From Eledone cirrhosa (lineage: Eukaryota): a stretch of DNA of 64,000 nt. The position numbers and the translations under genes were made by a program. Where the stretch lies: contig OZ024741.1 in the NCBI GenBank assembly GCA_964016885.1, forward strand, positions 40,982,001-41,046,000, read 5' to 3'. Numbering within the stretch: the stretch's first letter is position 1; each line of letters opens with the position of its first letter. Below are positions 1-64,000 of the stretch, in pieces. The notes beneath the pieces were generated by a model. It saw only the letters and a program-made list of their open reading frames with translations. It did no database searches and was not told the origin of the DNA.

Positions 1-511
1 AAAAAAAATATATATATATATAAATACACATACATATGTGTGTGTATATGCATATATGTATATAAATAAATATATATATATATAAATACACATATATATG
101 TGTATATGCATATATGTATATAAATAAATATATATATATATAAATACACATATATATGTGTATATGCATATATGCATATAAATAAATATATATATATATA
201 TAAATACACATATATATATGTGTATATGCATATATGTATATAAATAAATAAATAAATATATATATATATATAAATACACACATATATATGTGTATATGCA
301 TATATGTATATAAATAAATAAATATATATATATATATATATATAAATACACACATATATATGTGTATACGCATATATGTATATAAATAAATATATATATA
401 TATATATATATATAAATACACATATATATGTGTATATGCATATATGTATATAAATAAATATATATATATAAATACACATATATATATGTGTATATGCATA
501 TATGTATATAA

Positions 512-520
<9 letters not shown>
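1..520. repeat. AT-rich minisatellite (~55-65 bp unit, ~8 copies) grading into (TA)n
   Basis: Recurring unit taaatacaca(ta)n-tgtgtatatgcatatatgtatataaataaa(ta)n. Confidence 0.9.
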
Positions 521-573
<53 letters not shown>

Positions 574-1534
574 TAATGACTACAGTAACTATAATTCTGT
601 CCTTTATTTCTATGTACATACAAATCTAGATGAGATGATAGAGAGATAGAGAAAGCTATGGTGTGGGGGAGATGGAAAAAAATCAGAGGAAAGCCTAGAG
701 AGATAGAGAAATTCACACACACATACAGCGAGAGAGAAGGGTGGAGAAATAGAATGAGAGTCATTGTATGTATGTGTGAGAGAGAGAGAGAGAGAGTTTA
801 TTTTAAGTTAGTTAAAATTACACTTTTTAAGATCCTTAACTTCCTGACTTCAGAATTCATCAGGGGCTTTGCTCTGCAACTATGTGTGCAGGTGTGTGTA
901 TATGAAGGAGATATGAAGAACAAAGAATTCTTCTCAGATATTTCAATTTCCCAAGAGAGATTTTCTTTAAGTAAATTGATTTGTGATACTTGATTCGGTT
1001 TTGGAAAATTTAAAAGATTATTATCTTATATAAGAAGGAGGCTTCTTTATGAGTGAAGTTGATGGAATGGATAATCAGCTGGGCTCCCTATATACAAGAA
1101 TTCCTGATCTTTTGAAATATTCTTTGCAGCTATGAAGCCAAGCTAATGGTTAATAAATAGGTAAGCAGGGTGTGGAGTTGTAGTCGTCTTCATCTTTCAA
1201 AACAGACTTTTGCTCTTGTGAAAATGAATTTAACATTAAAAGGAAGTGTTGAAACTATTAAATCACTGAATCTTATCTTTGAAGCCAGGATTATAATTCC
1301 TTTACTGGTTTCAGACATCAGACAGCAGCCAAGCTAGGGCCTCAGCTTCTAGGAGTTCAGATGCCACTTGCCCAAAGTTCAATAGTATGGGGCTGAACCC
1401 AAGGCAACATTGTGGCAAAGCAAACTCCTTAATCACACAGCTATGCCTTTGCTTGTATTTATTACCATTTAAAGTTTCATTTTTCCTTGTATATTTTATT
1501 GACGGAAAATGAATGTTTATTATATACTTCAGTA

Positions 1535-1752
1535 AAGGGCAGAGGATTTGCAGTGTTGGTAGAATGTCAGGCATCTTGCTTTGCAGTATAGAGTTATGGC
1601 CATTTACGTTCTGAGATCAAATCCTGCAGGAGTTAGCTTTGCCTTTCATCCTTACAGACTCGATAAAATAAAGTACCAGTAATGCACTGGGGTCAATTTA
1701 ATCGACTTCCCCGCCACAAAATATCTGGCCTTGTGCCTATAGTAGAAATCAT
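1535..1752 (+). mobile_element. tRNA-like SINE family B, diverged copy
   Basis: Shares tttgcctttcatccttac...tcgataaaataaagtaccagtaatgcactggg...ggccttgtgcct..agtagaaa with many other copies in the window. Confidence 0.75.
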
Positions 1753-3706
1753 TATATAATTCAGTAACACAATTAAAAGTAAGACAAAAATAACAAAAAC
1801 AAAATAATAAGGTGAGCGTAAACTCTATAGCTACCTCAGCTACACAGCATATCTCAGTTGCACCCCTTGGACAGGATGGTGAAGATATATAACAATCTGT
1901 AATATTTGCTGCATCAGCTATCGCATCCCATGGGGCTCTCTCTGCCAAGCATGATGGCATCAACTCTATACTCTAAGCTGAATAACATATCTTAGCTACA
2001 CCCTGTCGACAAAATGGTAAAAATGTTTCCATGGACAACAGTCAACAATATAAGCTACATCAGCCATTCTTCTTCATAAGGTGCGACACCATCGTTCTGA
2101 TTTGGTGGGAGAAGATGGTAGTCCAGAGATAAAACAAACAGGAGACCACATTTGGTCCATCAATGCCTGGTATTTGGTCCATGTATTTTACCTATAACTT
2201 TTTAAAATATTGTGCGAGAGATTTAGTCTTGATTAGTAGACTTAATCTTGTGTTGTAGACTTTGTCTAGAGCAATAGATTTTATATTGGGTGACAAAGTT
2301 AATCATGGATGACAGACATAATCTTGAGTGGTAGAATTAACTTAGAATATCCTATACCACACGAACCCACATTAGTAAGATGTTGTTGAAAAGCACAAAT
2401 CAGAACTATGACTGTATCAAAGTAAAAGTTAAATTTGTTACTTAAAATTACTGCAAATTTTCACAATGATCTGTCAACCAATAAAGATACTATGAACATT
2501 TGAATTCAATTTGTTTTCAGACATTTTCTCCTAAATCATTACAGTTAGTTAATCTTGAATGGCAAACTTAATTTATTTTGCCTGGTAGATTTAACCCATC
2601 ACTTGGTTTAACACTGGCTCTTGGGTGGCTTGAATGGAGTCCATTCTATTACAAGCATTTGTGCCAGGACACCAGTTTGAGGAGACCTTCCTCTCTGTCT
2701 CTCACCATTCTTCATGTCCCTGAAAAGGGTCAATGGCACTACTGTTTCTTCCATGATTAAACAGTAAAAAGAAAAGAAACACATTCCTTTCAATATGAGG
2801 TTGTTTGATAGGTGAGTTAATTAGAAATAACAAACATTAGGTCAGTAGACAAAAGCTAGCTTTCATCTCATCAACATAGTCTTTGTATTACATTGTTGTT
2901 TTTTTTCTATATTACTCAAAAGATAAAACAATTAAAAGGAAGTAGTTCATTAGTTTTCTGTGTTAATTAGCTTGAAGTGATCATTAGTTTTAAAACAATG
3001 TTTTATCATTGACTCGATTGAAAAGACAACATTTCAAAGTTATTATTATTTTTTTTCAGTAGCAGATAGTTTTAAACAAAGAATAGAATTTTTTTTGCCA
3101 AATGAAGAAGTATTCAGTTTCAAACACTATTTTAATCTAACCAAGAAGAGGCTGATATTGATCCTCATCCCTGGGCTTGATGGAATTAACCAGGGGTCAA
3201 CTGAACTTTTAAGTCAAAATATAACTATGTAACAGACGAAAATACTTAAAGTAATTCAATAAAATACAACTTGCTTATCTCTCTAGTTGCCAACCTGGTC
3301 TAATAAAACTCCCCATTTTAAAGGTTTCCAATTCAAATTAATATCTTCCAACATAAGTTTAGTAAAACCCTCAACATTCTTCATTAATTAATTAAAATAG
3401 CATGTATTTCATTAGAAATGTGGTCATGAAAGGTTTATACAAGTCACTAATTTATATATAATTAGGCTTTTTGTTTATTTATCTTATAAACTTACATATT
3501 TATATAATTACATATCTGGGGTAGAAAGACTTCCTGCAGGAGTCAATGTCTAAAAGGTTTCGTTCATATAGATCTTCAATAAAAACTGCTAACTTAGTTG
3601 AAATAGACTTTATTACCATATTTTTAGTGAGACAGTGCCAATGAGGTTCAAATAATTGTGAAAATTAAAAAAAAAAAAAAAATTGTAAGATTCTGGAAAG
3701 ATTCCT

Positions 3707-3747
3707 CCGAGCTGAGGATCCGCATAAGGTGAAACAATTGTTCTCGG
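3707..3747 (+). ncRNA. Minimal type I hammerhead ribozyme
   Basis: Stem I CCGAG/CUCGG, CUGAGGA 3712-18, short stem II (U.U, CC/GG), GAAA 3731-34, palindromic stem III ACAAUUGU, GUU cleavage triplet. Confidence 0.75.
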
Positions 3748-3836
3748 TATGGTGAACTGTTGTGTTACTACTTCTACCAAACTCGTCCCCTGGACTGAGT
3801 GTCTACTACTACGGGTATTACCTTCCAGTGTTCCAC

Positions 3837-3909
<73 letters not shown>

Positions 3910-4101
3910 AATATAAATAAAGGTGGAAGGTAATATCCGTAGTAGTAGACACTCAGTCCAGGGGACGAGTTTGGTAGAAGTAGTAACACAACAGTTCACC
4001 ATACCGAGAACAATTGTTTCACCTTATGGATCCACCGAGCTGAGGATCCGCATAAGGTGAAACAATTGTTCTCAGTATGGTGAACTGTTGTGTTACTACT
4101 T
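3707..4101. mobile_element. PLE pseudo-LTR fragments in fold-back arrangement around (TA)n
   Basis: 3707-3840 (+), TA tract, 3918-4033 (-, same sequence), 4034-4101 (+, second hammerhead copy 4034-4076), then TA. Confidence 0.8.
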
Positions 4102-4179
4102 ATATATATATTATTAAGACTAAATTGTGAGTCTTGTTACTCTAGAGATTCACATGCTTCCTTGCTATTATAAAATTAT

Positions 4180-4465
4180 AATCATCATCATCATGACCAT
4201 TCTTCCATGCTAGCATGGGTTAGACAGGTTGTCCTGTTGTGGGCAGTGTCCAGTCGGCTGACCTTGTCTTACTCATACGGGAAGTGATTCTGGCTTGATT
4301 TCTACAGCTGGATGCTCTTCCTAACACCAACCTCATTTACAGTGAGTGGTGGGTGCTTTTTTTCCGTGGCGCCTACATGACCACTTTGCAGTGGGAGGGG
4401 ATGGGGGCATGTTGTCTATATGCTTCAGCTTCGGGTTGTACCCGTGGGAAGTGGAGTCTTCTGTA
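4180..4465 (-). mobile_element. RTE subfamily 2, 3' UTR fragment
   Basis: Collinear with 54784-55070 and 56767-57100; (GAT)n tail. Confidence 0.8.
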
Positions 4466-4628
4466 TAATGTAGCTAAATATAAACACATTAAAATAAACA
4501 GCTTAGACCCAGAGGCAGTTTTGCAAAACCTTTGAGTAGCAAGACTCATTATTTAGCCTAATTAAATTAATATTTAAACTCTATTTCGGTATTGAATACT
4601 CTGTACTCTTGGCCAGCAACTATACACG

Positions 4629-4662
<34 letters not shown>

Positions 4663-4854
4663 TACATACATACATACATATATATATATATATATTTCGT
4701 TTAATTATACATGTTAGTTGATCTTCATCATCAACAAACTTGAGTGTACTCAACATAAGCACTCCATGCCTTAAATATCCATAAAGGTTGTATTAACGTT
4801 GATATGCGAGAGTCTGAAGAGAGATGCTATCAAAATTGATTCAAGAAAGTCCTT

Positions 4855-5590
4855 GATAAATTTGTGTGGACAGGTGTTAAAAAACCTGATTGCCTATTTA
4901 TTATATGGGGCTTACTTTTAATAATTTCTATGACTTCTGTCATGCATAAATCACAATTATTTGCTAAAGATTCTCACTTGTATGGGTGTGCTGTTTGTAG
5001 GTGTGGACCAAGACAATGAATGCTATATATTATCCTGTTTTAGTTGCCATATTAGTTTAGATAATGCTGTGCTACCATGCTAGTCTATTCTATTAAATAG
5101 GTGGCACTGGTAGTACCACCTTTCCTTAATGCTATTCACTTTTGGCCCTATGTATTTACATGACCTATTGCTAGTGGTAACTCAGCACTCATAGACAATG
5201 TTTTTCTCTAAGCATCTATTCTGCATGGGGCAGTTTACTGGGTTTCTACAGTTGCAATCCTGGTTAGACATATGCGTTGTGTCTGAATCTTATCTATTAG
5301 GACAGCTAAAAACTCTATCTAGGTATATGGTATTGTGTCTATTGCTAAGGGCCCCATGGGTTGCAGTGTTATCTATTTGTCTGTGCTCGTTGAGACTATA
5401 TTTCTTTTCTAATCTATCATGGTTTATTTTGGCTATGTTTTGTTGAGTGTGATAGCTTTGTAGTATACATATTAAACATTCAGTTGTATCTATGAGATTT
5501 TATCAAGTGTTTTGAAGAAAATGCAACCAATGTTGGTTTTGAGCCCAGCTGAGTATGGTGGGTTGTACCATATGCTATGTAAACTGGCTT
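4855..5590 (-). pseudogene. Decayed Penelope-like (Naiad-type) ORF 3' part: linker, CxCx5Cx5C knuckle, GIY-YIG endonuclease
   Basis: Manual minus-strand translation: IWYNPPYSAGLKTNIG...CNCRNPVNCPMQNRCLEKNIVYEC*V...KYIG...STALSKLIWQLK...CDLCMTEVIEI...CPHK; stops and frameshifts present. Confidence 0.8.
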
Positions 5591-6002
5591 AATTTTTATT
5601 GTGTTGTTGGTATTATATAGCTAGAAGAATGGGAGTTTCCTTGTGGTATGGATAAGTCATTGGGTTAGCAGAATGTGCATTCATATTCTCGATTATGTTC
5701 AAAATGAATTGAAAAACAGAGGCAGAGTTTTTATTAGAAATATAGTAATGCAAGGGTTAAAGCAAGCAGTAGATACCTGTATGAACTAAATAAACTGTAG
5801 TACACATTGAAAAGATTAAAGGTTTTGTTTTTAATAACAGAATGTATAAATATTGACAATTATAATTCTTTAGACACTTAATCAAAAAAAGTTAATTATC
5901 CTATAAATGAAGTTGTCATTCTCCATCAATTATGTTATTAAAAACAAACTTTTAATTACTTGCTTGGGCTCTTATTTATTCATTGGTATATATATATATA
6001 CA

Positions 6003-6089
<87 letters not shown>

Positions 6090-6433
6090 GGAGGCACATG
6101 GCTTAGTGGTTAGAGCATTGGCCTTGCAATCGAAAGGTTGTGAGTTCAATTCTCAGACCAGGTGATGTGTTGTTTCCTTGAGCAAGAGACTTTATTTCAC
6201 ATTGCTCCAGTTTACTCAGCTGTAGAAATGAGATGATAGGGAATGGGGTCTCTATCATTCCACTGCAAAGTGGTCGTGGAGGTGCCACGGCAAAAAAGCA
6301 CCCAGCACTCACTGTAAATGAGGTTGGTGTTAGGAAGGGCATCCAGCTGTAGAAATCAAGCCAGAATCAGTTCCCGTCCCACCCTTGCAAGCAGGGAAAA
6401 GTGGACGTAAAATGAAATGATGATGAAATGATG
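6090..6433 (+). mobile_element. SINE family A (tRNA-like head, RTE-derived tail)
   Basis: A-box-like tggcttagtgg, B-box-like gagttcaattc, tail matching RTE subfamily 2 3' UTR, (GAT) end, TA flanks. Confidence 0.9.
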
Positions 6434-6589
6434 ATATATATATATGTATATGAATGTATATATATATATGTGTATATATATCTATATGTATGTATATATA
6501 TATGTATATATATATGTATATATATATATATAATGTGTATGTATATATATATATATATATGTGTGTGTGTATGTATATATATATATATA

Positions 6590-7412
6590 CAAATATATTA
6601 CACAAAGAGAAGTGTGTTACACTGTGAGGTGTGTGTAAAGAATTATTACAAGTGAGTTTTACTGTTACTGTATAGAGAACAATATCTACAGGTTAGCAAT
6701 TAAATAGAAAAAAACTAAGTCAGAATCAAATCTCTGAAGTAGAGTTTTAAATTACCAACCTTATAACCATAAGTTTGCTGATACGAATCTCGTTCGTTTC
6801 ACCACAGACATGTGCATTGTAACAGCCCACAGGATCCTCACTGTGAACTGCGGAATACTCTTAATTCCGATCCTTGTATACTTAACGAGCTCCAAATTGC
6901 TGAGCTAATAAATTTGAATGGTTGGGCATTTTCCCCAATCCATGAGAGCCGTTATTTGATGCAAATAACACGTGATTTCACCCTACTCTGGGCAGTGTGT
7001 ATATTAGCTTTCTCTCTATCCATGAGGTTAGATGTGTCGTGAACAGTTTCCACATTTGCTGACTGAGGATCCTGTGAACTGTTATACTGCACATTTCTGT
7101 GGTGAAACGAAGCGAGATTCGTATCAGCAAACTTATAGTTATGAGGTTGGTAATTTAAAACTCTAATTCAGAGATTTGATTCTGACTTAGTTTTATTCTA
7201 TTTAATTGCTAACCTGTAGATATTGTTCTCTATACAGTAACGGTACAACTCACTTGTAATAATTCTTTACACACATCTCACTGTGTAACACACTTCTCTT
7301 TGTGTAATATATTTGCATTTGAGCTCGGAAAAAAATTCTCTGCTCTTCTTTGAGCTAATATTATTATTATTACTGTGAACTGCGGAATACTCTTAATTCT
7401 GATCCTTGTATA
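6590..7412 (+). mobile_element. Non-coding PLE-derived element with inverted 5' arm, hammerhead and terminal direct repeat
   Basis: 6590-6840 is the reverse complement of 7064-7315; 6840-6880 repeats at 7372-7412 (532 bp period); TA tracts on both sides. Confidence 0.85.
7055..7131 (+). ncRNA. Type I hammerhead ribozyme
   Basis: Stem I UUUGCUGA/UCAGCAAA (8 bp), CUGAGGA 7063-69, GAAA 7104-07, stem III CGAA/UUCG, GUA 7121-23. Confidence 0.85.
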
Positions 7413-7483
7413 TATATATACATATATATATACATCATCAACATCATCATTGTATGATATGTATGTATATATATATATATATA

Positions 7484-10400
7484 AAGTAACGTTCTAATAT
7501 TTTTCTCGATTCTTCTCTCCATTCGAATCCATTCATTCAATCACTATTCTATGTCCTAATTTCACACTATATCATATTTTCACCATTCTATATCATATTT
7601 TTTTTTTTTTTCTCTAAAAATCATATTTTCCCTATCACCGCATTTTCTCTATCTAATTTTCTTAAACAAAACAAATCTTGTATTTTCGTTTATTGTTAAA
7701 TTATGCCCAAAATACGGCGATCTTATCTTAAACCTTACATTCTCGCTAACAACACACCACCATTATTACGTGGACCAATCATAAGTCAGAGGCCCATACT
7801 ATCGCCTAACTGGTTGCTTTTCGATATGATGGATGGACTACGGAATTCTGGAGAGTTGAAGAGAGAAAAATCTGGACGCTCAGCGACAATGCCAAAGATA
7901 AAGACAAATTCACCTCGTGGACGAGAATGCAAGCACTCCGCCTTGTTTCGGCCCAGGATGGCTAACATAACCCCCCCCCCCCGCTCCCACCCTCCAAACG
8001 CAATCCAAAACTTCAGAGTTGGTACCATGAATGTAGGCACCTTAAAGGGTCGCTCTAACGAGGTTGTAGAAATGCTTGAACGTAAGGAGGTCGATGTTTG
8101 TTGTATTCAAGAGACCAGGTGGAGGGGAGGGTTGGCTAGATTCATCGTGGGTAAAGAACGATGCTATAAGCTTTTCTGGGTGGGAAATGACAATGGGTTG
8201 GGTGGGGTAGGAATCATGGTAGCAGAAAAGTGGGCAGATAAGATAATAGACGTAAATAGAGTGAACGACAGAATAATTAAAATAAGACTTGTCCTCAATA
8301 AAACTACGGTGACAGTAATATCTGCGTACGCACCACAATCCGGACTGCCCGGTGCTATAAAAGACAGATTCTACGAGACACTGATGCTCGCTACCTCCCA
8401 AATAACCGACAGTGACTATATAGTTATTGCAGGTGACCTAAATGGTCACATTGGACAGCATTGTGACGGCTATGACGGAATCCATGGAGGCTATGGGTTC
8501 GGTACTAGAAATGAGGAAGGCTCCAGAATCCTGGAAATCTGCGACGCAAATAACTTAACTATCTGTAACACTAACTTCAAAAAACGAGACAATCACTTGA
8601 TCACCTATAGATCGGGGGAACACACAAGCCAGGTAGATTATATCCTTACCAGAAGACGTGACAGAGTGTCTGTTGTTAACACTAAATCCCTCCCCCATGA
8701 AGAATTCACCTCCCAACATAGAGTGATAATTAGCGACCTCATAGTCAGGACGAGACGTACTAGACAGCGGAAGAGGACTATCCTCAGGAGAAAAATATGG
8801 AAGCTAAAGGACCCCACAGCCAGAAATAAATTTCAAAGCATATTACTTGACGCTTTTGACAGTAAGGAAGAGCAATTAGAGTCGTATAATATAGAGGAAC
8901 AGTGGGAATTCCTGAGAGCAAACCTGCTGACGGCGGCAGACGAAGTCTGTGGCTGGAGCAGGCCTGTAGGTAGGAGGAGAGTAACATGGTGGTGGAACAG
9001 TAAGGTGAAGGAGTCAATTAAGGCCAAAAAGCAGGCTTGGAAAGCATGGCGGGATGGGGGAAGTAGAGAAGACTATCAGGTGGCCAGGAGGGAAGCTAGG
9101 AGACAAGTGTACTTTGCAAGAAGGGAAGCAGAGGAAAGAAAGTTCAAGCATGTTCTACAACGTGAGGACCAAAAACGTGAGGTGTTCAGGATTGCCAGGC
9201 AATGTGTCAAGGAAAACCGTGATATTGTCGGGGAGAAGTGTGTGCTTAACGATGATGGCATACTTGCCATCACCGACGCTGATAAGAAGGTAGCTTGGAA
9301 GTGTCACTACGAAAGGCTTCTAAATGAGGAGAACAAATGGGAGAAAGACAGTCTCCCCCACATCGACCCAATAGAGGGACCAGCAGTGTTAGTCCAGGGT
9401 AGTACAATAAGCAAGGCAATCAAAGATATGAAGACGGGTAAGGCGGCTGGTCCTTCGGAAATAGTTGCTGAGATGCTGAAGGCATCTGGTTCGGTGGGAC
9501 ACACCATAGTCACCCGGATAGTTAACCAAGTCGTACAGAATGGGGTTGTTCCGAATGACTGGCGTAGCAGCATCATCGTTAACTGCTATAAGGGAAAAGG
9601 AGATGCCCTAGATAGGAGTAACTATAGAGGCATTAAATTAATCGACCAGGTCATGAAGGTCACGGAAAAAGTAATAGCGCAACTAATCAGAGAGAGAATT
9701 GATCTAGATGAAATGCAGTTCGGATTTGTGTCAGGCAAAAGTACCACAGACGCTCTTTTCATTGTACGACAACTACAGGAGAAGTACCTAGCTAAAAGTA
9801 AACCCCTATACTTAGCTTTCGTCGACTTGGAGAAAGCCTTCGACAGAGTCCCCCGTTCCATTATCTGGTGGTCTCTTAGAAAAGTAGGTGTTGACGAATG
9901 GCTTGTGAGAGCTATACAAGCCATGTATAAAGAAACAGTCAGTAAGGTTAGAATTAACAACGAATATAGTGAAGAGTTTAGCGTAAAAGTTGGTGTCCAT
10001 CAGGGCTCTGTTCTTAGCCCCCTACTATTTATTATTGCCCTTCAGGCTATAACAGAGGAGTTCAAGACCGGCTGCCCATGGGAACTCCTATACGCAGATG
10101 ATCTAACGCTCATAGCTGAATCAATGACCGAACTAGAGAAGAAATTCCAAACATGGAAGCACGGCCTAGAATCAAAAGGCCTTAAAATTAACCTGGCTAA
10201 GACTAAAGTACTAGTTTGTAGGAAAGAAAATATGGCGGCAGTCCCATCTGGGAAATGGCCATGCTCAGTGTGTAGGAAAGGCGTAGGTAGAAACTCCATT
10301 TTATGTCCCAAATGCAAAATATGGGTGCATAAAAGATGTAGTGGGATCACAGGTAAGCTAACTAAGAACATAGATTTTACATGTGGCCGGTGCTCTGGTG

Positions 10401-11558
10401 CAATAAGTAGCAGCAAGTGCCCACAAAATACTAGCTCCTTCAACTGCGCAGAGGGTTCTATAGAAATAGTGGACAGCTTCCGTTACCTGGGTGACAAAAT
10501 CAGCAGTGGGGGAGGGTGCTCTGAAAGTACAGTAGCTAGAGTCAGAACTGGATGGAAAAAGTTCAGAGAGCTTATACCACTATTAGCCGCTAGAGGGTTC
10601 TCCCTAAAAATGAAAGGCAGGTTATACGATGCCTGCATACGAACAGCAATGCTGCATGGCAGTGAGACCTGGGCATTGTGTGCAGAGGATATACGCAGAC
10701 TAGAGAGGAACGAAGCTTGCATGCTCCGCTGGATGTGCAATAGTAATATACGTGAACGGCAAAGCATAAACGAACTAAGGAAAAAATTAGAAATAAGAGG
10801 GATCAGATGTTGTTTACTCGAGAGAAGGCTACGTTGGTACGGTCACGTGATGCGCATGAAAGACGACAGCTGTATAACAAAGTGCAGGGCAATAAAGATA
10901 GACGGTAGCCACGGAGTAGGCAGACCCAGAAAAACATGGCACGACCTGATAAATTCTGACCTCACACGCTTACACCTCTCCAAGACAATGTCACTGGACC
11001 GAGACCTTTGGCGGTACTCAGTAATAGAGAAGACCCGCCTTACCTAAATACAAAGTAAAAACCTACTACAGTCAGTAGGCATCTCTATCAAACCCCCCCC
11101 CCCCCCCCGTCCCACCACCTCCACCCCATCCACACCGCCCCTTTCAATGTACAGTTATGTTGGTCCCACAACATCCAGGCCGAAACAAATGAGATCGTGT
11201 AGGTGTCACGACAAAAAACACACAGTCCATGCTGTAAATGTGGCCGTGTAGGCAACACGGTAAAAACCTCCCAGCCCCACACTGTAAATGTGGTTGGTGT
11301 TAGGAAGGGCATCCAGCTGTAGAAAACCCGCCAGACAGTCCACGCTGTAATGTGGCCGTGTAGGCAACACGGTAAAAACCTCCCAGACCCACACTGTAAA
11401 TGTGGTTGGTGTTAGGAAGGGCATCCAACTGTAGAAAACCCGCCAGACAGTCCTATGCGAGCAAGACAACCACTCTTGCCTCAAGTGGGAAAACCCCCGT
11501 CCAAACCCATGCAAGCGTGGAACACGGACGCTAAACCTGATGATGATGATGATGATGA
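7484..11558 (+). mobile_element. Apparently full-length RTE-clade LINE (subfamily 1)
   Basis: Single long ORF, 3' UTR with terminal hairpin and (GAT)n tail, (TA)n on both sides; 5' boundary approximate. Confidence 0.85.
7703..11047 (+). CDS. RTE ORF: APE endonuclease + reverse transcriptase with inserted PHD-type zinc finger
   Basis: 1114 aa uninterrupted; APE motifs TMNVGTL, IQETRW, GDLNGH, VDYIL; RT motifs FVDLEKAFD, GVHQGSVLSP, YADD, FRYLG; RTE-type C-terminus RLRWYGHV...GRPRKTW. True start codon uncertain. Confidence 0.95.
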   Translation: MPKIRRSYLKPYILANNTPPLLRGPIISQRPILSPNWLLFDMMDGLRNSGELKREKSGRSATMPKIKTNSPRGRECKHSALFRPRMANITPPPRSHPPNAIQNFRVGTMNVGTLKGRSNEVVEMLERKEVDVCCIQETRWRGGLARFIVGKERCYKLFWVGNDNGLGGVGIMVAEKWADKIIDVNRVNDRIIKIRLVLNKTTVTVISAYAPQSGLPGAIKDRFYETLMLATSQITDSDYIVIAGDLNGHIGQHCDGYDGIHGGYGFGTRNEEGSRILEICDANNLTICNTNFKKRDNHLITYRSGEHTSQVDYILTRRRDRVSVVNTKSLPHEEFTSQHRVIISDLIVRTRRTRQRKRTILRRKIWKLKDPTARNKFQSILLDAFDSKEEQLESYNIEEQWEFLRANLLTAADEVCGWSRPVGRRRVTWWWNSKVKESIKAKKQAWKAWRDGGSREDYQVARREARRQVYFARREAEERKFKHVLQREDQKREVFRIARQCVKENRDIVGEKCVLNDDGILAITDADKKVAWKCHYERLLNEENKWEKDSLPHIDPIEGPAVLVQGSTISKAIKDMKTGKAAGPSEIVAEMLKASGSVGHTIVTRIVNQVVQNGVVPNDWRSSIIVNCYKGKGDALDRSNYRGIKLIDQVMKVTEKVIAQLIRERIDLDEMQFGFVSGKSTTDALFIVRQLQEKYLAKSKPLYLAFVDLEKAFDRVPRSIIWWSLRKVGVDEWLVRAIQAMYKETVSKVRINNEYSEEFSVKVGVHQGSVLSPLLFIIALQAITEEFKTGCPWELLYADDLTLIAESMTELEKKFQTWKHGLESKGLKINLAKTKVLVCRKENMAAVPSGKWPCSVCRKGVGRNSILCPKCKIWVHKRCSGITGKLTKNIDFTCGRCSGAISSSKCPQNTSSFNCAEGSIEIVDSFRYLGDKISSGGGCSESTVARVRTGWKKFRELIPLLAARGFSLKMKGRLYDACIRTAMLHGSETWALCAEDIRRLERNEACMLRWMCNSNIRERQSINELRKKLEIRGIRCCLLERRLRWYGHVMRMKDDSCITKCRAIKIDGSHGVGRPRKTWHDLINSDLTRLHLSKTMSLDRDLWRYSVIEKTRLT

Positions 11559-11624
11559 TATGTATATATATATATGTATGTATATATATATATATGTATG
11601 TATATATATATGTATATATATATG

Positions 11625-11756
<132 letters not shown>

Positions 11757-11934
11757 TATGTTTATACATAAACACACACACATGCATATATATATATATA
11801 TATATATATTATGAGATATTACTAGTTAAGACCAGTAAAATCATTATTCAAATTCGTACTCCATACTGAAAGAAAGTAGAGTGTAGATATAAAGATTCTT
11901 ATTCCCTGTATGATGTCCCTATATCATCATTATC

Positions 11935-12240
11935 ATCGTTTTACATTTTTCTTTGAATGCTTGCAATGGTTGGACAGGTCTTTGCCAGCACTCCAATTCT
12001 ACACTCATTGAGGTCCTTCATCATTTTTTTCAATAAACTTCAGCAATTTGAGATAAAATCTCACAACATCTGCCTAGGGTTTTCTTGGTCTCCCTTTACT
12101 GCATATTCCTTCCATTAGTAATTCTTGCTGTTATGCAACATTGCTACTTGCACCTTGCATGCAGGCATCATACAGCTGGCCTTTTGATCCTAGAGAGAAA
12201 TCTTTTGACGTCAAAAGAAGCAGTATCTCCCTTCCACAGA
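11935..12240 (-). mobile_element. Highly decayed RTE 3' fragment
   Basis: Remnants of GRLYDAC and GRPRK coding segments plus tail hairpin. Confidence 0.5.
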
Positions 12241-12706
12241 ATGTAGACATTTAAATGCATCATATCTCCTACACTTCTTCTTCGTTCCTAATATTTTCTT
12301 TTCTTGCTCTACTTTGATAAAGAGTATCTGTAATGGAAATTTCTGCTCTTATGCTGTTTACCTGAATAACTGGTTTTGGTTTACACTTTTATCTAAAAGT
12401 CTAAAGTTTGTGTTAAGCCAGAAGGCTCATTTGGCCAGTACTTATCCTGGTTTCATGGCATGTAGCGACTGAGAGTACAAGACCCCCCCCCCATCCCTCT
12501 GGACAGAATGCCAGTCAATCGTAAGATTAAACCCCCAGCTATTGCTGGTACTCATTTTCAGCTGAGCAACGTGAAATGATGTGTTTTGTTCAAGAACACT
12601 ACACGCAAGCCAGGAATCAAATCCATGACATTATGATCGTAAGTTCAACAACCTTACCACATGCCTCCACTTACCCTTCTATACACACACATATATATAT
12701 ATATAT

Positions 12707-12830
12707 AAGTTTACCCCAGGTTCAATCGGGGGTAACCACAGTAAGTAAGGTACTCAATACAATAAGCTTCCTGATGATTTCTGCCAACTGAAACAGTTCT
12801 AGTCCTGTAGAAGCTTTTCTAAATTAAATA
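12707..12830. mobile_element. PLE fold-back fragment: minus-strand tail 12707-12762 plus inverted arm with hammerhead 12764-12816 (+)
   Basis: Both parts match 40545-40680 but in opposite relative orientation; stem I AAGCUUC/GAAGCUU, CUGAUGA 12771-77, GAAA 12790-93, CAG/CUG, GUA; stem II decayed. Confidence 0.75.
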
Positions 12831-12973
12831 TGTATATATATGGCATTAGGAAGGGCATCCTGCCATAGATACCAAACCAGAAACAGTTCTGTATGAGCAA
12901 GATATGATCATCTGATCTGTTTGTCTCACAACATGGAAAAATGGACGTTAAACAATGATGATGATACATATAT

Positions 12974-13007
<34 letters not shown>

Positions 13008-13854
13008 CTGTAAACAAAATCCCACATTTAATATATTTAAAACTCATCCAAAGCTGAATACATGGAAGTAAGATACAAGTGCAATAAAAAATTAAAGAGA
13101 TAATCTTGAATTACAAGAAGAAGAATGGAAATCTTTGAACTGAACTGAACTTATATAAAAATATAACTTAAAGGAAAATTTTCAAAATTTGGTTGGCATG
13201 TTGTCAAATATTATATAACTACCAAGTGTGAGAAGGAAAGTAGACACAGGCATGAATGAATTAAGAAGTTTGCTTTGCACTCATCAGATTTCTTCTGTCT
13301 GTATAGTATCTTAGGCAAGTATCTTAACCATTGACAATATTGGTTAGTTTGGTATCAATAGAGTTAATATGAGATGCAAACAATGCCATTTCTTTGCTAA
13401 GGAATATAAATTTAAGTGAGAAACAAGCAAGTAATGCAGGTGTAAATTGAAGCCCTGAAAGTATGAATATGAAGGAGGAAAAAATCAGCATGTGGTATGG
13501 TGGTAATGTGATAAGGATATGTAGTGGGGAGGAAAGGTCAATATATGACTAAACAAGTGCCATAATTCAGTGATAGATGATAGCTAGAGCAGAGGTGGAG
13601 CAATGGAAATCTAGAAATGAGGTAGTTAGGATTGATTTAAGAGATGTAAGGTTAGCAAAGGAATTGACCAATGATAGATCAAGCTGATAAAAGGGTGACT
13701 CTACTACGGGATCTGTCCAATCACTGTTAACAATGGAGATGAATGGCTGTCAAAAGATGAATGATATGTGTGATGATGATGAATGAAAATACAGATTATA
13801 AATAATTATTTATTTTACATAGGATTTTTATTTACAAATATGAATATATGTAGA

Positions 13855-14010
13855 TATGGCTGGGTGGTTAAGGAGTTTGTTTACCAACCATGTTGTGTTA
13901 GGTTCATTTCTAAAGTGTGGTACCTTGGTGGAGTATCTTCTATTATAGCCTTGAGTTAACCAATGCTTTGTGAGTTAAATTTGGTAGATGGAAACTGCAG
14001 AAATCTGGTG
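13855..14010 (+). mobile_element. Old SINE-like family D ending in (TG)n
   Basis: Related diverged copies near 13245, 15345, 37745 (-), 39955, 50525. Confidence 0.55.
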
Positions 14011-14909
14011 TGTGTATGTGTGTGTGTGTATGTGTGTGTGTGTGTGTGTGTGTATGTGTGTGTGTGTGTCTGTCTGTGTGTGTGTGTGTGTGTCTGTCTG
14101 TGTGTCTGTCTGTGTGTCTGTCTGTATGTCCTGTGGTTTGACAAAAAGAGATCAATAAGTACAACACTTTAAAAAACAATAAGCACTGGATGTCTACATG
14201 ATCAACTAAATTGCTTTAGGGTGCTTCCCTAAATCAGCTGAAGTCTAATGACTGAAACCAGTAAAAGAATATAGGAAACAAAAGAAAAGAACGACTACAA
14301 AATCAACAGGAATTATACATTCCTATCATGATTTTGCATTGATTAATTCTTTTGTTACTATATTTCTAATGAAAAACACTGCCTGTAATTTTCAAATAAT
14401 TTTGAAAATAATCAGGAATTTAACAAGATTGATTAATATAACAAACTTCCACAATATTAAGTTAGTGTTTGGAACATGACTTTTACAAAGGTTCTTAAAT
14501 AAAATTATGAGGCTTATTTTTTAGATAACTATGAATACTTTAAAATAGTTTGGTATTATAGAACTAGGGTAATCTCAAGTGGTTTCATTCTAAAACGATT
14601 AAACTTTTGTCTAGAATTTGGATTGAAAAAGCTCTATTTGATCAAATTTTACCAAGGACCTTCAAATCATTAGACATCAAAGGTCATGGTTACCTCTAAA
14701 ACCTAATCCAACATACTGCTGTTACAGATTTCCCCTTACTGCCAGGTGAGAAGGTTGCATATCATACAAAAAGAATACACTATCTTCCATTCTTTTGTAA
14801 GTGGGATCTCAATATTAGCTATCTATATATTTGTGTTTGATATTAATCCTTTTGATATTAACTTGCCTTAAAATGCTTCTAATTCTATGAAACAAAACCA
14901 CCCAGTTAA

Positions 14910-15121
14910 CCCTTTAGAATTTACATTATTCTATATATACTATTGTATTTTTGTGGTAAAGGCTTTACCTGTCATAATTACTTCACATAATATCGAGTCT
15001 ATGAGATTTTGATATTATTTATTTTGAAAACAATAACTTAACATCAGTATGAGTGGCCAGTTATGGCTGGTTTGAACAGAAAGAGCTGAGAGAATTCTGG
15101 CCAGATATGGCCGGTTTAAAT
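14910..15121 (+). mobile_element. piggyBac-like MITE (~205-220 bp)
   Basis: TTAA|CCCTTTAG left end; body matches 43177-43379. Confidence 0.75.
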
Positions 15122-16249
15122 TAAAATCTTACAGCATAATTTGATATAAGAAAAGATTTTTTTAAAGTTATGTTACAGATATCATGTTAATGAAACAATC
15201 ATTTTAGTAAATCCTTTTCAAATTCTTCATTAATTCAAATCCAGTATATTTCATTAGAAAATATTCTAATAAAATGGTTCATGCAAAATCACCTTCTTTT
15301 ACTAGTTTGGATTTTTGCTTATTTTATTTATAGGTACAGGCATAACTGTTTGAAACTATGTGGTGTTGGGCTCTATCTTATTGTGTGGCTTTTGGGGCTG
15401 ACTAATGCCTTGTGTGTGAATACGGTAGCTGGAAATTGTAAGGAAGCTCATTGTGCATATATAATTGGGCCTGCATGTGCATGCAAGTGTGTGTGTATGT
15501 GTGTATAACGATATTTATTCAGATTTTCACAACATGACTACATGGTCACAATGTTTTGGCAAAGCATGCGTTCACAAAGCTTCATCAGAAAGGTGATGTA
15601 ATTCTATATATATTCTGTAGGACAGTATTAATTGCTTCAAGACACATCAGTGCTGTAAGACGTCTGCGTATTTCATTAATTTAGGGGATTTTGAGTTCAA
15701 CTCTAACAGATTAAGGCGGCAGTTCTCAGCCTGGAGTTTACAAGCTAAGTTCAAATTTCATGTACATATGCTCATACTATTTGGAATTCATTATTTTCTC
15801 TGCCGAGGTTGACTTTGCCTTTCATCCTTACGGGGTCGATAAAATAAAGTACCAGTAATGAACTGGGTAATTGCTGGTTTTGTGCCTAAAGTAGAAACAA
15901 TTATTTTCTAAGCATAAACATTTCTCTCTTTCAATAGTTATTCTTGGCATTTAACAATCTGGAAGAGGATAAATTATAGCAGGGCGTTCATGGAAAAAGT
16001 CACTTAACTCTTTTGATATCAAACCACATGAAATTCTTCTTGGTTCTATGATTCAAATCTATTGTAAAGTATTTATATTTATCTGAAAAAGTTTCTATCA
16101 TGATTTTATGCAAGAACATTTGTTAATACTTTTGTTACCATACTTCTAATGAAAGACACTACCTATGATTTTCAAATATTTTTGAAAATAATCATGTATT
16201 TGGTAAGATTTAGTAATATATCAATCTTTTTCATTATTAAGTTGGTGAG

Positions 16250-16440
16250 GGCAGTGAATTGGCAGTATTGGTAGAGGGTCGGACGCCATGCTTAGACATA
16301 TGGAGTTACGGCCCTTGCCATTCTGAGTTCAAATCCCGCCAAGGTTAACTTTGCCTTTCATCCTTACGGGGTCGATAAAATAAAGTACCAGTAATGCACT
16401 GGGTAATTGCTGGCCTTGTGCCTAACGTAGAAACAATTAT
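16250..16440 (+). mobile_element. SINE family B
   Basis: Near-consensus copy; further copies at ~15800-15903, 17035-17260, 27015-27200 (-), 35648-35760, 41860-41955 (-), 48195-48345 (-). Confidence 0.85.
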
Positions 16441-18323
16441 TAAGTTGGAGTTTAGAACATAACTTAATGAAGTTTCTTACATAAATTATGTAACAAGGTA
16501 TTTTTTGATACCTTAAACATTTTAAACAGACTCAGCATAGTTCCAGGTAGTTTGATATTTAAAGGGTTAAATTATGTTCCAAACACCAACTTAATATTGA
16601 GAAGGTTAGTTATATAATTAAATAAGTGCAACTTTTAAATATTTTCCAATTTCTTGAAAACCTCAGGTAGTATCTTTCATCAGAAATAAGGTCACAAAAA
16701 GGTTAAATAAAAGTGAAAATAAGTTGAGGTAGTGAAAACAATTGTGACCCTCAGGGGTTATAGAGTTATCATTCCTGACAGCCTTATTGCCTTACAATCA
16801 CAACAGGAAGATCAATATATTAATTCTTTTGATATCAACCCAACTGAAACTGCCTTTGGTTTTTAACGACATAAAACAGTTTGTTTTAAAGTGTTCATAT
16901 TTAAATCAAAACCTTTCATTAAAACTTTCTCAAAACAACTTTGTTAAATTATGTTTCAAACATAAGCTTAAATAGGAAAGAGTTAAGCTATTTTACTAAA
17001 TACTTCCAAATTATTCATTATTTTCAAAAACAAAAAGGGCAGTGAATTGGCAGAATCGGTAGAACATTGGACATGTTGCTTCATGGCATAGAGTTATGGG
17101 CCTCTATGGTCTGAGTTCAAATTTTGCCAAGATTAGCTTTGCCTTTCGTCCTTACAGGGTTGATAGAATCAAGTACCAATAACAAACTGGGGTTTATTTA
17201 ATCGACTTTCCAACTCCCCAAAATTGCTGGCCTTGTGCCTAAAATAAGAAACCATTATTTTCAAAATAAATTAAAACATGTATGCTGTGTATTTTTCATT
17301 AGAAATATAGTAACAAAAGGGTTAACTTCCTTGCCATTACAAGTAATTGGGGGGGGGGGGGGTATCTTTAAATATTTCCAGAACAAAAATTAATTATTTA
17401 TTTATTTCACAAATATTTCTTTATATTTTTATATATTGATTTGAATTGATTTGATTTTTATCACTACACAGATTTCTTAGTCAGTTGTGTATAATAATGT
17501 GGCTTTACTAAATAACAGCTTTATTTATCCATTCAAATTTGCCATTTTAATGTTGGAAATTCTTTCACATGCTGACAGTAAGATAAAGGAATAAAAATTA
17601 AAACTATAAAAAAATAATAACTCCGGCTGTTCATCAAAGATTTTAGTGAAATCTTTTGTAAAAATATTGAAATACTTTTTTAATGTTGATCCATCAAAAA
17701 ATACAATTTTTTAATTAAAAACCTGGAGAAATCAAATTAAAAATAAAAATTATTGGAGTTAACAGGTTTCTATCAAATATTACACGGAAAAAAAATGCTT
17801 AGTAAGAATATTTTTCTTTAAAATACCAAAATATTGAATAGTAGAAAACACTAAAAATGTATTTTGAAATAAAATCTTAATAAATAAAATATTAGTTTAA
17901 GTTTTCTCATCAATTACAATAAATTTAATTTGAAAAATTAATAAACAAATGAATAAAGTCTCGGTATTTCAAATTTTGAGAAACCAACAATTGGGAGATT
18001 GAAAATGAAATAAATTAGAAAAATTAAATAACTAAAAACAAAATGAAATGAGATATCATGGAGTGAGTTAAATAATAAAATACATTGATTTTTCAGGAGG
18101 ATTTTGTTGTTTCTCTTAAACAATGGAAAATTTTAGCTGGAAAAATGATTAAAAAACGTTTTTGTTTCTTTCCACTTGTACCTTTAGAGGTATTACAGGA
18201 ATGAATACATTAAATTATTAGAAGTGCTATTTTTCTGAATAATTATTCCCAAAATTAATTATTCCTTTGAAATAACATATAAAAATGTGTAACTATGTAA
18301 TATTATATATATATGCAAAACAA

Positions 18324-18363
<40 letters not shown>

Positions 18364-18755
18364 TAGATAATAGATAGATAGAGAGAGAGGGGGGGGGGGA
18401 TAGGATGAAATTGGAAATAGCACTGAAAATATATTTAAGGGTCTGTTTTTCTTGTTTTCCTTTTCTTTGATTTGTCAAAATGGCATTATTGAAAAAATGA
18501 GAGGAACAACCCTTTCAAAAGAGAGTTTTATAATGTATATAAAGTATAACCGGTTTTGATGTATTAGTAAAATTCATATCATCAAATGTTGAGTATTACA
18601 ATTAAAAAGAATTAATAAGGATTAAAAACTAAAAATTAAATATTTAAAATTAAGTGTTGAGGTAAGTTTTTTCATCTTCCTTGTTGAGAAGGAGACTGTA
18701 AAATGAACTCTCGTGTATAGAGAGACAGGTGGTAGTAGCATATATATATATATAA

Positions 18756-19137
18756 CATCATCATCATTTTACGTCCGCTTTTCCCTGCTTGCAAGGGTGG
18801 GACGGGAACTGATTCTGGCTTGATTTCTACAGCTGGATGCCTTCCCTAACACCAACCTCATTTACAGTGAGTGCTGGGTGCTTTTTTGCCGTGGCACCTA
18901 CACGTCCCCTTTACAGTGTGGGCTGGGTGCGTTTTTGCTGTGGCACCTCCACAACCACTTTGCAGTGGAATGATAGGGACCCCAGTCCTATCATCTCATT
19001 TCTACAACTGAGTAAACTGGAGCAATGTGAAATAAAGTGTCTTGCTCAAGGAAACAACACTTCACCTAGTCTGAGAATTGAACTCACAACCTTTCGATTG
19101 CAACCCTAATGCTCTAACCACTAAGCCATGTGCCTCC
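18756..19137 (-). mobile_element. SINE family A (extra 3' module)
   Basis: Reverse complement of 6090-6433 with one additional ~43 bp module. Confidence 0.9.
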
Positions 19138-19516
19138 ATATATATATATATATATATTTGTTTTGCAAGATTTCTTATAAACAGCCATCCAGTTATTGAA
19201 CTAATTGGAAATTTATAATAAATTGAAGTGAAAACCAACAGGTACATGTGTTTTTATTGGCAAAGTATAACTATATATATATATTATAATTTTATATATT
19301 ATCTAATTTTTACATTTGATACTTTACATTTTGCTCGTTGTTCTCGATAAGAGGCCATACTAAGAGTGAGAAATTAAATTTTGTTTCATTCTTTTCCACT
19401 ATATATATATCGTATTTTTACTCCAACAATTTGTTGAGTGCTTTATATCAGTTATAAAAATATTTGCTTGTTGTATCCCAACAATTTAAATAGAACTTCT
19501 ACATATATATATATAT

Positions 19517-20257
19517 CATCATCATCATCAACGTTTAACGTCCGTGTTCCACGCTTGCATGGTGAGGCAAGAGTGATTGTCTTGCTCGCATAGGACTGTC
19601 TGGCAGGTTTTCTACAGTTGGATGCCCTTCCTAACACCAACCACATTTACAGTGTGGGTCTGGGAGGTTTTTACCGTGTTGCCTACACGGCCACATTACA
19701 GCGTGGACTGTGTGTTTTTTTGTCGTGACACCTACACGATCTCATTTGTTTCGGCCTGGATGGCGCGGCACCAACATAACTTTACATAGAACGGGGTGGT
19801 GTGGATGGGGTGGGGGTGGTGGCGGGACGGGGTGTATTTTGTTAGAGATGCCTACTGGCAAGGCGGGTCTTCTCTGTTACTGAGTACCGCCAAAGGTCTC
19901 GGTCCAGTGACATTGTCTTGGAGAGGTGTAAGTGTGTGAGGTCGGAGTTTATCAGCTCGTCCCAGGTTTTTCTAGGTCTGCCTATTCCGTGGCTACCGTC
20001 TATCTTTATTGCCCTGCACTTTGTTATACAGCTATCGACTTTCATGCGCATCACGTGTCCATACCAACGTAGCCTTCTCTCGAGTAAACAACATCAGATC
20101 CCTCTTATCTCTAATTTTTTCCTTAGTTCGTTTATGCTTTGCCGTTCACGTATATTACTGTTACACATCCAGCGGAGCATGCAAGCTTCGTTCCTCTCTA
20201 GTCTGCGTATATCCTCTGCACACAATGCCCAGGTCTCACTGCCATGCAACATTGCTG
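19517..20257 (-). mobile_element. 5'-truncated RTE subfamily 1
   Basis: Near-identical to 10645-11558; ORF 19842-20054 matches the C-terminus; TA flanks. Confidence 0.92.
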
Positions 20258-21133
20258 TATATATATATAAAGCACCCAGCCAACCCTGTAAAGTGATGGA
20301 GGTGTCATGCCGAAAAGTAACCAGTCCACATAGTAAGCTGGTTGTGTAGGTGTCACAACAAAAATTACCCAGTGTGCATTGTAAATATGGTTGGCATTAG
20401 GAAGAGCATCTAGCTGTAGAAACCAGGCCTGAATCAGTTCTGTATGAGTAAGACATGGTCACCTGACTTGGCCTATCTCACAACAGAACAACTCATCTAA
20501 GCCATGCTAGCGTGGAAAATGGATGGTAAACATTAAATGATGATGGTCATCATCATATATATATGAATTAGAAAGTAATGAGTTATATAACAGGAAATTT
20601 AGGGAGTATAAATTTGCCACAGTGGAATACAGTAGGGAATAAAGAAAAATAGAACATCCAGGATATGAAAACTTGTAATAGAGTGAGGGCTTCATAATAG
20701 CATAATGCTAATACTTTTCTTTTTATTGACCTTTTGATAGGATGACAGTGAAAAGTAAAATGGGCTTCAGTCAGAACAAGTATCTATTGATTTAATGACC
20801 TCTGCCAAAGCAACTGCCTCTGCATTCTTATCATTACATGGAGAAGTAATGCTGAATTCACATTAAATATAATGGTAAAATAGTCAAGAAATCTCTTAAA
20901 GGCATCCAAAACCCCCTTAACAAAAAAAATCAAGAAATAAATTTTAAACAAGGAGCAAATGGATAAAATTGCTGACATGCTCAAAACTATGCTAAAATCT
21001 ATATATTAATCAACATCAAAGAAACAACTTCAAATATATGTGTGTGTATATGTGCATGTATGTGCATTTATGTATGTATGTATTTATGTATGTCTGCCTA
21101 TGTATGTGTGTTTAGATTTATGTGTACACACAC

Positions 21134-21164
<31 letters not shown>

Positions 21165-21200
21165 TATACATCTATACTTATACCTCTATACTTATACATC

Positions 21201-21232
<32 letters not shown>

Positions 21233-22438
21233 CATATATATACTTATACATATATATATATACACACACACATATATATACTTATACATATATATATACA
21301 CACACACATATATATAATTATACATATATATACATACACACACACACATATATATATATATATACACACACACATATATATACTTATACATACACACACA
21401 CATATACACACACACACATATATATATACATATATACACACACACACACATATATATACACACACACACATATATATACTTATACATATATATACATATA
21501 CACACACACACACATATATACATATATATACACACACACACAGTCACACACATATATACATTGTCTATTAGCAATATTTAGAAAAAAATTAAGAATTCAA
21601 CTAGGCCTTGATGATTCAGAGTCAAAATGGAGGGATGGGTGGCAGCATGGGTAGGAATATGTAAAGGTGGAACAAAATATGTTGTATTCTTTGATTATAT
21701 TCTTATATTCTGCAGGCATGCAAACTAATTCATTACTGTTCTGTAAATTCTTTAGAACTCATGTAAATGATAGGAATTGTGTGCATGGGTGCACACACAT
21801 ACCCACACATATGTATATATATAAGTATATGTATACTTATACATGCACACACATATATATATGTATATGTGTGTCTCTCTATATATATATACACATATAT
21901 GTATCTAAATACATATACACACAGATGTATATGGGTATGGGTATATATATATCTACCTGAATCAAAGGGTTGAGAAAAGCGTTAGCAAATTAGATATAAA
22001 AAATACAAAAGTATTTTTGAAATCTGTAAGCAGTACTTCTCACTATTCAAAATAATATATACATTATTTGTTCCACATTAATCTGAGTATGTGTATATAT
22101 CAGCAGTAAAAGCACACAGAAAAGCAGTTACATAACATAAGAGTTCCTCCTCAGCCACCTCTCTGGCATATAATTTTGTGCATTAAGCTGGTATTGCACA
22201 TGTAATGCCAGTTTGCTCAACAGATTGGAGAACTCTCTATGGCTATGATGCATGTAAGATGATAACAAAACAATGACTATTATCTGTTTTTAATGAAAAC
22301 AGAGATAAATACATAGAATTATTACTAGAAATAAGTAGACATCTGACATACCATGTGAAAAATAGACAAATTTAGATTTTGTCAAAAAAGTGTTGTTGGG
22401 TGGCAGAGCTTAAAAATATGCTCTCTCTCTCTCTCTCT

Positions 22439-22492
<54 letters not shown>

Positions 22493-22533
22493 AATTCACA
22501 TGCAGATATGTCACTATCTTTAAACCAAATATT

Positions 22534-22596
22534 GTATTTTATCTGACGAAAGCGTACTAAAATATTGGTACCCTTGAAATATGTATAATAAAATAT
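22534..22596 (+). ncRNA. Type I hammerhead ribozyme
   Basis: Stem I GUAUUUUAU/AUAAAAUAU (9 bp), CUGACGA 22543-49, long stem II 22550-75, GAAA 22576-79, near-palindromic stem III AUAUGUAU, AUA triplet. Confidence 0.8.
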
Positions 22597-22644
22597 CGTT
22601 TTATAAAGATATTTTCCATTTATTAATATTATGTGTGTGAGTAA

Positions 22645-22900
22645 AACCACATAGCTGAGTGATTAGAGAATTGGATTCACAATCATGAGAATGTGATTTC
22701 AATTCCCGGACCGGGTGATGCATTATGCCCTTGAGCAAGACACTTTATTTCCCATTGTTCCTTCCGCCTGCATTTGTGACCGACAGATAGTATTAGCAAT
22801 TGGAAAAACTAATGGAAACATTGTTTCCTCAGTCCGATTTGATGAGCTCCACCCCACTCTTTAAGCGAATAAAATCTGGGATCTTGTCAATCGACTGTCG
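22645..22900 (+). mobile_element. SINE family C (family A-like tRNA head, different tail)
   Basis: Head with ccttgagcaagacactttatttc; related copies at 37385-37597 (-) and 39190-39470; head also at 52395, 28040, 24880 (-), 26195 (-). Confidence 0.7.
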
Positions 22901-22951
22901 ATATATATACACACACACACAATATATATACATATTAAAACGATACCATTA

Positions 22952-22999
22952 GGCGAATAGTTGAGTTTTGTTTGCTTTATACCAAATCTTCAGTCTGCC
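22952..22999 (-). ncRNA. Decayed hammerhead downstream of a Naiad-type ORF
   Basis: GGCAGA-CUGAAGA-UUUG..CAAAC-AAAA-CUCAAC-UA-UUCGCC; GAAA lost, consistent with CpG decay. Confidence 0.5.
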
Positions 23000-23311
23000 A
23001 TTTTGTCAGATTTATTTCTGGAGATATTATTGATCACGCAGGAGAGTTCTAAAGCTAAGAGAAGGAAATTAAGAGAGCTAAAACTAGGTTGCTATGAGAT
23101 TACATTAAACTCAATAAAAAATAAGGGAGATAATTCTAAAAAATAAAAATATAGAGGGGGTACAAATTTATGTGTTTATGAGTAAACTTTGGAAGAGGTT
23201 TGGGAGAGAACTTTAAAAAATTAATAATATAAAAGAAACTTATTTATGTGCAGAGTATAGTCACATGAGATAACAGTCAAAACGATTTTTAGTCAGGCTT
23301 AGTCCATTCCT

Positions 23312-23942
23312 TCAGAAAAAAGTAAACTTTTGTTTATGCAGACAGTGATTGAAGAAATTGAAGCAGTTCTTTTTAGAATATAGTTGTGTAAGTATATTCC
23401 ATTTTTTGGCCGTACATAAACAACAACTTTTTAAACCATTAATATAGAGAGTGGATATTTCCAGGATTCTCCATGTTATGGAGAAACCCGTGACACTTTC
23501 TTTGTTTCCCCATGTGGCTTTCAAGCTTTGTAGTATACCTTTTGTCTGGGTGTCTAAAGGTAGTTTTGAGGTGAAAGAAACAGCTCTCCAACATACCTTC
23601 ATATGACCAGGTTTCTGCTTAGTGGTTCTGGATGGTGGAAGCCACTTTTGGTTTATATATCATTGCTGGAGTGTTGAAATCTCAGTCAATGGGGCATGAT
23701 TCTGGCTTTCTGTATAAGATTCTGGAAGGTGGAGGGTTCTTGTATTTATTTATGATGCGAGATCTTATGCTTTTAATACATGAGTAGCTGGTTTTCATTG
23801 TATGATAGTTAAATATCTGATGGCATTTCTGACCTACAGACAAGTGTGAACCTAAAAGTGTTAGGAATATTTTATTCACATTAGTTTTAACATTCAGCAA
23901 GCAGGGTGTTAAGAACCATAAATTTGGTATTTTAACAATCAC
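23312..23942 (-). pseudogene. Decayed Penelope-like (Naiad-type) ORF 3' part with GIY-YIG domain
   Basis: ORF-track peptides LWFLTPCLLNVKTNVNKIFL..HQIFNYHTMKTSYSC..CPID and ITWRIL..SCCLCTAKKWNI..CLHKQKF align with the motifs in 4855-5590. Confidence 0.8.
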
Positions 23943-25019
23943 TATATCTACTCTTTACCTAAAGATGCATTGAGTACTACCTTGATCAGTGATCTTTCCA
24001 TTCTTTGTACTGCAAATACTTCATATACACACACACACATGTGCACACACACACATGCGTGCACCCCCCGCCCCTCACACACACGTATATATATATATAT
24101 ATATATATGCACACATATATAATTTACAATAATAGGAAAGTTAGTAATTTTACTAAATCTTTTCAAATACTTGATTATTTTGAAAATTATTTGAATAGGC
24201 AGTGTCTTTCATTAGAAATAAAAGGTTAAAGAGAAAGCAACAGGAAGGAAGTGAGAACATGAAATATAGACAAACATTACTACCATTCATCATTAAATTT
24301 GTGAAAACCAGATAATCTTCTAAAAGAAAACTAGGTTCTCAAGCTTGGAGCAGTATACTGCATTATGATAGTTAGTACAAGTTTAAAGAACTAACTTCAT
24401 TCATTAAGAACCAATAGAATAGTATTTCTTTTATTTTATTTTTAATTATTGTTATTGTTGTAGATATTAATTTTGGACCTCTGTCAGTTCCAACGATGAG
24501 TGATACAGTTGATTTTGGTCAACAGAATAGTGTGCTTCTGAAATTAACATGCAAATGTATGAGCATTCCCCAGACATGTGTATCCTTAACCTCTTCAGAG
24601 CTGTAGATGACATAACTCGTCCTAACATGTTTGAACTCGTTTCCAACAATTCATAACTTCAAAGTGAGATGGGGTTACTAGTTTATTGATGTGACGTTTG
24701 TCAATCAAAATAGTCATTTTACTGAAAAAACAAACTAAAAAAATCTTGCGCATCAACTGTAGCAGTGTAAAATATACTCAGCAGTCAACAGGTTAAGGTA
24801 GTTCTCAGCAAGATGCAGTGTGAGACTGATTGTGATAAAGCTGGCTCTTTGAATCACAGATACAACCCATTTTTGCCAGCTCAATGGACTGGAGAAGCTT
24901 GAAATATAATATCTGACTCAAGGACACACTGTGCTACTCAGAATTAATCTCACTAAACATAAGTTTAGTGAGTTGAACACCCTAACCACTACACCACATG
25001 CTTTCACATACTGTATATA

Positions 25020-25344
25020 CAAGGGTCTGCTGAAAAGTTCATAGGCTGACTAAGATACTCTCAAGGAATGACCAAATGAGGTTTATTTTTTTACATAGTC
25101 CCTTGAAAGAAACAATGCAGTTATTAATAAAGAGAGTTGGAATTAATGCATGCAAGATTTCACAGCTCTAGCATCACTCCTCCATAGACTAACTAAAATA
25201 CTCTCATGGAATGACCAAATGAGATTTATTTTTCAACATAGTCCCTGAAAAGAAATAATGCTGTTGAAATTAATGCATGCAAGATTTCACAGCTCTAGCA
25301 TCACTCATTCATTTTCAGCCTGTGAAATTTTCAGCTGTCCCTTG
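25020..25344. mobile_element. Tc1/mariner-like MITE with internal ~135 bp tandem duplication
   Basis: TA flanks; imperfect ~30 bp TIRs caagggtctgctgaaaagttcataggctga / tcagcctgtgaaattttcagctgtcccttg. Confidence 0.75.
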
Positions 25345-28300
25345 TATATTGCCTTTGTAACATTACTTTTATGATTCTTTCTTTCTTTCTAAATTGTTGG
25401 AATTTAAACATACTACGGAAGTAGTCTAATTTTAGAATGTCTGTGTTGGGATGAAACCAAAGAATTTGAACATAGCTTAGCTGATTCTGAGGCAATTATT
25501 CTTTGCATTATGTCAACATGATATTAGAAAACATCACAGGAAAAGCAGCACCAAATTTTGAATAAAATGCACACACACACACATACCTAACTACCTACCT
25601 GCATAGGCACTTATATATATTATGTGCTTATATATATATATATAGGGACTCCCATCACTAATGTATTCATTGAGACTCCTGTAAGAAATTGTTCTAATGC
25701 TATCTTCAATGATTTTAAATTTTTTTCTAATCTTGTAGATGACAATCCCAGATTTCCAAATTCCTGGTTGTTTGGATGATGTGAGAAATAATGGAAAGAT
25801 TTGATATAGACATGAAATAATGACAAACACATACACATACTTGAGTGTCTATCTGTCTGTTTATCTATCTAGTTATCTGTCTGTTTGCATACAAACAACT
25901 ATTTTGAAGAAGGAGCATGGCTCAGTCAAATTTAATGCTCTTTGGTTCTTATATCTATTAGAACACTTCTTAGAGCATCTATTAGAAATGATAATAAACA
26001 CATAACTGGCGCTCCGTCGGTTATGACGATGAGTGTTCCAGTTGTTCCGATAAACAGAACAGCCTGCTCAAAAAATTAATGTGCAAGTAGCTGAGGATTC
26101 CTCAGACGCGTGTAACCATAATGTAGTTCTCAGGGAGAGTTAGCATGATACAATGTGACAAGGCTGGCCCTTTGAATTAGAGCTACAACTCCAGCAAAGT
26201 GGACTGGAGCAACATGAAATAAAGTATCTTGCTCAAGGACACAGCTCACTACCAGCAATCAAACTCACAACCTTATGATTGAGAGCCAAATACCCTAACC
26301 ACAAAGCCATGGCTTTTCCAGTGCATCTCCCTTGCCGTCCTCCGGGGAAACTCCTTCTCCATTATGTCCACCGGGGCTGTGGGGAGGCCACCAATATGAT
26401 TGACTGACTTGTCATTTTATCAGTCAACTGTTGCTGTCATTAAAATCTGTCAGTCTTTCATTATAATTAGGGTCTGTTTCATTGTTAATTTCCAAAGCTC
26501 TTTCATCACACAACCTCTAACAAATCAGCTTCAATAATTATCAGTAATATTGCAGTGTTTAGTATTTATAAAATCCATTTGTTTCTTAAAAAAAACAAAA
26601 AACACAGCTATTATGTTCTGATCACACAGTTATTTTGAGAAAGGAATTTGTCTCATCTAAGTTCAATATTTTCTTAAGTATTTCAACATTTTTTTCTAAT
26701 CTCACTGACAACAATCCCAGATTTTCAAATTCCTGGTTGTTTAGATGATGTGATAAATAACAAAAAGATTTGATATAGACATGAAATACCATCATAATCA
26801 TCATCATCATCGTTTAACATCTATCTTCCACGCTAGCATGGGTTTTCTGTTGACTTTTCTATGCTGGCATGGGTTGGATGGTACTTTTTGAGGCAATGTT
26901 TTACAACCCGATGCATTTACTGATACCAACCCTTTTAGTCGTTTCATATGATAGACAGTGATACAGTGTCTCTTAGTCTAAACTAGATACACAGGGCATG
27001 ATGTATAATGATTTCTAATTTAGGAGCAAGGCCAGCCTTTTTTTTAGGGAAAGTCAATTAAATTGATTCTATCATATGACTGGTACTTTATTTCATTAAC
27101 ATCAGAAAAATGAAAGGCAAATTTGACTTTGGTGAGATTTGAATTCAGAACTTTAAAGAGCTGGAACAAATACTACAAAGCTTTTCTTCTGACAATCTAA
27201 TGATTATGTCAAACTATCACTCACTATAAACATGAACTAATAACATATACATACATGTATGCCCATCTATCTGTCTATCAAGTTATCAATACATGTATAC
27301 AGCTATTGTATTTTGGATAACACAACTATTTGGAGGAAAGAATATGGCTCACTCATATTCATTTCACTTCAACACACATGTATTAGAACAATGGTTAATG
27401 CAAGGAAAAGCAGACCATAGTAAAACATTGCCTAAAAGAGGACCCCATGATGACTAAGAAACCTCAGTTTTAGCATGGGAGATGGCCTTAAAACACTTGT
27501 ATTTATATCAAGCATATTGGCAATATTTATTGAAAAAACCCTGTGAGATTTTGAGCTGCTACTATTTTTAATGCAGAAATATTCATTTCATGAGCCAAGC
27601 TGTCAAGCATCACAAAACATTTGCATATTGCTTCTGAAAATACAGCTTCATTTACCTTGGAATATTCAGTCGAGAGAAAGTTTTGATTGAAACATTAATT
27701 AGCAAATAATTGAATCAGACATTAAGGCCATTTCAAAATTTTTCAAGTCAGAATTTAACCTGTTGCGAGTCAAGAAATATTATGCATATAGCCACAGGGA
27801 CGCAACACAATAATAGTTATAATATGATGGCAAGAACGAGAGCTTTAATTACTAATGATGTATTCAACATGCTAAGCCCTTAAGAGAATTAACCTTACGC
27901 ATAACAGTTACAGCTGTTAAAATGTTAAGAATTCATCTATCCAACACACAATGATTAAAGTGAATCTTTTGACCAAACTTATTTATCAAGTAGTGAAGCA
28001 AGTCCCAGAGATTTCTCCACCAGCCACCAGAAATCCAGTGAAGCCATGTGACCTAGTGGTTAGCATGTTTGACTTATGATCATGAGATCATGAATTTGAT
28101 TTGTGAGCCAGGTGTGCTGTGTCCTTGAGCAAGGCACTTCATTTTATGTTACTGCAGTCCATTTAGCTGAAAAGAGATAAGTACCAGCAGCAGCTGGGGA
28201 TTGACTCTGCAATAGACTGGAGTCACATCCAAGGGAATCCAAGAATCATGTACTCTCAGCTGTTTAATATTAAGGAAACCAGCATAAAATCCAACTGGAT

Positions 28301-28689
28301 AAGACTCTGGGCCTGAGAGAGAGGCTTCAAGCATAACAGGATAAATTTGGATCCTGTTCCATGAAGTAAGCTGACTTGACACAATGTTTAATAAGTATTG
28401 TATTTGAAAATACAAGAAAATACTTGTAATAGATTTGATCCTATGAGACATGAATGACTTCCTATACACTATTTATACATATTTAACTTCTACAAGATTT
28501 AGATACACATCACCAGTTCTCAACTTGGAGGTTTAAGGAACCCTGGTAAGTCTCTGAGCTAAGTTTGAAAATCCAAGTAGTTAAAACATATGTACACACC
28601 ATTGAGTATCCATTCTTCTCTAAATATAAACATTTCCGTCTCTTGACTTTTATTTTCACCCTTCTAGAAGAAGAGCCTGGGCCCAAATG

Positions 28690-29080
28690 TTGCTTGGGTG
28701 ACTGCTTCTATGAGCACCAACATTGTGTGTGTCATAAGACACAAGTAATGTCAAAACACATAGAGACAGGATATTCCTTAATCTTTCAAAACCATAGCAC
28801 CCAATAGGGGACATCTGTTGGTGTTAACGGTATTCTAGGTATAAATACAATGTCTCCCATACCACATCCAGTGTGTCCCATTGCACAATCTTGGCTGATC
28901 CAGGTTTCTGAGAAGCTTGATGATCATGCCCTTCTTTAATTCAAAGTTGTGTGTCAACATAATGGATATTCCAGACTTTTGAGAAGTTCAAGGGGATAAT
29001 GAATAACTACATCCTAGTTGATAACTTTATTGAAAGATTTATAGGTCTGGCTACCTCCAGCGATCATTTGTGAGAGATTT
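28690..29080 (-). pseudogene. Helitron PIF1-type helicase C-terminal remnant
   Basis: Manual translation: HYPLELLKSL..HNFELKKGMIIKLLRNLDQPRLCNGT..GDIVFIPRIPLTPTDVP..EYPVSMCF; frameshifted. Confidence 0.75.
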
Positions 29081-29219
29081 TTGTTGATGGCATTCACTGT
29101 GATGTTTTGGTAGGTAAGAATTGCTCTTTCACACAGCTACCCCTCGTTGGAAAGGTTGATTTCGAAATTGGGGAACACTTGATTAATTAAGCTATCAACA
29201 CGTTTCACAACAGTACAAA

Positions 29220-29606
29220 ATAATTGTTTCTACTTTTGGCACAAGGCCAGGAATTATCCCAGTGCATTACTGGTACTTTATTTCATTGACCCCGTAAGGA
29301 TGAAAGGCAAAGTTAACCTCGGCAGGATTTGAACTCAGACCATAAAGGGCCGTAACTCTTTGCTGCAAAGCATGGCATCCGACTCTCTACCAATATACTG
29401 CCAAACCACCAGCAGTACAAAATAATTGTTTCTACTTTAGGCACAAGGCCAGCAATTACCCAGTGCATTACTGGTACTTTATTTTATCGACCCCGTAAGG
29501 ATGAAAGGCAAAGTCAACCTCGGCGGGATTTGAACTTAGATCGTAAAGGGACGTAACTATGCTGGGAAGCATGGCGTCCGACCCTCTACCGATACTGCCA
29601 ATCCAC
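29220..29606 (-). mobile_element. Two tandem SINE family B copies
   Basis: 29220-29410 and 29420-29606, each preceded by cagtacaaaataattg. Confidence 0.85.
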
Positions 29607-29747
29607 AAAATAATGAAGGATCAAAACATCTTTCAGTATCAAGGGATATTTTACCTTCACCAAGTTTCAGAAGCTCTCAAGCAAACTCTGCAAAAATGTT
29701 GTCACTATGAGATTGTGCCTGTATATTGGGTCTTATATATATATATA

Positions 29748-30119
29748 TATTATGCAAAATATGAACAAATGAAAGATATTCACATAATCAAAATATATGA
29801 TTTGATATATGACATACCGCTACGGTCTTGATTATTCAATTCCAGTATTGCCAATACTGGAATTGTATAATCAAGACCGTAGCGGTATGTCATATATCAA
29901 ATCATATATTTTATCTGATGAAGACGTACTGAAAAAAAACAACACACTACCTTTGAAATGTATATAATAAAGCATATATTTTGATTATGTGAATATCTTT
30001 CATTTGTTAATATTTTGAATAATATTAAAAACTCCAGGAAATTTTTTTTGTTGAGTGCTTTTAATCTATTGTAAAATTGTATTCATTGAGTAATCAACGA
30101 ACCATATTAATCTTTGGTT
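29748..30119 (+). mobile_element. PLE-derived palindromic insertion with hammerhead (29905-29976)
   Basis: ~100 bp arms meet at 29851; right arm has CUGAUGA 29915-21, GAAA 29955-58, AUA triplet; same ribozyme family as 22534. Confidence 0.8.
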
Positions 30120-30137
30120 ATATATATATATATATAT

Positions 30138-30385
30138 AGTAGTAATAGTTTGGTAGCAACTCAAGTCCATAGGGTGAATATAAATATAATTATTAAGGCC
30201 AGTTACTACAACGGCGCCATACCAGGTACATGTTTCGTTAGTTTGGATTACCAACTTCTTCAACCTGTGCCTATGAAAATGAACCCGAAAATGTTTACTC
30301 AATCATTTTCTTCAGCACAAGTTGGTCTTCCAAACGTACATCTCTGGTATGGCACTGTTGTAATAACTGGCTTTAATAATTATAT
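30138..30385 (-). mobile_element. PLE-derived fold-back insertion with variant hammerhead (30223-30267)
   Basis: Arms 30184-30225 / 30344-30385; minus strand CAGG-UUGAAGA(A)-GUUGG..CUAAC-GAAA-CAUG-UA-CCUG. Confidence 0.65.
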
Positions 30386-30400
30386 ATATATATATATAAT

Positions 30401-30731
30401 GGAGGCACATGGCTTAGTGGTTAGAGCATTGGCCTTGCAATCGAAAGGTTGTGAGTTCAATTCTCAGACCGGGTGATGTGTTGTTTCCTTGAGCAAGAAA
30501 CTTTATTTCACAATGCTCCAGTTTACTAAGCTATAGAAATGAGATGATACTGACTGGGGTCCATATCATTCCACTGCAAAGTGGTCGTGGAGGTGCCACG
30601 GCAAAAAAGCACCCAGCACTCACTGTAAATGAGGTTGGTGTTAGGAAGGGCATCCAGCTGTAGAAATCAAGCCAGAATCAGTTGCCGTCCCACCCTTGCA
30701 AGCAGGGAAAAAGCGGACGTAAAATGAAATG
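30401..30731 (+). mobile_element. SINE family A
   Basis: Near-identical to 6090-6433. Confidence 0.9.
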
Positions 30732-31400
30732 AATATATATAGTCCCTCCTCATAGCAGTGCCATCCAGTTCCACACTGTAATTGTGGGTGCAGGTCCCAA
30801 AGTTTCCACTGTGAGAAGGCTTCAGCACGGCCAGCTGGCCTGTCCCTCCTCATAATGGTGCCATTCAGTCCCACACTGTAAATGGCCAGACTTTTCTCTC
30901 AATGTAGACAACCTGTCTGACCCAAGCAAGCATGGAAAAATGGACATAAAATGGTGATGATGATGATGATGATGATAGACATATAAATACATCTCTATAA
31001 GAAATATATCTATTTATATAAATATAAAGTAGTCATGTAGGTGTCATGACAAGAAGTGCCCACTGTAAAGTCCACACTGTAAAGTGATCACAAAGCTGTC
31101 ACAACAAAAAAGCACCCAGTCCACACTGTACAGTGGTCATGTAGGTGTCAATACACAAAGCACCTGGTCCACACTGTAAAAGAGGTTCGCGTTAGGAAGG
31201 GCATCCAGTTGTAGAAACCAAGCCAAAACCAGTTCTGTATGAGCAAGACAGGGTCACCTGACCTAGGCATTGCCCAAAACAAGATAACTCGTCTAACCCA
31301 TGCTAGCGTCGAAAAATGGACATAAAATGGTGATAATCATGATGATGATCATGATGACAAACACACACACATACATATATGTGAGTGTTTATATATGTAT

Positions 31401-32603
31401 AAAATAAACTGGTGTGAGTGGAGAGGGTATATGTTTAAAATAAACTAGTGTGAGGGGGGTATGTGTTTAAAATAAACTAATGTGAGGGGGGTTTATGTTT
31501 AAAATAAACTGGTGAGAGGGGGGTATGTGTTTAAAATAAACTAATGTGAGAGGGGTTTATGTTTAAAATAAACTGGTGTGAGGGGGGTATGTGTTTAAAA
31601 TAAACTAATGTGAGAGGGGGTTTATGTTTAAAATAAACTGGTGTGAGGGGGGTATGTGTTTAAAATAAACTAATGTGAGGGGGATTTATGTTTAAAATAA
31701 ACTAGTGTGAGGGGGTATGTGTTTAAAATAAACTAATGTGAGAGGGGGTTTATGTTTAAAATAAACTGGTGTGAGGGGGGTATGTGTTTAAAATAAACTA
31801 ATGTGAGGGGGGTTTATGTTTAAAATAAACTAGTGTGAGGGGGGTTTATGTTTAAAATAAACTAGTGTGAGGGGGCTATGTGTTTAAAATAAACTAACAC
31901 GATATTTAGGTTTATGTTTAAAATAAACTGGTGTGAGGGGGGTTTATGTTTAAAATAAGCTGGTGTGAGAGGGGTATGTGTTTAAAATAAACTAATGTGA
32001 GAGAGGGTTTATGTTTAAAATAAACTGGTGTGAGGGGGGTATGTGTTTAAAATAAACTAATGTGAGAGGAGGTTTATGTTTAAAATAAACTGGTGTGAGG
32101 GGGTATGTGTTTAAAATAAACTAATGTGAGAGGGGTTTATGTTTAAAATAAACTGGTGTGAGGGTGGTATGTGTTTAAAATAAACTAATGTGAGAGGGGG
32201 TTTATGTTTAAAATAAACTGGTGTGAGGGGGGTATGTGTTTAAAATAAACTAACGCGAGGAGGGTTTATGTTTAAAATAAACTAGTGTGAGGGGGGTTTA
32301 TGTTTAAAATAAACTGGTGTGAGGGGGGTATGTGTTTAAAATAAACTAATGTGAGAGGGGATTTATGTTTAAAAGAAACTGGTGTGAGGGTGGTATGTGT
32401 TTAAAATAAACTAATATGAGAGGGGGTTTATGTTTAAAATAAACTGGTGTGAGGGGGGTATGTGTTTAAAATAAACTAATGTGAGAGGGGGTTTATGTTT
32501 AAAATAAACTGGTGTGAGGGGGTATGTGTTTAAAATAAATTAATGTGAGGGGGTTTATGTTTAAAATAAACTGGTTTGAGGACGGAGGGTATATGTTTAA
32601 AAG
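31401..32603. repeat. Minisatellite, ~30-31 bp monomers mostly alternating as ~61 bp dimers
   Basis: tttaaaataaactggtgtgagggggg-tatgtg alternates with tttaaaataaactaatgtgagaggggg-tttatg; ~39 monomers. Confidence 0.95.
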
Positions 32604-33382
32604 CAATCCCATAGTATACCAAGAAACCAACCAATCAGAAGATATTGAAAAGAAATAGGAAAGATAATCTTCTCCAATGTCACATGATTCATTTCTATCT
32701 TTCGCATTCCCCAGCAGACCCACTAATGTTTGCTTGAGCTACATTAACTAGTCACAATTAATTATAATTATATCATCTCAAGAAATTATTAATTAATAAT
32801 TAGTTTTGCCTTCATACACTCCAGCCAAGCAAGCAGGCACATATTGTATTTGTTGTAACTGAATCGTATAGACTTATTTTACAAATGAACTCGAAAAGCT
32901 CATTTCACATTCAATATCACGATATTTAGGTATTTGTGTGTGTGTTTTTTTCTAAGTGTGTGTGTTTTTCTCAGTGTATGTGTGTATATGTATGTTTCTG
33001 TCAGTGTGTCTGTGTACATCATGTGTTTGTGTGTGTGTGTGCGTATATATGTATGTATGTGTGTATGTGTGTATGTATGTGTTTCTTTGTGTGTATGTGT
33101 ACATCATGTGTATGTGTGTGTGTGTGTATGTATGTAGGTGTTTCTCTGTGTATGTGTGTGTATGTATGTGTGTATATGTATTTCTGTCAGTGTGTCTGCA
33201 TTTGTGTTAATGTTTGTGTGTGTGTGCCTGTGTGTCTGTGTGCAGTGTGTATTTATGTGTGTGTGTGTGTCTGTGTATATTTGCATCCTGTGTATGTGTG
33301 CATCCTGTGTATCTCTGTGTGTGTGTATGCATCCTGTGTATGTGTGCATCCTGTGTATCTCTGTGTGTGTATATGTGCATTA

Positions 33383-33570
33383 TGTGGATTGGCAGTATCA
33401 GTAAAGGGTCGGAGGCCATGCTTTGACGTAAAGAGTTACGGCCCTTTATGGTCTGAGTTCAAATCCCGCCGAGGTTAACTTTGCCTTTCATCCTTACGGG
33501 GTCGATAAAATAAAGTACCAGTAATGCACTGGGTATTTGCTGGCCTTGTGCCAAAAGTAGAAACAATTAT
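33383..33570 (+). mobile_element. SINE family B within a TG-rich tract
   Basis: Near-consensus copy. Confidence 0.88.
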
Positions 33571-34120
33571 GTGTATTTGTGCATGCGCCTGTGTATGTGT
33601 GCATCCTGAGTGTGTGTGTGTGTGTGTGTGCATGTGCCTGTGTGTGTGTGTGTGTGTGTGTGTGTTTCTGTGTGTGTGTGTGTGTGTTTCTGTACCTTCC
33701 CTCACACACATACACCAACACACACAAACAGATGAAATGAAGCACTGCTGTATATTGTAACACAATGGAACTAAGGCAGTACAACTTCCGTAGTTGCACA
33801 ACTGAACATTCCTAGACATCCACCAACACATTTTTAATCTCTACGTCTCCCCCCCCCCCCCTTTCTCTCTCTCTCTCTCACACACACACTCTCTCTCTCT
33901 CTCTCGCTCTCTCTCTCTCTCACACACACACTCTCTTTCTCTCTATCTCACACACACACATTCTTTCTCTCACACACAACCTCTCTTTCTCTCTTCCACA
34001 CACACTCTTTCTCTCTCTCTCACACACACACACCCTCTCTTTCTCTCTTCCACACCCTCTCTTTCTCTCACACACACACACACATTCTCTCTCTCACACA
34101 CACTCTCTCTTCCACACCCT

Positions 34121-34592
34121 CTCTTTCTCTCTGTCTCTCACACACCCTCTCTCTGTCTTTCACACACCCTCTCTCTGTCTCTCACACACCCTCTCTCTGT
34201 CTTTCACACACCCTCTCTCTGTCTCTCACACACCCCCTCCCTGTCTCTCACACACCCTCTCTCTGTCTTTCACACACCCTCTCTGTCTCTCACACACCCT
34301 CTCTCTGTCTCTCACACACCCTCTCTCCGTCTCTCACACACCCCCTCTGTCTCTCACACACCCTCTCTCTGTCTTTCACACACCCTCTCTCTGTCTCTCA
34401 CACACCTCCTCTCTGTCTCTCACACACCCTCTCTGTCTCTCACACACCCTCTGTCTCTCACATACCCCCTCTCTGTCTCTCACATACCCCCTCTCTATCT
34501 CTCACACACCCTCTCTCTGTCTCTCACGCACCCTATCTCTGTCTCTCACCCCCCCCTCTCTGTCTCTCACACAGCCTCTCTCTGTCTCTCAC
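34121..34592. repeat. ~22 bp CT/CA minisatellite
   Basis: Repeats of ctctctctgtctctcacacacc. Confidence 0.9.
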
Positions 34593-35087
34593 ATACACAC
34601 ATATTAATCATGACTAGAAAGGAGAAAACAATATTGTTAATGATTGGCAGAGTGGATAGAGTGTCACACTAAATACCTTGTGGTATTTGCTGTGAGTTCA
34701 AATCCTGCTGAGATCAACATACCCTTTCAATTCAGGTTCAGGGCCAATCAATAGAGTACCTGTCCAAGGCACACCCGGTTCTGAGTTTGAATATTTCATT
34801 TGCTTTGATCAACTTTGGCTTTCATTCTTTCAGAGCAAGGTAGAGGAAGGGGGGGGGGGGGTAAATAAATGAAGAACCAATCCAGGTGGGGGTGGGGGAA
34901 TTATTAGAATGTTGAACACGAAGCATTGTAGCATCTCTTTCGGCTCCTTGTGTTCTGAGTCCGCCAACAGCAACACTGATACTGAGCTGCATCAGCCCTT
35001 GCCTTTATCTTGAAAAACATACTCTTGGGTCTTGAATAATAAACTTTTGGCATTTTGAACTGATTAAAGTTTTTGCTTATTTTTTAA

Positions 35088-35295
35088 CCCTGTACCATTT
35101 ACATTACTCTTTATATACTATTGTATTTTCACGGTAAACACTTTACCTCACATAATATCGAATCTATGAGATTTTGATATAATTTATTTTGAGAATAATA
35201 CCTTAACATCAGTATGAGTGGCCAGTTACAGCCGGTTCGAACAGAAAGAGGTGAGAGAATTCTGGCTGAATACAGCCAGTTTAAGTGGTAAAGGA
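35088..35295 (+). mobile_element. piggyBac-like MITE
   Basis: TTAA flanks; body matches 43177-43379. Confidence 0.8.
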
Positions 35296-35980
35296 TTAAA
35301 TTTCTCGATTACATGTATTTTATTGAATTTATTTTTTAATTTATTTTTTTATTGATACTTTGATGTATATTCCCAGCATCTGTTTTTTTGTGAAACAGTA
35401 CAAGCATACTCAATTTTCAGTTGTGATTGAAATCAATGTCAAATGAAATTAGAGCATTAGAAACAGACATATTGGCAGCTCTTCTCGCAGTTATCAGTTT
35501 TGACTGCTCCAGGAAGTAGGTAACATGACATTATTTTAATAATCATATAAAGATTATGTTTTAAGAAGTTTAACACACCTGTTTTTTTTCTTCTTCTTCC
35601 TCCCCTTCATTTATTCATCCCACCATTGTCCTCTTACATTATATATTTCAAATCCTGCCGAGGTTAACTTTGCCTTTTATCCTTACGGGGGTTGATAAAA
35701 TAAAGTACCAGTAATGCACTGGGTAATTGCTGGCCTTGTGCCAACAGTAGAAACAATTATATCTTTAAAATATGTTTACAATCAAAATACTTAATAGGGC
35801 AGAGAGTATGTGATTCATCATATCCTTGCATATTGTAAGAGGCAGCTAAATGGTTTGACAACAGAAAGGGTATCCTGGATCTGTCATGGGACCCATGAAG
35901 CTAACATATGGCCTTAACATATATTTTGAAATAACTGGCATCAAAACTAATTTCAGTAATTATAACAGGTAACATTTTAC

Positions 35981-36030
<50 letters not shown>

Positions 36031-36450
36031 ATTTTAGTATATATATGTATATATATTATTTTAGTAAAGTGCATCAAGCTCAATGCATTAAATGGGTTGA
36101 CAGTATGCAGGAATCCAACTCAAATGTATAGTCCAAAGTAGATGAAGACAGTGAAAGCCACAGAGCATCAATAATTAATAGAAAATCGAAACCAATGTTG
36201 TTATTCAAATTCTATCTTTAATATCTACAATTGCTTCTATGGAGATAAATGCAGTGCCAGTACATAGAATTAATCAATTAATCAGTCAAATAATTAATGA
36301 TAAATAATTTAAATGGCACTGAAACAAAAAGCTCCATTGTAGAAATTAAAGATGGAACTTGAATAAAATCCTTGGTTTTCATTTTGCATTATATATATAA
36401 CCTACGCTAGCATGGAAAATGGATGTTAAAAGATGCTGATGGGATATATA

Positions 36451-36786
36451 TCATCATTCCATTTTATGTCCGCTTTTTCCCTGCTTGCAAGGGTGGGACA
36501 GGAACTGATTCTGGCTTGATTTCTACAGCTGGATGCCCTTCCTAACACCAACCTCATTTACAGTGAGTGCTGGGTGCTTTTTTGCCGTGGCACCCCCACG
36601 ACCACTTTGCAGTGGAATGATATGGACCCCAGTCCCTATCATCTCATTTCTACAGCTGAGTAAACTGGAGCAATGTGAAATAAAGTGTCTTGCTCAAGGA
36701 AACAACACATCACCCAGTCTGAGAATTGAACTCACAACCTTTCGATTGCAAGGCCAATGCTCTAACCACTAAGCCATCTGCCTCCA
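36451..36786 (-). mobile_element. SINE family A
   Basis: Reverse complement of 6090-6433. Confidence 0.9.
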
Positions 36787-36799
36787 TATATATACCAAT

Positions 36800-37170
36800 A
36801 AATTTTGGTGTGCACCCTATGTTCCCTAATATTATTTCAGTGCACCTCTGTTCACTGTATCAAAGGCCTTTGTCAGATCAACAAAAACCTGACACAGAGG
36901 AACCCACTGCTCAATACATTTCTCCTAATCTGCCTCGCAGAGAAGATCACATCAATCATCCCTCTGTCAGACCTAAAGCCACTTTGTGATTCAGGGGTTA
37001 CTGTAGGACAAATGTCCTGCGTCAACTTGTTCAACAATAATCTAGCAAGAACTTTGCCCAGAAAGTGCTAGGTGAGACAACATGTGTGGTGTGCAAAAAG
37101 GTTTGCAAATCAATTTCTGGTCATAAAAGGTATATGAGAGTACACAAGGATGACATCCCACAAACAGACC
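36800..37170 (-). pseudogene. RT fragment of a BovB-like RTE LINE
   Basis: Minus translation LGKVLARLLLN..ESQSGFRSDRGMIDVIFSARQI..VFVDLTKAFDTVNRGAL. Confidence 0.75.
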
Positions 37171-37879
37171 CAATCAATCCAGTAGAGGGCACATCTTTTG
37201 TCTGTCATATTTGTTGAAGCAATCACCATATATATATATATATATACATATATGATATCAGGAAAATCTAGGCAACATTTGTTGAAGTTCAAAGAAATAT
37301 TTTGAACAAATGTTGCCTAGCTTTTCCCATTTTAGTCCTGTAGGAGCCATTTCTATATTAAACATTATATATATATATATAAACGATCGATTTTCGTCAA
37401 ATCAGACCGAGGAAACAATGTTTCCATTGGTTTTTTCAGTTGCTAGTACTATCTATCGGTTGCAACTTCAAGTAGAAGGAGCAATGTGAAATAAAGTGTC
37501 TTGCTCAAGGACATAACGCATCACCCGGTCCAGGAATCAAACTCACAACCTCAAGATTGTGAATCCAATTCTCTAACCACTCAGCCACACGCCTTCAAAC
37601 ATATATATATACTGTTATACTTTGGGAGGGGCATGTTGCCAGTAAAAATTCATGTATGACCCTTCAGAAGTATAACAATATTTGTGTCAACACACATTTT
37701 CAAATAAAAAAACTTGCAAAACAAATACATTTATATACATACAATGGACTTCCTTACAGTTTCTATCTACCAAATTCCTTCAGGCTGAGGTTTAAGTAGA
37801 AAAGAGATAAAATGCTGTGCATAGGAACCTAACTGAAAATCTGTTTGTTGCAATGTGAGTTTCTCAATAACACAACCAT

Positions 37880-38130
37880 CTATTATTAACTGTCTCCCCA
37901 CCCCACCTCCCTCTCTCTAAATGGCTGACTGAATAAGCATCTGTGTTTTTTTACGTTCCTTCCTCTTCTGATTCTTTATCTTTCTATTTCATCTTTTGTT
38001 TCTCATTCTATCTTCCAATGAAGGACTAGTGTCTGAAACGTTAAAACGCATTTCCTATTATTCCAAGCGTTAAACTAATATATTTCTTTATTGCACTGTG
38101 CCATTTGCTTTGCTATTTCTGTTTACATTT
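37880..38130 (+). mobile_element. Old PLE-like pLTR with decayed minimal hammerhead; second copy ~40290-40495
   Basis: 38011-38046 and 40373-40409 together give consensus UCUU-CUGAUGA-AGGAC-UAGU-GUCC-GAAA-CG-UU-AAGA; each copy has core mutations. Confidence 0.55.
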
Positions 38131-38247
38131 TACACACACACATATATATATATATATAATGTGGGCATAAAATAATGATATCGATGATATATGTACATAT
38201 AAGTGTGTACACACATACACACACACATATATATATATTTATATATA

Positions 38248-38393
38248 ACGAAGGAAATGTGGTAAGGAACCAGGTGGACCATAACACACCAAAGTACTCA
38301 ATACTTAGGGTAGTAGAGTGGGTAATAGGAACGTCCAGAATTAGCCGTCGAAACAGCTTGAGCTCAGCCGTCGGGGTCCTACTTGTTCCTATA
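38248..38393 (-). mobile_element. Short PLE-type tail insertion with 8 bp inverted arm
   Basis: Minus-strand hairpin ACUC-UACU..AGUA-UU-GAGU (38296-38319); ataggaac/gttcctat inverted pair; TA flanks. Confidence 0.55.
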
Positions 38394-40508
38394 TTTATAT
38401 ATATATATGTGTATTAGATGAATAGATAGTTTGATTGAAAAATTGTCAAGACAAGAGACAGATCTGGAAACAGAGATAATATCTATTACTTGTTCAATAG
38501 ATACATTCGTTTAGAAATGATTTTCGAAGGAAAATTTAGTCCCGTAGTCTCGTTGATTTTAAACTGTTGTGACAGTTTATTGTGAGTATTTGATTGTAGA
38601 ATTGAAATATTTTAAGGAGGAAGTTAAATCAACGTCTCATCCTTGGTTGCTTCTTCAACCTGATATCATTTTGATAATGGCATTCTATACTGACAGAATG
38701 GTCTCTGTGACAAACACTGTACATAATGGAAATGCTAATTCATTCATACTTCCTGAGGAGAGAAATAAAATCCAGCAACTTTGAATGTGATTCTGCTAGT
38801 CAAGAAGACCAAGACCAATCTCATAGTGTTTATTTTTGGCACAACTGATCTCTGTGTGCAAGGCTTCAATTTCGATTATATCTTCTTCAATTGAAGATGG
38901 ACTGCAAATAGCATTAATGTTCCAAAAGGGATTAGACCAAATGTAGAGACACCATGATGATGATGGTAATATCTTTATCTCTTTATAAGATATGATTATA
39001 TTTCAAAATTTAAGGTGAATTTAATGCAGATATAACTACAGATTTTGAATTAAAAACCTTTGTTGTGAAAAGAATTAAGTGTAAACACTTTCCACTGTTC
39101 CTCTGTATACAGAAAAATACATACGCTTCATTCTTTTCACAGTAAGGCTTCTAATTCAAACATTATAGTTATATTCATATCAAATTTTATGAAGGCATGT
39201 GGCTTAGTGGTTAGAGAGTTGGATTTACAATCACGAGGTGGCAAGTTCAATTTTCGGCCCAGATGATGCGTTGTGTCCTTGAGCAAGGCACTTTAGATCA
39301 AATTGCTCTTTCTGCCAGCAGTTTGACTGGTAGATAGGATCAGCATTGCTTCCTTGGTCTGTTGTGATCGGTAGATAGTATCAACATTGTTTTCTTGGTC
39401 CGATTTGACGAGGTCCATCCCACTTAGCAAGCAAGTGAGGTCTAGGATCTTGTTGATAGATCAGGGTGAGGATATTAAATCTATTTTAAATCTTCTAATG
39501 CTGTGTTCTAGCATAAATATTTATGATTACATTCGTTCTAATTCAGTTACATACTTACATACATAAACGATTAAGGTCATCACTGACAACCAAACATGAT
39601 TGGTAGAGTGTACTATGCTTGTGCTAAGGGTTTTAGACACCTGCATGTAGTTATAGGAAAACATGAGCACATTCTGAGCCATTTTACATTTGATGGAACA
39701 GAATATTTAGGATGTGACAGCTGGAAAGAGAGAGGACTGCACCAGCACTGGACTGGTAGAAATGACAAAAGTTTAGCATTTACATTTTATGTTTATTCTT
39801 CCATGACTGCATGCCTTGGAGCAATATACATATACATGCACACATTTCAAATAACCTTACTTTGCAAAATAGGATTTAATACATACAACTGCAATATCTA
39901 ACTTTGTAACTTATGTTTCTACTTATATAAAATATTAAATATAAACACATATATTGCTGTGTGATAAGAAGTTTATTTTGCAGCCACCTGGGGTTTTGAT
40001 TTGATCCAACTTTGCAGCACATAAAGTAAGTGTAATGTCTTCTACTAGAGCTGCTAGCTAATCAATGTTTTGTAGAATGAATTTCTAAGACAGAAAGTGT
40101 AGAGAAGCACATCATGTGTTCTATACACACACACATGATGGACTTCCCTACACTTACTAAGAAGTTCACTCACAAGGTGTTAGTTTGAGGCTATAGTTGA
40201 AGGAAAGATATTTGCCTAATATCATCATCGTCATCATCATCATTTCATTTTACATCCACTTTTCCCTGCTTGCAAGAGATGTCAACATGAATGGACCTGT
40301 TATTTTTATCTAAAGACATTTTTTCCAATTCCATCCCACCCATCCACTAAATCTATTTTATTTCTCATTCTTTCTTCTGATAAAGGACTAGCATCCCAAA
40401 ACGTTAAGATCCTCTTCCTGCTATATCAAGCGTTAACCTAATATATCCCTTCAATATACTGTATTGATTGTGTTGTTATTTCTGTTTACCTTTTACATAC
40501 ATATATAT

Positions 40509-40544
<36 letters not shown>

Positions 40545-40545
<1 letters not shown>

Positions 40546-40680
40546 AGTTTATCCCGGGTGCAATCGGGGGTAACCACAGTAAGTAAGGTACTCAATACAA
40601 AGTAGAGTATAAATATTTAATATAGAAAAGCTTCTACAGGACTAGAACTATTTCATTCGAGAGAAATCATCAGGAACCGC
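40545..40680 (-). mobile_element. PLE pLTR 3' end with hammerhead (40630-40678) and bulged hairpin (40589-40608)
   Basis: UUC-CUGAUGA-U-UUC-UCUC-GAA-U-GAAA-UAG..CUG-UA-GAA; ACUC-UAC-UUU-GUA-UU-GAGU; TA flanks. Confidence 0.75.
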
Positions 40681-40699
40681 TATATATATATATATATAA

Positions 40700-41027
40700 T
40701 CATCATCATCATCATCATCATTTTACGTCCGCTTTTCCCTGCTTGCAAGGGTGGGACGGGAACTGATTCTAGCTTGATTTCTACAGCTGGATGCCCTTCC
40801 TAACACCAACTTCATTTACAGTGAGTGCTGGGTGCTTCTTTTCCGTGACGCCTACACGTCCACTTTACAGTGTGGGCTGGGTGCCTTTTTGCCGTGGCAC
40901 CTCCACGACCACTTTTCAGTGGAATGATAGGGACCCCAGTCCTATCATCTCATTTCTACAGCTGAGTAAACTGGAGCAATGTGAAATAAAATGTCTTGCT
41001 CCAGGAAACAACACACTACCCGGTCTG
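40700..41027 (-). mobile_element. 5'-truncated SINE family A
   Basis: Matches 18756-19072; head missing. Confidence 0.85.
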
Positions 41028-41649
41028 GCAAATGATGGTAAATGAAACAACCTCTAATCATTCGTTTGTTTTATTTTGAACTGTGTCAGCCTCACAACTG
41101 AAAACAGGGTAACAGCTCTGAAATATCATTTCAAAATACACTGGGTAAAACATTACTTTCTTTTGTTTACCATTTGTATTTTCTACCACATTGTACTGGC
41201 TTTTAAAAAACTACATTTATATGTATATCTCATCATCATCATCATTTTATGCCTGCTTGTCTATGCTTGAATGGGTTGGACAAGATCTTTCATCGATTCA
41301 TAGCATTCCTTCATCATCTCCTCTGTGAGGTTCAGTATTTTGAAAATAGCTCAAACTACATGCATGTATGATCTGCAGCAAGTTCTGAGGCCAGCAATAG
41401 TGGATGTGGTGTGGAGCATATCTGTGACTGTCAATCAACAATTGGTGTAGATTGAGTACTCAGTGTTATAGGTTCACAGGGCTGGTTAGTTAATTAATAT
41501 TCTAATCAGATGACCAAAACCATTTGATGCATTATTGTGATAGGAGATGGTTGATAACTGTGGCACCAACCATCTGAGTAGTGGTTTTATTTTTGACCTC
41601 AATAGTTACTATAAACATATTTGTATTTCATTACACAAATTAAATCAAA

Positions 41650-41840
41650 TAATTGTTTCTACTTTTAGGCACAAGGCCAGCAATTACCCAGTACATTACT
41701 GGTACTTTATTTTATCGACCCCGTAAGGATGAAAGGCAAAGTTAACCTCGGCGGGATTTGAACTCAGACTGTAAAGGGACGTAACTATGCTAGAAAGCAT
41801 GGCGTCCAACCCTCTACCCATACTGCCAATTCACCACCCA
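41650..41840 (-). mobile_element. SINE family B
   Basis: Near-consensus; similar full copies at 42468-42655 (-) and 47003-47190 (-). Confidence 0.85.
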
Positions 41841-43176
41841 TTAAATCAAATTAAATCAAATAATTGTTTCTACTTTTGGCACAAGGCCAGCAATTACCCA
41901 CTACATTACTGGTACTTTATTTTATCGACCCCGTAAGGATGAAAGGCAAAGTTAATATGAATTTAAGTAAATCCCTCAACATTCTTCATAAATCAATGTA
42001 AATATAATATATATATCACTAGAAATACAGTTATGAAATGCTTAAATATATTACTGCATACATACATAAAGGGGAATAAAAAATTGTTTAGAATTAAATT
42101 TAAAAAAAAGGAGTGTCAGATTTAGACCAAGGAAACTATATTTTCGTTTGTGTTTCCATTGCTGATACTATCTGCCAGTTACAACTCAGCCTAGAACAAC
42201 ATGGCTTTCGCTGAAGAAATAATTCCCTCTCCAGATCAACAACCTAATCCTAGCAAGAGAAAAAGACACAAATCTATCAAGTCCTACCAGTTGTGTCTAG
42301 GACATAAGAGCCTCCCTCATGCTGGTACCATACACCCATATATGTATACAGTATATATTGAAACCATTTAAGTTGACTTCGGTGGGATTTGAAATCATAA
42401 TAAAAAAACAAGAAGAAATCCTGCATGGCATTTTGTCTGACACTCTACCTATTCTGCTAATCCAGTAATAATTGTTTCTACTTTAGGCACAAGGCCAGCA
42501 ATTACCCAGTACATTACTGGTACTTTATTTTATCGACCCCGTAAGGATGAAAGGCAAAGTTAACCTCGGCGGGATTTGAACTCAGAATGGCAAGGGCCGT
42601 AACTCTATGCATCAAAGCATGGTGTCCGATCCTCTACCGATACTGCCAATCCACCAGTAATAATAATGATTAAAATGAACACCTTTAGTAATTACAACTA
42701 CACACTGTTATTAATTACTTGTTCCCTTTAGGACAAAACTTCACACAATTTTTAAATGTAATTGCTAAAATGTTAGTGTTGTTCATTACCATTCACTTGC
42801 CATATTACTTCTTTTCCTCACTTCATTTGCTGGATGTTATAGTCATTTACCCTGTTACTTTTTTCTCTTTAGGGTAAAGGTAATTAATATTTCATGTGAA
42901 AAGAATACAGAATGAAAATTAAAATTCAGTTGAAATGAAGTCATCTATATTTTATATCATCTTCATTTTTTTCTTTTATTGAACTTTAAAAGCTTCAGTA
43001 TATGTTCTGACACTCTGTGCTCTAAGTTCAAATCAAGCCGAGGTCACCTTTGTGTTTCATGCTTTCATAGTCTCAATGAATAAAGGCCAAGTCCAGGAGC
43101 AGTGGAATTGTTAGAGTTCGACAAAAAGCGAAAAAATTAAGTTCCAGGGTCAATATGATCCACTGAATCCCTTTAA

Positions 43177-43379
43177 CCCTTTGCCATTTACATTACTCTA
43201 TATTTACTATTATATTTTCACAGCAAAAGTTTTATCTCACAATATCAAATTTATGAAATTTTGATTTGATTTATTTTGAGAACAATACCTTAACATCAGT
43301 ATGAGTGGGTTACAGCCAGTTTGAACAGAAAGAGGTGAGAGAATTCTGGCTGGATACGGCCGGTTTAACTGCTAAAGGG
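43177..43379 (+). mobile_element. piggyBac-like MITE
   Basis: TTAA 43173-76 and 43380-83; TIR CCCTTTgcCATTTA / TAAcTGCTAAAGGG. Confidence 0.85.
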
Positions 43380-44779
43380 TTAAGGCAGAGTTCCAGCATA
43401 GCTGTGTTCTGATGACCAAAACAGGTAAAAGAATAAAAAATGTATATGATGTTTCACGATATATAGAAATTTGCTGTCTTACAAATATCCTGATATACAG
43501 CAATATGCTATTTCATAATTATCATGATATCTAAAAATGGAGGGAAATTATTTCTGAGTTAAATTTGCTGTGATATGCCTTATTCGTTAATTCCAATGAA
43601 AATAACTATGACGACATCTAGGGTAAATCTCCCAGCACCAAGGCTATAATGGCTAGGACTGCTACAAGCATGTCACTAATTTAGAGAATTTGTCAGACAT
43701 CCAGGCATCTTTATATTTTATTGAATTTCATGGCAAGAAATAAATATATATATAATTAGTATTGTTTACTTCTTATTCTAAACCAATGCTTTGGGGGAAA
43801 TCATTTCTTCCCAGACCAATCACCTCAACCATCGATCAAACTAGTCAAAAATGTCTACTACAGACATATATGAACTCACATGTATCACAAATTATAAACA
43901 TATTAGTGAACCTCTACCATCAATAATGACAGCAACAGTATTGAACGTATTTAAGTTTTGGAGTCCAGGATTGGTATGCCATATATACCAAGATTACCAA
44001 ATATACTAACTATTATACAAACTGGAAAATTTGTGTTTTGATAAATGAATAGTTTGCATAAGAGAAACCATATAGTTTATGTTGCTTACTGACATGTGGA
44101 AGTGATTAAAGATAAGAATGATAATTTAATAATTTATTTCTAGGATATAATTACATGAATGTTTAGCATATATGTACAAATTACATATCTGATTAAAAGT
44201 GTGATTAACTTAAGAGAAATAATTATTTACAGGGATAAATGTAGAGTTAGAAACCAGGACTTTGTGAGTTGTGAGTGGAAACTGAACTTCATATTGTAGG
44301 AACATAACTGAGATAGGAAATGCCTTGTGTGCATGTGTGTGTGTAAGCTTGTGTTTATGCTTGTTTGCGTAAATTTTAAAGAGTTACAGGCAGAGATATA
44401 TATAAATAAATATACAAAGACACATGGTCTATTATTATGGTTGATGGTGTCTCACAAATATTTCGATATATAGAAAAATCTTCAACCATACAATGCAATA
44501 TAATACAGAGCAGAAAACATTTCACAGAAGCATTATTGGTTATTCCTTCCATGACATATCCTAACAATAACAATGACAAACAACAATAATAATAATAAAA
44601 AAATATCTCAATGGTGATGATGCGGCCCATCTATTATTTTCAATAAGAATAACAGACTAGCAAATAATACCTACTATGGCTATTACTACCAACCACTAAA
44701 ATACAAATACAAACACCATTACTACCAAAAGCATTGGCACTATTATATCATCTCACCACCATTATATCTAATCACTACT

Positions 44780-45180
44780 ATGACCATTATTATCATCATC
44801 ATCATCTTCGTTATTATTGTCATCATCATCATCAGTATTATCATCACCATGATCATCATCATTGTTATCATCATCATCATTGTTAGCATCATCATCATCA
44901 GTGTTATTATCATCAACATCATCATCACTATCATCATCAACAGTGTTATCATCATCATCATCATCATCACCTATGATTTTTTCATCTTTATCAGAGATTT
45001 TTACAAATGACAACAATGAAATAATAACACAAAGGAAAATGGGGGTGGGGGTTCATAATATACTGAAACACTTAACAACAACAACAATAACAACAACAAC
45101 AACAATAGTAATAATAGTAATAATAGTAATAATAATAATAATAGTAGTAGTAATAATAATAATAATCACCACTGTAACAA
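44780..45180. repeat. Compound (ATC)n/(AAC)n/(AAT)n microsatellite
   Basis: Trinucleotide runs seen directly. Confidence 0.9.
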
Positions 45181-45669
45181 TACTATTAACAACTATAACC
45201 CTAACAGTAGTGTCAATAAGGGATTATACAATGAAAGAAAATGGAAAAAAAAATGGAGAAAAATAAGATAACAATTGCAACAATGGCAGAAGACAAAATG
45301 ATTATAAAGGAGCAAATATACATTTATTTTGACATAGGAAAATATTAACAATTCAGTAAATCCTAGAGGGGGCACATGATTATATGGTAAAGAAATAAAA
45401 AGGGTCAAAATAGCACATTTAGAAAAAAAAGTAGACAAATTTGTAAGGGAAACAATACTTAGTGAAAGTAAAGAAAGAATACATATCTACATATACAATG
45501 TAAATATATATATATACACTTACATATATATATATTTATAAATATATACATATATTTATAAATATATACATATATATATATATACTTACATATATATATA
45601 TTTATAAATATATACATATATATATATACATATATATATATATACATACACACACACATATATACATAC

Positions 45670-45714
<45 letters not shown>

Positions 45715-46491
45715 GAAGTGTGCATCACAAAATAGTCACACATGTAACCCAATTACAAAAAAGAATCAATCACATTTCCGTTCAACACAATACATGAATA
45801 TATTCACAATACATACACACATGACATACATAGACACATAAATAAATGCACACACACTCATGCACACATATACATACATACACACACACGCATACATACA
45901 CACACATACAGGCATATAAACACATAGACATACAATTACAAAACTATGAGAATTAATGAAATAGAGAAACAGAAATGGTGAAAACTAACATTAGTTTCAT
46001 ACTAAACTATTATAGGTTCAAATTGTACCAAGATCAATATTGTATTTTTTTTTTATTTCAGCTGAAAATGAAATCTTGCATTTTTTCTTCATCATAAAAA
46101 AATTATGAAAGTCAAGGAGTGGGAAGAATTTTTTTGTTTTTTTTGCTAACTTGACCCTTCTTATACCAAATCGCCTGAAATTGTCCCTGATTTTCCAACA
46201 GTAAGCTGTTTATTTCAGTGTGTTTATATTTATCTAAAATCTTTCTGATGAGAAAGTTAGTTCTATTACTGAAGCCATCCAAATTATTTTCAAAATTATT
46301 TGAAAGTTATTGGTACTGTATTTCATGTGAAATACAGTAACTAAAAAGTTAAATACTGTATTTTCCAGTGTTTAAGATTCACCTTTTACTACAAAGCTTT
46401 GATGACAAAATCTATCTGCATCTTAAAAGTATGTGTTAGTTAAAGTCTATCCAAAACCGAGTGGTGCATCATACGAGAACCTATCTCAGTT

Positions 46492-46967
46492 TCCTTTAGC
46501 ATTTAAACCAGCTGTATACAGCCAGAATTCTCTCACCTCTTTCTGTTCAAATTGGCTGCTCATCCAACATTAAGGTATTGTTCTCAAGATAAATGATATC
46601 AAAATCTCATACATTCGATATTATGTGAGATAATTGTGAGATAAAGCGTTTACCATGAAAATACGATAGTAAATATAGAGTAATGTAAATGCTAATGGGT
46701 AAAACACCTGAATGTATAAAACTCTTTGTTGAACATGATACCAGTTTCTTACAGGTTTAACCCTTTACCATTTACATTACTCTATTTTACTATTCTATTT
46801 TCATGGTAAAGGCATTACCTCACAGAATATCAAATCTATGAGATTTTTATATTATTTATTTTGAGAACAGTACCTTAAAATCAGTCTGAGTGGCCAGTTA
46901 CAGCTGGATTGAAAAGAAAGAGGTGAGAGAATTCTGGCCGGATACAGCTGGTTTAAATGCTAAAATG
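46492..46967. mobile_element. Two piggyBac-like MITEs head-to-head (46492-46699 -, 46761-46967 +)
   Basis: Both match the 43177 family. Confidence 0.8.
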
Positions 46968-48654
46968 TTAAGCTGGTGTTTGGAACAAAAGTTCTTACCT
47001 ATAATAATTGTTTCTACTTTTGGTACAAGGCCAGCAATTACCCCAGTGCATTACTGGTACTTTATTTTATCGACCCCATAAGGTTGAAAGGCAAAGTTAA
47101 CCTCAGCGAGATTTGAACTCAGAATGCAAAAGGCCATAACTCTAAGCTACAAAGCATGATGTCAGACGATCTACCGATACTGCCAATCCCAAGATTTTAG
47201 ATAAATATAAACTGCTTAATGTAGAACTAGGGGCAGTTTGGTTTGAAAAGGGCTGATGTGGGATATGAACTTGTGGAATTTACAAAGATCAAACATTCTT
47301 GAATTTCTTTGATTAAGTAATCTGATAGTTCTTCAAAGCAACACAAAAAAATCATAAATGTTTTGCAAACTAGATACACCATTACATATAAATCACCTTG
47401 CTATTCACAGAAAGTTAGCTATACTTTTTGAAAAATAAGAATTTGTAAATGTCAAAACTCTATGCAACATACATACCATTTACACAGTGACCGATTTTTC
47501 TTTACATATCACATGCATCAAACTTAGGCATGATTATAATAACATAATGATGATGATTATGATGATGACAATGTTCTAATTATTAAACTGAGCTATCATA
47601 ATTACAACTGAGGCAGAAAGCAAGAAGAAAAAATGGAGGAAAGAAAATGGAGAAACCACAATTTTTCACACAGTCACTGATTTCCCCGAAACATCACCAC
47701 ACGTCAAACTTTGATATGAGAATAATATAACAATGAAGATGATGACAGTAACAATGATGATGAAGATAATGATGACGACAATGTTCTAATAATTAAACTG
47801 AGCTATCATAATTACAACTGAGGGAGAAAGAAAACCCCCACAAAAAATAATAACGGAGAGACCCCCCCCCCACCCCCACACACACTTTTCACAGACACAT
47901 AGACAAAAAGAACAACAAAAAGCAAAACAAAATCATTTCAAAATGGTACAAGTCTATGATGAAGCAAGAAATGTGTCTAGTATGTGGTTTGTAATTGAAA
48001 GCAAATGAAGAATGTATATATACAATTATTTCTTGAGACATGCTTTGTCAGAAAGAAATTACTAGTTGACAATAGATGAGGTGGTGGTCTATCATTATAG
48101 AAGTTTCTCTCTCTCTTCCCTAGAACATTTTTCACTAAGTATCAATCAATCTTAATAAACACCTGCTTATAATTATCAATGTCTAATTATTTGTAATAAC
48201 AATAGTTTCTAAATTAGGTACAAGGCCAGCAATTTCAGAGATGGGGGAAAAATAGATTAAATCAACCCCAGAATTTGACTGGTACTTATTTTATCAACCT
48301 TGGAAGGATGAAAAGCAAGGTTGATTTTGGCAGGATTTCACTTCAATATGTAAATAAACATTACTACACTTTTAGAGAGCATTTTGTCAATGATAATAAT
48401 AATAATAATGTTGAAAATAGACTTTGCATAAGGGATTGAATCACTCTAGATGTTATCCTACAGGGAACAGCTTGAATATTGAAACAAGTTCTGGACTACC
48501 AGCAATAGTGAAATGACAAGGAATGATATGGAAAGTTGGAGTTACCCTAGGTTACTAGTTGTAGCCTGGTATTCCTTAGAATAACCAGTCTCAAATCAAC
48601 ATCAAATTTGATCATGATAAATAGTCAAATAACAATAATTTTTATTTGGCATCT

Positions 48655-49215
48655 AGAATGTTGTCAGGTGCTCACGGCCCTTTGCCAGCTGAGCAACATG
48701 ATAGGAGGCCAGAAAACAGCGCTTGTGTTCTATAGAGTTAGTGAGAGGTATGATTGGTGAATGCTTATGAGAGGCTCTATGCACTGACGTGGACAGTCTG
48801 AACTGGCTTTTCTGGAGGAATTTCAGCTCCTGGATCATGGACAGTTTCCAAAATTCTTTGGCATGGCAGTGTTATAGAGGGGCACTTCCAGTTCAAGACA
48901 AGCTCTTGAGGCACAGAAGTGCCAACAGTTTAACCCTTTAGCATTCACATTACTCTATATATACTATTGTACTTTTACGGTAAAGGCTTTATCTTACATA
49001 ATTATCTCACATAATATCGAATTTATGAGATTTTGATGTTATTTATTTTGAGAACAATACTTTAACATCAGTATGAGTGGCCAGTTACAGCCAGTTTGAA
49101 CTGAAATAGGTGAGAGAATTCTGGCCGGATATGGCCGGTTTAAATGCTAAAGTGTTAACCTGTCCGAGATGCACACAGGGTGACAAATTCTTGCAGAGTT
49201 GTGGGCTTGTGTTGA
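48655..49215 (+). pseudogene. Tx1/L1-like LINE C-terminal zinc-knuckle region, split by a MITE (48934-49154)
   Basis: Removing the MITE and one TTAA restores MDSFQNSLAWQCYRGALPVQDKLLRHRSANSLTCPRCTQGD. Confidence 0.7.
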
Positions 49216-50131
49216 ATAACTGCTCTCATGTGTTGAACAGATCCAGCTCAAATGGAATCTACTTCCCTTGGACTGATACTTTATTTATCAACCCTGAAAG
49301 GATGAAAGTCAAAGTTCAATGTCGAGGTGAGATACCACAAAGCATCCCACCTGACACTTCAAAACTTTCATTAGTTCCCTAAATCACCACACATGGTCAA
49401 GTATTTTACTGACCCTGAGAGGATGAAAGGCAAAGCAAAATTGATGGGACAGGATCTGAAGTCAGAACAAAGTGAGCTTGAACAAATACTGTGGCATTTA
49501 ATCTGTTGCCAAACCAACTCTGCCAATTTGCACAAATCCTAAACCATAAAATGCAAATCATACATTTTTGCTACATAAAGCAAATTTACAATCCACCACC
49601 ATTACCACCTCATACATAGATAGGTTTGATACATACAACAAAAGAGCTACACAGCTCATGCTCCATTCACAAAGTGCTATCAGTAATGGCAACATAAAAA
49701 TGTTAATTGATAGATTCATAAACTGCCCCTGAGTTCTATTGTTGCCTAAATGCTGCTTGAATTATAGTTCATCACCAATGACCTTTCCATTCAGGAAGGT
49801 GACCTTTATTAAATCAGTTTTTTTCTCTCATATCATTTTCAACCTAGCCCCAGGGGAAATATTGTTTTAGGGGGAAATTTCAGACATGAAGATAGAAGAA
49901 TATAAGGGACTAACAGTTATTTTTAAAAGTTAAATAGAATTTCACTTAAATGTCAACACATTATATTTATTTCTGTATGAATATAGCAGTGTGTTTGTGT
50001 GTGTGTAGGTGTATGTCTGTGTGTGTGTGGAGGTATCTGTTTATTTATGTGTGAATACATGTTTGTGTATGCATGTGTGTCTCTAACTATGAATATCTAT
50101 GTGCATTAATGTGTCTTTTTAGATGTGTAGG

Positions 50132-50175
<44 letters not shown>

Positions 50176-50299
50176 GCGTGTATATTGAATGCTCATTCAA
50201 TTAATGTATGAATGTTTTAAATACAAGAGAATTTTAAACACCCATTCTTCTATGTATGTATGTGTGTATGTATGAATGAATGTATGTATGTATGTGTGT

Positions 50300-50331
<32 letters not shown>

Positions 50332-50699
50332 ATGCATCTGTGTATGTGTGTGTTTAACCCATACCACTATAGAAAGTGGATGTGAAATGATGATGATGAT
50401 GATATGTATGTCAGGTATATATGTACTTGTAACATTACATGGATGTGTATAGGTAATTTGAAGTGTGTAGCATTATAGCAATGTACTGTGAATCTTTGTA
50501 GATGGAAGTGTATATAATTGTTCAGCATGGCCAAATGATTATAAAGTCCACTTTGCAATGATTAGGCCCAAGATTCAATCCCACTACATAGTAACTTTGA
50601 CAAATATCATTTACAATAGCCTCAGGTCATCCCAAGTTTTGTGAGCGAAACTGCATAGCCAGAAACTGTTTGGAAGCCCATCATGTGGATTGTGTTTGT

Positions 50700-51075
50700 G
50701 ATTCAAAGGGCCTGTGTAGACTGGAGAGAAATGAAGCAGCCATGTTTTGTTGGATGTGCAATGTAAATGTGAGAGAAAGGCAGAGTTTGGACAAGCTGAG
50801 GGAGGAGCTGGGTTTAAGGGGAATCCAAGATGGTGTGTAGGAGAGAAGGCCGCATTGGTATGGTCATGTGATACACATGGACAATGACCGATGGGTGAAG
50901 AAATGCCAGGAAATCCCAGTGGAAGGAAGTTGCAGTAAAGGATGACCAAGAAAGACCTGGGTAGAGGTTGTGAAAGCAAAGGAACGCAACAAATAGAGAC
51001 ATGATGTGCTGAGAAGGACCTGTCCAACCCATGCAAGCATGGAAAGGAGGACGTAAAAACAATGATGATGATGTC
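50700..51075 (+). mobile_element. Decayed RTE 3' fragment (older subfamily)
   Basis: RLERNEAAM..WMCN..HWYGHV remnants, tail hairpin ccatgcaagcatgg, (GAT)n. Confidence 0.75.
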
Positions 51076-51934
51076 ACATGGAACTCCCTTATATTAACAT
51101 TAATTATATTAAACCTTTAATTACTGTATTTCTCATGAAATGTTCTGTATTTGAATTAATTAATGAAAAATTTGAAGGGATTTACTATAATTATTAATTA
51201 TTTTATATTAATATGGCATTTATAACATAATTCAAAAGGTTTTTATATCAAGTTATGTTGGCAGATTTCAATAAAAATAGGAACTCTTTAAAATTAGTCA
51301 TTCCATTCCATTTCATAGAAATAGAGGTAGTTTTAGGTTGGTATGAAAAGGCTTAAGGGGGAAGAGACATGTCTGTAGAATTCTCAGCCACTTACATGTT
51401 ATCTTCATGAGAGGGCTGTTCCATTGACTGAAGAATTGAAGCAGTCATTGACCGAACTGATGGTAGTTCACTCCTTTGTTTTTCATATTCAGATAAGTAA
51501 AATGAGTGTTTATTTAATAGTATATGGTTGCATAGACATGTATTTATGAGCTAAACTTTCTTCTCTGAATACTCTGGAGGGAATGGTGGCTAAGATACTA
51601 ATATAAAATCAAACTCCAGGAATTTCTAGAGAAGAATTTATATTAATTTACTCAGCTATGGGAATAGGTAGCAAGCTGTCTGAAGTTATTTTTCTCGAGA
51701 AACTTATCTATACAAAATATAACTGAATATTATAAATGTATACTATAATAACTGAAAAAGTTTTTGTTCATCTCTCAAACACAAACACTAAGAACTGTCA
51801 AAAACGTTATAGAATTTTATTATTTGGAATTCATAGAACAAATATAAAACAATAAAGTGGATGGAGGTTGGCAAATGTTCTGAAGCACTCTCTGCCAACA
51901 GCCTCATCTATCTGTCTATCTATCTTCATATATA

Positions 51935-52254
51935 TCATCATCATCATCATCATTTCATTTTACGTCCGCTTTTTCCCTGCTTGCTTGATTTCTACAGCTG
52001 GATGCCCTTCCTAACACCAACCTCATTTACAGTGAGTGCTGGGTGCTTTTTTGCCGTGGCACCTCCATGACCACTTTGCAGTGGAATGATATGGACCCCA
52101 GTCCCTATCATCTCATTTCTACAGCTGAGTAAACTGGAGCAATGTGAAATAAAGTGTCTTGCTCAAGGAAACAACACATCACCCAGTCTGGGAATTGAAC
52201 TCACAACCTTTCGATTGCAAGGCCAATGCTCTAACCACTAAGCCATGTGCCCCC
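51935..52254 (-). mobile_element. SINE family A with internal deletion
   Basis: Matches 36451-36786 minus ~30 bp near the tail. Confidence 0.88.
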
Positions 52255-52322
<68 letters not shown>

Positions 52323-52730
52323 ACACACACAGGAGAATAGTCAGGATCGCGATAGCAGAGCTCAATATATATATATAATGTGTTTGTATGTGTGAAGGCG
52401 CATGGCTTGGTGATTAGAGTATCAGTTTTGCAATCAAAAGAATGTGAGTTTGATTCTTAGACCGGGTTTTGCATTGTGTTCTTAAGCAAGGCACTTTATT
52501 TCATGTTGTTCCAGTTTACTCAGCTGTAGAATTGAGTCGCGATATCACTGGTGCCAAGCTGTATCAGTCATTGCCTTCTCTTGGATAACATCGGTGGCAT
52601 GGAGAGGGAAGGCTGATATGCATGGGTGGCTGCTGGGTTTCCACAAACAACCTTGCCCAGATTTGTGCCTCGGAGGGGGACTTTCTAGGTGTAAATCCCA
52701 TGATCATTCATGACCAAAAGGGGTCTTTAC

Positions 52731-52796
<66 letters not shown>

Positions 52797-52798
<2 letters not shown>

Positions 52799-53902
52799 TC
52801 ATCATCATCATCATCATCATCATCGTTTAACGTCCATATTCCACGCTTGCATGGGATTGGACAGGAGTTTTCCCACTTGAGGCAAGAGTGGTTGTCTTGC
52901 TCGCATAGGACTGTCTGGCTGGTTTTCTACGGCTGGATGCCCTTCCTAACACCAACCACATTTACAGTGTGGAACTGGGAGATTTTACCGTGTTAGCTAC
53001 ACGGCCACATTACAGCGTGGACTGTGTGTTTTTTTGTCGTGACACCTACACGACCTCATTTGTTTCGGGCTGGATGTTGTGACACCAACATAACTTTACA
53101 TTGAAAGGGGTGGTGTAGATGGGGTGTGGGTAGTGGGACAGGGATGTATATTGTTAGAGGTGCCTACTGACTGTAGTAGGTTTCACTTTGTACTTAGGTA
53201 AGGCGGGTCTTCTCTATTACTGTGTAGCGCCAAAGCTCTCGGTCCAGTGACATTGTCTTGGAGAGGTGTAAGTATGTGAGGTCGGAATTTATCAAGTCGT
53301 CCCAGGTTTTTCTGGGTCTGCCTACTCCGTGGCTACCGTCTATTTTTATTGCCCTGCACTTTTTTATACAGCTGTCGTCTTTCATGCGCATCACGTGACC
53401 ATACCAACGTAGTCTTCTCTCGAGTAAACAACATCTGATCCCTCTTATTTCTAATTTCTCCCTTAGTTCGTTTATGCTTTGCCGTTCATGTATATTACTA
53501 TTACACATCCAGCGGAGCATGCAAGCTTCGTTCTTCTCCAGTCTGCATATATCCTCTGCACACAATGCCCAGGTCTCACTGCCATGTAACATTGCTGTTT
53601 GTATGCAGGCATCATACAGCCTGCCTTTCATTTTTAGAGAGAACCCTTTAGCGGCTAATAGTGCTATAAGCTCTCTGAACTTTTTCCATCCAGTTCTGAC
53701 TCTAGCTACAGTACTTTCAGAGCACCCTCCCCCATTGCTGATTTTATCACCCAGGTAACGGAAGCTGTCCACTATTTCTATAGAACCCTCTGTGCAATGG
53801 AATGAGTTAGTATTCTGTGGGTACTTGCTGCTACTTATTGCACCAGATCACCGGCCACATGTAAAATCTATATTCTTAGTTAGCTTACCTGTGATCCCAC
53901 TA
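52797..53902 (-). mobile_element. 5'-truncated RTE subfamily 1
   Basis: ORF 53194-53772 nearly identical to the C-terminus of the 7703 ORF. Confidence 0.93.
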
Positions 53903-53978
53903 TATGGTGGAATGGGCGAAAGGGGGACGGGAGGTAATGGCACTGAGGGTCGCCGTCAAGGCTAACAAACTAACTAGC

Positions 53979-54024
<46 letters not shown>

Positions 54025-54028
<4 letters not shown>

Positions 54029-54646
54029 CGTGGAAGATATATATATATATATATAGCGAGGGATATATATATATATATATATAGCGTGGAAGATATATAT
54101 ATAGTGTGGATATATATATATATATATATAGCGTGGAAGATATATATATATATATAGCGTGGAAGATATATATATATATAGCGTGGAAGATATATATATA
54201 TATAGCGTGGAAGATATATATATATATATAGCGTGGAAGATATATATATATATATAGCGTGGAAGATATATATATATAGCGTGGAAGATATATATATATA
54301 GCGTGGAAGATATATATATAGCGTGGAAGATATATATATATATAGCGTGGAATACATATATATATATAGCGTGGAAGATATATAAATAGCGTGGAAGATA
54401 TATATATATATATATAGCGTGGAAGATATATATATAGCGTGGAAGATATATATATATATATATAGCGTGGAAGATATATATATATATATAGCGTGGAAGA
54501 TATATATATATATATATAGCGCGGAAAATATATATATATATATATATAGCGTGGAAGATATATATATATATATATAGCGTGGAAGATATATATATATATA
54601 TATAGCGCGGAAGATATATATATATATATATATAGCGTGGAAGATA
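54025..54646. repeat. Minisatellite GCGTGGAAG+(AT)n, ~25 units
   Basis: Units counted by eye; last unit continues into gatagatgttaaacgatgatgatg. Confidence 0.92.
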
Positions 54647-54750
54647 GATGTTAAACGATGATGATGATGATAGGGATTCTAACGTCCAGTTACTGTAGGT
54701 TCACTCTGGTGAACCTACAGTAATATGTATATATAAATATATATACAGTG

Positions 54751-54783
<33 letters not shown>

Positions 54784-55875
54784 ATCATCATCATCACCGT
54801 TTTACATCCGTTCTTCCACACTAGCATGGGTTAGACGGGTTGTCCTGTTGTGTGCAGTGTCTGGTCGGCTGACCTTGTCTTGCTCATACGGGAACTGATT
54901 CTGGCTTGATTTCTACAGCTGAATGCCCTTCCTAACACCAACCTCATTTACAGTGAGTGTTGGGTGCTTTTTTGCCATGGCACTTCCACGACCACTTTGC
55001 AGTGGGAGGGTGTGGGGTCATATTGTCTATATGCTTCAGCTTCGGCTTGTACCCGTGGGGGATCGGGTCTTCTTTATTACTGTGTGACGCCAGAGGTCAC
55101 GGTCATGTGTCATCGCCTTTGGGAGGTGTAATTGGGAAGGTCGGCTTTTATCACCTCATCCCAAGTCTTCTTGGGTCTCCCTACGCCGCAGTTTCCATCG
55201 ATTTTTAGTGATCTGCACCTTTTTTATGCAGCTGTCATACTTCATACACATCACATGTCTATACCAATGTAACCGCCTCTCCTGCACACAGCATTTGATT
55301 CCGCTTATGCTCAGTCTCTCTCTCAATTCATTTATGCTTTGCCGTTCGCGTATATTACTATTACACATCTATCGGAGCATGCAGGCTTCGTTTCTTTCTA
55401 ATCTATGCAAGTCTTCCACAGACAGCGCCCAAGTCTCACTACCATGTAGCATTGCTGTTCGGATACACGCATCAAACAGTCTGTCTTTTATTTTGAGGGA
55501 AAAGCCTTTTGCAGCTAGCAGTGGCAGTAACTCCCTGAAGTTCTTCCATCCCGTTCTTACCCTAGTTATTGTAGTTTCCGAATACCCACCTCCGATGCTA
55601 ATTCGGTCACCTAGATAGCAGAAGCTGTCTACTGTTTCTACAGAGCCCTCCCAGAGATTAGTGGTACTTGTTTCCTGTGGCTGTTTGCTACTTGCTGTCC
55701 CAGCACAGCTGCTACATGTGAAGCCTACATTCTTAGTTAAGCTTCCTGAGATCCCGCTACATCTCTTGTGTACCCATTGTTTGCATTTGGGGCAGAGAAT
55801 GGAGTTCCTACCTACACCTTTCATACACACTGAGCAAGGCCATTGTTTCTGTGGCTGTTTGCTGCTTGCTGTTTG
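54784..55875 (-). mobile_element. 5'-truncated RTE subfamily 2 (stop/frameshift)
   Basis: ORFs 55369-55923 and 55156-55368 encode the PHD finger, RT7 and C-terminus. Confidence 0.92.
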
Positions 55876-55921
55876 CAATATATGTATATATATATATATA
55901 TATAGTTTTAATATAGATGAC

Positions 55922-55968
55922 ATTCTACAGGACTAGAACTCCTTCATTCTTTAGAAATCATCAGGAAT
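55922..55968 (-). ncRNA. Decayed hammerhead, family of 12764/40630
   Basis: AUUC-CUGAUGA-U-UUC-UAAA-GAA-U-GAAG..CUG-UA-GAAU; GAAA mutated to GAAG. Confidence 0.6.
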
Positions 55969-56453
55969 CTGGCTTTCCAAAAATAAATGTTGTGGTATTT
56001 ATATCTTTTCAGGTGGTAGGAGAGGGTGGGGAGTGGGATAGGTGGAAGTCATTGGTTGAAAGAAAAGGGAATTCATTAAAAGTTAGTTCTTTAAGGCTAT
56101 AATTTATATTTAGAGTGACAAAAGCAGAAATAATTCTATAGACAAGTTCAGAATGGGGTGCCACTCCTTATTTTTAAGTTTCTCTTAAGCTAACAATGCC
56201 TATATTTCAGGTATCTATAAGATGGTTGGGGGTCTGTAATGGTTGATGGATTTAAATAAAAGGGAAATTCTTTAAAAGCTAATTCTTTAAAGCTCTACTT
56301 ACAGTGACAAAGGCCAAGAGAATTCTATAAACCAGTTCAAAATATTGGGTGCCTATCATTATTGTCATATTTCTCTTAAGCTATATTCCAGGTGTCAACA
56401 GACACATTCACATACACACACACACACATATATATATATGTATATATATATAT

Positions 56454-56528
<75 letters not shown>

Positions 56529-56766
56529 CACACATATATATATATACACACATATATATATATATATATATACCCACACACACATATATTTATATATATA
56601 TATATGTATATACATACACACATATACATATATATACACAGATATATATACATATATATATACATACACATAAATATACACATATATAAACATACAAACA
56701 CATCTACAGAAATACACATATATACACATATACAAAATACATAAACACATACACAAATATATATAT

Positions 56767-58507
56767 ATCATCATCATCACCGTTTTACGTCCGTTCTTCC
56801 ACGCTAGCATGGGTTAGACGGGTTGTCCTGTTGTGGGCAGTGTCTGGTCGGCTGACCATGCCTTGCTCATACAGGAACTGATCTGGCTTGATTTCTACAG
56901 CTGGATGCCCTTCCTAACACCAACCTCATTTACAGTGAGTGCTGGGTGCTTTTTCGTGGCGCCTACACGTCCACTTTACAGTGTGGGCTGGGTGCTTTTT
57001 TGCCGTGGCACCTCCACGACCACCTTGCGGTGGGGGGGGGGAGGGGGGGGGGCATATTGTTTATATGCTTCAGCATGTACCCATGGGAGGTCGGGTACCC
57101 TGTATTACTGCGTGACGCCAGAAGTCACGGTCGTGTGTCATTGACTTTGAGAGGTGTAGTTGGGTAAGGTCGGCTTTTATCACCTCATCCCAAGTCATCT
57201 TGGGTCTCCCCACTCCGCGGTTTCCATCAACTTCTAGTGCTCTGCACCTTTTTATGCAGCTGTCATCCTTCATACGCATCACATGTCCATACCAGCGTAA
57301 CCGCCTCTCCTGCACGCAGCATTTGATTCCTCTTATGCTCAGTCTCTCTCTCAATTCATTTAAGCTTTGTCGTTCACGTATATTACTGTTACACATCCAT
57401 CGGAGCATGCAGGCTTCGTTTCTCTCTAATCTACGTAAGTCTTCCACCTTCAGCGCCCAGGTCTCACTACCATGCAACATCGCTGTTCGGATACACGCAT
57501 CATACAGTCTGCCTTTCATTCTGAGGGAGAAGCCTTTTGCAGCTAGCAGTGGTAGTAGTTCCCTAAACTTCTTCCATACCGTTCTTACCCTAGTTATTGT
57601 ACTTTCTGAGCACCCACCTCCGTTGCTAATTCGGTCACCTAGGTAGCAGAAGCTGTCTACTGTTTCTACAGGGCCCTCCCAGAGATTGGTGGTACTTGTT
57701 TCCTGTGGCTGTTTGCTTGCTGTTTCAGCACAGCTGCTGCATGTGAATCCTACATTCTTAATTAAGCTTCCTGAGATCCCGCTACATCTCTTGTGTACCC
57801 ATTGTTTGCATTTGGGGCAGAGAATGGAGTTCCTACCTACACCTTTCCTACATACTGAGCAAGGCCATTTCCCTGAGGGGATCTGGGTTCTGTTTTCTCG
57901 TCTACTTATAAGGACCTTAGTCTTTGTCATGTTGACTTTGAGGCCCTTTCTCTCTAGTCCCTGCTTCCAGGTTTGGAATTTATTCTCTAGTTCTACCATA
58001 GATTCAGCTATGAGTGCGAGGTCATCAGCATACAGGAGTTCCCATGGGCATCCGGTCTTAAACTCCTCCGTTATTGCCTGCAGGACTATGATGAACAGGA
58101 GAGGGCTAAGAACAGAGCCCTGGTGGACCCCAACCTGTACGCTAAATTCCTCGCTATACTCATTGCCAATCCTAACTTTGCTGACTGCTCCCCTATACAT
58201 GGCTTGTACCGCTTTCACAAGCCATTCATCTACTCCTAGTTTTCTAAGAGCCCACCAGATTACTGCACGTGGAACTCTGTCAAAGGCTTTCTCAAGGTCG
58301 ACAAATGCCAAGTAGAGTGGCTTACTTTTAGCTAGGTACTTTTCCTGTAATTGCCTCACAAGGAAGAGTGCATCAGTGGTGCCTTTCCCTGGAACAAACC
58401 CAAATTGCATCTCGTCTATATTCACCCGGTCCCTAATCAGCTGTGCTATAACTCTTTCTGTTACTTTCATGACCTGGTCCATCAACTTTATACCTCTATA
58501 GTTTCCT
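56767..58507 (-). mobile_element. 5'-truncated RTE subfamily 2 with open RT-PHD frame
   Basis: ORF 57070-58563; the real part starts at GNYRGIKL, the N-terminal YI residues are microsatellite. Confidence 0.95.
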
Positions 58508-58529
58508 ATATATATATATATATACATAC

Positions 58530-58560
<31 letters not shown>

Positions 58561-58569
58561 CATATATAC

Positions 58570-58649
<80 letters not shown>

Positions 58650-58696
58650 AAGGGAAAGCGAAGTAGCTTCAGATGTTCAAGTCCTTTAATAATAAT

Positions 58697-58770
58697 GCTG
58701 TGATATATATTTCAATGACGACACTGGCCACACTGTTCTGTGTGCGAGTGTCGTGACATCATCAGACAGC
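58697..58770 (-). ncRNA. Type I hammerhead (inverted-arm copy)
   Basis: Reverse complement of 60119-60192 with intact core. Confidence 0.78.
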
Positions 58771-60118
58771 TTATTACATAATAAGGTTATGTTTCCGAGG
58801 CAATCCAAATTGAATCGACATGGGAACGGATGAAGTGCGTGCTTTTGGGTTTTTCATCCGTTCCCCTGTGAGTACCAATTCACCCCCACCGGTCTGTGCA
58901 GGCACATGTCCGAAGAAAGTTGACCATTATTCGATATTTACTCCGTCACTCCTATGTGGAAAAAGTACGTTGAGTGCTTGAATTGAATTGCATCAATGTT
59001 TACCCTAATAATTTAGCTCCAATTAGTTGAGCGCTCTATGATGTAACCGATATGGTGGAGAAAAGAGGAACCAACCATGAGCTACCCCGGAAATTCCCTC
59101 TATCATGGGGATGGAAAACCCTGACACTGGACGGACATAATAGTAACTTTCGGCAGGATAAATATGCGGAAACAAAAAAATAAGATAAACCCCTATTTTC
59201 CTGCACCAAATCGCATTTGAACAGAAGCCCCCTCAATTCAATCTATACATGGACAGATGGACAATCATATAAATCATTTTGCATATATGTCCTCTGTGTT
59301 TTTGCATTTATTCACTATTAGTTCTGTTCTTTTCTTTTGTGTACTTTATGTCTGTTTTTCTTTGGTTTTGTTCCATGTGATGGAAATTATGACTGTGTAC
59401 CAGATTGACTAATGCCTTGAATACTGTAGCTTGCCCTCCGTTCTAATGTACGGCACTGTCGTTCAATATGTGGATAGAGTAACTGTGACACTAGAACCCC
59501 TCTCAGAACTTCTTACTTAAACACCACTCTCCATATTATTTACTCACTTCAATGTATATATTTTTTTACTCACCTCAATCCGAATTCTCACTTGAAAATT
59601 TTTTTAATGTTTTAATTTCTAATTGTTAATTTTTTAATTGTTTAATTTATAATTTCTGATATTTGATTTATCATTTTAATTTTTATTTCCAGCTCTCACT
59701 CTTAACTTCCAATGTAAAATCAGGATACCTAGAATTAAGTTTATTTCCCTTATGAGTTGATGGTCAGTCATACTGTCAACGCTTGGTGAGAGGTAGTATT
59801 ATGACCTGTAAAAACTAATACTCTCCCATCCCCTCTGGCTTTCGGCTGACTGCCACAGTCGTGATGGGTAACAGTAAACTGTGGTACAGGCATAGGTGGG
59901 CCATTGTTTGGCTGAGAGGGTGAACTGACTAAGCGAATTTCGTTGAAATCTGCGGTAGCTAATGGTCAACTTACCTCGGACATGCGCCTGCGCAGACCGG
60001 TGGGGGTGAATTGGTACTCACAGAGGAACGGATGAAAAACCCAAAAGCACGCACTTCATCCGTTCCCATGTCGATTCAATTTGGATTGCCTCGGAAACAT
60101 AACCTTATTATGTAACAA

Positions 60119-60192
60119 GCTGTCTGATGATGTCACGACACTCGCACACAGAACAGTGTGGCCAGTGTCGCCATTGAAATATATATCACAGC
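60119..60192 (+). ncRNA. Type I hammerhead ribozyme
   Basis: Stem I GCUGU/ACAGC, CUGAUGA 60124-30, long stem II (CGACACU/AGUGUCG), GAAA 60176-79, palindromic AUAUAUAU, AUC triplet. Confidence 0.8.
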
Positions 60193-60482
60193 ATTATTAT
60201 TAAAGGACTTGAACATCTGAAGCTACTTCGCTTTTCCTTATTCGATATTTACTCCGTCACTCCTATGTGGAAAAAGTACGTTGAGTGCTTGAATTGAATT
60301 ACATCAATGTTTACCCTAATATATATATATATATATATATACATACACACATATATATATATAAATAAATATACATATATACACACATACATATATATAT
60401 ATATACATATATACACATATACATATATATATTATACATACACATATATACACATATACACATATATATTATACATACATAT

Positions 60483-60523
<41 letters not shown>

Positions 60524-60730
60524 TATATATATACATATATATATACATATATACACACATATATATATACACACACACTCACACATACGCATACATATAC
60601 ATACACATATATATATATATACACACATACATACACATATACATATATATACATATATACATTTACATACACACACATACACATATACACATATATACAC
60701 ATACACGCACACACATATACACATACACAG

Positions 60731-60761
<31 letters not shown>

Positions 60762-60796
60762 AAGATTTACATATACATAAAGTCACAGATATATAT

Positions 60797-61308
60797 GTGG
60801 CAACCGGTCACGTTGTGGCTCAATGAAGAATTAATAAATTAAATAAGCAGAGCAATATATCATAAATCATGTCCTTAGAATTATTAGATGAAATATATAC
60901 CATTTCCTCTCCCAATTAGCATAATTAACCATATAAAAAAATCAATTAGACCAGGCTATAAGAATAAAGGCTCCTAAGAAGAAATTTTCGACAAATAACC
61001 GAAAGCGGCCTCTTCGCGGTGACCCCAATAGAGTATTTACCCAACAATTCAACAGCATGTAGAACTGACTAAATAAACCATCAACCATACACAATTAGGT
61101 GTAAATTTAAACTTAGAAGAAACGTGTACATACCGTAAGTATATCTCTACCATGGTTTCGTCTGTATTTTTAGATATCCTATTGTTAGGATTTATCCGGA
61201 GTAACAGACTCATCAGTCTAATTGTTTTTTATATGGTTAATTATGCTAATTGGGAGAGGAAATGGTATATATTTTATCTAATAATTCTAAGGACATGATT
61301 TATGATAT
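60797..61308 (-). mobile_element. PLE-derived fold-back element with hammerhead core (61148-61216) lacking its 5' stem I strand
   Basis: Arms 60857-60951 / 61216-61308; CUGAUGA-GUCUGU..ACAGAC-GAAA-CCAUGG-UA. Confidence 0.8.
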
Positions 61309-61454
61309 GTATATATTAGAAAGTGAGGTTTTTTTTTACAAAATGAAAAATAACCGAGGTGTCCTACACGAGTGAAAGTATAAAGAAAAAGAGATGAAAT
61401 CGAAAATGCAACTGGAGTCTTATTTTTAAAAAAAATATATATATTTATTTGGTT

Positions 61455-61492
61455 CCTTTACCGGTTTCGCAGTTCTTCTGCTTTTCAAAAGG
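61455..61492 (-). ncRNA. Minimal hammerhead, U3-A8 core variant
   Basis: CCUU-UUGAAAA-GCAG-AAGAA-CUGC-GAAA-CCGG-UA-AAGG. Confidence 0.65.
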
Positions 61493-61740
61493 TGGGTTGA
61501 GATGGAGGGTCTGTGGTTTTTCTCACATATATGTATGTACATATACATACATACTTACATTTAGGTAAGTGCCGTACTAAGAGTGAGAAATGAAATTTCG
61601 TTTCATTCTATTCCAATTTATCGTTTTCGGTGCGCCTGGCCGACTGAACTCACTCGATATGCAAATTAGGCTGCTCAGCCGTTAATTTTCATAAGGAAAG
61701 TATATACTTTCGAACGTTCAACCATCTGGCAGAAGGGTAT

Positions 61741-61783
61741 ACGGTGCTGACGATAGCTAACAAGCTTGAAACTAGTACATCGT
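61741..61783 (+). ncRNA. Minimal type I hammerhead
   Basis: ACGGUG-CUGACGA-U-AGCU-AACA-AGCU-U-GAAA-CUAG-UA-CAUCGU. Confidence 0.78.
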
Positions 61784-61932
61784 TCCTGTGTCAGTGTTGA
61801 ACAAAAAGGTGACGTGGTTGCCTTAACACCGTATGGCATAAATCAGGCTGTCCGTTTGTTTACAAATGGACAAAGCGAACGTTATAATAAACGTCCGCTA
61901 AACTGATACGTACATATATATATGTGTACCTG

Positions 61933-61971
<39 letters not shown>

Positions 61972-62020
61972 GCTACTGTACGTCTGTATACATATATGTA
62001 TGTACGTATACATACATACT

Positions 62021-62063
<43 letters not shown>

Positions 62064-62369
62064 GAAGTAATTCCGTCGGAAAAGTCCAGGAAAAAAGAGT
62101 GCTCTATGTAGGTAACAGAGCTTAATAGTTATGTAATAAACAACATAAGGTAATTATTCCATTTACCAGTGGTTTCTTAAAAGCAAAAAATTTTGCTTTC
62201 AATCCTCAAAATGAAAAAAATCCTGGTCTGTTTATTGAATTTGGATTTCAAAAACAAAAATACAATCTATATGAAAGTGAGGCTGGAGAAAGACGAAGGA
62301 AACGAAAAATAAAATAAAACCACACATGCAAAAACACAAACACACGCACACACACACAAAAGCATACAT

Positions 62370-62425
<56 letters not shown>

Positions 62426-62588
62426 ACACTCATACATACACACACACATATACACATATATATGTGTATATAAATACACATATACACATACATACATACC
62501 CACATAAATATCAACACATCCATACATACACATATACAACCACACACACATATATACACACATATATATATATATAGAAATATAAATA

Positions 62589-62620
<32 letters not shown>

Positions 62621-63364
62621 CATATACATGCATACACATACATAGCCATACACACATACATTTACATACATACATACATGCACACAATCATACCTATATA
62701 CACACGTACATACATACACATACATAAATGCGTACATATGCATGTACAAAATTAGAAAAATATACACACCTCTACATATTCACACACGCAAATAAATAAA
62801 AGAAAAATATATATAAAAAATAAACTCTATTATATAGTTGACAGCGATACAGCGACGAGTAGATGAACAGACACGCGTAGTAAGCAATACACACAAATGC
62901 ACGTACACATACGTACGAAAAGGTAAATACATACACACACTCTCACACATAAATATACATATACAAATACATAAACACATACATACACATACACAAATAC
63001 ATACACAAACACACACATATACACACACACACATATATATATATACACATACACACACACATACATACATAGCTATACAATTATACAAATACAAATACGT
63101 ACATATCACAAACACGCACAACCAAATACAAACACACACACACATACACATATATATATATATATATACACATATATATATGTGTGTGTGTAAAACTCAA
63201 TCTTAGATAATTCATGAGCCTTATATATACATATATATAGTAGTAATGTAATAAACAACATAAGGCAATTATTCCATTCATCAGTGGTTTCTTAAAAGCA
63301 AACAAATTTTGCCTTCAATCCTCAGAATGAAAAAAACCTGGTCTATCTACATATACATATATAT

Positions 63365-63461
<97 letters not shown>

Positions 63462-63839
63462 CATACATTCACGTACAATTTGGTATGTGAAGGGTAAGGC
63501 AAAAAGAATATATTGGGGGGGGGGGGAGGCATAGGAACAGGTGAAATATAAGGGGAGATAAGGGAGAAGAAAATACAAGAGTACAGAACGTGGATTCATC
63601 AAATAAAAAAAAACTGTAGCAGAAGTAAAGAGCAGAAAAGGAGTTCAAGGCGGTTGATTTATCATAGGAGTGTCAATCCAGTTACAGATCAGTTATAATA
63701 AGCGCCGCTAAACTGATACGTGCATATATGTATGTGTACCTGTATGTACGTATACATGCATACTTACATTTAAGTAAGTGCCATACTAAGAGTGAGAAAT
63801 GAAATTTCGTTTTCATTTTGTTTCAATTTATATATATAC

Positions 63840-63872
<33 letters not shown>

Positions 63873-63946
63873 TACACATATATATATGTATATATACATA
63901 TATATGTATATATACATATATATATATGTATATATACATATATATG

Positions 63947-63994
<48 letters not shown>

Positions 63995-64000
63995 TATGTA

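Follow-up and report, generated by a model that had tools for sequence, protein, structure and literature searches.

Penelope-like elements (PLEs) of the Hydra clade, which belongs to the C-terminal EN+ PLEs, carry three marks in their proteins, namely RWK, DKT and CxCX5C (Craig et al. 2021, PMC8557442, section 11), and the parts of that paper compared here also describe hammerheads, (TA)n targets, partial tandems, an inverted 5'-truncated copy and a one-sided tail, which is ascribed to endonuclease-mediated resolution. For Poseidon PAc of Anolis, it was reported that both strands are cleaved and extended in vitro, that internal starts occur at two sites bounding the tail and that a dimer is predicted (Frangieh et al. 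2024, PMC11167929); the preliminary description of our locus had stated such initiation at two internal sites of an Anolis PLE correctly. In L1 twin priming (the model of Ostertag and Kazazian, as given in PMC12016303), both target ends prime cDNA on one RNA, which leads to an inversion. Finally, non-LTR retrozymes (Li et al. 2026, bioRxiv 10.64898/2026.07.22.740005) are described as tandem units without coding capacity that stem from PLE ends and contain a type I hammerhead. In the literature compared here, the PLE tail and the inverted ends are an open question.

Here, we analysed a window of 64,000 nucleotides, i.e., the whole stretch of Eledone cirrhosa DNA under study, which contains ORF-less, hammerhead-bearing PLE units of two families, A and B, set in (TA)n. 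Both units share one layout at their (TA)n target, in which the body is accompanied by an inverted arm and by a terminal direct repeat (Table 1). The insertion anatomy of EN+ PLEs was found (partial tandem, inverted 5'-truncated copy, one-sided tail, hammerhead and (TA)n target), and so were non-coding tandem units with a type I hammerhead motif in each, a respect in which families A, B and G fit the non-LTR retrozymes. Neither an ORF nor a tblastn match was found for units A and B, which thus lack the RT-EN ORF of a Hydra-clade PLE, and no protein partner could be tied to either family. Judged by motif, hammerhead and target, A and B are likely non-autonomous users of Hydra proteins. A first look at the genome gave 2792 candidates for family A and 1137 for family B, of which 40 each were scored; tandem copies of the units (loci L012, L029, L030 and L052) and hammerhead cores were also found. 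The window further holds LINE ORFs unrelated to the PLE units (7700-11047 on the plus and 57070-58668 on the minus strand, encoding an APE endonuclease and an RT domain that is followed by a PHD finger), decayed Hydra-type ORF fragments on the minus strand (5005-5573 and 23754-23921; tblastn E 6e-17 and 5e-5) and minisatellites at 31391-32618 (period ~32 nt) and 33797-34600 (~22 nt).

Table 1. Positions of PLE features in the window.
Feature	Position	Strand	Remark
Family A site-2 arm: 1311-nt ORF-less unit and 84-nt terminal repeat	58927..60321	+	
Family A terminal direct repeat	58927-59010 = 60238-60321		
Family A hairpin 2, GCUC-C..G-UU-GAGC (DNA GCTC-CAATTAG-TT-GAGC)	59016..59032	+	5-7 nt beyond site 2
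Family A site 2 (tail end) in read-through copy	59008..59010	+	equals 60319-60321
Family A hairpin 1, ACUC-CGU..ACG-UU-GAGU	60251..60286	+	second copy 58940-58975
Family A site 1 (short end class)	60241..60243 (genome copy ends 60241-60247)	+	7-9 nt before hairpin 1
Family A tail, 75-78 nt, then (TA)n	60244..60321	+	
Family A site-1 arm, inverted copy of 59960-60243	58646..58929	-	
Family A type I hammerhead motif	60117..60192 (core 60124-60179)	+	mirror copy 58765-58710 on -; pairing by eye
Family B hairpin 2, GCTC-CAAATTG-CT-GAGC	6889..6905	+	
Family B hairpin 1	7323..7355	+	
Family B site-2 arm: ORF-less unit and 41-nt terminal repeat; hammerhead core 7063-7107	6840..7412	+	
Family B terminal direct repeat	6840-6880 = 7372-7412		
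Family B site-1 arm, inverted copy of 7064-7318	6587..6840	-	
Family C hairpin 1	3781..3800	+	family tied to Hydra-type ORF elsewhere; long-loop hairpin 2 in L296-L324
Family D hairpin 1	40590..40608	-	family D site 2 without motif
Family E hairpin 1	30031..30056	+	read-through beyond tail not found
Family G hairpin 1	60818..60853	-	hairpin 2 in genome copies
Family M hairpin 1	38296..38319	-	
Family O hairpin 1, UA bulge	62101..62121	-	

The motif considered here is a bulged stem of the form NCUC-N..N'-U(U/C/A)-GAGN', which stands after each of two sharp end sites, ~6-8 nt downstream. Both copies of hairpin 2 reported in the preliminary description are present where it placed them, and the element ends that it mapped 5-7 nt (to 59008-59010) and at least 8 nt (to 6880) upstream of the motif were upheld by the terminal repeats and by the ends of genome copies. 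The inner stem CAA-A-UUG that it had drawn in family B would need a 1-nt loop, which limits inner pairing to the first pair or the first two. In this hairpin, the CU bulge (6900-6901) is private to the window copy, being seen in 1/31 read-through copies, with UU in 29 and one degraded. In the genome, family A copies end at 60241-60247 or 60319-60321 and family B copies at ~7312-7320 or 7410-7412; the family B tail measures ~90-98 nt from site 1, and the 41-nt terminal repeat is not the tail. Of 18 site-2 ends in family A, 12 lie 5-8 nt before the motif and 4 lie at 7 nt, while 15/22 in family B lie at 8-12 nt, where TA microhomology, which is found at most junctions, blurs the exact point. Six of the 14 site-1 ends of family A are sharp at 7 nt and free of microhomology. 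The modal offset interval included 6-8 nt at 16 of the 23 sites examined, to which B1 adds one, with poor anchors at B1, C2, K and site 1 of G2, only 1-2 ends in N and Q, and a different hairpin at D2. Altogether, 468 of 495 microsatellite-flanked ends fell inside the two 18-nt site windows, site 2 of families E, F, M and N being defined by the tail end itself.

In each of the five families C to G in the window, the motif follows the short end. A second motif, predicted for these five, was seen in 6/7 families with visible read-through and ends (A, B, C, G, H and I; in family I the outer pair is mismatched in the single copy seen and only 3 ends were mapped), the exception being D; families J and G2, which have motif 2 and too few mapped ends, were excluded from this count. 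The motif spacing in these six families (76, 98, 68, 104, 172 and 115 nt) falls within the range of tail lengths that the ambiguous junctions permit, or at its limit, so the proposed equality of tail length and hairpin spacing holds; it restates the fixed offset and is no separate evidence. Hairpin 2 lies beyond the tail in genome copies of family G, carries an insert of ~85 nt in its loop in family C and accompanies hairpin 1 in the coding families H and I elsewhere in the genome. It is retained in the ORF-less families, and motif 2 was never found within a terminal arm. Tail queries for C, D, E and F returned almost only terminal copies. A pattern of tail end plus CTC gave read-through at 7 loci for family D, none for family C (where it was reached via L087) and in 0/7 matches for family E; family F, like E, yielded none. 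In a sister family of G (L225:4258-4447), the outer pair of hairpin 2 is A-U (U-A in G) and a (TA)n run has grown inside the tail.

A loose form of the motif has 14 occurrences in the window when both strands are counted, nine at PLE-type ends and five elsewhere, and its chance level is about 1 per 25 kb. A further copy lies between TA runs at 19420-19439 (+), like family K of L216. With a model built from 17 metagenome elements, which was kept sequence-only because MAFFT left the 5' strands of the stems unaligned, the best match in the window was 58976-59041 (E 1.2e-4), and it covers hairpin 2 of family A. Rfam covariance models, run on 6 loci at E up to 1, left the hairpins unmatched and hit only microsatellite or tRNA-like stretches, below the gathering score. 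Folding energy was unremarkable (z from -1.7 to +0.5) and gave no support for the hairpins; pairing predicted in local context was weak (0.1-0.2) in 4/9 folded stems and reached a stem probability of 0.95-0.97 in hairpin 2 of family C. Such low predicted stability fits a protein-bound motif and does not demonstrate one. The first inner pair, on which no pairing was imposed, was Watson-Crick in 42/48 motifs (permutation mean 23.5, maximum 36, kinship ignored). It was C-G or U-A in the metagenome set, with A-U and G-C additionally in the genome; by position, C-G prevailed in hairpins 2 (22/26) and U-A in hairpins 1 (16/22). G-C, A-U and U-A were all seen as outer pairs. The loop length of 6 to ~90 nt, together with the inner pairing, points to a folded strand and not to a double-stranded site. 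Inner stems contained 14 G.U and 6 A.C pairs, so that the choice between RNA and a DNA strand is not settled by them.

This weak bias suits a reading of the motif in DNA, in which the GIY-YIG endonuclease would cut the cDNA or a double-stranded intermediate ~7 nt from the motif, and the ends would mark resolution instead of initiation. The origin of the tail proposed by Craig et al. agrees with it, CTC..GAG can be seen as an inverted half-site pair, and recognition by the D. virilis endonuclease depended on the tail (as cited in PMC11167929). However, so variable a spacer with inner pairing is unfit for a duplex site (a single-stranded DNA hairpin would be compatible), terminal arms never contain motif 2, and the start sites of PAc map to the tail bounds in vitro (PMC11167929). 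We therefore regard the DNA reading as unlikely. Our inference is that the motif works at the RNA level, on the reverse transcriptase.

The arms of head-to-head insertions obey a simple rule. Of 128 such insertions in 10 families, 127 combine a site-1 arm with a site-2 arm, in agreement with the earlier proposal that the two arms of one insertion use different sites. Independent site choice would give at most half 1+2 pairs. Families H, M and N, which were not fetched by the tail query, showed the same pairing in 28/28 insertions, and their unpaired ends use both sites (31 at site 1, 22 at site 2). Exceptions were seen at L010, where the minus-strand arm reads through hairpin 2 and ends ~90 nt later, and at L141:1134-1633, with the tail on both arms. 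Cutting of the RNA ~7 nt before each hairpin, followed by ordinary 3'-end TPRT on two processed RNAs, could account for the two end classes, and read ends in Anolis RNA-seq do coincide with start sites (PMC11167929); yet two independently chosen RNAs would again yield no more than half 1+2 pairs, and PAc starts internally on uncut RNA according to the same source, which makes this explanation very improbable. In many short insertions of families C and D, both arms stop at the hammerhead 5' edge with the uncut cleavage site included, which is in line with the use of unprocessed RNA by PAc (PMC11167929). Among short symmetric insertions (L093 and L098-L118 in D, L062-L125 in C), both arms often stop at this edge or in stem II, and these stops suggest an RNA 5' end or a stall.

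The two arms also differ in length without a fixed direction. The site-1 arm was longer in 15 insertions (confirmed by eye in L007, L011, L087 and L238) and the site-2 arm in 17, while 79 were symmetric (a class including a few misbinned tandem copies), 5 unclear and 11 without a called repeat. Thus, the fixed assignment of hairpin 1 to the short inverted arm, made in the preliminary description, had to be abandoned. Since either arm can be longer, the second arm is not copied from the first by fold-back. A cDNA that starts at site 2, folds back and is then copied on itself as far as site 1, or one that primes itself on an antisense template (PMC3846280), would suit the 79/116 classified insertions that are near-symmetric, many of them joined at the hammerhead 5' edge, as well as the minor variants common to both arms; however, a copy cannot exceed its template, and the insertions with a longer site-1 arm contradict fold-back in the asymmetric cases. 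As a general explanation it is extremely improbable, and it may still have shaped some junctions. Minor variants common to both arms of one insertion numbered 121, against 30 expected from arms of different insertions, and were absent in families G and N. They fit a single RNA as the source of both arms, although gene conversion could also have produced them.

The coding relatives place the motif in the Hydra clade. The 794-aa protein of family H (P0001) has RWK near its N terminus, DKG changed to DKT and a CxCX5C linker; by eye, its C terminus has the YIG motif and lacks the second His. RWK was found in 24 of the 25 listed relatives' proteins, the one miss starting downstream of it, DKT in 22 (DKS in the remaining 3) and CxCX5C in 21, with misses mostly cut by contig ends. 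From these sequence marks, the coding relatives are assigned to Hydra-clade PLEs. Stop-free frames of 790-870 aa are present in numerous Hydra-type copies at 91-94% identity, which form a young, abundant family. In family H, several copies have a hammerhead-like region (L251, minus strand, 3640-3760) in which CCGAAGA replaces the usual CUGANGA core and stem II is long.

An initial metagenome scan gave no matches; the scan reported here found 80 loci, of which 34 had at least 150 nt before the ORF start and 46 were left out of the twin count. Within 200 nt before the ORF, two motifs were present in 17/29 clusters and at least one in 26/29, compared with 0.08 and 2.5 for shuffles, 0 and 0 for the ORF and 0 and 5 for antisense; the clusters are related, so these counts overstate independence, and several of the 12/29 with fewer than two motifs are truncated. 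The motifs are 57-74 nt apart, and a few contigs show ends immediately upstream of motif 1 (L328, L334 and L380) or of motif 2 (L354 and L347). Hairpin 2 sits 25-60 nt before the start codon. By eye, a clear motif is visible in 3/6 published Hydra consensus sequences (PMC8557442 File S7), the others being ambiguous. Both motifs, whose pairing the preliminary description proposed to test in consensus sequences, are present in Hydra-1_Ajap, and the first one in Hydra-2_Amil and Hydra-2_Ajap. Compared at the sequence level, the twin motif is conserved across distant Hydra-clade elements.

The signal has clear borders. Site 2 of family D is sharp and paired in 26/26 insertions without the motif, a GCAC-loop-GUGC stem being in its place; at L289-L292 of this family, the GCAC-loop-GUGC stem lies 30-40 nt before a Hydra-type ORF start, and several copies are short internally deleted tandem units. 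A non-Hydra PLE of the genome (L215:6360-8258; L033, L048), whose protein has a CX4CxxC linker and two His in the endonuclease and which by our reading would be Neptune-like, has two end classes ~60 nt apart and 1+2 pairing in 9/10 insertions, with the motif absent from site 1. In the PAc stretch of Fig. S1 (PMC11167929), the NCUC..GAGN' stem was absent by eye. The signal is thus clade-specific as far as the PAc stretch and the non-Hydra site 1 indicate, and the earlier idea that the twin signal explains the PLE tail in general fails for these two and for site 2 of family D. The two-end rule itself may be general across PLEs. Family D without motif 2, hairpin 2 near the start codon and TA microhomology at most junctions would also suit ends set by AU-rich stretches pairing with (TA)n, with the hairpins serving another role (RNA capture, or translation of the nearby ORF) and adjacent only incidentally. 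This seems quite improbable to us, since the sharp family A site-1 ends at 7 nt need no microhomology, (ATT)n within the B tail and other AU-rich stretches were hardly used (2 other ends vs 43), the 1+2 rule is left without a reason, and ORF-less families keep hairpin 2.

We consider it fairly probable that each cut end of the target primes a cDNA at a stem of its own, the RNA hairpins being the binding sites by which the reverse transcriptase is positioned. The endonuclease would cut both strands of (TA)n, and both stems of one RNA would be held in a single ribonucleoprotein, probably dimeric, that has two active sites. Each 3' OH would then anneal to the AU-rich stretch immediately 5' of a stem and be extended towards the RNA 5' end, and joining of the two cDNAs at their ends would produce the inverted arrangement. 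The arm begun at stem 2 would be longer at its outer end by the stem spacing, i.e., by the tail; loss or extreme shortness of one cDNA could leave only one arm, tailed or tailless, hence the 'optional' tail. In vitro, the start site of PAc was the same for both strands (PMC11167929), which counts against this model. More tentatively, and with somewhat less than an even chance in our estimate, the process may be a programmed twin priming, in which the subunits of a dimeric telomerase-related RT, bound to two RNA stems of the same template, would each begin cDNA on one end of a double-strand break, at a ruler distance from the stem; the tail and the inverted pLTR of all endonuclease-bearing PLEs would be its footprint, the RNA signals would be clade-specific, and the 17-nt Hydra stem would be portable as a start signal. 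If right, positioning by the two stems names a cis signal for a telomerase-related retroelement, explains the mobilisation of non-coding retrozyme-type units and makes twin priming the normal route for a whole clade. The stem at a fixed distance and the near-absolute one-site-per-arm rule make the proposal directly testable.

The elements, the tail, the inverted arm, the hammerhead, internal initiation and twin priming are each already known singly. No description of the paired stem or of the one-site-per-arm rule was found in a search of openly readable article text. Our coding relatives resemble the Hydra clade in RWK, DKT, CxCX5C, hammerhead and (TA)n targets; the tails in the compared parts of PMC8557442 measure 30-40 bp vs 65-175 here, and those parts do not describe the twin hairpin or the one-site-per-arm rule. 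Non-LTR retrozymes are proposed to use rolling-circle copying, the available text (10.64898/2026.07.22.740005) names no cis mobilisation signal, and unit A, at 1311 nt, exceeds the stated range of 51-972 bp. PAc likewise has two internal start sites bounding the tail; however, it starts in an AC-rich stem-loop, whereas Hydra-type start sites are embedded in AU-rich sequence upstream of the stem, and the compared part of PMC11167929 names no signal 3' of each start site. L1 twin priming is a minority event (~20%) with a variable internal second start (PMC12016303), whereas in the present elements the two starts are both internal and sit at fixed, marked positions, and the arms would overlap by design.
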